A DNA stretch of 56,369 nt, filler included, from Jimgerdemannia flammicorona (GCA_003990765.1; 3 parts of 3 records of this genome joined end to end with filler, not necessarily neighbours in it); one strand, 5' to 3'. Counted from the first letter of the whole stretch, positions 1 through 56,369 are shown. A program made the numbers and translations. The notes: a model not told the origin generated them from the letters alone.

Positions 1-1150
1 TTTGAATGGTAGTCTAGAGCTGGTGGACTTTTAGAGGCAGTTAAAAATACTTTAAGACTAGTGAGGTTGTTGATTAGCAGAACTAGGTGTAGATGGTTGG
101 AACTGACTGGCTATAGACAATTGGGAGGTCAGGTTCTACTTCTATGGTAAGACAAAAAAGGATATATGAGGTTTGCTTCAAGTTAGAAGAATTAGTAGAT
201 TGTATTATAAGGGGTTCTGGTGGGATATTGTAGAGGCCTGGCTGGCAATAAGACTTACTGATCTAGAGCTAGGTGACAAAGAAGACCTAGAGCAGAAATG
301 GTAGTAACTAGGAGATCTTCATATTAGTGGCCACTGGTTGGCAGAATACTCTCTGTCTGGAGCAATAAAATGGATCAAGACAGGCCCACTGGAGAGGTGG
401 TCAGTTAGTTGGCAGAAGGCTGGGTTTGATGAAGATTAGGAGTAGGGTCAGATATGGCAATGAGGAGACTCCTTACTCAAGATAGTTCTACCAAAGCTTT
501 GGATAGTATAGTAGAGATTCTTAAAGAGGAATGTAATGTTGGGGTACTGGACAGATTAGATAGAGATAAAAGGTATAAGAGAATATAAGTGGTATTGTAA
601 AATAGATAGTAGTATAGTACAGATATCAGAATATATATTGGTAGTATATCTAGGAATTGAAGAGTATTGATAGATATTGTAAGAATATTGAAGTTATGAG
701 GGTAAGCAATTAGGAGACCCCACTAGTCAGATAATTAAGAGATGACTAGTAGGAGAGATCAGAGATATGTGGGAGAGACTTGGGCCATATCCTTGATGTT
801 TAGATTCTGATAGTGATATACTGAAGATAGGTGTTTAAGAGAGATTCTTGAATGAGAATTGGTGAGTTAGTGGAGTGGTAGAGATGGTTACTTCTGAGAG
901 TGGTGTGAGGGTAGTGGTTTCAGAGAAAGAGGTACTAGCTAGGAGCTATGAGAAAGATACAGAACATTGTATAGAGAAGTTATAAGCACCTAGTGCTGGA
1001 TAACAGAGAGGTACAGTAGAGAGAAAGTGTGGGCTAATGGGCTCTACTCTATACCTTAGATATGTAGTAGTTATTATATAGTAGCTATTGGATGGGGTCA
1101 TTGTTATATTAGATATTTAGATAATTAAGTAATAAAGAAGTCCAAGTGAC

Positions 1151-1217
<67 letters not shown>
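1..1217 (+). mobile_element. Heavily decayed 3' end of an L1/Tx1-like LINE with poly(A) tail
   Basis: Ends AGTCCAAGTGACTAT + poly(A) (1154-1217), the same terminus as the LINE ending at 25974; G-rich sense strand; no intact ORF. Confidence 0.8.
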
Positions 1218-1221
<4 letters not shown>

Positions 1222-1354
1222 TATATCTATTCTCATTATTCAACTACTTAAGGATGCAGGGGAAGTTCGAAATTTCCCTGCTTAAATTTGAGGCTTTGAC
1301 AAATTCACGACTGGACTGCCTGGTGGTGTCTTACAGCGCGGGGAAATGTCAATT

Positions 1355-1770
1355 AGACATTTTTCATCATATCTTGATGAAAAGACATCCAATTTTAATG
1401 ACCTTGGGCTTGTTAGAAAGCCCTGAATCATAGCCTTCCAGAAAACATTACGGCTTCAAAATTGGTTAACATTTCAGTAATATATGTTCATAAAAAGACA
1501 TCTGATCTTAATGATCTTAGGCTTGTTAAAAAGCCCTGAATAATAGAAATTTACAGCTTCAAAATTAGATAAATTTTTTGGTAATATAATTATGTTCGAA
1601 TCAAGTTCAAATCAAATTGGCATTTGATTCATTGGGAGCACTAGTGACAACATTTTTCATCATATCTTGATGAAAACACATCTAATTTTAATGATCTTGG
1701 ACTTGTTGGAAAGCCCTGAATCATAGCTTTCTAGAAATCTTTACAGCTTCAAAATTTGATAAATCAAATT
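1355..1770. repeat. Three imperfect ~100-bp direct repeats, probably subterminal repeats of a DNA transposon
   Basis: Unit ...GACATCYRATTTTAATGAYCTTGGRCTTGTTRGAAAGCCCTGAAT...CTTCAAAATT at ~1375, ~1495 and ~1675. Confidence 0.8.
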
Positions 1771-1886
1771 AGCATTTGATTACCTTGGCTCAAATTCTGC
1801 TTTGCAATTTGATCTAAATATTTATTTATATTCACTCTTGTATTCTTGAAAGTTTACAACCTTCTTCCATATATATTGTATAAAAT

Positions 1887-4510
1887 TTACCAAAGATCTT
1901 TCCTTTTTTTTTGCCAATCTAATATCTTTGTACTTTTAGTTTTACTTACATTGGTAATTCTAGAAAGACATCTTTCATTCTTTCTTATAATAAAAAAGCT
2001 ACATCTTTCATCATCTGGTACTACAGTTCTCTTGTACTTTATTTTTTTAGTATTTTCTTGCTTATTTTCAATATAACCATCATTGTCTTGTGGCTGTACA
2101 GTTGATACACATTGCTTGATAAACTTCTTTCTATTTGTAAGATATTTTTTTCTTTTTGCTGTTAAATTCAACTGTCGCATTTATTCTTCTTCTTTAGTAA
2201 GATATAAGAAAAATTTATTAGCATTTTCAGAAAGTGATATATATTGAAGCTAAAATACTTCAATTACATATTGTGGTTCTTCATTCCAGTATAAATCTGC
2301 TTCATGAATTCTGTTTGTAATATATTTGAAGTGTTTGAACTTGTGTTCAGTAAAAGTAAGCCACTTGTGATATAAACTTTCATTTTGATTTGTTCCATGA
2401 CTATTTATATAAAAATCACAATCATCAAGTAATGCATGCATAATCTTCTTTATGCAGTCTTGAGCATCCTTGTAGATTTGATTTTCACTTTCAGTAGCAT
2501 CTAATTGAGGCTTATATAGTTTGTCTTGTGTCAGTGGTGGAATTTGAATTGTAATTGGTTGAATAATATGATATAAAGTATCTGCAGTAATATAGAGATA
2601 TTTTGATAATACCATATTGTTCATGGTTGATATCTCTTCTCCTAATTGTTCATGAGGAATTTGTAAATAATCAGCTTCAGCTTCAACATAGTCATCATCT
2701 TCATTTTCATCATTTTCATTAAGTTCTATATCTTCTTCTTCTTCTTCTTCTTCTCCTTCTTCTTCTTCTTCTTCTTCTTCTTCTTCTTCTTCTTCTTCTT
2801 CTTCTTCTTCTTCTTCTATATCAGTATCAGTCATTATACCAATAAGAGTATCAGCAATATTAACAATATGAGATAAATTCTCAACTGTTAAAATATTGTT
2901 AGCTTGTTGATTCTGTAAAAGCTCCTGTATAATTTATTGATTGTTTTTAGCAATATCCCAGATATGATAGAAATTCTGTAAAGAATTATCTATATTATCA
3001 GAGTTATTACTATGTGACAAAATAGTATACTTATATTCGCCAGTATTGAAAGAAATTAATGTTGAGTTATTTTGTTCAAATTCATAAATAATGTTGAATG
3101 GTTGACTGATTTTATATGATGTTGATACTGATTGTAATTATATAATATCACCTTTGCAGATATCATCTAAATTATCCACAGCTTGAAATAGGGATGTTGT
3201 TATATTGAGAATAATATCTCTAAATCGACGAGAACATCCATCAGTATAGTTCTTATGATTATTATAGAAGATATGTTGTTCCAGATTTTCTAGTAGTCTC
3301 TGTAGATTAGATTTGTCACCTTTTTGATGAATGTTCACCATTATACATTGAGTATAATTTCTAATAATTGGTTCAGCAAACTTAGCTAAAGCCAAGTTTT
3401 TTCCACATTCAGCAACAATAAATTTTCTTAAATTCTTCTTTTTGTGAGCAAAATCACAGATATTGAGCATTATTTCACCATTAGGAAAAATTCCTTGAAT
3501 TTCTTTAGCTTTTTTGAAAGCTTTTGCATCTGCATCTGTATAGAGAGAGTGAATCCAGAGCTTTCTTCTTTTTATTTCTTCCATAGCATTTATCAAAACT
3601 TTTCCTGCCATTGCATTACTAGATCTATAAAAGTTTTGATCTCTATGAGATTGAATTATCCAATTTCTACTAGAGTCTTTCTGAGGTATATCAATATTAT
3701 TTCTAGAGACAATACTTGTTGCAATAATTTAAGATTTCGAATTTAGCTCCTGTCCTTGTACATACCATTAGAGTTCCAGTACAATCTTGTGCATTTCGCC
3801 AATGTGTCCAAGCTTCATCCCATGTAGCTTGCATAATAATATTATTATTTGCAAGTAAAGTACTATATTTTTCTCTACTTTTTTGTGCTAGCAATCTACA
3901 GATATTTCCATGACTTTGTTGTTGTTGATGAAAGGTTTTGTTGCTGATAAAAGGAATATCCATTGCTGTAAAGAATTTTCTCATTTCTATAAAATCTACA
4001 GTTGCAATAGTAGCAGTAGCAACAACTCTAGCTTGAGCTAATAATTGTTTTTTTTCCTAGTTCCAGTAGGATATATCTTTGGTCCTCTATCAAATATACT
4101 GAATTTTCCACAGTTTGTACAAGTGAATGTTAATTCTACAGATGATGCATACCTTTGCTCATTGCAATTAGTACAAATGATTGATTTTTTTGCAAAACAT
4201 TTGTTGTTTCTATAGCTGAAAGTTTCTGTAATAAAATTGATCAATGTTTGCTAACTAATAATTGCCATTCTTGATTCTTCAATAATATTAATAGACTGAT
4301 ATTGTTGTTGCTGATTATGTCCTGAACAGATAAACCTTTTATCAGAAAGTTGTTGAAAGTTTTCTATCATCTATTTTGGTGATATAGGTTCAGAGCAACA
4401 AAGATGATATTTTATAAATATTTTGTAAAATTCTGTATCAAGTCCAAATAACTTTGGTCTACTAATACTTTCTTTCAATGCTAAAGTCCATGGTCCTGAT
4501 GGTTTCCTAC
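1887..4510 (-). pseudogene. Disrupted DDE transposase, Kolobok/'Mutator-like' (PF20700-type)
   Basis: Collinear fragments: CxxC..CxxC zinc finger (ICTNC..CTNCG), WDEAWTHWRNAQDCTG, YTDADAKAF, CDFAHKKKN, HIFYNNH, HGTNQNESLYH; several stops/frameshifts; internal (GAA)n poly-Glu tract. Confidence 0.7.
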
Positions 4511-4771
4511 TTTCAAATATCTGATTTGTTGAAAGATTATGTACTGAAAAAAATGGTTATCCCATTGATATAGAGATACTGAAAAAAATATTGTTGGTGA
4601 TCTTTTTCTCGCTCATATATACCTGCCCATCCATCTCGAATAATATATTCTTTATAATGTTCTTTAACAATTTTCCCGAAATTTGTAATGTATATAGAGT
4701 GTCCAATTATTGTCGTCAGTTTATAGGCATCAGCAATATCTATGATTTAAACAACAGGTAAATGCAGAAAA

Positions 4772-5330
4772 GTAGTAGAGCAGGAGAATGGTAAGCAAGC
4801 AGGAGAATGGTGAGCAGAAGAATGGTGAGCAAGCAGGCAAGCAAGCAGAAGAATAGCAAGTGAGCAGGCAAGTGAGCAGAAGAATAGCAAATGAGTAGGC
4901 GAGTGAGCAGGAGAATAGTGAGTAAGTAGGCAAGTGAGCAGGAGAATGGCAAGTGAGCAGGAAAATGGTGAATGAGCAGAAGAATGGCAAGTGAGCGAGC
5001 AGGAGAATAGTGAGTGAGCAGGAGAATGGTGAGCAAGCAGGAGAATGGTGAGTGAGCAAGAGAATGGCAAGCAAGCAGGAGAATGGCAAATAGTGAGCGA
5101 GGCGAGCGAGTAGGAAAATGGTGAGCAAGCAGGAGAATGGTGAGCAAGCAGGAGAATGGTGAGCAAGCAGGAGAATGGTGAGTAAGCAGGAGAATGATGA
5201 GTGAGCAGGAGAATAGTGAGCAAGCAGGAGAATAGTGAGCAAGCAGGAGAATGGCAAGTGAGCAGGAGAATAGTGAATGGTGAATGGCAAGCAGACAAGC
5301 AAAAGAATGGTGAATGAGCAGCATGTTGGC
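4772..5330. repeat. Minisatellite of ~19-23-nt purine-rich units (GAGCAAGCAGGAGAATGGT)
   Basis: More than 20 degenerate tandem copies; produces spurious overlapping minus-strand ORFs. Confidence 0.9.
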
Positions 5331-6000
5331 TGAGCAGCGAGTAGTAAGATGTTGAAGTGAGTGAGGTGAGTGAGTCTTGAAAATGTATGACCACCACCCT
5401 CCAGAAATGAGTGTCAAAGTATAGATTTTACCTGGCTTGAAAAAATGAGTGGCGAGACATTGGAAATGAGCACTGGAAACATATGAGTACAACTCTCCAA
5501 AAGACTGCAAAATATAGAATTTACCTGACTTAAATGGTAAGCAAGCGAGTGAGCAAGAGAATAGTGAATAGCAAGTGAGTAGGAGAATAGTAAGCAGGCA
5601 AGCAAGAGAATGGTTGGAAATGGTGGACTAAGCAGCAAGTAGTAAGATATTGAAGTAAGTGAGGTGAGTAAGCCTTAAAACTGTATGACCACCACTTCCA
5701 GAAATGAGCATCGAAAAAACTGCATCAGAAACATATGAGCACAACCCTCCAAAAGACTGCAAAATATAGAATTTACCTGACTTGAATGGTGATATGGGCA
5801 AAGCTATGATGGCTACAGGTCAGTGAGGCTATAGTAATACAGTGAGGCTATGGTAATACAGTGCAAAGTTACAGGCAAGGCTATGGGTGAGGACGGGCAA
5901 AGCTACAGACTGGGCAAGGCTATGGTAATGTGACAAGGCTACAGATGAGGCTACGGTAATGTGGCACAAGGCTATGGAGGCTATGGATGACAGTAATGCA
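5330..6000. repeat. Duplicated ~200-bp block followed by GCAAGGCTATGG-type tandem repeats
   Basis: 5330-5540 matches 5630-5790 (TGTATGACCACCAC..CCAGAAATGAG; CCAAAAGACTGCAAAATATAGAATTTACCTGACTT); short repeats 5790-6000. Confidence 0.75.
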
Positions 6001-6669
6001 GTAATGTGGTGAATGTGCTCTGGCTGAAGGTAGTTATTCTCTAAGCCCCCATATGCTGATTGGTTATTATTCCTCATATCGACCACATATTGACTGCAGT
6101 GACCACATTTTGCTGCACTTTCTACTGCAGGGCTTTTTTGCTGGTATTCAAAGGGTGGCTCTACAGGTCCAGAGAGGTCTAGTGCTAACTAATGATTGGG
6201 GGGTGGCTCTGCCCCTCAATCCATGCTGTCGTACATCTATTCTCCCAGAGACAGACCTCTCACAGCTGGTCTCTGGCGCACTCTAACTGAATCCTCAATA
6301 GAGAATGAGCACATACACACTCTGGCTGAAGGTATATGTGAGCTCTGTGAGCTGTATGAGCTGTGTGAGCTGCTTCTCCTATTTATTTTTCTGATAACTA
6401 CTGAGGCAGACCAAACTGGCAACCCACCGAGGGATGACCAAACCAACAGCCACACCAAGGCAGACCAAACTGACAATCATACCAAGGCAGACCAAACCAA
6501 TGATCATAGACCAAACTGAATACTTATCTCAACTTGCTGCTCAGTACTTGTCTCAACTTGCTTGGTACTTATCTTAACTTGCTGCGCAATCTCTTGCATT
6601 CTAACTCACAGCTTAATCCCTAACTCGCTGCTCACTGCTTGCATTCAAGAAGTCTGATTTCATAAATAT

Positions 6670-7088
6670 TCGGCACAGGAGAATTTGGCAGAGGGAACTT
6701 TGGCAGAGGAGACTTCAGCAGAGGGGACTTCAATAGAGGGAACTTCGGCAGAGGGAACTTTGGTAGAGGGGAATTTGCAGAGGTGAACTTTGGGGACTTT
6801 GCCAAGGAGACTTCGGCAGAGAATTCGGCACAGGGGAATTCGCAGAGGTGAACTTCGGCAGAGGCGGAAGAGGACTTCACCAGAGGAGACTTCAGCAGAG
6901 AATTCGGTACAGGGGAATTTGACAGAGGGGAATTTGGGGAATTTGGCAGAGGGGAATTCGGCAGAGAGGAGGAGAATTTGACAGAAGAGAATTTGGCAGA
7001 GAAGACTTCGGCAGAGGGGACTTCAGCAGAGAGGACTTCGGCAGAGACTTCGGCAGAGGGGACTTTGACAGAGGGGACTTTGGGACTT
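6670..7088. repeat. Minisatellite of 15-nt units (TTCGGCAGAGGGGAA/C)
   Basis: About 27 degenerate tandem copies. Confidence 0.9.
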
Positions 7089-7578
7089 TTATATTTGTTC
7101 TATATATTGAGAGTTTATAAATACAACATGAACATGATATTTTTTTTATTTTTTTATTTATATAATATATATAATATATTCCATGAGAAGTTTCTCAATC
7201 TGTGTAAAGCATTTGTACTTCTAGTATAATATGGTAATTGACCAAGATAATCCATTCGGGCTTTATATATAGAACTTATTATTTTCAATGTTCTATGAAT
7301 TCTACATTCTTGCTTTTGCCAGATAAATTTGCTTGAATACCATGAAATATATAATGGAAGAATTCTGACTCTATGATAGCTTTTATCTTGCTGAGATGTT
7401 GTCTCAGAAATTGCCATATTAGTCACAATAGGCCTCTGAGCATTTATGCATATATTGTAGTAAAGTAATAGACTTTTATCAATATGCTTGATATTTACTA
7501 AATATTTTAAAAATAAGAATTATATTAAATTTCAAATATATAAATATAAAGATAATATTATAAAAAATATATATATAC

Positions 7579-8519
7579 AAGCTTGCAGTGGTTTTGTTAT
7601 TAGAAATTCAATTACTGATAATATCTAAAAAAAAATATTATTAATAAGAAATCACAACAATTTATTTTATATTAAAAAAAATAAAATAAAATAATAAAGA
7701 TTTATACCTTTTTTTGCTCAAGACACTCAAAGATCCACTGAGGATATATGATATAAATATGCCATTTAATAGCATATTCATACTTCTTACTATTTAAATC
7801 TATAGCAAGAAGGTGTGTTGTTTGATGATAGTAGAGATCATCTTGAAATATTCCTCCAAAATGCTTTATAACTACTTTCAACATTTTTCGAAAATCTATG
7901 AAATGATAAATAAATAATTGCTTCAATTAGAATTCCACAACCTAAGCTGACCTGTAGACCCAGGGGTTTATAAAATCTGGAAAAATGACTGACCCTACAG
8001 TACAATGGACCCAAAAATGACCAACCTGGCTTTGAACCCAAATCTGTCTTTGAACCAAACCCGAACCCAAGGTTTGATCTGTTAATTTGAATCCAAACTT
8101 TTAAATTCGATTACTTGACGAAAACATGTCCAAATTTGGTGGTCTTTTGACCATGGGATTCGCCTAAATAAGGCGAATCCAAAACAGCAAAGATCATTGA
8201 ATTTGGACATGTTTTCGTCAAGTAATTGAATTCAAAGTTTGAATTCAAATTTCAGAATATAATCGAATTAATGGGTCAAACCTCAGATTCAGGTACAAAG
8301 ACAAGTTCAGATCAGGTTCAAAGATGGGTTTGGGTTCAAAGCTGGGTTGGCCATTTCTTGCATCTATTGTGCTGCAGGGTCAGCCATTTTCTGGGTCGTG
8401 TTTCAGGTTCTTCAGGTCAGGTTTGCAATGCTCTAGCTTCAATATATAAAATATATACCAGGTGTAGCTCCAGTGGTACAGATGGAAATGCTGCTGAGAA
8501 AGTTGTGAGGAATTGGCAT
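7579..8519 (-). CDS. Spliced BRCT-domain protein gene (5' exons; 3' part uncertain, possibly decayed)
   Basis: Exons 8519-8459 and 7895-7708 with a GT-AG intron give MPIPHNFLSSISICTTGATPDFRKMLKVVIKHFGGIFQDDL..TTHLLA..SKKYEYAIKWHIYIIYPQWIFECL, a canonical BRCT; a probable small third exon near 7625-7579. Confidence 0.7.
7928..8435. mobile_element. Palindromic (foldback) hAT-type MITE in the BRCT gene intron
   Basis: 8-bp TSD GCTTCAAT (7920-7927 and 8436-8443); TAG...CTA ends; the two arms are imperfect inverted repeats around the central hairpin GGATTCGCCT-AAATA-AGGCGAATCC. Confidence 0.85.
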
Positions 8520-8583
8520 AATTTGTAGAATGGACGGTGAGAAAGGTTGTATGTTTATTATTGATTGTAACGCCACATGATAT

Positions 8584-8629
8584 GGGGCGTGCTGCAACAA
8601 AACCAGACAAAGTGAACATTTGACGTCAC
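8584..8629 (+). repeat. Left TIR of the Sola-like element
   Basis: GGGGCGTGCTGCAACAAAACCAGACAAAGTGAACATTTGACGTCAC, preceded by ATAT. Confidence 0.9.
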
Positions 8630-8733
8630 AAACTGTGGCGTGTGTGATACGTCAATCGCGCAAATACACCACCCATTAAGCGTCAAGTTAAGTATACATT
8701 GAATTCTATGCCTTACGAACTCGGCGTTCAGTA

Positions 8734-8932
8734 GGCTTGTAAAGCCTGAGGGGATTCGCCTTCCATTAGGAGAGTGCGTCTTCTGCCTCTGTGTGTCGTC
8801 GCTGAATTGGCTGTATAGCGGCTTTCGAAAGATGCCTAAGGTTCTGGTTCTCTGATCCAATGTTTCCGGGGCTTGTAAAGCCTGAGGGGATTCGCCTTCC
8901 ATTAGGAGAGTGCGTCTTCTGCCTCTGTGTGT
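8734..8932 (+). repeat. Perfect 63-bp direct repeat pair
   Basis: GGCTTGTAAAGCCTGAGGGG...GCCTCTGTGTGT at 8734-8796 and 8870-8932. Confidence 0.9.
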
Positions 8933-9097
8933 TGCTAGGAAACAGCTGCATTCGTGTCCTTTATGGACTGATGTAGCGGTCTTGGTTGTCTGGAGGAAGT
9001 TTCGGGTCGAAATGGAAATGCTACTTCGTAAGATACAGAAAACATTCACTAACGGCTTTTTGATTAAATTTGCAACTATACAGCTCCAAAGCAATAG

Positions 9098-11558
9098 ATG
9101 GTTTGTATCAGTTAAATTTAACGGTTAAAATTTTGCTGCTATCGATTTTATTAACATATTGCTTCAATTTATATCACTAGGCAGATCCCGTTCAAATTTT
9201 AGAGGAGGTTTTGGCGAAAGGATGTGGCGCTGTAAAATTTTTCGGGAAGATCAATAGTTATTCATTTGCGCAAAAAGAACGGGCTGAAAAAGTCTTTCTT
9301 GACGCATTGAAGGAGATTGCATCAAGGAATGGAGAACAAGCTAAGAAAGCTAGAATTCTGCTTGACACATTCGATGACCACATTAACTCCACTCCTGTCC
9401 AACGATTTTGGGAAGAAGTACGTTTACGAAACGAGGAGGCTGCAACTCGTCGTGCCCAACTTATATTGGCTGAAAAAAAGGTGAGTAATAGGTCATCTTA
9501 AAATAGACCGCGAAGTAATCATTATTATATACTTATTTATTGTGAACTATCTAGAAACAACGGGTTTTCTGTATTGATTCCGATGTAGCAGAGGAGCATA
9601 TTAGTTCAAGTCATCGATTATTATCAGAATCAAAGGTTAGTAAATGCAGCATCTAGTGCTCCGATTGGTTGAGTCAACTATTGATTATTCTCCAATGTTA
9701 CAGGCCAGAGGAACTCCGTTTGATGTCTCTTTCGACGAATACGTTGATCTTGGCTTGGAACGAAAAAGGAAACACTCTGTTGATAATATCCCAAGTGATG
9801 AAGAGGATGGTGAAAACAGTGTCAAAGAAGTTACAAAAAATCACTTCGAATTTGGCAAAACTTCACCGGAGCCAGAGGAGCCTGCTGGCAGTTCGGAGGT
9901 CAATGCCATTTATCGGGCTTCAACCCCAAGCGGCGTAGTGCCGGCCAGTGGCACCATTCCACCGTTCTCTGTTGCCTCAACAAATATCACAGATGAAATT
10001 GCCACTGGCACTGACGAGGAAGAATTCAACAACGAGCACCGGGCTCTGTTCGTACATGCCTATGGTGAGCTCCTGGACGAGCACAAATGGCGTCTGCGCT
10101 CGGGCCGGGTTGTCGAAGACGTCATGTTTGAAAAAGGATTAAAGTTCAGATATGTTAGGTAGGTCAGGCAGCCATTCTGATCTATGACTATGGTTCAATC
10201 AATCTCACAGGGTATTTTGCCATTATTTCAGTAACATACATAGCTTTTGCTATGTTGCCGGGGACCCAAACATTACTGGACTTTTCACTCCCGAAGAACG
10301 GGAAGAGATTGAGGCAGAGCCGAAATCGATCCAGCCCTTCATTGCCAATGGCACGTTCCACAAATTTTACAACAAATTTGCATCTTGTGAGACGGCAAAC
10401 GATCTGCGAAAATTGCTTTATGGCACGAGCCATGAAGAGCTTTTGTCGGATGGCCCATTGCAAGGAGAATCCTGGCATTGCCAAATGTATCACGCCTTTT
10501 TGACAGACATGTAGGAAAATGTCATTCACGTTGTTTGCCTTGCATTGCATTCAGTCTATTTCTAATCATATCAAAGTCTGTTGCAGGACGGACGCATCGA
10601 TTGTTTCCGTGAGGACTTATCGGAGGCATGGCTATTGGCAAACCCATTCCATGTGCTTCAACTGATGTTCAATGACAAGAAAAACGTGTTTTTTTTGCCG
10701 TAAGTGCGGTTCTTTCCTGAGGCATGCATGTTTCTCCGGAGGCTGATGTGTACTGATATTATTGTTTGTAGCGGCGAGAAATGCGGCATTGCCGTCGGAG
10801 AGAGGAAAAACAAACAGAGGGCTTTGCCAGGAATGAAGGAAATGGCGAGGAAAGCTGTTGGCAAAAAGGGTGATGGCTATGTGCGGCTTTTCGATGGCAC
10901 TGCCAAAGACCTTGCGGCAACTGAAGCTGGTGCCCAATGGAAAGGAGCAAAGGGAACGAAACTGATGGTGGAGAGCTTGGGCACATTGCCAAAGGTGCTG
11001 CGTGACATCTGGATGAGCAACGTCCGACGTGCTGGGGAGAATGAACGCGTTTTGCGATCTCTTGCTGTGCCTGGCCTTGCCATATACGGACCAATGGTTG
11101 CGTTTCTCCTGCTTGACTCACCCAAGGGGTACGTAACGAGATGCTTTGTGAATGACTGGAAGGAGCTGTCTACGACAGTATCAAAAGAAACGCTCAAGGC
11201 CAATGGCAGAGTGTTTCTGGACTTCTTGCTGACACGGGTATGTATCCTGATGCCATTTTGTTTGGCTGTGTCATAATTCTTTTCTCAGATTGTCCGATAT
11301 CCGTCTTTGCTCAAATTGTTTCGAAATCCCCAGCTGCATGTACTCAGGAACGAGGATCTCATTGTTGGCAATGCCAAGTCATCCGAGGGCGAGGAGGAAG
11401 ACGAAGATCCGGGCCTGGCTTTGCTTCAGGAGTTTTCCTCTCCAAAAAGGGCTCCCTTGGCAATGCCATTGTCGCATCCGACGCCAAAGAGAAGGAAGGC
11501 GTCCGTTCCGGGCAATGCCTGCGAAAGGAGGCCATCCGCTTCAGGCAGTGCCATGTAA
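9098..11558 (+). CDS. Intact 8-exon gene, ~658 aa, with a C-terminal restriction-endonuclease-fold (PD-(D/E)XK-like, Crinkler-REase-type) domain
   Basis: Manual splicing of 9098-9100, 9181-9480, 9555-9635, 9704-10158, 10232-10510, 10577-10699, 10772-11237, 11289-11558 (all GT-AG) gives an open frame of 1977 nt; motifs KWRLRSGRVVEDVM, HSF, LSEAW, GEK..ERKNKQR, GKKGDGYVR..ATEAG..GTKL..LPKVLRD. Confidence 0.75.
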
Positions 11559-12188
11559 ATGTACCGCTTTGAGATCTCGTTTAGGACGTTGGTAACCATG
11601 TGGCCATAAAGCAGAAGAGTCGGGTCAATTGGAAAAGGAGATCATGTCTGTTTTGCACTTAAGAATTTGAACTCATGGAATACAGATCCCTTGCATTAAA
11701 TATAAATATTGTCGGATGCACTCTCCGAGTACACTAAAATCTTGATCTTTGCTGAGTCAGTATGTGGGCTCCAGATAAACAGTTTTATAGTCCGTATGCG
11801 CCAGACTACTCCTTTCTGCGTGTGGATAGAGCCTAAATCCTAAGTAGTTCCTAAGTCTTGATTGGACAACTCCTCTTGAGTTTCCTGGTCTTCAGTGCTT
11901 GAATCACAATAGCAAACACTCTTTTGTTTGGGCCAAGCAATAGCGAAGCTTTATTGAAAAGAAATAAAGAGATATTTATACTACTTGAAGGTAAACTCAC
12001 TCCTAACAAAATAAGAAAATAGCGCAACAGTGGCATTATGCCAGGACATGGTGTGAGGACATGGACCATGCCATTTTTGGATAAGTATATATAAAATTGA
12101 GATAAAAATAGAAAATTCAACCGCAATACCACAATATCTTAGCGATTGTCAATTTGTACATGGACGAACGAATTCTTCGCAAATTCAA

Positions 12189-12625
12189 ATGGCTGGACCA
12201 ACGCGATCTTTACCTTACCGTCGATGTTATATAATGACGATGCCAAATGAACTGCTTTCAGAAATCTATGCCAGTTGCCGGGACACCTCATCGCAAAGCG
12301 CATTTCGCCAAACCTGCAGAGGATTTTACCAAGTATCACGGATACCAGTAGAGTCCGCATGCACATTGCACAATATCGTCTTGATGAATACAAGCAATCA
12401 GTTCGTCGGGTAAGTATATAGATTAATATACAGGTCGGAAGAACTAATCATATTTCCTTTATCTTCTAAGGTATACAAAATAAATGACTACGTCGTCCAC
12501 CATGCTGCAAAGCTAGGAGATGTCAATGTTGTCCACCTATTACTGCAAAGCAACCCGATCCTTACTACTTTACCGACAGGATGGACTCGGAGGTTGCCCG
12601 TTCACTGCTCACAAAGTGTGCATTT
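12189..12625 (+). pseudogene. F-box-like + ankyrin-repeat gene fragment
   Basis: MPNELLSEIY..FRQTCRGFY (F-box-like); intron 12410-12470; then VVHHAAKLGDVNVVHLLLQ (ankyrin-like); needs a frameshift near 12345 and is truncated. Confidence 0.55.
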
Positions 12626-13126
12626 TTAATGCTGACCAGTGCCTCGACCTTATCGCGCAAATTTGCGCACTCGGTGTCAAGCTGATGCGCAAAACCGAGC
12701 CTTCACTGTGCAAAGATATATATAAACCATAATATGCTATATGTCACGAATTCAATTTGAATATATGCTTGAACAGCTCCCACTCTCTCTTCAATTCTTC
12801 TCCGTCCAGCAGCCGATCTCCATTGCCGCGCGCATTGCCATAGTAAAAAGCATGTCATAGAACCAAAAGGAGCATAGCAAATTTGCGCACTGTTCTGTCT
12901 TGGGGTGCGCAAAAGTAGAAGGTTGTGCGCATTTCTGAGCACTCTGCACATAGATTTTTGGCACTGATGTTGACCCACGTTCCCCCAGATGTGCCTACGT
13001 CACCGCACTGCCAAAGTTGCCCTGAAGTATATACTATGTCACGGTTCCACCTGCAGGCGGCCTTGTTACGGAGGGGCGGGGAGGCTGAATAAGTAAAATC
13101 TCAGCAGATCCCGATCCAGCAGACTT

Positions 13127-13197
13127 TCCTCAATGGTCTAGTGGTCTCTAATCGCTGATAGTAAAAGGAGCGGGCGTTCGATTCCTTAGCATGAAAA
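13127..13197 (+). other. Degenerate tRNA-like / Pol III type-2 promoter (A and B boxes)
   Basis: TGGTCTAGTGG (13134-13144) and GTTCGATTCC (13176-13185) at tRNA-like spacing, followed by an A-run; stems pair poorly. Confidence 0.35.
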
Positions 13198-13796
13198 AAA
13201 AACCTCTTTTGTACCGCCACCACAGTGCGGTTGAGAGGACCAACGTATAGAATTTATCGCTGCCGTGTTGAAAGCTAGGTGAAAAAATCTCGTATGAGAT
13301 AGGAGGCACATTTTATATCAGAGTATCTTTTGAAAAATACTGCTGCCAGTACTATTAATAGCTGTTAGACCTATTTCACCAAGCCTGGTTGCTTGACCAT
13401 TCCTGGGATCGTCTGTCGATTCACTACTCGATCCCTTCCTTCAACCACCCCAGACCCGGAAGGTCGGGACGCTGTGCAAAATCGCCCTGGACTTGATGTG
13501 TCGTCACAGCAATCTAGGGTGAAACCATACAACTCGGTCGCAACCCATTGTTCTCCAAATTGTATTGTTTGTATTGTATCGATTGTACAATAACACAATT
13601 GGCCCTCTCGCCTGCGCATTCCCCGCGGCGAGCTCGGTCTGGGAAGCACGTTCCCATCTCCAAACACGTCGCTCACATGATGGTTCGGACATTATACATT
13701 TCATCATTAGACATTGATTGATATTGAGGTAGAACTGGCGCACAGCCGTTGTAAAAGATAAACTGGCATACGACTATCCCTATGTAAATATATAAT

Positions 13797-15982
13797 ATGA
13801 AACTAGTTTACATCAAGTCCACTATGGAACCAAAAAACTATAGTACCATCAGAAGCATTTTGAAACAAGAACAAGGCGAGAAAATTGCTCTGTATGTTTT
13901 CAAAGTATCTGACACCAAAGCTATTCAAGAATACTTGGATAAAGAGAGAATTACCTACGAAATTTACCAACAACTATATGTCAATTCTAATAATAGCATA
14001 AATAACACTCATCAAGAAGATATTTCTGGATGAAGCCAACAAGAATTGAATTCTAAGAAGTGAGAATTAGTAACATCCCAAGAGCCTAGGAAAAAAAGAA
14101 AAACCTCTGACAAGTAGAATATTACAGGTATAATATAGGAGAATTCCTATGTATATTCTTTAATATGCTCTGTGGAAGAAATTTTACAAAATCAGACAAA
14201 CTGTGCATAATATATATATAAAATATATATATATAGTAGATGACATAATTGTGAACGAATACAAAAAAGCTCTCCATTTCCTGGAAGCGGGATGTGGTTG
14301 CAGTTGCTTGACTAAGATGCCCAAAGAAGAATTTGCCAAACTGCGGGAAGATTTTCAAGCGCTAACAAAACCCAAACAAGATATCTTTTTAATGGCCCAA
14401 CTCAAGACCATGGATGGAGGAGTGACCAATACTAGCTGTTATCTTAAAAAGAAAGCTCGCGTCAATAAGAGAACTGTCTACTGCTGAAATCATAGCACTC
14501 CGATTTGCCAAAAAACTTACCTCAATATACTTGGCATTGGCTGCAATTATATATTTTGAAAACATTCGAAATTATTTATTAAAGAATGGTCTTCTACCAC
14601 AGGTCCATGGTAATATAAAAAGAATGTCACAGTGAAAATCCAGGATGGTTATCAATATTAATGTTGCTACTGCTGTCAAGAATTTTTTGCTAAATTATGC
14701 CAAAGTTCACAGCTTACCTAGCCCAGTAAGAAATGTTAATCGAGTCACCCTATCAATTATCTTTCTACCAGCAGAAATGAGCTACAGGTCTGTTTACTGG
14801 GATTTTTTAGTTAGCTTAGAAGAAGATAGCACTCTATACGTACTCAAATATGATACCTTCTGTAAATTATAGTACCAGTTAACCCTGTATATTCAAATCA
14901 TGAGTCCGAGGACCAATTTATGTGATACTTGCCAGCATTTGTGAAATGACTTACAGTTCAAAGCTCATAAAGAGGAAGAGGCCCAAGATTTATTAAAGAA
15001 ATATAAAGAGCATCTGGCCAAAGCCAAACTAGAGAGAAATTATTATAACAGGAATACCAAGCTAGCAGAAGAGCAAAGAAAACTCATTGACCAAAATTAT
15101 TCTATACTAAAAGACAAAGCACCATACTGTAGCATTGATGCAGTGGCCCATTACAGTTATGATTGAGCTCAAAATATCCATGTGCCTCATTCAGATCAAT
15201 AGATCAGCAAGGTGTATTATCTTAGTACTTGTAAAGTGCACTTATTCGGTATCCAAGATGAAGTGGTCTGAGAGCAAATTAATTATATGCTAAATGAGAA
15301 TGAACTCCTCAGGAAAGGTCTGAATAGTACACTTAGTCTGGTCTTTGATGGGATTAAGCAGTTGAATAAAGGTGAAAAGCACTTAAAAATCACTTGTGAC
15401 AATGTGGGTATACAAAACAAAAACAATATCACTCTTTGGTTTTACTTATATTTGGTAATAAGTGGTTATTATGAAAGTATTGAATTGAACTTCATGGTTC
15501 CAGGCCATACCAAATTTAAGTGTGATGGTAGCTTCAGATTAATTAAAAGGCTTTATCGCAAGACTACAGTAGATTGTGTAGATCATGTCATTAACGTGGT
15601 AAAAAGGTCTAGCCTCACCGGACTAAATAAAGCTCGACATTATAATAGTAATGAAGGGTTTCAATATTATAACATCATAAGCAGCCTAGAAATTTATTTT
15701 AAAAAATTGCCTGGCATGCAAAAGTTTCAGCACTTTTTTTTCACCAGTGCTAATCCTGGAATAATCAAAGTCCAAGTAGTCGCAAATGGTCCTTTCTAGG
15801 AATTCAAGTTATTGAAGACTAAATCTGCAATTTCTCGACTTATAGAAAAAATCAAAGCTTTGTCATTTTCAGTACTTAAATCTGTTTCTATGGAATTAAA
15901 ACACCAGGAGTATCTCTATCACAATATTCACCCCTTTGTTTGAGATGAATTTAAAGATATTACTTGTCCCAAGCCAGCATAG
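13797..15982 (+). pseudogene. Sola-type DDE transposase, disrupted
   Basis: GCGCSC, PICQKTYLNILGI, PQVHGN, LPSP, LCDTCQ, HYSYD*AQN, CDNVGIQNKNN, FMVPGHTKFKCDGSF, ending DITCPKPA; stops and frameshifts including an (AT)n expansion near 14210. Confidence 0.85.
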
Positions 15983-16000
15983 AATGTCATTGAGTAATAA

Positions 16001-17667
16001 TTAACTTTTATTTCTTTTCTCTTTAACTAATAAGTAAATAGATATTCTAGCAATAATGGTTGAAACTAATCCTAAACTTATTTAAGGAGTTCAATTAAAT
16101 TGTTTTTCACTAGCTATTTAGACTTCTAGTCTAGCTAATTCTGCTCTTTTGTTTGCTAATTCTTGATTTTCAGTTTCAGTTTCAGTTCGATTGGTAATTC
16201 TTTCTAATTCTTTAATATTCTTTTCTAGTACTAGTTTAGCAGCTTCTTTTTCAGCCTCTTTTATTTTCTCAGGATGGTTTCTTCTTCATTCTTTCTAGGC
16301 TTCTTCTTTTTGTTCTAAATAATTTGGATCATTTTTTCATTCTGCATAATATATTTGGGAATCTCTTATTTTTAATGCCATTCTTTCATTTTCCATTGAA
16401 TCCACTAATTTACCTTTTTTAATTGGTCTATACTGTCTTCATCATTTGCACTACATGAATCTAGGAAATAGATTTACCATGAATTTAGAGTCTGGGTAAC
16501 TTTTTACATAATCAGGAATAACATTTAGTTCTTTTTTTCATGTTCTATAGGCTGATTCTCCAATTTGAGCTTTGATAGCAAAGTCATGACAATCTAAGGT
16601 ATTTTCACATTTTTCTATTAATTCTCGCAAGATATTATAAAGTTGAGATCAAGTTTCTTGATCAATGATATTGATATTATTGGGCAATTTCTCTTTCCTA
16701 GAGATAGCTATTATTCCAATTTCTTCATATAATCTAGCAACCAATTTGTCAGTTTGAGTAATAATTTTAGCTTGATTAGGTGGTAAAGCTTTTCGAATTT
16801 TCTTGGCTATTTTGGGGGTAGCTGGACTACCCATAATTCCACCTATTTCTCCTCAATCTTCTTGGTATTTAGGAATTACTCGCTTGTAAAAATGGGGTGA
16901 GTTTTGGTTCCCAAGTTGACCAATAGGGACACTAATAAGAAAACCAATTATTTTGTTAACTTGTTCTATTTTGCTAATTGTGTCTTTAAGTATGGGCAAG
17001 ATATCAGCTCATTCTTGCCAAGTTATCTCTCTGAGGTTTTTGGCATAGCATTTGGTAGAAATTGCTGAATGAGCTTTAGAGTTGGACCTTAAAACTGTAT
17101 CAGAATATACAGTTCCTCCTAAGTCACTAATTCATAACTTACTTTTTCCTTCTTCATGTACTTGAATATTATCACACATATGACAAACTAGTTCACTTTC
17201 TTCAGCATTTTTAGAGCAAATATAACTGGCAGTGTTATCTGGTTTTCAAGAAAAATGTTTATTTTACTCTCCACTTTTGATTTGTTGGTGACAATTCTGG
17301 CATTGGGAACATTTATGTCCCCGGCTGTCTTCATAAGCAGTGACATCTCAATCCAACATAATTCAGCATTGATTGCAACAGATGGTTATTTGATCTCATC
17401 TACCACTGCCTTTTTGATTAATAGTTCTATACCAAAAAGGTCAATCAAAATTTTCTTTATTTTTAGCCTTTTGCAAAGCTTGATTAAAAATCTTGATTTT
17501 ATTTCTCTCTCAATCTTTATTAGTATTGTTATCTAACTCTTTTTGCAGAAGAGTTTTGGTATATCCTCAATAACAAAACTCAATTCTTTCTTTTTCTTCT
17601 TGATCTCATCAATTGATAGTTAATCCTTCTTTTCTATTATTATAATTAAAACATTCTTTTTAGTCAT
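16001..17667 (-). pseudogene. ~555-codon gene in genetic code 4 (TGA=Trp); Mollicutes-endobacterium-like protein with Cys-rich N-terminus, coiled coil and C-terminal membrane anchor
   Basis: One frame over ~1.65 kb with 19 TGA, 2 TGG and only 5 internal TAA/TAG, each a single transition from a sense codon; no introns; ends ELANKRAELARLE..FNWTP*ISLGLVSTIIARISIYLLVKEKRNKS; the ATG at 17667 needs a 1-nt shift in an A-run. Confidence 0.8.
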
Positions 17668-17797
17668 AATATTTTTTTTATAAAAAAAAAAAAAAAAAGC
17701 TTCAATAATTAAAGAAATTAAAGAAGTGGAGAGAGTGTGGGGAAGAATAATAAAAAATTTACAGACAAAGCGAAAGTAAAGAAAACATGATACCTGA

Positions 17798-17843
17798 GTG
17801 ATGTCAAATGTTCACTTTGTCTGGTTTTATTGCAGCATGCCCC
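17798..17843 (-). repeat. Right TIR of the Sola-like element
   Basis: Reverse complement of 8584-8629, followed by ATAT (17844-17847). Confidence 0.9.
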
Positions 17844-18243
17844 ATATTACATATAGTTAACTATGATGTCACATGATATTAAAGGTAAATAAATAATGTA
17901 TTATATGTCCATAACTTCTTTTCTCCATACAGCAAGCATACCTCTTATAAAAAGCTTTGTATCTCTTTTCATTCCAGTTCTCTCTCAATATTACATATTG
18001 GATAGCTATATTAATATATTTCTCTATACCAGTGACCTTACTCTCTTGTTGAATTACTGGTGACCTTACCCTCTCGTTGAATACTACTGTTTACTGTATT
18101 GTACATAGAAACTGACTGTGCTATAACATGCAGTACTGCTGCCTTACAGATTTGTTATTTATTCTAATACATAATTCCTTTTATATATATTATCTGAATT
18201 CTATCTATTATTTATTCTATCAGATATATGGGTTGGTCACAAT

Positions 18244-18724
18244 TAGTGCTCTGCAAACCTGACCCGATTAACCTGAAACCCAACCCATAAAACAGCCAAC
18301 CCGGAATTAGACGTCACCCGTCTTTAACCCAACCCGGAATAATATGTCACCTGTCTTTAACCCGACCCGGAATAATATGTCACCCGTCTTTAACCCGACC
18401 CGGAATTTTACGTCACCCATCTTTAACCCGACCTGGAAACGTATGTCACCCGTCTTTAACCTGACCCAGAATTATACGTAACCCGTCTTTAACCCAACCC
18501 GAGAAATATACGTGACCCAATCCGAGAAATATACGTGACCCGACCTGAGAAATATATGTGACCCGACCCTGACCCATATTTAACCCGACACAGACCCGTC
18601 TTTAATCCGCCTTTAAGCTACAAGGCACCAAAAAAAATATATTGCACATCTAAGATATATATTTAGAATAAACAAACAGAAACATAATTAGGAATCAGAA
18701 ATCAAAATGAAATCGGAAATAAAT
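18244..18724 (+). mobile_element. End of a hAT-like element with ~32-bp subterminal tandem repeats, cut by the contig end
   Basis: Starts TAGTGCTCTGCAAACCTGACC, similar to the MITE terminus TAGAGCATTGCAAACCTGACC; repeats AACCCGACCCGGAATAATATGTCACCCGTCTTT. Confidence 0.65.
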
Positions 18725-18824
18725 NNNNNNNNNNNNNNNNNNNNNNNNNNNNNNNNNNNNNNNNNNNNTTAATTAATTAANNNNNNNNNNNNNNNNNNNN
18801 NNNNNNNNNNNNNNNNNNNNNNNN
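18725..18824. other. Artificial contig spacer
   Basis: 44 N + TTAATTAATTAA (stops in six frames) + 44 N. Confidence 0.97.
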
Positions 18825-19868
18825 CCCCCCTCTATCTCTACCCAACAAAAGACCACTTTGTCCAACAATATCTCTACCCTCCCACTACTCTGTTCACAGA
18901 TCCTTGCCACTAAGCCATGACATCACCCTCCCTGAGAACCCCAACCCACCTACTATCCAGTCAGCAGATCTCCCAACAACTCCTCCCACTATAATATCTT
19001 CTCCTATAGTCCCATCTGCTGCCCCTTCTCGAATATAAAAAGCCAATATCCAGTCAAGCCCACTCACACTGCTAACACCCAACCCATAGTGAGCCAACTA
19101 TCACCTATACCACCCACTAGCTGAGACCTCAAGTCCTTCCAGTGGCCTCCCTCACCTACTAGCCTTTGCTCTATACCCAGCATATTCTTGATTTCTACCC
19201 AAAAGTCCCCCAATACTTCACACTCTCCCAGCCAGTGTTCCAGTATCTGTACAAGCCCCCCAGCTTGCTCAACATTATAACACTCCTCACAATCTAAATG
19301 GCCACCATCCACCAGATGCCCAGTGTGGTAATTCAACATGATATTCCTCTGCAGCATTTGCTACCATACCACCCAGAACTTGGGAGGAAGCCACCTCTGC
19401 ACCTCAGCACTCCATGACCAGATATCTGCCCAGTCCCACTCCTCGCCAATCCCTGCCACCTGCCAGCCACTTGGCCAAAGATCTTGGCCAAGACCCTGCT
19501 GACACTCCACTCCATCTTCAATATCAAACTCAGCAAAGAAAGCACCCCCCAGAAGTAGCCTATCCCATCACTACATACTGGGACCCCACATCTCCTCTCC
19601 CTCATTGCCTTGCTAGCACAGGCCAATATGGTATACTTCATCTACCATCCTCCACCAGAAGCTCTTAAACTACAGGCACTGAGTACTATTCAGCCCCACC
19701 AAAGAAAGCAGATCTCCTGAGGACCCTCGAGGGGAGGTCCTCATCTTCCACACCTTTTGCATCAGAGACACCCACCTCTATCTCTACAGTTCAGCAGCTC
19801 TCTTCAGCCACCAGGCTCACAGGCAGTGCAACCTCTTAGGGAGATCCATAAGACCAAGACCTCCCCTG
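18825..19868 (-). mobile_element. 5'-truncated L1/Tx1-like LINE copy (ORF2 C-terminal part)
   Basis: Reverse-complement similarity to ~24805-25850 (NYHTGHLVDGGHLDCEECYNV..EHWLGEC; ends GKDL*). Confidence 0.85.
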
Positions 19869-20215
19869 AATATAGTCATGTAGTATAAGTATAATCAGAT
19901 ATATCAAGAGATCATCTGACTGCTGAGTCAGTTCACAGTCATGTTGCATGAGGCTAATCTAACTATATATACTAATGACTGCTAAGCTATTTATAGATTT
20001 AGATACTGTCTGAGTAGTCTTCAATAATATCACTATTGATGACATTATCTCTGATGAAGTAGTCATCTAGGAAGAGGGGTTTGCAGATTACTTCTCCCTA
20101 TTCACTGAGATAATAATATATCGGGTTCTCACACACCTTTCACTGGTAACATTCAGGTGACACAAGACTCAGGCAATACTTTCAACAATGTTTTTGATGA
20201 AAGGCGACTAGCAAT

Positions 20216-22260
20216 ATGGAGAGCAATGACCATACAGGTGTATATACTAGGTCAGGGGGATCTAGGGCCTTTGACTGGCAGCAGGTGGGAAGGGGTTATG
20301 GTCTGGAGATGGGGGCCTTCGGAGGACCAAAGAATGGTGAAGGCTCTGGAGGAGGACTAGTGTCCAGTGGCAATGGGGGAAGATCTGATCTTCCGAGCTT
20401 CACAGACAAGGTTAAGGAGAGTGGGTGGCTGGCTGGTAATAGGGCTGGTGCTGCTGAGGGGAAGGGCAAGATGAGCCTTGGGAGGGGGGGCAGTGCTCTA
20501 GCTGAGAGTATAGGTGTAGAGGCTGGCGGTCTGTGGCTGGGGGTGTGACTGTTGATGGGAGTGTAATGGGGAATCAGGGAAGAAAAGGAGATGTGACAGC
20601 TGATGGCCAGGTGGGGTAGGGGTTCCCAATGTGGAAGGGGGATCTGGCAGATGGTATAATGGGGCTGGTGGTAACCCCATTGCTCAAGAAGTCGATCTCG
20701 GAGTTTGTGGTGACCTTGTGCTTCCAGGGCTTGGCAGTGATAGCGAGGATGGTTCTGGGGCTTGTTTCGAAGCAGGTAGCTGGGGTGGCCTCAGTGAAGT
20801 TCTTGAAGGGTCTGGAGGGAGTCAAGGTGGGCTTTGAGGAGGCTGGTCTACTGGATGAGGCACTGAAGACTAGAGTCATGGTTGGGGAGGTAGTGGTCCC
20901 CATAGTGCAGTGCTTGAGATGGAACCCTAGGGTAGTACAGCTTCTGGTGAAGGGGGTGCCCATGATGACTAAGGAGGAGACTAGGAAGAGGGTGGAGGAG
21001 GTGATAATTGAGTATGGTGACATAGTGGACATCAGCTTTCAGGTGTGGGAGGGGATGATGATCAGGATAGGTGATATTGATGTCAGAATTCAGCTGGTGG
21101 GAAAGGAGGCCACGGGGAAGGCAAGTGACTGGCCTTCTGTGCTGATGTGGGGGGCATTCGTCTGTAAGGTGTCAAGGGTGAAGGGGAGTGAGGAGGAGGA
21201 GAAGGACTTGTTGGAGGTGCTGGAGGAGATGAGTGGAGCTGTGGAGAGGAGGGCAAGGGTCTGAAAGTGTATGAGGAGTCAATACATTTGGAGGTTGTGG
21301 AGGGGAAGTATATCCACATAGACAAGGGGCAGTGGGAGCTGGCACAGGGGTGCAGGAGGCAGAGGGAGCTACTGGCGAGTATGACAGTCAAGGCGAAGAA
21401 GAAGGCAGTTGGGGCTAAGATGTCTGGAGGTATCAAAGCCAGTATCTGGGCTAGTAAAGGAGTAGGGGAGGTAGAGGTAGGCAAGGAAGAAGATGGGAAG
21501 GTGCTGAGCAAGAACCCTTTTGCTGATGGTACCTTCGAGGTCTGGGAGCTGGAATTGGACTCCACTCCCCCCCCTCTGATCAGGAGGGGCCCAGCTGCAA
21601 AGAGAAGGATGTCAGAGGATGTGCTGATGAAGGGGGCCCAGTGAGTGTGTTTTGGGATTCCTGATGTAGCAAAAGGGGGCCAGGTGGTGGCAGCTGGCGA
21701 GGATGAACTGGTGGATGTCCCTGAGAAGGAGTGGGATGAGGCTGCCAGTGTGGGTGCTGACACCACAATGTTGGATGCGGGATGGCCAGGGACTCCAGGA
21801 GGAAAAGAGGTAGGAAACTTGCTGTGGATGAGCAAGGTGATGGATAACCTCACAGCTGATGCATTGGGTGAAGTGGACCTGCAGGTTATGTCTGAGGAGC
21901 ACTGGGAGCGGAATCTGCATAGTGAGGGAGTGATGGAGGCACTGAAGGGGGAGATTCTCATGATCCTCTTGAAGAAGGAGGGATATGAGGTCAATGAGGT
22001 GAGGAAGGCTGAGCTGGTGGTGATTGCAGATGAGCAGGCAACTTACTGCTGGGCTGAGTGGCATAGTTTGCAGCTCTGGAGGGAGGCCTGTCTGAAGTAT
22101 TGAGAGGAATTTGAGGAGAGGGAAGATGAGGCGATAGTAGAACTTCTGGGAGGATTAGAGGCATGGGAAGCTGGGGAATGAGAACTAGCTACTGAACGTG
22201 AATTGGACTTGGTGCAGGAGGAGTTGAATGTGGACTTGTAGAGGATGGGATCACTTTTTA
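20216..22260 (+). pseudogene. LINE ORF1 (RRM-like region), disrupted
   Basis: Collinear ORF fragments (LLVKGVPM..EYGDIVDISF); N-terminus homologous to the ORF starting at 37934 on the minus strand. Confidence 0.7.
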
Positions 22261-22272
22261 GTATTATTCCTT

Positions 22273-25200
22273 ATGAACAGTACAACTAACATTTTCTCTT
22301 TGAATGTAAATGGGTTGAGAGAGTCTGGATGGCATAAGAACATTTTACTTGGCTCAAGGGATTGGAGGCTGATCTCTTTTTACTACAGGATGTTTGGTGT
22401 GAGGATGAGGATGATCGGGTGGAGTGGACTAGGGAATGGGGCAGGGCTACTGCTTGGTTTGGAAAAGTGGTGATTCTGGTGAGGAAGGGTAGAGGTGACT
22501 TGGAGGGCATCAGGAGCTGGAGTGACTGTTTGGTCTGGGGAGATTGGCAGCAGCCAGGGTGGGAGTTGGTGAGGATTGGCTCTTGCTACTGCCCTGTAGT
22601 GAGGGGTGAGAGGATTGCATGGATTGAGGAGCTACTGGAGGAGGGTGTTCTCTTAGAAGAAGGGGTTGATGTGATTGAGGGGGACTTTAATATGGTTTGG
22701 GATCAGCATCTGGACTGCACTGATGGTGGGAGGAGTGCAGAAGGGAGAAGTGGAGGCCTGGATGCTTGGGAGGAGGTAGAGAGGCTGAGCTCCTTAGGGG
22801 ATATGAGTAGAATATAATGGGGTGACTCCAGGGTCTACACACATTGGGTGAATGGCTTGGGTACAAGAATTGACTGGATTCTGATGGCAGAATGCTGGGG
22901 ATCTGATGTCTGGAGGGTATTGGAGGTGGAATGGTGCCCATGGTCTGATCACTGAGGACTGTTGGGACAGGGGCAGTTTGGAGGGAGTGGAGATAGACCT
23001 GGACATTGGCGCCTCAACTCCTCCCTGCTGACTGAGAAGGAGTTGTGGGATCTGTGGGTAGAGGACATTCAGGCAAAAGTTTCTCACTGGAGGTGTGAGG
23101 GTTTGTCAGTGGGCATCTGGTGGATGAGATTGAAAGAGGCTGCAAGGGTCTATTGGGGAGAGGCTGGGAGAGAAGCTAGGAGAAGAAGAAGGAAGTACAC
23201 AAGATGTGCTTCCAGCAGGCTGAGGAGATTGCAAATGGATTGGGCAGATTTGCTTACTTCTGATGGGGTGGAAGATTGGAGGTTAGCATGGATTAAATTG
23301 GAGATATTGGAACTGCAACAGGTGCTGAGAGAAGAGGAGGAGGTGCATATGTGAGGTATGGCTGCTAGGCTATGGTGGCAGGGGCTTGAGGAGAGTGAGC
23401 AGCCTACTAGATATTTATCCCATCTGCTCAATGCTAGGAGGGTGAGACATTGGTGGGATGGAGCCCTCAATGCTGATGGGGATATGGTACATGGTATGTA
23501 ACAAATCCTAGGGGTTTTGAAAGAGAGATGGCAGGGTTTGTAGAGTGAGGATGAAGGGGGTGCTGATGAGGCAGCTATTGGAGATGCATTGGGGGAATAG
23601 AGGCCACCGCAAGTGGCTAGACTGGATGACTTGGCCTTGCTGGTGCAAGGTGAGGAGGTCCAGAGTGTCCTTGCGGCAACTAAATCTGGAACAGCACCAG
23701 GGGAGGATGGGCTACTGTGGGACTTCTGGAAGAAGATGGTCAAGGTCTCTAGCATTCTGGAAGAGATGACTGCTCTCTGTGATCATATTCTTCAGAGTGG
23801 TGAGTGGGTTGGAGAGCAGGACCTCAGGCTGGTGGCTTTATTGTACAAAGACAAGGGGAGGAGAGAAGACTGGAAGAACTGGCGGCTGATCATGCTTTTG
23901 GACATAGACAGGAAGATGGTAACTAAGGTAGTTGTTGCAAGGCTACAGAAGGTTGCCCAACAGGTACTGGGGGAGGAACAGTGGGGCTTTGTTGGAGGCA
24001 GGCTTATTAGAGATGGGACTGCTTGGATGCATGGTGTCATTGAAGGGGCCTGGGCTTGTGGCCTGGATGGAAGGCTGGTCTTTTTGGATCAGGAGAAGGC
24101 CTATGACTGGGTTTGGCAGGTTTGGCTAGGTAAGGTGTTGGATTGTATTGGTGTTCCCTCTGGATTTCGGGCTTCTATGGTGAATCTGCTCAAGGGCAGT
24201 TGGGCAGTGCTGTTGTATAATGGTCACTATAGTCAGGTATTTATCTTAAGAAGAGGGGTTCCTCAGGGAGATCTCTTATCCTCTATTCTTTATGTTCTTT
24301 CTTTGGAGCCATTAATGGATAGGATTTGCCAGAAGGTAGTGGAGCTCTCTATCTATAGCATAGTGTGGAAGGTGGGGGCCTTTGCAGATGATATGGTGGT
24401 TGGCCTTGGGTCTGTGGTAGATGTTGAGACACTTAAGGAGACAGTGAAATGGTATGAGGTCCACTCTGGGGCAAAGCTCAACTGGCATAAGTGTGAGACT
24501 ATAGTGCTAGGGAATGGACTAGTGGGTGGGGATGTCATTGGAACAATTGTCCCTACTAGTAAGGTGATATGGTATCTGGGTATCTTCCTCTCTGTATATG
24601 GTTCTGTCTTGCCATGAGTGTGGTGGGAGAGCAGAGTGGGTATCAATTTTGAATACATACTGGTTCCCCAAGCTGTAGTATGTGGCATACCACCTAGACT
24701 TCCCAGCTTGGGTGGTGAAGAGGCTGACAAAGATGGCTAAGGATTGGATTTGGGCAGAGAGGAGGTCCCAGATCAGTTGGGATACTCTTGTAATACTGGT
24801 GGACAGGGGAGGACTTGGCCTTGTGGATTTCCCTAAGAGGTTGCACTGCTTGCGAGCCTGGTGGCTGAAGAGAGCAGCTGAACTATAGAGAGAGAGTTGG
24901 GTACCTCTGATGTAGAAGGTGTAGGAGATGAGAACCTCCCCCCGAGGGTCCTCAGGTGATCTACTCTCCTTGGTAGGGCTCAATGGAATTCAGCAGCTGC
25001 AATTTAAGGGCTTTTGGTGGGGAGTGGTCGATGGAGCACACCGAATTGGTCTGCACTGGCAAGACAATGAGGGGGAGGTGTTGTGGGGTCCTCATATGTG
25101 GCGATGGAATAGACTGCTTCTGGGGGGTGCTCTACTTGCTACTTTTGACATTGGGGATGGGGTGGAGTATTAGCAGGGCCTTGGCTGGGACCTTTGGCCA

Positions 25201-25778
25201 AGCAGTTGGCAGGTTGTCAGGATCGGTGAGGAGTGGGACTGGGCAGGTATCTGGTCTTGGAGTGCTGAGGTGAGGCGGTGGCTTCTTCCCAAGTTCTGGG
25301 TGGTGTGGTGGCAAATGCTGTAGAGGAATATCATATTGAATTTCCACACTGGGCATCTGATGGATGGTGGCTGTTTCGACTATGAGGAGTGTTACAATGT
25401 AGGGCAAGCTGGGGGTTTGGTGCAGATGCCAGAACATTGGCTGGGGGAGTGTGAGGTTTTGGGGGACTTTTGGGTTAAAATAGGAAATAGACTGGGTGTG
25501 GAGCATAGACCAGCAGGGGAAGGGGATTGCTGGGAGGACTTGAGATCTTGGCTGGTGGGGGGGGTGGGTGATAGTTGGCTCACTGTTGGGTGGGTGTTAG
25601 TAGTTTGGGTGGGTCTGGTGGGACATTGGCTTTTTGTGTTTGAGGAGGGGCAGCAGATGAGCCTGCAGAAGAAGATTGTAAGGTGAGAGGAGCTGTTGGG
25701 GGATCTGTTGACTGGATGGTGGACTGGTTGGGGTCCTTCAGGGGGGTGGCAGCACAGTTTTGTGGCAAGGATATGTGA
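22273..25778 (+). pseudogene. LINE ORF2: APE endonuclease + reverse transcriptase + C-terminal Cys/His motif, disrupted
   Basis: SLNVNGLR, LQD, GDFN, WSDH, WRLN, APGEDGL, NWRLIMLL, DQEKAYD, GVPQGDLLS, AFADD, YLGI, EHWLGEC. Confidence 0.93.
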
Positions 25779-25934
25779 ACAGAGCAGTGGGAGGGTGGGA
25801 ATTATATTTGATAGAGTGGTGTTCCATCAAGAAGGAGTAGGGGGGAGGGGCCCCCCTAGGGGGATTGGATAGGGGGTGGGTTCATTGTATTTATATAGGA
25901 TAGATGGGTGTAATAAAGGATGAGTCCAAGTGAC

Positions 25935-25977
<43 letters not shown>

Positions 25978-27599
25978 ATAATAATACATTGGAACTTTAT
26001 TACTATCCTATAAGATAGCATCATCTGTCTCATATACTGGATATAGAGTTGGTGGGCAAAAGAGGGATATATTGTTTTCACTTTCATCATCTATATACCT
26101 TTTATAGATTATGGTACAATAAGTTACTAGATTGTAGTATACTGATGGTTGTACTTTATATTACTCATACTTGGATAGTAGAGTTGTGGGTTTGATCTTG
26201 AGAGTTGTCTAGAGATATATATTGTATTCTCCAGTCTCTTTATTATAGTTAAAGTAATCAGAGATGAACATAGGCTGGTATTTGTGCCAGTGGTCATTAT
26301 CTCAATAGATCTTGTAAGTAGTTATGAACTATTGTAAGTTTTTTAGCAAGGTTGGTGGGGTAATCAGAGTTGGTAGAGATTCTTGGCTTGAAGTCATATT
26401 AGTGTCAGAGGGATCATTATCTTCTGCTTCATTATTATCAAACTGGAATATATTATAGATGTCCTTCATAGCATATTCTACTTAGAGCATTTATAGGATA
26501 TAGTCATCAGAGTGTGGGAAGGTTCTGTCTGTAGTTTGAATATACTTAATATACTTGTAGTTGAGTTTTTATATCATATCATCAATTTGACCATAGGATA
26601 GAGTTGTGACTATTATTAGTGATAGTAACTCAGAGGTGAGAAATAAAGGTGCTGTACTTATAGAAGAGTTCTCAGTATTTACAGAGAATGAGTTTCTGGT
26701 GTTGAGATATCTGATAATATTTATATCATAATAGTGTTTGATCATATCTTTTAGAAGGCAGCTAATCTAGTAGTAGCTTGAGATTTGTCCAATTTAGTGG
26801 ACCTCACTAAGCATGTTCAGGGTATTCCATCAGGCTTCTATGAAGTAGAGGGGTGCTAGGCTATAGATATTTATAAGGGGTAGAGAGGGTGTGGCTTAGT
26901 TGATAATGATATTCCAAATGTTATTACAGATATAGTTATAGATCTCAGTGGTTATGTTTGTATATATGTTCAGAAATTGGGATTATTTGTTTAGTTTGTT
27001 GTAGTTCTCTATTTTAATATGTCTCAGTACTTGGTATATATACATTCAGTTCTGATTAGTAAGACTCTGTTTGTATAAATCTTATATTTCATGACTTCAA
27101 GTTAACTCAGCTTTGTGTACTGTGACTTTGGTTTGACTCAGCTTTGTGATCTTATAGGCGACTTCCAGATTTATTCAGAGGTTGTATGTGATTTTGGTGG
27201 CTTGTTCAGAGGATGATATGTGATTTCAGTGGCTTGGAGGTTGTATATTTATATTGTGTTATTATATTCTCCCAATATTATCTCTTGATATATCTGAAAT
27301 CTGCTGGAGTTACTTCTTAGAGATGAGCTAGAGCTATTTCATCTTCTTTAAACAACTTATTCACTTATTTAGTAATAGTAATCTGAGTATAAGAGAGCTG
27401 ACATTCTCAGATCCAGTCTTCTTTTCTCATTTTTGATTATGAATTCAGCAGCTACCTAAGCTTGAAATATTCTTAAAACTCATTTCAGTCCTGATATATC
27501 TTAAAATGTAAAATTCATAATAAGTGTGTTTGTACTATACTATGAATATTATTGAAAGATTCCTCCATCATTGATAGCTTGATAGAATACCACTGTCTT

Positions 27600-30500
27600 T
27601 CTATAGCTTATTGTGTAGCACTAGTAATCTTAGGGGCTGTAACATTACTATATTGATTGGTTGTGATACTTCTTAAGTCAGTTTCAATAAATAGTAGTGA
27701 GAATAATTATACCTAAGAGTTTTCATATCCAAAAGGTGATTCCTTTTATATCTTGCACAAAGTAAGGTCCTTCTCACTTAGACTCCAGTTTTTTTGACTA
27801 TGAAGCTTTTACTATATTCTAATACATCAGAACCTTATCTCTTATCTTAATAATCTCCAGGAACTTGTGAATCTTTTCTGCATTATTCTACTCTAGTGCC
27901 TGCACCTTGGTTATATAATCCTCAGTCCTCTTTCTAATTTAGTATAGTCTCTATATTTCTTCATCCACACATTTCCATATAGCATCACTATTGAACAATA
28001 GAGTTTCTTGAGAACTTTTTTCTCTAAACAGCATTTTCCAAGAGGTAAAATGGGTGCTTTGTGATCAAATATCCTAGAGAGCAGATAATGCTATTGACTG
28101 ATAGTAATCCTAGTTTTCATAGTTATCACAGATTTTAGTAATAATATTCTTAAGAGTCTTATTAGTCCTTTCCATCTATCCATTTTCTTGAGGATGATAT
28201 GCTGTAGTCTTTATGTACTAGATCTTATACTTCTTGTAAAGAACCTCAAAGAACTAATTTACAAATTCTGTTCCTCTGTCTGTAGTTACTTGTATTGAGG
28301 TCTTGAACTGGCAGATGATTTCTTTGTGAAAGAAATCAGCAATTGACTGTACATTGACTTTCTTGAGGAGTTCTGCCTCTATCTATTTTATGAAGAGGTC
28401 TATAATGATAATGATGTATCAGTTCCTAGTCAAAGTCAAGGATAGAGAGCTAATCACATTTATTATAATATGGACAAATGATACTAGTTCTATGTGTACT
28501 AATTCTGGAGCTTTATTTCATTGATCTTGTTTCTGTTTCTAGTATTTATTACAAGTCTTAACAAATTGTTTGTTATCTTCCTTCATTCCTGATCACTATA
28601 TTGTTCTTCTTACTTTATTATATATGTTTGTTCCTCCTAGATAGTCAAGTTCATATATTAATTTCATTACTTACTCCTTCTTGTATTCTGATATAACTAG
28701 TAGCTTTCCTTTCTTTAATGTTTCTTCATCAGTTTTTAATTGTTTCTATGTTCTATTGATAATTTTTTGTATCAATTCTTCTAGATGTTGGGGCATATTT
28801 TGCTGTCTCAGATAATATAGTAGAGCTCCTTATTCATGATTGATTTGCTGGTTGGAAGTCCTTTGGAGTATCTGTAAGAGGGTATCTATATTGGTATTAG
28901 TTCTTCCTGAGTAGTATATGATGGTTATATCATATGCTTATAACTTTATGATCTATCTGACATAGATTTCTTTGGGTTACCCAGTAATCAGTAGCTAAGT
29001 GAGGACTGAGTGGTCTGTCTGAATGGTGAAGTATCTTCTGATGAGATAGTAGTGGAACCTTTCTATAGCCCAGATGACTGTAAGACATTCCAACTTATTG
29101 GATTCATATTCTTTTTTAGCTCCTCAGGTTCCTTGGCTTAGGTATATAATGATATACTCTACTTTGTCTTTCTTTTAAGCTAAGACTACTCCTAGTTCTT
29201 GGGTACTTATTTCTGTCTACAAGATGAATTCTTAAGTCTAATCAGGTCTTCTGAGGATGGGTACCTGGGTCAGTCTGACCTTAAGTTTGTCAAATACTTT
29301 TTGTTGCCTACTAGTCTATTAGAACTTGTTATCCTTCTTGTTGAGTTCATAGATTGGGTCTGTGATATTAGAGAATCCTCTGATAAATCAGTGGTAGTAT
29401 GAGGTAAGCCCTATAAAGACTTAGACTTTAATAACTATAGTGGGCTTTAGATATACTGCTACTGCTTGAATTTTGAGGAGATCTGATGCATTGCATCTCA
29501 ATTGATGATATGGCCAAGATAGATGATCTTAATTTCTGTAAACTTATACTTTTTAGACTTGATATAATCTTAGCTTCTTCATTATCTACTGAATATGCTG
29601 CAGATGTTCCTCAGGTATCTTACTGTAGATAATCACATCATTAATATAAACCATCATCTATTATTCTATATTATAGCAGAAGATTTTGTTCATCATTCAC
29701 TGAAAACTTACTAGTGTATTGTATATTTCAAATGATATTTGCAGATAGATATAGATTCTTTCTGGGGTGATGAAGGCTGATTTCTCACTTACTGTTTCTA
29801 TGAGTCTGATTTGGTGGAATCCTGAGTATAGATCCAAGGTGCTATAATACTGTACTTTGTCTTCCAGAGTTATAAAGATGTTATTGATGAGGGGCAGTAA
29901 TTGGTGAACCTTCTTGGTGACTACATATATTGAGCTTTCTATAATCAATATAGAGTCTTGGGGTGAATTCTCCAGGCTTGCTTCCTTTCTTTGGGGCTAG
30001 TACAACTAGTGAAGACTAGGGGCTGCTGGCTTTCTTGATGATACCAGCTTCTTCCATCTGCTTGATTTCTTCTCTGAGCCATTCTCAGTAGGCTGACAGG
30101 ACAGGTCTTGCTTTCTGATAAATTGGTTCAGTATCTCCAGTATCTACATCATATATAATAGTAGTATGGGGTCTTTTCTTTGATATTATTGAAGTCTATG
30201 GTAAGGATGTTCTCAAATTTGTAGAGTATTTTCTTGAGCTCTATTCTGAGTAGGAATTTATTTCCAATAGTATAGCTGTACTTGTTTGTAGTTTTCTCCT
30301 TCTTATGCTTCAGCTTAGTAATCTTGGTACTAGTGAATACTTCTCTTTTTATAGATCTAAATCCTTTCCTTCCTCTTTCTGTTTTCTCCAACTTCTTGAC
30401 TTCTATGATCCTTTGCTGAAGAACTGGAAAGATCAACATCTATATCAGTTGGTCCTACTTCTTGATTGAAAATAGAATCATATAATTGTGGTTCCTAGCA

Positions 30501-31810
30501 ATAAGTAGTATTTTTCCAATATAATCTGAATAAATGACTCCTTCTTTAATTGTGATTTCACTCTTAGCCAGACTGCTTCTTATCTTGAGGATTCTGATAT
30601 GGTCTTTTGGAATAGCCATCTCCAGACCAGTTATAAGTAGGATAGTTATCTGAGGTTTAAGTACAGTTTCCTCCACTATAGTAATATTCATTCTAGCTAC
30701 ATTTTCTGACTTATATTCTGGTAAGACTGTATCAGGATAAATCTTCCAAATCTTGATCTTAATTTCCTCTTTATCATCACTGTCTTTGAGGAGAGCTGGT
30801 AGTTTGTCATCCTCTTCTTTCTTCATTTTCTTTTCTTCTCTTGTCTGTTTCTCAAGAGCCTTCTCTCTTCTTTAGTAATAGATATTCTTAATTTTGCCAG
30901 TATACTGGTAATACTTGTTGATATGCTCCATATAATATATTCAGATCCCATAAGAGCAGACTTCTTATAGTATATATTCTTCTATAATCTTCTTATACTA
31001 GTCTTCTTTGCTCATCCATCTGATTTTCTTCTTCTTTTCTGAGTTGTCACCATATAGGCTTCTTCTTGTTCACTCTCTTCTTCCTTTATCTCAGGCAGGA
31101 CTTCTTTGTTGACATTAATGGGAATTCACATCTTCTGTCTACAGTAGATGATCTATATCTTTTGAGCATTCAGATCGATTATTGTCTTAGCTTTATGAAG
31201 CCACTAGTTGCTGATAAGGATATTATAGTTAATTGCATTAGTTATGATTACATTCACTGAAATAGTTGCTCCTCCAAACTTAATAGAAACATCTCAGATT
31301 TTCCCAGAGATGTGGCTCTTGTACTATCTGTTATGATGAACCCCAATTTGGTTACTTCTTTAACTTCCCAATCTAGGCAGTCTGCTGCTTTCTTACTGAG
31401 GAAGTATCCTCCTACTCCTGTATCAATAATAGCCTCAAAGACTCTATTCTCAATTTGATAGATTATATAGACAGAGGTCTTACAGTTGTCTTCACTTTCT
31501 TCTCTTGAGTTTTCTTGAATATTGTTGGTCTCTGTTATCTTCCATCTTTACTCCTTGGTTGTTTCAGTAAGTCTATATCTCATTTGCTATCTGAATGTAG
31601 ATATTTCTGTCAGCTGGCTGAAGGTTGCATTGACCTTTTGTTGGCTGAGGTCCTTAAAGATATCATACTTAAAGGTCTTGGTTTTGTAAAGCTTCTTTTT
31701 CTTTTCTCCTTTACTGGCTGGAGTAGTTCCTCAGATGATATCTTGAACAGCCTATTTTAACTCCATATCTTGATCTATTTTATTATCTTAACTTTCTATA
31801 GCAGTCTCCA
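27600..31810 (-). mobile_element. Gypsy family A, decayed copy 1 (gag end-PR-dUTPase-RT-RNaseH-IN)
   Basis: IIDTGVGG protease (~31420), dUTPase (30350-30770), LDLYSGFHQI RT motif, integrase remnants. Confidence 0.8.
30350..30770 (-). pseudogene. dUTPase domain between protease and RT (family A copy 1)
   Basis: LPEYKS, TGLEMAIP, RSSLA, GVIYSDYIG, TERGRKGFRS correspond to decayed dUTPase motifs. Confidence 0.8.
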
Positions 31811-34399
31811 TCTGCTTTTCCACAGAGTTCTTCTTGGGTCTCCCTAGTGGTCTCTTTACCATATTCCAATATATCAGGACTTTGTCTCCTATCTTGATAA
31901 TCTCCAGGAGCTTGTAAATTTTTTTCACATTGTTCTATTATAGTATCTGTACCTTGGTTATATAATCTTTGGCCTTCTTTCTGATTTGATATAGCCTCCA
32001 TATTTCTGTATCTATATGTTTTCATACAGTATCTTCATTAGATAATAAGGTTTCTTAAGAACTTTCTTCTCTAAATAATATTTCTTAAGGAGTAACATAT
32101 GTGCTTTTTGATCAGATATCCTGGAGTGCAGATAATGCTATTAGCAGATAGTGATCTCAGTTTTCATAGTTATCACAGATCTTAGTGATAATATTTTTGA
32201 GAGTCTTGTTGGTACTTTCTGCTTATCTATTTTCTTATAGGTGATAGGCTGTAGTTTGAATGTACTAGATTTTATATTTCTTGTAGAGAACCTTGAAGAA
32301 CTGGTTCATGAATTCTGTTCTTCTGTCTATAGTTACTTACTTTGAGGTCTTGAATTAGCAGATGATTTCTTTGTAGAAGAAATTGGCTATTGTCTATATA
32401 TTAGCTTTCTTGAGGGATTCTACTTCTATCTATTTTATAAAAAAGGTCTACAACAATAATGGTATATCAGTTGTCAGTTAAGGTTAAAGGTAGAGGACTG
32501 ATTCTATCTATTGCAATGTATGCAAAGGGTACTAGTTCTACATGTACTGATCCTAAAGTCTGATTTTATTGATCTTATTTCTGTTTCTGATATTTGTTAC
32601 AGGTCTTGACAAATTGTCTGATATCTTCCTTTATTTCTGGCCACTATATTATTCTTCTTGCTTTATCATATATATTTGTTTCTTCTAGATGACCAAGTTT
32701 ATATACTGATTTCATTGTTTGCTCTCTCTTATATTTTTGTATAATGAGTAATTTTTCTTTCTTCAGTATTTCTCTATCAGTTTTGAATTGGTTCTATATT
32801 CTGTTGATAATCATTTATATCTATTCTTCCAGATATTGGAGTATCTTTCATTGTTCCAGATAGGTGATGAATCTATAGTAGAGCTCTTTATTTATGATTG
32901 ATTTGCTGATTGGAAGTCCTTCAGAGTATCTATGAGAGAGTATTTGCATTGACATTAGTTCTTCCTGGACAGTATATGATGGTTACATCATAGGTTTGCA
33001 ACTTCATAATTAGATTCCTTTGGATTGCCCAGTGGTCAGTAGCTAAGTAAGGACTGAGTGTTCTATTTGAATAGTGAAGTATCTTTCTGCCAGGTAGTAG
33101 TAGAACTTCTCTATAGCCCAGATAACTGCAAGATATTTCAACTTATAGGATTAATACTCTTTTTCAGCTTCTCAGATTCCTTGGCTGAGATATATAATGA
33201 TATATTCTACCTTATATTTCTTCTGAGCTAGGACTACTCCTAGTCCTTGAGCACTTACATCTATCTATAAGATAAATTCTTAAGTCCAATCAGATCTTCT
33301 GAGGATAGCTGCCTGGGTCAGTCTGATCTTAAGTTTATCAAATACTTTTTGTTATCTACTAGTCCATTGGAACTTAGTATCCTTCTTGTTGAGTTTATAT
33401 ATTGGGTCTGTGATGTTGGAGAATTCTCTGATAAATCTTCAGTAGTAAGAGATGAGCTCTATGAAGACTTGGGCTTTAGTAACTATAGTAGACCTTAGAT
33501 ATACTACTACTGCTTGAATCTTGAAGGAGTCTGTGTATATTCTTTCTTGATTGATAATATAGCCAAGATAAATGATCTCAATTTCCACAAACTTGTACTT
33601 CTTGGACTTGATGTAAATACCATGCTATCTTAGCTTCTCTATTATCTGCTGGATATGCTATTGATGTTCTTCAGCTATCTTGCTATAGATAATAACATCA
33701 TTAATATAAACTATCTTCTATCTTCTTATATTATAGTAGAAGATTTTATTCATCATTTACTGGAAGCTTGCAGGAGTATTATATATTCTGAATAGTATTT
33801 ATAGATAGACATAGGTTTCATCTGGGGTAATGAAGGCTGACTTTTTGCTTACTGCTTCAGTGAGGCCAATTTGGTAGAATCCTGAGTATAAGTTCAAGGT
33901 ACTGTAGTATTGTGTTTCATCTCCCAAAATTATAAGGATGTTACTGATGAGAGGTAATAATTGGTGATCTTTCTTAGTAATCAAGTTGAGCTTCTTATAA
34001 TCAGTACAGAGTCTTGGAGCAAATTCTCCTAACTTACTTTCTTTTTTTGAGACTAGTATAACTGATGAAACCCAGGGGCTGCTGGCTTCTTTAATGATAC
34101 TGGTTTCTTCTATCTGCTTGATTTCTTCTCTGAGCCATTTATAGTAAGCAAGTAGTATTGGCCTTGCTTTTTGGTAGATTGGTTCAGTGTCTCCTGTATC
34201 TATATCATAATAGTAATATGGAGTCTTTCCTTTGATATTCTTGAAATCCATGGCTAGGATATTCTCAAATTCATAAAGTATCTTCTTGAGTTCCTTCTTG
34301 AGTGGGAATTCATATCCAATAGTATAGCTATGCTTGTTTATAGTTTCCTCCTTCTTATGATTTAGTTTAGTGATCTTGGTACTGGCAAATACTCCTCTT

Positions 34400-34825
34400 C
34401 CTATGGATCTGAATTCTTTCTTTCCTCTTTCTGTTTTCTCCAACTTCTTAACTTCTATGATCCTTGGCTGAAGAACTGAGAAGATCAATATCTATTCCAG
34501 TCAGTCCTTTTTCTTAATTAGAAATGGAATTATAGAATTGTAGTTCCTAGCAATAAGTAGTATTTTTCCAATATAATCTAAATTGACTCCTCCTCCTTCA
34601 ATTGTGATTTCACTCCTAGCCAGACTGCTTCTTGTCTTGAGGATTCCAATATAGTCCTTTGGAATAGTCATCTCCAGACCAGTTGTAAGTAGAGTAGTTG
34701 TCTGGAGCTCTAGTATGGTTTTTTTCTACTATAGCAATATCTATTCTGACTATATTCTCTGACTTATATTTTGGTAGAACTGTATCAGGGTGGACCCTCT
34801 GAATCTTAACCTTGATTTCTTCTTT
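34400..34825 (-). pseudogene. dUTPase domain (family A copy 2)
   Basis: Homologous to 30350-30770; TERGKKEFRS motif-5 remnant. Confidence 0.75.
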
Positions 34826-36958
34826 ATCATCATTATTGTCCAGAAGGACTGGTGGTTTATCATCCTCTTTCTTCTTCTTCTTCTCTTCTTTCATCTGCTT
34901 TTTGAGAACCTTCTGTCTTCTTTTCTGGTAGATCCTTCTAATACCAATACTACATTGGTAGCAGTCATTAATGTGCTCACTATAGTATATCTTGATTCTG
35001 TGAGAGCAGACTCCTTGTGGTATATATTCTTCTGTGATCTTTTTGTACCAGTCTTCTTTATTGATCTATCTAACTTTCTTCTTCTTTTTCTAAGTAGTCA
35101 CCATATAGACTTCTTCTTGCTTGCTTTTTTCTTTCTCTATCTCAGACAGTACCCCTTTGTTGATATTAATAGGAATTTACATCTTCTGACCTTAGTAGAT
35201 GATCTACATATTCTGGACATTTAGATCAATTATTGCCTTGGCTTTATGAAGCTATTGGTTGCTGATGAGGATGTCATAGTTAGTGGCATTAGTCATGATC
35301 ACATCTACTGGAATAGTTGCTTCCCCAAACTTGATAGGAATATCTTGGATCTTTCCTAGAGGTATAGCTCTTATACTATCTACTGTGACAAATACTAGCT
35401 TGATCACTTCTTTAACCTCCTAATTTAAGTGGTCAGCTGCTTTCTTACTGAGAAAGTATTCTCTTACTTCTGTATCAATGATAGCCTCAAAGATTCTATC
35501 TTCAATCTGACAGAATATAGGCAGAGGTCTTGTAATTATCTTAGCTCTCTTCTCCTAAGTCTTCTTGAACATTATTGGTCTCAGTTATCTTCCAACCTTG
35601 CTCCTTAGTTATCTCAGCAAGTCTATATCTCATTTGCTGTCTGAATGTGGATATTTCTATTAACTGGCCAAAGGTTGCATTAATCTTTTATTGGCTGAGG
35701 TCCTTGAAGATATCATACTTAAAGGTCTTGGTTTTGTAAAGCTTCTTCTTCTTTTCTTCTTTACTAGCTAGAGTGGTTCCTCACATAATATCTTGAACAG
35801 TCTATTCTAGCTCTATATCTTGATCCATTTCTTCATCTTAACTTTCTATAGGTCTCTATCTATTTTTCTACAGAGTTCTTCTTGGGTCTCTCTGGTAATC
35901 TCTTATAGGGTTATTTGTAGATATCTTTCTTGATAGTCTTGGTAGGGTAGGCTTCTCATTCTTCTTTATCTGATTCTCCAATCTCTTCAAAGGTGATAGT
36001 ATTGGCCTGTTCTTTATTTTGAGTAATATTGCTTGGCTAGACCTTGTACTTAGTTTCACTCATATATTTATATAAGTAGTGGCCTTCTTCTCTATATATA
36101 TAGCAGATACCTCTCTTTTTATCTAAGGTAGTAGCAAACTTCTGAACTGGACAGTGATCTCTTCCTCTGACTTTCTTTACTATGTCTCCTAGGTGGGCTA
36201 TCATTTTAGTGAACTTTTTGATAAGTTCCTCTATAGGGTCACTATTTCTCTGCTATTCAGTAGCTCTTAGCTAAAGTATATTTTGATTGATCACTATAGT
36301 AGAGATTATACTAGTTACCTTGAGTGCTTCAATTTTAACTCCAGTAATACTTTTCATTATATTATCCTGTAGATGTCTAGCTATCTAGTATCACTGAATA
36401 TAGATGACCTTTTGCTGCAGATTTAGGACTATTGGTAATGAGTAAATTATCATAACTATCTCCAAGTAGACTTCTTTCATAAAGATTACTTTAGCTACTT
36501 GGTCTCAGATAGCAACAGTATAATCTGCTAGAATTATCTAATATTGGATTCTAGTATAGAATATGATTGGATCCTTGGTTATTCCTTGACATATTATATT
36601 GAGCTGATCCTTCAGAGTTTGCTTGATCTCATCTATATAATAGGTATTTCAGAGCCATGTCTTCTGTACTATAAATATAGTATTAGTATTATTTCCTATA
36701 TGAATACTGCTCTTATAGATTTTTGGAGACTGAAGAGTATAAGGGCTACTTGCTGACTACTGTCAGGGTCCTTACAGTAGTATATTGCTCAAAATTATCA
36801 ATGAAGATAATGATTGATTCATCTGAAGTATATCTGTAGAATACTGGTATTCTTATATCTATTTTATCTGAATGTCTTGATTCAATTTGTGTGGTTATTT
36901 ATTGTTTAGCTTAAAAGTGAGAGATTTATCTTAAATCACTAGCTAATGGGTACTAAGT

Positions 36959-37432
36959 TGCAATATAGCAGACACCTAGCCTTAGAAGTATGGCAGATTT
37001 CTATATCTTGAAAACTTGACTTGTTTTGACTCTTACAGAGTCCTCAGGGTATAAAGTAGTGAGTTTGAAGTATATCTGCCCACAGACTTACTAGTTTTTT
37101 TACTTTCTCTTTACTTTAAACTATTTCAATCTAAGATTTATTCACTCTAAGATACTGGGTTATTTATACAAGTTTGCTAGCTATAAGGTGGCTAAGTTAT
37201 GACTTTGTTTTTCATAAATTATTTTCTATAAGTATAGATCCTCTATATCTATGAAATCTCTATAATAGTGAAGATTCTATATTTATAGAATTTCTACATT
37301 TATAAAGTTTCTACATTTGTGAAATATGACTACTATTTGTAAGGCTATACTATATTTGAGAATCAGATTTAGATACTATAATCAAATTTCTATTCTCTTA
37401 ATTCATATTACTAATTTAAATTAACTATCACA
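36959..37432 (-). repeat. Probable 5' LTR of family A
   Basis: TG...CA-bounded AT-rich segment followed on the minus strand by ACT-TAGTACCC (decayed TGGTA PBS-like); no partner LTR in the window. Confidence 0.45.
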
Positions 37433-37547
37433 ATATACTTATAATGTAAAATAAATTTATTTATTATTTTATTTTATTAACTTAATATTTTATAAAACTT
37501 TATATAGTTAATATTTTTTAAATAGATAATATAGTTTATAATTAATT

Positions 37548-37647
37548 NNNNNNNNNNNNNNNNNNNNNNNNNNNNNNNNNNNNNNNNNNNNTTAATTAAT
37601 TAANNNNNNNNNNNNNNNNNNNNNNNNNNNNNNNNNNNNNNNNNNNN
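37548..37647. other. Artificial contig spacer
   Basis: 44 N + TTAATTAATTAA + 44 N. Confidence 0.97.
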
Positions 37648-38019
37648 CCCCTCCCTAGGCTCGCCTTGCCCTTCCCCTCAGCAGCACCAGCCCTACCCCC
37701 AGCCGGCCACCCACTCCCCTTGACCTTGTCTGCAAAGCTCGGGAGCTCAGACTTTCCCCCATTGTCGCCAGCCGACCCTTGCCCACCAGCCCTGTCTCCT
37801 CCTCCACCCTGTCCTCCTGCCAGCAGGCCCCTCATACTTCCCCCCAAGCCAGGACCTCTCCCCACATGCTGCCATCCAAATGCTCCAGGGCCACCCTGCC
37901 CAGTATGCACCTCCGGATGCTTGTTGGTCGCCATGAAACTAGTAGCTTTTCTCCAGAAACTGTATCAAAAGTGTTGCCAAAGGTTTGTGTAACCTGAATG
38001 TTACCGGAGAAAGATGTGA
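37648..38019 (-). mobile_element. 5' end of an L1/Tx1-like LINE (5' UTR + ORF1 start)
   Basis: CTTTCTCCGGTAACATTCAGG matches ~20137; ORF MATNKHP..LPSFADKVK matches 20216-20548. Confidence 0.85.
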
Positions 38020-38185
38020 ACAGAACACTTGAACAAATGCTCAGAAACTATGTGTCTTATGAGCAAGATAATTGGGACCACTATCTGAGCTATGCTGAGT
38101 TTGTCTACAATAATGCCAATCAATCATCAACTGGTCTTTCCCCATTTCAGCTACTTCATGGTCAAAACCCTGAGACCTCTGCAAG

Positions 38186-39842
38186 TGTAAGAGGGTTGCT
38201 TTTTAGGGTAACCATTACGTAGTTCTGGAAGAGTTTTCTGGAAGTTCTAGATAGTCTGGAAGACCTTTTTCTTATGGTCAAGATCAATTTCATATGGAGT
38301 ATATCCTCTATGCTTATTGATTTCAAGATTGGTTTGACATCTCAACCAAAGTCCTTTTTTGGACTAGTTCTGGATGTTCAGGATTTTCCATATTTCAGGA
38401 AGTTTAAGAAACTAAGACCAGCTTAGTTGAATTGGCGTATTGCTGCAGACAATATCCAATTAGGAAATTTCATGATAGGGTTAGGAGTAGGACCTAACAG
38501 GGAGCAGATTTACTTAAGAGTGGTTTGTGGGTTATGGAATAGGTTTATTTGCTATTCATGATATTGCTATACTAGGAGTATTTGTGTGAAGGGGTATTGT
38601 GGCGAAGTATTCAGGAATGTTCTTGTGTGTTTGAGTCTGAGATTCTGAGGTCTGGGGGAGGGGATATTTATACTAGTGAGGGGCTATGTATCTGGGCTAT
38701 GCTAAATATGGATGTAGCACTAAGTGCCTTGCTGAGTCGGAATGCAGTCACGTAGTATAAGTGTGATCTGACATATCAAGAGATCATCTGACTGCTGAGT
38801 CAGTTCACAGTTACGTCGTACAAGGCTAATCTAACTATACTATGACTGCTAGGCTATTTATGGATTTAGGCACTGTCTGGGTAGTCTTCGATGACATCAC
38901 CATTGATTGTATCATCTCTGATGAAGTAGTTGTCTAGGAATAATGGTTCGCAAATTACTTCTCCTTATTCGCTGAGGTAATAGTACATTGGAACTTTGTC
39001 TCCGTCCCACAGGATAGCATTGTCTGTCTCATATGCTGGATAAGGTATTAGTGGGTGAAGGAGGGGTGCATCATCTTCGCTTTCATCAGATTCACTGTCT
39101 GCATATCTTCTATAGGTTACAGTACTATGAGTTGCAGGATTGTAGTAAGCTGGTGGCTGTGGTTCATGTCGCTCATACTCAGGTGGTGGAGTGGTTGGTT
39201 CAATCTCGAGAGTTGTCTGGAGGTACAGATTGTATTCTCCAGTTTCTTCATTGTAGTTGAAGTAATCAGGAGTGAACACAGGTTGGTATTCATGCCAGTG
39301 GTCGTTGTCCCAATAAGTCTTGTATGTAGTTATGAACTGTTGTAAGTTCATTGGCAAGGTTGGCGGAGTGATCAGGGTTGGCAGAGATCCTTGGCTAGAG
39401 GTCATGTCGGCATCAGAGGGATCATTGTCTTCTGCTTCATCTTTATCAAAGTGGATTATATCGTAGATGTCCTTCATGGCATATCCAACTTGAGGCATTT
39501 GCAGAATATGATCATTGGAGTGTGGCTCAGTTGACAATGGCATTCCAAATATCAGCGCGGATACGGTTGTAGATCTCGGTAGTCATGTTTGTGTATTTGG
39601 AAGTTGTGGTTGTTGTTTGTTTTGGTTCTCTGATTCGACGCATCTTGGTGCTCAGTATATATACATTTGGTCCTGATTGGTAAGATTCTGTTTGTGTAAA
39701 TCTTGCATTCTGTGACTTTGTATTGACTCAGCTTTGTGTGCTGTGACTTCGGTTTGACTCAGCTTCATGATCAAGCAGGTGATTTCCAGATTTGTTCAGA
39801 GGTCGCATATAATTTCGGTGGCTTGGAGGTTGTGCGCTTACA
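38186..39842 (-). repeat. 3' LTR of family B
   Basis: Direct repeat of 46077-47729. Confidence 0.95.
38965..39543 (-). CDS. LTR-embedded ORF, 3' LTR copy, truncated at 192 aa by CAA-to-TAA
   Basis: Nearly identical to 46753-47430. Confidence 0.6.
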   Translation of the reverse strand: MPLSTEPHSNDHILQMPQVGYAMKDIYDIIHFDKDEAEDNDPSDADMTSSQGSLPTLITPPTLPMNLQQFITTYKTYWDNDHWHEYQPVFTPDYFNYNEETGEYNLYLQTTLEIEPTTPPPEYERHEPQPPAYYNPATHSTVTYRRYADSESDESEDDAPLLHPLIPYPAYETDNAILWDGDKVPMYYYLSE

Positions 39843-39983
39843 ACTCTCCCCTTCTTAGCTTTCAACGTCCTTGTCGGGGCCTTCTAATTTTGTCCTGCTG
39901 AGTTCTTGGTTTGGTTTGCAGTAATTATAATGTTCAGGAGGATAATATATAGTGTATACAGATAGGTGTGGAATATTTGGTTC

Positions 39984-42900
39984 TAGTTGTTCAAGGAATC
40001 ATATTTCTGAACTAAGTCAGTAGCATTCTGGAGATTGGTCTTGGGTTCCCAGGTTGCATCATAGATCAGGTAACCTTTCTATTTGATAAGGTACTCAGGG
40101 TGGTTCTTGTTGCCATGTTTGTTGAGGATCTGCTCAACTTCGTACTCCTCTTGATCATTAATAATGACAGGTGCAGGTGGTTTAGTGGTCCAGTTTGGGA
40201 ATAGTTTGTCATCATTCTTATTGTATTGCTTAAGATGTTGAACATTAAAGACTGGGTGAATCTTAATGGTGTCTGGTAGCACCAATTTGTAGGAGGTTGG
40301 AGAGACTTGTGCAATAACTTCGAATGGTCCAATGAACTTGCTGTTCAGTTTTGTAGATGGTCTATGCTTGAGGTTGTCAACTCAGTATCCTCTGATGTCC
40401 AGTAGAACTTTTTCTCCAATATCAAAAGTTTTTTCTCGGCAGTGTTGGTTAACATACTGTGATTGTTGTTCTTGAGCTCGTGATAAATTCTCGATGGCAA
40501 TCTGGCTTAAATTGCACATTCAGAGTAAGAATTCTTCAATGGCTTCGACTGTGGAGGGTTCTTCAGTGGTTCAGATAAGTGTCAAAGGGGTGTTTGGATT
40601 TTGTCCAGTGTTGGCGAAGAATGGGGTCATTCCAAGAGAGGCTTACTTGCTATTGTTGTAGGCAAATTCAACTGCAGTGAGGTTTTCATGCCAGTCATCT
40701 TGTCTGTAGGAAATATAGTTCCTTAGCATTTGTTCCAGAGTTCGGTTCATTCTTTCAGTTTGACCATCAGTTTTTGGGTGAAAGGCTGTGGATAGTGCAA
40801 GTTTTATTCCAAGGTATGCATGGAGGACTTTCCAAAAGTGGCTGGTGAATTTCAGGTCTCGGTCACTAATAATGATCTTGAGAAGACCATGATAGCGGAA
40901 GATGTTGTCAAACAAGAGTGTGACTATATCTGGTGCTGTTGCAGTAGTGGTAGTAGGCACGAAGTGGGCTTGTTTGCTGAGGTAGTCCACAAAAACAACA
41001 ATTGCATCCTTCCCATTCTTGGTTCGGGATAGTTGTACAATGAAGTCCATAGAGATTTGTTCCCAATTTGCAGATGATACTGGAATAGGGTGGAGTAAGC
41101 CAGGTTTTGCTAGTGTTGAGGACTTGTTTCATTGGCAGGCATCACAGGAAGTGATGTAGGTTTTGAGCTGATCTGCCATGTGGGGCCAATAGAAGTTTCA
41201 GGAGATAACTTCATAACATTTGTCAAATCCTAAATGTCTAGCTGTAGGGGCATCATGACATTTGAATAGGATAGTCCTTCGGAGGTCTCGGTTGTTTGGA
41301 ACATACAGCCTGTCCTTGTAGTAAATAGTATTGTCCTTGAGTTGGTATTGATTGTACCGGGTATACTTGTCAGCATCATTATTGTTCAGGATTTCTCGGA
41401 GTGCTTGAGCTTCTTTATCATTAACACATGCTGCGATGATTTATTCCATGATAGTGTTGGTAACCAAGGTCAGAGTTTGGATAACCTCTTCAATTGGTGG
41501 TCTGGAGATTGCATTGGCAACAATATTTTCCTTGCCAGGGCAGTACTGGATTTTGTAGTCAAAGTTGGTGAGGACTTTCATCCATCTGGCTTGCTTTCGA
41601 GAAAGGGTAGCCTGGGTCTTGATGTTGACTAATGACTTGTGGTCAGTCAATACAGTGAAGTGTGCTCCTTCTAGATATGGTCGCCATTTGATCAGAGTGT
41701 CTATGATGGCTAGCATTTCCTTCTCATGAGTTGCATAGTTGATTTCGGCATCATTGAACTTGTGGGAGTGATAGGCCACAGGGTGACCTTCTTGCATAAG
41801 CACTGCTCCAAGAGCTAGGTCAGAGGTATCAGTAGTGACTTCATAGGGTAGAACAGGGTTTGCCACTTGAAGTACTGGAGTGGTTATCAGGGCATCTTTC
41901 AGTACTTGAAAGGTGGTATCTTGTTCATGTTCCCAATTTACAAGATTGTTGAAGTCTTTCTCTTGTTTCATGGTCCAGGGTTGTTCTTGTTTCTTGCTGT
42001 ACTTGGTCATTTGGGTGAGGGCAGTAGCGATTTTAGCAAAGTTGGCAACAAATTGCCTGTAATAGTTTGCTAATCCCAGAAATGACTGGAGGTCTTTCAG
42101 CTTCTTGGGTCTGGGCCAATACTTGATTGCAGAGATTTTGCTGGGGTCCACTTTGATTCTATTTGGAGTGATAATGTGTCCAAGGAATTGAATTTCTTTC
42201 AGAAGAAATTCGCACTTACTGAGTTTTGCAAAGAGTCGGTTTTCTCGGAGTTTTAGTAGCACTAGTTCAAGGTGTTCGAGATGTTCTTCCAGGGTTTTGC
42301 TGAAGACTAGGATGTCATCAATGTAGACAACAACGAATTTGTCTAGGTATAGATGCAGAATGGTATTCATCAGTGTCTGGAAGGTTGCTGGAGCATTAGT
42401 TAAGCCAAAGGGCATAATCAGGAACTCGAAGTGTCCATAGCGAGTTTGGAAAGCTATCTTGTAGATATCTTCTTCTTTCATAGCAATTTGCCAGTAACCA
42501 TTTCGCAGGTCAAAAGAGCTCATGAATTGTGGGTTGGTGAGCCTATCGAATATTTCATCGATTCTCGGTAGTGGACAACAGTTCTTGATGGTCTGTTCAT
42601 TGAGATCGCAGTAGTCAATGCACATTCGCAGGTTTCCTCCTTTTTTGATAACAAAGAGGACTGGTGCACCATAGGGTGATATGCTAGGTCTGATGAATCC
42701 TTGTTCTAGGAGTTCGTCGATTTCTTTCTTGAGTGCATCAATTTCTCTTGGAGACATGTGGTAGATTGACTTGAAGGCTGGTTTGGTGTCTGAGATAGTC
42801 TTGATTGCATGGTCTACTGCTCATTTGAGAGGTAGGCCTTTCAGGAGCTTCTTTGGGAATATGTCTTGGAATTTCTGGAGTAGTGGTCTAACACAGCTGT

Positions 42901-45900
42901 CAACTTTGGAAAAATCTTCCTCAGAGTTCTCGGGTTCCCCTTTGGATGGTCAGATGGAGATGGCGAAGAGAGGGCATTTCTTGGCCAATTTCTTGAGTTG
43001 TAGCTTGTTGATGTGGGTGATCTTTGGTCCAGGGTCCCTAGAGTTGAGTGAGTCCTTTTTGCCTTGTAGTTTGAAGTTGTGGCATCCTTTCTTGATGGTC
43101 AGAGAATGGTTTACCCAATCAATCATGGGGTTCTCTTATTTTAACCATGGAGTCCCAAGGATGATTTCATTGTCAGGAAGTGGTACGATTTGGAGGGTAA
43201 CATGTACTCAGTAGTCACCAATTCGGAAGAGTAGATTGCGGACTTCTTTGCTAATAACATATGAGGTTCCATCAGCTGTAGCAACTGCTTGAGTTTGCTG
43301 TACTGGGAAGGTGAAGACCTTGAGTCTGTTGACTGTCTCTTCATTGATGAAGTTGCCTGAGGCCCCACTGTCTATCATAATCTTGACAGGTGCTCCATTG
43401 ACAAAAGCTTTAAGGGTGAGCAGTTTGTCTGATCCAATTGTGGTGATTTCAGTTATAGGAGCCTTTCTTCTGTTGGTTCTTCTTTGAGCCAGTTCGTTGA
43501 CACAAGGAAAGCAATCATCAATCATTCAGGAAGAGTACATTCCAATACCATGAGAGCATTGGCTACTTAGTACATATCCATCTTCGATCTTCTTATAGAA
43601 TTGTTCTTCTTTGCTCATAATAGGTTGGGCTGGGGCCTTGTTTGATGAGCCAAATCCTTTGGATCCTCGGATGGTGGGCAGTAGTTCAGGGACTTCCTTG
43701 ACTGTCAGGGTTGACTCGATTTTTTCGAATAGGATCTGGGCGATGCAGAAGCCAGTAGGGATCTTGAAGGGTGTCCAACTGTAGTTTTGAATGAGGACAA
43801 TAATTTCGCCTGTGTAATCCTTGTCAATGACTCCTCCTTCTACTAAGAGTCCTTTCAACGCTAGGCTGCTGTGACAGTATATTCTTCCAATATGTCCTTC
43901 AGGGATTTGGATACTGATTCCTGTGTAGACTTGTTTGACTTCTCGGTTGGAGACTGTAGCTTCTTCGGCTGCATACAGGTCATATCCAGTTGCTTTTTGA
44001 CTTCCTTTGGTTGGGGCCTTAGCAGTTTGTCTTAACTTGACAAAGTCTAGTGTTCTGGTGGTCAGGTTGTTGAGGTGGTACAGAGTGGTGACAGTTGCTC
44101 GTGTTGCTGTTCAGGGTTTTCGGTTTGGGCAGGCATTGGCCATGTGTCCTGTCTTTCGGCAATAGAAGCATGCTCCACTTCTTCGAAGTTCATTCCTTTT
44201 GCCTTCAGTAAGTTTCTTGAAGGTACTTGGCTGGGTGGGTTCATGATTTCTGGATGTCTAAGAGGTGGATGTGGAGGGAGCTTGAGATACTTCATGCTTG
44301 GGTTCTTCCTTCTTGGTCCAAGTCTTTTCCTTGTTGTTAAATTGCCTTTGGAGCAGAATTGGTCCAGCTGTTAGGATTTGCTTGACCATAGTCTTGATTC
44401 TTGCCAGGCACTATTGTTGGTGATCACAACCAACTGGGTGGCCTTGTTCTTGGATTTTTCTAGTAAGTCATTTAGGCAGGGCATCAAATAAATGGTCTGC
44501 TCTTGTACCATTTCGTGCTTCATCATTGGCAATATATCCTAGGCCAACAGTGTTCAGGAGTGACTCGAGTTTTGTACAGAAGGTTTCAAATTCTTCTTTG
44601 CCATGTATATCAAATTTGAGGTTGCAGAGTTTTACTCAGGATTCCACGATCATGGTTTCACTACAGTATTGGGCAATCATGAGTTGTTTGAGTCCAGGGG
44701 CTGCAGGGTGGGCTCCATATCCTGGGGCATTGTTTGCTGCATTCTGAGCAACTACTGCAGGTCTGGTATCCCATGTGAGGGGTTTTTCAGGAAGGGTTCG
44801 CCACCATTCTTCAGCAGGTCCTCGGAAGAATATAACAACTCGGTAGACATAGGCTGTAGTGGTAGCAAAGAGTTGTTCCAGAGTGTGGTCTTGATTGTTT
44901 GTCAGAACACAGTCAGTAACTTGCTCATTAGTCTATTGATTGGCTTCGAAGTTGGTATCAACTACACTAATGAAGCTTTGGACTTCTTGTGCAGTACCAT
45001 TGAAGGTAGGTAGGCTCAGATTTTTGGTAGGTCATGTCTGTTCAGCTAAGGCAGTAATGGTTGCTGCCATTATGGCTACCTGAACTGTAAGGTCAAGAAT
45101 CTGTTGATTCACCATGTTGTTTACTGGAGGTGGTTGGACCACTAGTAGTGGTGTTACAGATACTACTTGAGGTACTGGTGCAGAGTGTGATGGGGTTCTT
45201 TGGGTCTGTGTAAGTTGCTGGAGTAGTAGTTGTGGGTCTGGAGTGAGGGCTTGATAGATAACTGTTTGTTGCTGAGTAGGTGTATTCTGTCCTGATGGAT
45301 GTGTGTCTCCTTCAGTGGTATATCCAAGATCGAATTCAGTGAGATACTCCTCCTCTTCTTCGGTTTGGTCCCCATGTAATTGGGTTTGCTCAGCATCAAA
45401 GTAGACAGAATCAGTTGTATATCTGATTTCAGATGGACTTAATTCAAAGTCAAGTTCAGGTTCGGTATTAGTTTCAGATTCAAGTAGGGTTGTAGCAGGG
45501 CCTGCTTCAGGTTTGAGATCAGGTAGTTGATGAAGGGTTTCTCTTGCTTCTTCTTTAAGAATATGGCGGGCCTTGCTGTTCTGGAATCGGTAGTATAATG
45601 CGGTCTTGGTCCTGGTACAGTGAAAGTCGGTAGAGTTGAGCCACTTGGCTACAGAGGCTTGGGCTTCGTGAGGAACTAAGGCTAGAAAGACTGCTGCTGA
45701 TTGTCCTAGGTTGCTCGGATTTGTGGAGCTGACAAAACTCTTATTGAGAAGAGTAAAGAAGACTTCAATAAGACCTTCTTCATCTTGACTTGCTGGGTGT
45801 AGTGCAAGGAGTTCGGTGAATAGGGTTTCACCTATTTGCTGGTTTAACCAGAGTACTTCTTTTTTTGAATGAAGTTTATCCTGCTTGTTGCAGGTATAGA

Positions 45901-46037
45901 GGTCAAATTGTCCTTATATGTCAGGTTCAATTCTTTCCAGATTGTCAGATGGTTCGGATAAATTCCAGTTCAGAGGTTGGGCTTTATACCAACTTGTAGG
46001 AATTCGCAGAGGGGTTTGTAGCAGGGTAAGGAAGCAT
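39984..46037 (-). pseudogene. gag-dUTPase-protease-RT-RNaseH-integrase-chromodomain polyprotein with scattered stops
   Basis: CFYCRKTGHMANAC knuckle; [54 protein letters not shown] chromodomain. Confidence 0.93.
43643..44050 (-). pseudogene. dUTPase domain between the gag zinc knuckle and protease (family B)
   Basis: ATGYDLYA, TGISIQIP, HSSLA, GGVIDKDYTGEI, IAQIL, RGSKGFGSS: all five motifs recognisable. Confidence 0.9.
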
Positions 46038-46076
46038 CTTGAAGCAGAATTGGATTGTAAACTGCTGCTACCAAGT

Positions 46077-47729
46077 TGTAAGAGAGTTGCTTTTTAGGGT
46101 AACCATTACATAGTTCTGGAAGAGTTTTCTGGAAGTTCTAGATAGTCTGGAAGACCTTTTTCTTATGGTCAAGATCAATTTTGTATAGAGTACGTCCTCT
46201 ATGCTTATTGATTTCAAGATTGGTTTGATGTCTCAACCAAAGTCCTTTTTCAGACTAGTTCTGGATGTTCAGGATTTTCTGTATTTCAGGAAGTTTAAGA
46301 AACTAAGACCAGCTTAGTTGAATTGGCGTATCGCTGCAGACAATACCCAATTAGGAAATTTCATGATGGGGTTAGGAGTAGGATCTAACAGGGAGCAGAT
46401 TTACTTAAGAGTGGTTTGTAGATTATGGAATAGGTTTATTTGCTATTCATGATATTGCTATACTAGGAGTATTTGTGTGAAGGGGTATTGTGGGGAAGTA
46501 TTCAGGAATATTCTTGTGTGTTTGAGTCTGAGATTCTGAGGTCTGGGGGAGGGGGTATTTATACTAGTGAGGAGCTATCTGGGCTATGCTAGATATGGAT
46601 GTAGCACTAAGTACCTTGCTGAGTTGGAATGCAGTCATGTAGTACAAGTGTGATCTGACATGTCAAGAGATTGTCTGACTGCTGAGTCAGTTCACAGTCA
46701 TGTTGTACAAGGCTAATCTAACTATACTATGACTGCTAGGCTATTTATGGGTTTAGGCACTGTCTGGGTAGTCTTCGATGACATCACCATCGATTGCATC
46801 ATCTCTGATGAAGTAGTTGTCTAGGAATAATAGTTCGCGGATTACTTCTCCTTGTTCACTGAGGTAATAGTACATTGGAACTTCGTCTCCGTCCCACAGG
46901 ATAGCATCATCTGTCTCATATGCTGGATAAGGTGTTGGTGGGTGAAGGAGGGGTGCATCATCTTCGCTTTCGTCAGATTCACTGTCTGCATACCTTCTAT
47001 AGATTACAGCACTATGAGTTGCAGGATTGTAGTAAGCTGGCAGCTGTGGTTCATGTCGCTCATACTCAGGTGGTGGAGTGGTTGGTTCAATCTCGAGGGT
47101 TGTCTGGAGGTACAGGTTGTGTTCTCCAGTTTCTTCATTGTAGTTGAAGTAATCAGGAGTGAATGCAGGTTGGTATTCGTACCAGTGGTCATTGTCCCAA
47201 TAAGTCTCATATGTAGTTATGAACTGTTGTAAGTTCATTGGCAAGGTTGGCAGAGTGATCAGGGTTGGCAGAGATCCTTGACTAGAGGTCATGTTGGCAT
47301 CAGAGGAATCATTGTCTTCTGCTTCATCTTCATCGAAGTGGATTATATCATAGATGTTCTTCATGGCATATCCAACTTGAGGCATTTGCAGGATATGATC
47401 ATTGGGGTGTGGCTCAGTTGACAATGGCATTCCAAATGTCAGTGCGGATACGGTTGTAGATCTCGGTAGTCATGTTTGTGTATTTGGAAGTTATGGTTGT
47501 TGTTTGTTTTAGTTCTCTGATTCGACGTGTCTTGGTGCTCAGTATATATGTATTTGGTCCTGATTGGTAAGATTCCGTTTGTGTAAATCTTGTATTCTGT
47601 GACTTTGTATTGACTCAGCTTTGTGCGCTGTGACTTCAGTTTGACTCAGCTTCGTGATCAAGCAGGTGATTTCCAGATTTGTTCAGAGGTCGCATATAAT
47701 TTCAGTGGCTTGGAGGTTGTGCGCTTACA
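46077..47729 (-). repeat. 5' LTR of family B
   Basis: TG...CA ends; adjacent PBS on the minus strand at ~46073-46060. Confidence 0.95.
46753..47430 (-). CDS. LTR-embedded 225-aa acidic, Pro/Tyr-rich protein of unknown function
   Basis: Open frame in the element's sense orientation inside the LTR; conserved in the other LTR; homologous segments in variant LTRs. Confidence 0.65.
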   Translation of the reverse strand: MPLSTEPHPNDHILQMPQVGYAMKNIYDIIHFDEDEAEDNDSSDANMTSSQGSLPTLITLPTLPMNLQQFITTYETYWDNDHWYEYQPAFTPDYFNYNEETGEHNLYLQTTLEIEPTTPPPEYERHEPQLPAYYNPATHSAVIYRRYADSESDESEDDAPLLHPPTPYPAYETDDAILWDGDEVPMYYYLSEQGEVIRELLFLDNYFIRDDAIDGDVIEDYPDSA

Positions 47730-49051
47730 GCAAGCCTAGTCCAATTCCAGTAATCCAGTCATACACAAGTCTCCACAGCCCAGAACCTTATTGACAAAAT
47801 GGATTCTCTTCTCAAGATCACTACTATGAATCTGCAAAAGGCTCAGCAATATCAAGCTAAGTATGTAGATAAGAAGTGGTGAGATATCATATATAATATT
47901 GGTGATATGGTTCTACTCAAAGTCAACAACATTAAGGCTCAATCTCAAGTCAACCACCAGTCAGCCAAATTCCAGCTCAAGTACCTTAGACTCTTGGAGA
48001 TCACTGAGCAAGTCTCTACCTGGTCTTACTGCCTCAACTTGCCAACAACCATATATGTATATATACCCAGTATTCTATGTGTCATAACTCAAGGCCTGGA
48101 ACCAGTCACCCCCATACTCTGGCTAAATTCTGACACCATCAGCACCAGTCATAGTTGAAGACCACATCAAGTATGAAGTCAAGAAAATCTTAGACAAGTG
48201 AGTCTGATACTGTCACACAGAATACCTAGTCAAGTGGATGGGTTACTCTGAATATGATGTCACTTGGAAACCTGCCACCAATCTCAAGAACTCCCAAGAC
48301 CTCATCCAAGAGTTCAAGCAAAAAGGAACTCATTGACTGCCTGTAAGGTTCTCTCCTTAGATAGTAGATGACCTACTGTACTGATCAGGTATATTATACA
48401 TTAGGGCTCTCTAAGGGATACAGCATCAGAAATAAGAGATATAGGAGAACCCTATAAATCCTACAACCAATGAGATTTGAACCAGTTCTCATCTGATCAA
48501 GATGATACTTTGGCCCTTGCCTTATACAAAGATGGTCAATCCTTATCAATGAGTTGATATATTTAATTTGAAGTTTCTTTTAAGTCTTATTGTTTGTTAT
48601 ATGTAACTTTGAGAATTTAATGAGGACATTGATTCTTAAGGAGGGGGAGATGTAACATTTTAGCATAGTTTATTTCTTTTCTTTGTCTTGAATATTCTAT
48701 AATCTTTCAGCACTTTCTGCATACTTAGAAATCCCCTTCTTGACACTGAGCATTAACTAGTACTTATTTAGTTAGTCACTAAATGTCCTGGAAACTTGTA
48801 GAACTTTATTTATCATCATTTGTCATCTTTGCCAAGAACTTTCCTCTTGGCATTTTCTTTTGATTTCTCAGATCCTTCCAGATCCTTCCTTCAGATCTTG
48901 TATAAATATCTCCTTTGTTCTTATGAATAAAGTCTCAGAATATTTTCTCCCAGAAATTCTTCATGAATACTTGAATCCTTAAGTATCTCTTCAAGCTACT
49001 TAGAACCACTAGAACTAGTTGCTTCCTCATTTAGAAACTAGAACCATTACA

Positions 49052-49179
49052 GAATCAATCATTATCTTCATTGATGATTTTGAGTAGTATACTGCTATAA
49101 GAGCCCTGATAGTAATACAGCAAGTAGCTCTTCTGCCCTTCAGTCTCCAAGAATCAGCAAGAGTAGCATTTATAGCTGC
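49052..49179 (+). mobile_element. Fragment of the family A gag region (host of the family C and B insertions)
   Basis: Matches the reverse complement of ~36700-36820. Confidence 0.7.
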
Positions 49180-49875
49180 TGTAAAAGAGTTACTTATAAA
49201 AGCACTATTATGTAGTTCTGGAAGAGTTTTCTGGAAGTTCTGGATATTCTAAAAGACTATTTTCTTTAGGTCAAGATCAATTTTATATAGAGTATATCCT
49301 CTATACTTATTGATTTTAAGATTGGATTAATGTCTCAACCAAAGTCCTTTTTTGGACTTGTTCTAGATATTCAGGATTTTCTGTATTTCAGAAAGTTTAA
49401 GAAACTAAAACTAGCTTAGTTAAATTAGTATATTGCTGCAGACAATACCCAATTAGGAAATTTTATAATATAGTTAGAAGTAGGACCTAATGTGATATAG
49501 ATTTACTTATATAAGAGTAATTTGTAAGTTATTAAATAGATTTATTTACTATTCATAATATTGCTATACTAGAAGTAGTTGTATAAAGAGATATTATAGA
49601 GAAGTGTTCAGAAGTTGTATTTGGATTGTTTTTGTCTATTCAAGTCTAAGATTCTGAGGTCTAGAAGAGAGGGTATTTATACTAATAGGAGGCTATCTGG
49701 ACTATACTGAATATAGATACGTATAGTACTTTAGTATCTTACTGAGTCAGAATATAGTCACATAGTATAAGTATGAACTGACATATTAAGAGATTGTCTG
49801 ACTGCTAAGTCAGTTTGCAGTTATATTATATGAGGCTAATCTAACTATACTAATAACTACTAGGCTATCTATATA
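49180..49875 (-). mobile_element. Decayed partial family B LTR
   Basis: Aligns with 38186-38860, with many more transitions. Confidence 0.85.
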
Positions 49876-50378
49876 TTGTCACATAGTGGTTGCTAAGTCC
49901 TTCAAATATGTCAGATTCTCTCCAAGGTATCTCTTAGACTAACCATAAGTTTATTATAAGTAAGTTCTTATTAGAGTATTTTTCTAAAATCTTATAGTCC
50001 TCAAACTTCTTATCTTTAAACTATCTTATTATCTTTTAGATTGCTTGTATGGAATTAAGTATAAGTGAACTTAACTGACTTTATTTCAAAGAAAATAAGA
50101 GAAATATTTATACAAAATATAATTCAATAATTGCTAAGATATAAAGCTAAATATAAATTCTAATAACTAAATAAAATACTGAAAAACAGAAAACTTCAGT
50201 TATAAGTATAAATTTGAGTACCTGTATAAATAATTGCATAAGTTTAAAATACTAGTAGATTTTAGTATTATAGAAAAAGAATATCAGAAGATTTCAGTTA
50301 TATAGAAAAAGAATGCCAGAAGATTTCAGTATTACTAAGAATTTAGAATAGAATATTTAAGACTATGAAGACTTCATC

Positions 50379-53300
50379 TATAAGCGCACAACCTCCAAGC
50401 CACCAAAATTGCATAGCATCCTCAGAACTAATTTGGAAACCACATGTGAGACTACAAAACAAGAGATCATCTGGTTACACGAAATATACCAGCAAGCATG
50501 AGAACTCACCACCAAGATACAAGAATACTAGAAGAAGTACTACAACCATAAGACTGACTCTAAACTGCTATAACTAGTTTGGTATACTGTATTATTATAA
50601 AAGGAAACCAAAAGTACCAAACTCAAATTGAGATAAGAAGAACCCTATCTCATCTACCAAAAGGTTTATGAACTGCACTTATCAACTCAAGACCAAGATA
50701 CACTGTGACTATATTAGACCTTATTACTTAGCAGAAGCAAAACACATTTGAATAACTCTGTTCACTCTATCTGTATTATCTCCATTGGAGAGTGACAGAT
50801 GCTTCATCTGAACTCAAGAAAGCTGACAACATTGAAACCAATCTCAAGCTATCTACGTGATAGATATTACTACTAGAAATTGCCTCGGATTACAGAAAAT
50901 ATTATTTCTAAGAGGTTTGAACCCCCAGCCACAATATTGGGAGCCCTCGCCCTAGATGAGAATGGCCAGTCCTTGCAAATGTGCCAGCAGACCAAAAAAA
51001 AAGAGAACCAAGACCTGTTATCCTTGTACAACCACTATCACCAAGGATAGCCTTAATCTTGCAAGAGATAGAAGTGATGACACCTTTGAAACTGATAATA
51101 TCAGAAGTTAGAAAACTGCTCAGACTTTGCCAGCAATGATATCATCAATGGTGATGTCATCAAAGACTACCCAGACAGTACCTAAACCTATAAATAGCCT
51201 AGCAGTCATAGTATAGTTAGATTAGCCTTGTATGATATGACTGTGAACTGACTCAGCAGTCAGATGATCTCTTGATATATCAGATCACACTTGTACTATG
51301 TGACTGCATTCCAACTCAGCAAGGCACTTAGTGCTACATCCATATCTAACATAGCCCAGATAGTCCCTCACTAGTATAAATACCTCCTCCTCCAGACCTC
51401 AGAATCTTAGACTCAAATATACAAGAACATTTCTGAATACTTCTCCACAATATCCCTTCACACAACTACTCCTAGTATAGTAATATTATGAATAGTGAAT
51501 AAACCTATTTAATAACCCACAAATTACTCTTAAGTAAATCTGCTCCCCATTAGGTCCCACTCCTAACCCCATCACGAAATTTCTGAATTGGGTATTGTCT
51601 GCAGCAATATGCTGATTCAACTAAGCTGATCTTAGTTTCTTGAACTTTCTGAAACATGGAAAATCCTGAATATCCAGAACTAGTCTGAAAAAAGACTTTG
51701 GTTGAGATGTCAACCCAATCTTAAAATCAATAAGTATAGAGGACATACTCTATACGAAATTGATCTTGACCATAAGAAAATAGTCTTTCAGAACATCCAG
51801 AACTTCCAGAAAACCCTTCCAGAACTATGTAACAGTTACCCTAAAAAGCAACTCTCTTACAACTTGGTAGCAGCAGTTTACAATCCAATTCTGCTTCAAG
51901 ATGCTTCCTCACCCTGCTACAAACCCCTCTGCAAATTCCTACAAGTTAGTATAAAGCCCAACCTCTGAACTGGAATTTATCCTGAACCATCTGACAATCT
52001 GGAGAGAATTGAACCTGATATACAAGGACAATTTGACCTCCACACCTGCAACAAGTGGGACAAACTTCATTCAAAAAAAGAAGTACTCTAGTTAAATCAG
52101 CAAATAGGTGAAACCCTATTTGCCGAACTCCTTGCACTACACCCAGCAAGTCAAGACGAAGAAGGTCTTATTGAAGCCTTCTTTACTCTTCTCAATAAGA
52201 GTTTTGTCAGCTCCATAAATTTGAGCGACCTAGGACAACTAGCAGCAGTCTTTCTAGCCTTAGTTCCTCATGAAGCCCAAGCCTCTGTAGCTAAGTGACT
52301 CAACTCTACTGACTTTCACTGTACCAGGACCAAGACCACATTATACTATCGATTCCAGAATAGCAAAGCCTGCCATATTCTTAAAGAAGAAGTAAGAGAA
52401 ACCCTTCATCAACTACCTGACCCCAAACCTGAAGCAGGCTCTGCTACAGTCCTACCTGAATCTGAAATCAATACTAAACCTGAACTTGACTTTGAATTAA
52501 GTCCATCTGAAATCAGATATACAACTGATTCTATCTACTTTGATACTGAGCAAACCCAATTACACGGAGACCAAACCAAAAAAGAGGAGGGGTATCTCAG
52601 TAAATTCGATCTTGGATATACTACCAAAGGAGACACACTTCCATCAGGACAGAATATACCTACACAGCAACAAATAGCTATCTATCAAACCTTTACTCCA
52701 GATCCACAACTACTACTCCAGCAACTTACACAGACCCAAAGAACCCCATCACACTCTGTATCAGTACCTCAAGTAGTACCAGTAACACCACTACCAGCAG
52801 TCCAACCACCTCCAGTAAACAATATAGTGAACCAACAGATTCTAGACCTCACAGCCCAAGTAGCCATAATGGCAGCAACTATTACTGCATTAGCTGAACA
52901 GACCTGACCTACCAAAAATCTGAGCCTACCTACCTTCAACAGTACTGCACAAGAAGTCCAAAGCTTCATTAGTATAGTTGACACTAACTTCGAAGCCAAT
53001 CAATGGACTAATTAGCGAGTTGCTGACCACGTTTTGACAAACAATTAAGACCATACTCTGGAACAACTCTTTGCTACCACTATAGCCTATGTCTGCTGAG
53101 TTGTTATATTCTTCCGAGGACCTGCCAAAGAATGGTGGCAAACCCTTCCTGAAAAACCCCTCACATGGGATACTCAACCTGCAGTAGTTGTGCAGAATAC
53201 AGCAAACAATGCCCCAGGATATGGAGCCCATCCTGCAGCCCCTGGACTCAAACAACTCATGATTGCTCAATACCACAGTGAAACCATGATTGCTGAATCT

Positions 53301-56300
53301 TGAGTAAAACTCTGCAACCTCAAATTTGATATACATGGCAAAGAAGAATTCGAAACCTTCTGTACAAAACTCGAGTCACTCCTGAACACTGTTGGCCTAG
53401 GATATATTGCCAATGATGAAGCATGAAATGATACAAGAGTAGACCATTTATTCGATGCTCTGCCTGAATGGCTTACTAGAAAAATCTGAGAACAAGGCCG
53501 CCCAGTTGGTTGTAATCACCAACAATGGTACCTGGCAAGAATCAAGACTATGGTCAAGTGAATCCTAACAGCTGGACCAATTCTGCCCTGAAGACAATTC
53601 AACAATAAGGAAAAAACTTGGACCAAGAAAGAAGAACCCAAGCATAAAGCATCCTGAGCTCCCTCCACATCCACCTCTTAGATACCCAGAAATCATGAAC
53701 CCACCCAACCGAGTACTTTCAAGAAACTCACTGAAGGTAAAAGGAATGAACTTCGAAGAAGCAGAGCATACTTCTATTGCCAAAAGACAGGACACATGGC
53801 CAGTGCCTGCCCTAACTGAAAACCCTGAACAGCAACATGAGCAACTGTTACCACTCTGTACTACCTCAACAATCTGACCACCAGAACATTAGACTTTGTC
53901 AAGTTAAGACAAACTGCTAAGGCCCCAACCAAAGGAAGTCAAAAAGCAGCTGGATATGACCTGTATGCAGTCGAAGAAGCTACAGTTTCCAACCGAGAAG
54001 TCAAGCAAGTCTATACAGGAATCAGTATTCAAATCCCTGAAGGACATATTGGAAGAATATGCTATCACAGCAGCCTAGCACTGAAAGAACTCTCAGTAGA
54101 AAGAGGAGTCATTGATGAGGATTATACAGGCAAAATTATTGTCCTCATTCGAAACCATAGTTGGACACCCTTCAAGATCCCTATAGGTTTCTGCATCACC
54201 CAGATCCTATTTGAAAAAATCGAGTCAACCTTGATAGTCAAGGAAGTCCCTGAACTACTACCTACTATCTGAGGATCTAAAGGATTTGGCTCATCAAACA
54301 AGGCCCCAGCCTAACCTACCATGAACAAAGAAGAACAATTCTACCAGAAGATTGAAGACAGATATGTACCAAGTGGCTGATGCCCTTATAGTATTGGAAT
54401 GTACTCTTCCTGAATGATTGATGATTACTTCTCTTGTGTCAATGAACTGGCTTAAAGAAGAACCAACAGAAGGAAAGCTCAAATAACCAAAATCACCACC
54501 ATTGGATCAGATAAACTGCTTATACTTAAAGCTTTTGTCAACTGAGCATCTGTTAAGATTATGATAGATAGTGGTACCTCAGGCAACTTTATCAATGAAG
54601 AGACAGCCAACAGACTTAAGGTCTTCACCTCTCCAGTACAACAAACTCAAGCAGTCATCATAGCTGATGGAACCTCACATGTTATTAGCAAGAAAGTCTG
54701 CAACCTATCCTTCCGAATTAGAGACTACTGAGTACATATTACCCTCCAAATTATACCACTTCCTGATAATGAAATCATCCTTGGAACTCCATGGTTGAAA
54801 CAATAGAACCCCATGATCGATTGGATAAACCATTCTCTGACCATCAAGAAAGGATGCCACAACTTCAAACTGTAAGGTGAAAAGGACCCACTCAACTCTA
54901 GTGACTCTGGACTAAAGATCACCCACATCAACAAGCTATAACTCAAGAAATTGGCCAAGAAATGCCCTCTCTTCACCATCTCCATCCGCCCATCCAAAGG
55001 AGAACCTGAGAACTCTGAAGAAGACTTTTCCAAAGTTGACAGCTATGTCAGACCACTACTCCAGAAGGTCCAAGATACATTTCTGAACCAAACCACAGAA
55101 CCACCTATATCTGTCATTATTAATGACCAAGAAGAATACAAAGTTGAACAAATCCTCAATAAATATAGCTATAAGAACCATCCAAATGGTACAACAACAC
55201 CAGAACAAATTAGAAGGCTCTGACGAGGACGTCGAAAGCTAAGAAGGGGAGAGTTGTAAGCGCACAACCTCCAAGCCACTAAAATCACATGGCATCCTCA
55301 GAACTAATTTGGAAACTACATGGGAGACTATAAAACAAGAGATCATATGGTTATATGAAATATGCCAGCAAGCATGAGAACCCATTGCCAAGATACAAGA
55401 ATACTAGAAGAAGTACTACAACCATAAGACTGACTCTGAACCACTATAACTAGTTTGGTGTACTGTACTATTACAAAAGGAAACCAAAAGTATCAAACTC
55501 AAATTGAGACAAGAAGAACCTTATCTCATCTACCAAAAGGTTCATGAACTGCACTTATCAACTCAAGACCAAGATATACTGTGACTATATAAGACCTCAT
55601 TACTTAGTAGAAGCAAAATACATTTGAACAACTCTATTTGCTCTATCTGTGTTACCTCTATTGGAGAGTGACAGATGCTTCATCTGAATTCAAGAAAGCC
55701 GACAATGTCGAAACCAATCTCAAGCCATCCATATGACAGATATTACTACTAGAAATAGATTATAGAAAATATCATTTCTGAGAGATTTGAATCTCCAGCC
55801 ATGATATTAGGAGCCCTTGCCCTAGATGAGAATGGCCAGTCCTCACAAATGTGCCAGCAGACCAAAAAAAAAGAGAACCAAGACCTGTTATCCTTGTACA
55901 ACCACTGCTACCAAGAATAGCCTTAATCTTGTAAGAGATAGAAGTGATGACACCTTTGAAACTAATGATATCAGAAGTCAGAAAACTGCTCAGACTTTGC
56001 CAGCAATGATATCATCAATAGTGATGTCATTGAAGACTACCCAGACAGTGCCTAAATCTATAAATAGCCTAGCAGTCATAGTATTGTTAGATTAGCCTTA
56101 TACGACATGACTGTGAACTGACTCAGCAGTCAGACAACCTCTTGATATGTTAGATCACACTTATACTACGTGACTGTATTTCAACTCAGCAAGGCACTTA
56201 GTGCTACATCCATATCTAGCATAGCCCAGATAGTCCCTCACTAGTATAAATACCCCCTCCCCCAGACCTCAGAATCTTAGACTCAAATATACAAGAATAT

Positions 56301-56342
56301 TCCCAAACACTTCCCCACAATATCCCTTCACACAAATACTCC
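50379..56342 (+). mobile_element. Internally deleted (non-autonomous) family B element with variant LTRs
   Basis: 5' LTR 50379-51861, PBS at 51865, gag-dUTPase(~53890-54296)-protease, no RT/RNaseH/IN, chromodomain remnant, PPT, 3' LTR from 55255 cut by poly(T) at 56343. Confidence 0.9.
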
Positions 56343-56369
56343 TTTTTTTTTTTTTTTTTTTTTTTTTTT

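Follow-up and report, generated by a model that had tools for sequence, protein, structure and literature searches.

How one pair of terminal inverted repeats (TIRs) comes to enclose both a spliced fungal gene and genes readable only with TGA=Trp is the question raised by a 9.26-kb element (8584-17843) of Jimgerdemannia flammicorona (GCA_003990765.1). The window, i.e., the whole stretch of DNA that was analysed, has 56,369 nucleotides and joins three parts of three records of this genome with filler. A sequence-only reading had seen here a Sola-like transposon carrying genes for fungus and endobacterium alike, and taken as a whole this observation is partly confirmed and largely holds.

Boundaries of the element and its fungal part

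The 46-bp TIRs and the ATAT flanks proposed earlier as a target-site duplication (TSD) are both present (Table 1); the arms alone are 43/46 identical, and extending them by the ATAT flanks makes 50 nt that are 94% complementary, while the three mismatches are all transitions, with the A/T allele in the right arm. The element sits in a retrotransposon-rich eukaryotic context, its neighbours being LTR and non-LTR retroelements in which Trp codons are TGG only, and the outside flanks form an inverted pair (8377-8435 and 18244-18302). The ATAT flanks are weak proof of a single insertion because ATAT is a preferred target, found also at the metagenome copy L015 (ATCT at L020); the left TIR is 41/41 identical to the end of L015 (window 8579-8619, flank included). 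It is also present in many contigs of runs X1 and X2 with differing flanks, and in other runs the TIR is joined to many different inner and outer sequences. In contigs of run X1 it is joined to places further inside the element (8615->15502, 8624->17814), and the X1 contig holding 11764-13308 continues for 3.7 kb into sequence unlike the right-hand module of the window. Like the TIR, the stretch 13596-13926 is repeated in other runs. No run contains half of the sampled words, and no listed contig spans 8.6, 13.7 or 17.8 kb. The window also has a scaffold gap near 37.6 kb.

Table 1. Features of the TIR-bounded element and its flanks (window positions)
Feature	Position	Strand	Basis or detail
Left ATAT flank (TSD or preferred target)	8580..8583		
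Left TIR, 46 bp, starts GGGGCG	8584..8629	+	inverted-repeat comparison
Segment inverted in run X1 contigs, left TIR still attached	8649..8993		joints 8644->8994, 8649->8994, opposite strands
Spliced fungal gene, standard code, 642 aa, C-terminal restriction-endonuclease-like domain (predicted)	8903..11558	+	tblastn of P0270, spliced contigs
Introns of spliced gene	9100-9179, 9480-9554, 9634-9701, 10157-10229, 10511-10576, 10700-10771, 11237-11332		
Possible F-box-like/ankyrin-like gene fragment (weak)	12057..12629	+	
Composition break	13700..13750		G+C 45% left (8630-13700), 32% right (13701-17797)
Small ORF open only with TGA=Trp, 106 aa, 2 TGA, ends EPRKKRKTSDK	13797..14117	+	
DDE transposase pseudogene (Pfam DUF7869)	14245..15979	+	Pfam match, model fold
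HIT-like gene, endobacterial type	16004..17659	-	548 codons in one frame (17659 to 16016)
Right TIR, 46 bp	17798..17843	-	inverted-repeat comparison
Right ATAT flank	17844..17847		

The left 5.1 kb is fungal. Its spliced gene, which the sequence-only reading had called intact, matches P0270, a 642-aa NCBI protein of J. flammicorona, at about 100% (tblastn); six of its GT..AG introns are missing from contigs of run X2, and contigs of run X4 are without five of these six and without the upstream one (9100-9179), so the claim is borne out. It has a TAA stop codon at 11556 and 7 TGG and 0 TGA as Trp codons in 638 codons. An expressed, working fungal gene is present within the TIR pair. A nuclease fold of its product is plausible on modelling: the predicted structure aligns with the DrdV nuclease domain (VIA-align Z 9.8, rmsd 3.5, 143 aligned), BpuSI (Z 9.1) and TT1808 (Z 7.4), although Foldseek gave no match at E<=0.001 and no Pfam family was matched. 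D447, E464 and K476, nearly invariant in 68 sequences, may form the D...E...K motif of PD-(D/E)xK nucleases. The protein shares one 90% cluster with a Paraglomus occultum protein, which is a sign of horizontal spread. The adjacent fragment, earlier read as F-box/ankyrin, keeps the first half of that name only weakly (F-box-like_2, E 0.0044, 17.5 bits, under the 21.6 cut-off) and loses the second, since the Pfam search returned no ankyrin match in it.

The right module and its genetic code

The stretch from 13.7 to 17.85 kb is a cut-and-paste DNA transposon that is no longer functional. The transposase claimed earlier is real as a gene family (Pfam DUF7869, E 1.2e-16) and is predicted to have a DDE/RNase-H-like fold: the AlphaFold model (pLDDT 87.5) is RNase-H-like, and Foldseek relates it to IstA (E 8e-5), TnsB (7e-4), Mos1 and retroviral integrases. 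E356 is invariant and D311 and D390 are nearly invariant across 80 sequences, and conservation of this kind suggests which residues form the catalytic triad. The window gene, however, is a pseudogene with one frameshift near 14530, a lost start codon and nine in-frame stops, namely TGA at Trp85, Trp133, Trp312, Arg236, Arg347 and Arg572 and TAG at Trp212, Gln324 and Gln523. Nor is it an ordinary fungal gene, given TGA at Trp positions. In the metagenome copies L019 (329 codons) and L021 (228 codons) the only in-frame stops are TGA at Trp positions where the window copy has TGA as well (together Trp312, Trp85 and Trp133), and 0/22 Gln and 0/34 Arg codons are stops there. The sole TGA position anchored by a standard-code relative is Trp312, where Rhizophagus P0022 has Trp; positions 85 and 133 are not Trp in that protein, and the Ambispora and Diversispora gene models skip exactly the stretches holding these Trp positions. 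Strong purifying selection acted while the TGA-bearing copies diverged, judging from dN/dS of 0.07-0.30 in 16 pairs, 11 of which have dS 1-3.3. Because of the shared TGA at Trp and this selection, we read the right module as endobacterial code over its full 4.1 kb. Three metagenome copies (L019, L021 and L003) have a frameshift of their own.

In the tree, the TGA subfamily is sister to Rhizophagus/Gigaspora copies within a 22-row clade (support 100) and stands apart as a branch on a long stem (length 0.88). Protein P0005 is 83% identical to the window copy over the DUF7869 part and 78% over a longer alignment, and its core is 39-41% identical to Rhizophagus proteins. Relatives of the transposase occur on Geosiphon-named contigs of 0.2-1.2 Mb, and another cluster, whose protein begins just after Trp133, on contigs of 37-84 kb; since the relatives lie on very long fungal-named contigs, many copies may well be nuclear. 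In one Geosiphon protein the C-terminus of the transposase is fused to another MRE-type ORF (MRE, Mollicutes-related endobacteria). Searches of 72,556 plasmid and 50,697 phage records gave no match. The small ORF preceding the transposase matched no family, and its C-terminal tail resembles an NLS.

The convergent gene had been described as intronless and readable only with TGA=Trp. The code stands, but the 270-codon ORF then reported is part of a 548-codon HIT-like frame, which holds 19 TGA, 2 TGG and five premature TAA/TAG, at 17266 (TAA), 16453 (TAG), 16297 (TAG), 16120 (TAA) and 16084 (TAA), so that even code 4 does not make it intact. The 565-aa ORF of L001 aligns with it in one frame over 553 residues at 51% identity. 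HIT-domain profiles match the family (E 1.3e-10 to 3imi; Pfam HIT E 1.5e-7 for the L001 ORF), with H-F-Y-x-R replacing H-x-H-x-H, so that the triad is degenerate; H124, F125, Y126 and R128 are invariant in 5/5 aligned sequences.

The window copy is more decayed than its metagenome counterparts, with six extra stops and the frameshift in the transposase in addition to the five TAA/TAG of the HIT-like gene. In its lineage C>T/G>A changes outnumber the reverse ones by 29 to 19, whereas five other lineages together show 26 against 47 (Fisher p 0.009). Because both endobacterial-code genes are dead here, what is left is a relic rather than a functioning shuttle.

Relatives in metagenome contigs

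Among 222 candidate stretches in metagenome contigs, 22 encode HIT-like relatives, and in these the matched stretch is without TAA/TAG in 18 and has TGA in frame in 21. Long ORFs are seen among them that contain as many as 16 TGA but no TAA/TAG, and the 22 relatives are open only with TGA=Trp. In conserved Trp columns of the family the TGA:TGG ratios are 20:3, 21:1 and 10:9, dN/dS is 0.12-0.45 in 10 pairs, and no standard-code relative was found, which disposes of the concern that the gene might have only standard-code eukaryotic homologues. These frames support the assignment of the window gene to a family written in code 4 (TGA=Trp).

The long contigs bearing HIT-like relatives are gene-dense only under code 4 and, judged by their gene content, are bacterial: they encode a PolC-type polymerase, DnaJ, EngA, PNPase, HisRS, DnaK, Lon and IF-3, as well as a eukaryote-like kinase and an Ulp1 protease. 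The HIT-like gene of L001, the closest relative, adjoins infC, and those of L007, L011 and L018 are also linked to housekeeping genes. The L001 IF-3 appears to match MRE best, its best named matches being Mycoplasmataceae bacterium RV_VA103A (56%) and Candidatus Moeniiplasma glomeromycotorum (57%); its 47 matches above 40% identity are metagenome proteins, MRE records and one protein of a Cetraspora assembly, with 46 further matches below 40%. A protein search for the HIT-like family returned four metagenome proteins and none among named MRE genome records, and a search of 185,579 GTDB species genomes gave no member of the family, a collection in which the contigs' PNPase has no close relatives either.

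Transposase and HIT-like gene occur together at 7/22 loci, two of which also carry the TIR, and the transposase is in none of the 15 contigs without this layout. The seven contigs are each 1.4-1.9 kb long, and in them no transposase copy adjoins an endobacterial housekeeping gene; none of the seven copies (0/7), all of them short, includes the fungal spliced gene either. The adjoining HIT-like genes of L002 (344 codons, 10 TGA) and L003 (312 codons, 7 TGA) are open only under code 4. Overall, the transposase-adjacent HIT-like genes fall in at least three different branches of the endobacterial family, which fits repeated exchange inside a code-4 genome.

Origin of the element and comparison with known systems

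Most probably, then, the transposon lineage was maintained in a genome with TGA=Trp, that of MRE inside Mucoromycota fungi. Our main reading, to which we give a probability of about 0.55, is that a fungus-derived lineage adapted to MRE and was afterwards re-inserted into the host nucleus. This history starts from the finding that DUF7869 is otherwise eukaryotic and that the nearest relatives are Glomeromycotina nuclear copies. A fungal transposon would have entered the endobacterium, where its TGG codons would have been changed to TGA and where it would have become associated with genes of an expanded endobacterial HIT-like family; a copy would then have inserted at an ATAT target of the fungal nuclear genome, its TIR ends being exact, and there, being untranslatable, it would have decayed by nonsense mutations, a frameshift and the C>T/G>A excess. 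The data show the code-4 character of both genes, their relatives, the decay and the fungal gene, whereas we infer that the transposase resided in MRE, which way the transfers went and that the copy integrated by transposition. A dead endobacterial-code transposon beside a working fungal gene hints at passage of DNA between the partners.

It seems unlikely that the 9.26-kb element as such is one mobile unit shuttling between endobacterium and fungal nucleus with cargo readable in each, i.e., a two-host transposon with an intron-bearing, standard-code nuclease-like gene for the fungus and a TGA=Trp transposase, small ORF and HIT-like gene for the bacterium, although, if true, it would be a standing vehicle for two-way gene traffic between a eukaryote and its bacterial endosymbiont. 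A single TIR pair with ATAT on both sides does enclose both parts, the outside inverted pair is what a single insertion into a pre-existing structure would leave, run X1 again joins the left TIR to the same fungal segment (8644/8649->8994), and both the cluster shared with P. occultum and the Geosiphon fusion protein fit such an element. Against this, ATAT is the usual flank, so finding it on both sides is no proof of one event; the TIR occurs with many different sequences, the X1 contig of 11764-13308 leads away from the module, composition changes sharply at 13.7 kb, the short metagenome copies are without the fungal gene, and both code-4 genes are dead in the window. Somewhat less credible is an assembly artefact or contamination by which an endobacterial 4.1-kb module was joined to fungal DNA at the TIR and at the repeat of about 13.6-13.9 kb: MRE contigs are reported within 19/389 fungal assemblies (PMC11423566), both joining sequences are repeated in other runs, the scaffold has a gap and the joins are spanned by no listed run contig, but two separate false joins would be required, one of them exactly at the TIR end with ATAT, and the greater decay of the window copy, its C>T/G>A excess and the related copies on long Geosiphon-named contigs speak against it.

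A shade more doubtful again is a family confined to the nucleus, in which an MRE gene was captured there, the TGA codons of the transposase are inherited nonsense and copies are mobilised in trans by a standard-code relative. The X1 joints between the TIR and inner parts of the element resemble deletion derivatives of eukaryotic DNA transposons, many relatives are fungal-named and three metagenome copies are frameshifted; it is at odds with the strong purifying selection on TGA copies, with TGA kept at the same Trp positions and no other stop in L019 and L021, with the code-4 frames of the adjoining HIT-like genes (L002, L003) and with their origin in several branches. Very improbable, and contradicted by the data, is that no alternative code is involved and that TGG became TGA when a standard-code gene underwent G>A hypermutation. 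Window transposase stops do lie also at Arg (CGA>TGA, n=3) and Gln (CAR>TAG, n=2), and the TIR mismatches are transitions; nonetheless the HIT-like relatives are long TGA-rich ORFs on bacterial contigs, TGA and TGG interchange in conserved Trp columns, and L019 and L021 have TGA at Trp positions only.

Genes made for another translation system that lie dead and decaying in nuclear DNA are familiar from NUMTs and Wolbachia inserts. The re-inserted MRE lineage proposed here shares this, but differs in its exact transposon ends and target duplication, which point to transposase-mediated entry rather than end-joining.

As to the earlier Sola2 assignment, the 4-bp AT-rich TSD stated for Sola2 is seen here on both sides; the sequence-only reading took Sola2 ends to begin 5'-GRG, a rule that the GGGGCG start of the TIR would fit. 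The transposase itself does not bear it out: a profile of 104 DUF7869 proteins had no match at E<=10 in 5,222 six-frame ORFs, and the best tblastn E was 0.26 against the Sola2 elements of PMC3627910 (117 elements of file S2, including DFa-2 and PPa-1/4/5). Sola3 identity is only a lead: the 637 Sola3 copies in Rhizophagus alone among fungi (PMC5751038) fit the many Rhizophagus DUF7869 matches. Sola2 elements with captured Fanzor1 genes are described in Dictyostelium and Polysphondylium, with TSD AWWT, ATAT included (PMC3627910). As presented there, these are, like the window element, TIR-bounded and cut-and-paste with AT-rich 4-bp target duplications, and chimeric, with one end in common while the captured genes at the opposite end, bacterial in ancestry, vary; their TIRs have 12-21 bp as against 46 bp here, and only here are transposase and cargo written with TGA=Trp.

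Genes for kinase/LRR and other proteins have passed from fungi into MRE (PMC10507103, PMC4916391), in line with the eukaryote-like kinase and Ulp1 protease noted above, and MRE are rich in mobile elements, transposases making up 1-8% of non-orphan genes (PMC4916391). The portions of PMC10507103 and PMC4916391 considered here concern single genes, IS elements, phages and conjugative elements, and describe no eukaryote-type TIR transposon in MRE and no MRE-coded element re-inserted into a fungal nucleus. Compared with HIT proteins (PF01230), profile matches are common, but PHFYxRxxPKY is invariant here as against HFHLHLIPRY in 3imi, and the forms in the window and in L001 are longer, with some 175 additional Cys/Trp-rich residues at the N-terminus and a hydrophobic tail at the C-terminus. 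Glomeromycotina nuclear DUF7869 proteins (PF25273) are similar in sequence and fold, whereas the subfamily here uses TGA for Trp.

The HIT-like gene and the transposase of the right module

Of the 270-codon code-4 ORF that the sequence-only reading had described, the reading with TGA as Trp holds, while its extent and intactness do not, as it is part of a 548-codon frame, the HIT-like gene, broken by TAA and TAG. This frame, convergent to the transposase in the window, contains 19 TGA, 2 TGG and five premature TAA/TAG codons, and the gene is therefore broken even under code 4. A protein search with it found four relatives among 411 candidates, all four metagenomic; a Pfam HIT match occurs in one, and the name HIT-family hydrolase in one. 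The 270-codon piece has six TGA positions, and at five of them Trp stands in between one and four of the aligned relatives. In metagenome contigs, relatives were found in 22 of 222 candidate stretches (loci with L numbers), and under code 4 they are long TGA-rich open frames (565 codons with 16 TGA and 3 TGG in L001; 344 codons with 10 TGA in L002), with the matched stretch free of TAA and TAG at 18 of the 22 loci. The L001 ORF, from the closest relative, aligns with the window's frame over 553 residues at 51% identity and with no frameshift. In the conserved Trp columns of the family, TGA:TGG equals 20:3, 21:1, 10:9 and 19:0, and dN/dS is 0.12-0.45 (10 pairwise comparisons). The family has expanded and evolves fast (dN 0.2-0.5).

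The family shows similarity to HIT proteins (E 1.3e-10 to 3imi), with PHFYxRxxPKY standing where these have the histidine triad; a role as a standard nucleotide hydrolase is unlikely. The window and L001 proteins are extended by ~175 residues at the N-terminus and end in a hydrophobic tail, while the other 20 loci (21 gene copies) begin at the HIT core. In a tree of 21 rows, from which three short rows were omitted, the window's gene and L001 group together (100/99), and the transposon-linked genes occupy at least three separate branches. The transposase adjoins the HIT-like gene in 7 of the 22 loci, and the HIT-like gene comes after it on the same strand in L002, L003, L008, L015, L019 and L020. 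A tandem pair of HIT-like paralogues is present on an endobacterial contig (L012:2300-4518), after a eukaryote-like protein kinase gene and an opposite-strand DNA methylase gene.

Features of the element and its insertion site
Feature	Position	Strand	Remarks
Left TIR	8584-8629
Left gene	8903-11558
Small ORF	13797-14117	+	106 codons, two TGA; open only under code 4
Transposase gene	14245-15979	+	Pfam DUF7869, E 1.2e-16
HIT-like frame	17659 to 16016	-
Premature TAA/TAG of HIT-like gene	17266, 16453, 16297, 16120, 16084	-
Right TIR	17798-17843
Insertion site, element removed			...CACATG-ATAT-TACATATAG...; expected empty site

The window transposase shares 78% identity with a 589-aa metagenome protein (P0005), and its named relatives come from Ambispora, Diversispora, Rhizophagus, Geosiphon, Gigaspora, one mollusc and two records labelled bacterial. 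The predicted structure (80 sequences, pLDDT 87.5) matches retroviral integrases and, among DDE transposases, IstA, TnsB and Mos1. The reading frame of the window copy is shifted once, near 14530, and interrupted by nine stops. In-frame stops in L019 (329 codons) and L021 (228 codons) are solely TGA, at Trp312, Trp85 and Trp133, with none at 22 Gln and 34 Arg codons; the same three positions are TGA in the window copy as well. A Rhizophagus relative (P0022) has Trp at 312 and not at 85 or 133. Among the transposase copies, dS is 1-3.3 in 11 of 16 pairs and dN/dS 0.07-0.30 in all 16. The simplest account is that this transposase subfamily is translated with TGA as Trp, and therefore that the entire right module, small ORF included, is in the endobacterial code. 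Hypermutation was considered as another source of these codons. Transitions of this kind were rejected for the transposase, as 7 of the 22 loci pair it with a HIT-like gene and the stops of L019 and L021 are TGA at Trp only, and G>A hypermutation was dropped as the source of the TGA codons, since the relatives of the HIT-like gene are TGA-rich open frames on bacterial contigs with TGA and TGG mixed at conserved Trp. The small ORF ends in EPRKKRKTSDK, which resembles a eukaryotic nuclear localisation signal and is odd for a bacterial-code gene.

In a transposase tree of 80 proteins (quick search, midpoint root), the subfamily and two Ambispora models form the long-stemmed sister of the Rhizophagus and Gigaspora copies, within a clade of 22 rows with support 100. 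No relative of the transposase was found in plasmid and phage collections, which fits a fungal origin of this lineage; viral contigs yielded neither a transposase relative nor a TIR match. Gene models from Ambispora and Diversispora (P0006, P0014, P0016, P0018) skip precisely the stretches holding TGA codons; in-frame TGA seems to be concealed as false introns in public annotations. In Geosiphon pyriformis, the annotated protein P0024 combines the C-terminus of the transposase subfamily with a homologue (E 3e-12) of the ORF at L011:2547-3278, which directly precedes a HIT-like gene on that endobacterial contig. Other endobacterial cargo seems to travel with further copies of the transposon.

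The endobacterial gene family, the transposon family and their meaning

The longer contigs bearing HIT-like genes are gene-dense under code 4 only, and their genes include PolC-type DNA polymerase III alpha, DnaJ, EngA, PNPase, HisRS, DnaK, Lon and IF-3; contigs of this group also carry a eukaryote-like Tyr/Ser-Thr kinase and a Ulp1-type protease. Transfer of kinase genes from fungi to Mollicutes-related endobacteria (MRE) is described in passages of PMC10507103. The IF-3 gene follows the HIT-like gene in L001, and its best named matches are Mycoplasmataceae bacterium RV_VA103A (56%) and Candidatus Moeniiplasma glomeromycotorum (57%), with a Cetraspora pellucida assembly protein also among the named matches; every match below 40% identity is unnamed. 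Based on contig gene content, code 4 and the IF-3 matches, we conclude that the HIT-like family consists of MRE genes, and the condition set to refute the sequence-only reading, a code-4 ORF with only standard-code eukaryotic homologues, thus fails. The family was not found in GTDB species genomes (one genome per prokaryote species). Since close relatives of the contigs' PNPase are absent from the same genomes, which appear to hold no close MRE relatives, this blank says little.

The element is predicted to move by cut and paste through a DDE transposase and to duplicate 4 AT-rich bp at its target, in agreement with what PMC3627910 says of Sola2. Membership of Sola2 found no support: the best tblastn hit against the elements of PMC3627910 has E 0.26, and none of their 5,222 ORFs was matched by a profile built from 104 DUF7869 proteins. 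As 637 Sola3 copies, in Rhizophagus only, are reported in a passage of PMC5751038, Sola3 may serve as a lead for the family of the element.

Taken together, this appears to be a eukaryotic-type transposon recoded for the endobacterial genetic code. The core observation of the sequence-only reading is right, and it is farther-reaching than first claimed, with a transposon repeatedly linked to members of an endobacterial gene family and found exact-ended in a fungal chromosome. If residence in MRE is true, a eukaryotic cut-and-paste element would be working in a bacterium, and two-way transfer between domains would gain a concrete mechanism open to testing. TGA codons are a marker separating endobacterial from nuclear DNA in mixed assemblies, and a practical consequence seems to be that eukaryotic gene predictors conceal the TGA codons of such copies in false introns. 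It is already known, from passages of the respective papers, that genes pass from fungus to MRE (PMC10507103) and that MRE have a high mobile-element load (PMC4916391), while the bacterial donors found for Rhizophagus in the passages of PMC5982333 were not MRE. Such an element is undescribed in the literature searched on MRE with transposons or transposable elements and on DUF7869, a scope that leaves aside the founding MRE genome papers and a mobile-element review, and the passages of PMC10507103, PMC11423566, PMC4916391, PMC5982333 and PMC13315312 describe none.

The ends, the left part and their relation to the module

The TIRs claimed for the element are real, with 50 nt at 94% complementarity when the ATAT flanks are included; without flanks the arms are identical at 43 of 46 positions, and all three mismatches are transitions with A or T always in the right arm. 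Two metagenome copies are closed by the window's TIR end sequence. Because one of them (L015) is also flanked by ATAT and the other (L020) by ATCT, ATAT is a preferred target of the element.

The left part, 5.1 kb long, has 45% G+C, which falls to 32% at ~13.7 kb. The left gene is ~100% identical to P0270, a 642-aa protein named at NCBI from Jimgerdemannia flammicorona, and a library-wide search found 138 relatives, those looked up being from chytrids and Entrophospora. The claim that this gene is spliced was borne out by contigs of two sequencing runs: those of X2 are without six introns at GT..AG borders, and those of X4 are without five of these six and an upstream intron (9100-9179); therefore, the gene is expressed and its introns are removed. 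By structure, the C-terminal domain is similar to restriction-endonuclease-like nucleases (VIA Z 9.8 to DrdV, 9.1 to BpuSI), while a plain Foldseek search returned nothing at E<=0.001. A Pfam scan of 11 proteins of this group gave nothing significant, with Endonuclease_1 sub-threshold in one. Evidence for the F-box/ankyrin fragment proposed earlier is weak, as the F-box signal is under the Pfam cut-off and there is no ankyrin match. At 90% identity, P0270 (Endogonales) clusters with a partial protein (P0132) of Paraglomus occultum (Glomeromycotina), and this near-identity across subphyla suggests either horizontal gene spread or assembly cross-contamination.

A unit of the left fungal part and the code-4 module that would shuttle between fungus and MRE is a plausible reading: both are enclosed by a single TIR pair, the outer flanks are an inverted pair (8377-8435 / 18244-18302), and in the run X1 the left TIR is joined again to the same fungal segment, with 8649-8993 inverted there. 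However, due to the target preference, the window's matching ATAT flanks tell little about a single event making both ends. In X1 and X2 contigs, what lies outside and inside the TIR also differs in many ways (X1 has 20 outer and 13 inner loose ends), and an X1 contig with 11764-13308 extends for another 3.7 kb that does not resemble the module of the window. A degenerate second left end near the module was not found: the candidate near 13.7-14.2 kb has a best local score of 30-32 vs 22-26 in five shuffles and is not significant, because unrelated retroelements of the window score equally. The best sequencing run contains 0.22 of the sampled window words and none reaches half; in four runs, 15913-17567 and 17899-18200 are uncovered at 90% likeness, and 8580, 13700 and 17847 are bridged by none of the contigs listed, neither of which is evidence of absence. 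The segment reversed in X1 contigs (345 bp) separates the left TIR from exon 1 of the fungal gene and holds two perfect 63-bp direct repeats (8734-8796, 8870-8932).

Decay of the window copy and its surroundings

Beyond the shared TGA codons, the window transposase has TGA at three Arg and TAG at two Gln and one Trp, and it is without a start codon. The window lineage shows 29 C>T/G>A vs 19 reverse transitions, while five other lineages pooled show 26 vs 47 (Fisher p 0.009). G+C is 35% for the window's transposase and 30% for its HIT-like gene, with metagenome copies higher (36-40%). As controls, the 638 codons of the left gene include 7 TGG but not one TGA, and in four window retroelement ORFs the in-frame Trp codons are TGG only. 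Such decay and composition would be expected of a code-4 insert after some time in nuclear DNA, and the window copy is a relic.

The neighbourhood of the element is eukaryotic and rich in mobile elements, with RT, RNase H and integrase of an LTR retroelement and a non-LTR RT. Palindromic repeats lie left of the insertion site and tandem repeats of ~66 bp (CCCGTCTTTAACCCGACCCGGAA...) right of it (7982-8435, 18244-18560), and the inverted pair bracketing the element resembles a foldback or satellite structure. Ten bases, CACATGATAT, directly left of the element (8574-8583), are repeated 27 nt beyond the right TIR (17871-17880), which may be chance or the trace of an older event. A run of N at 37600-37650, near 37.6 kb, was taken as a scaffold gap, and the gag/protease region of a retroelement is present in two diverged copies in opposite orientation, at 43.5-45.9 kb and 52.3-54.3 kb.
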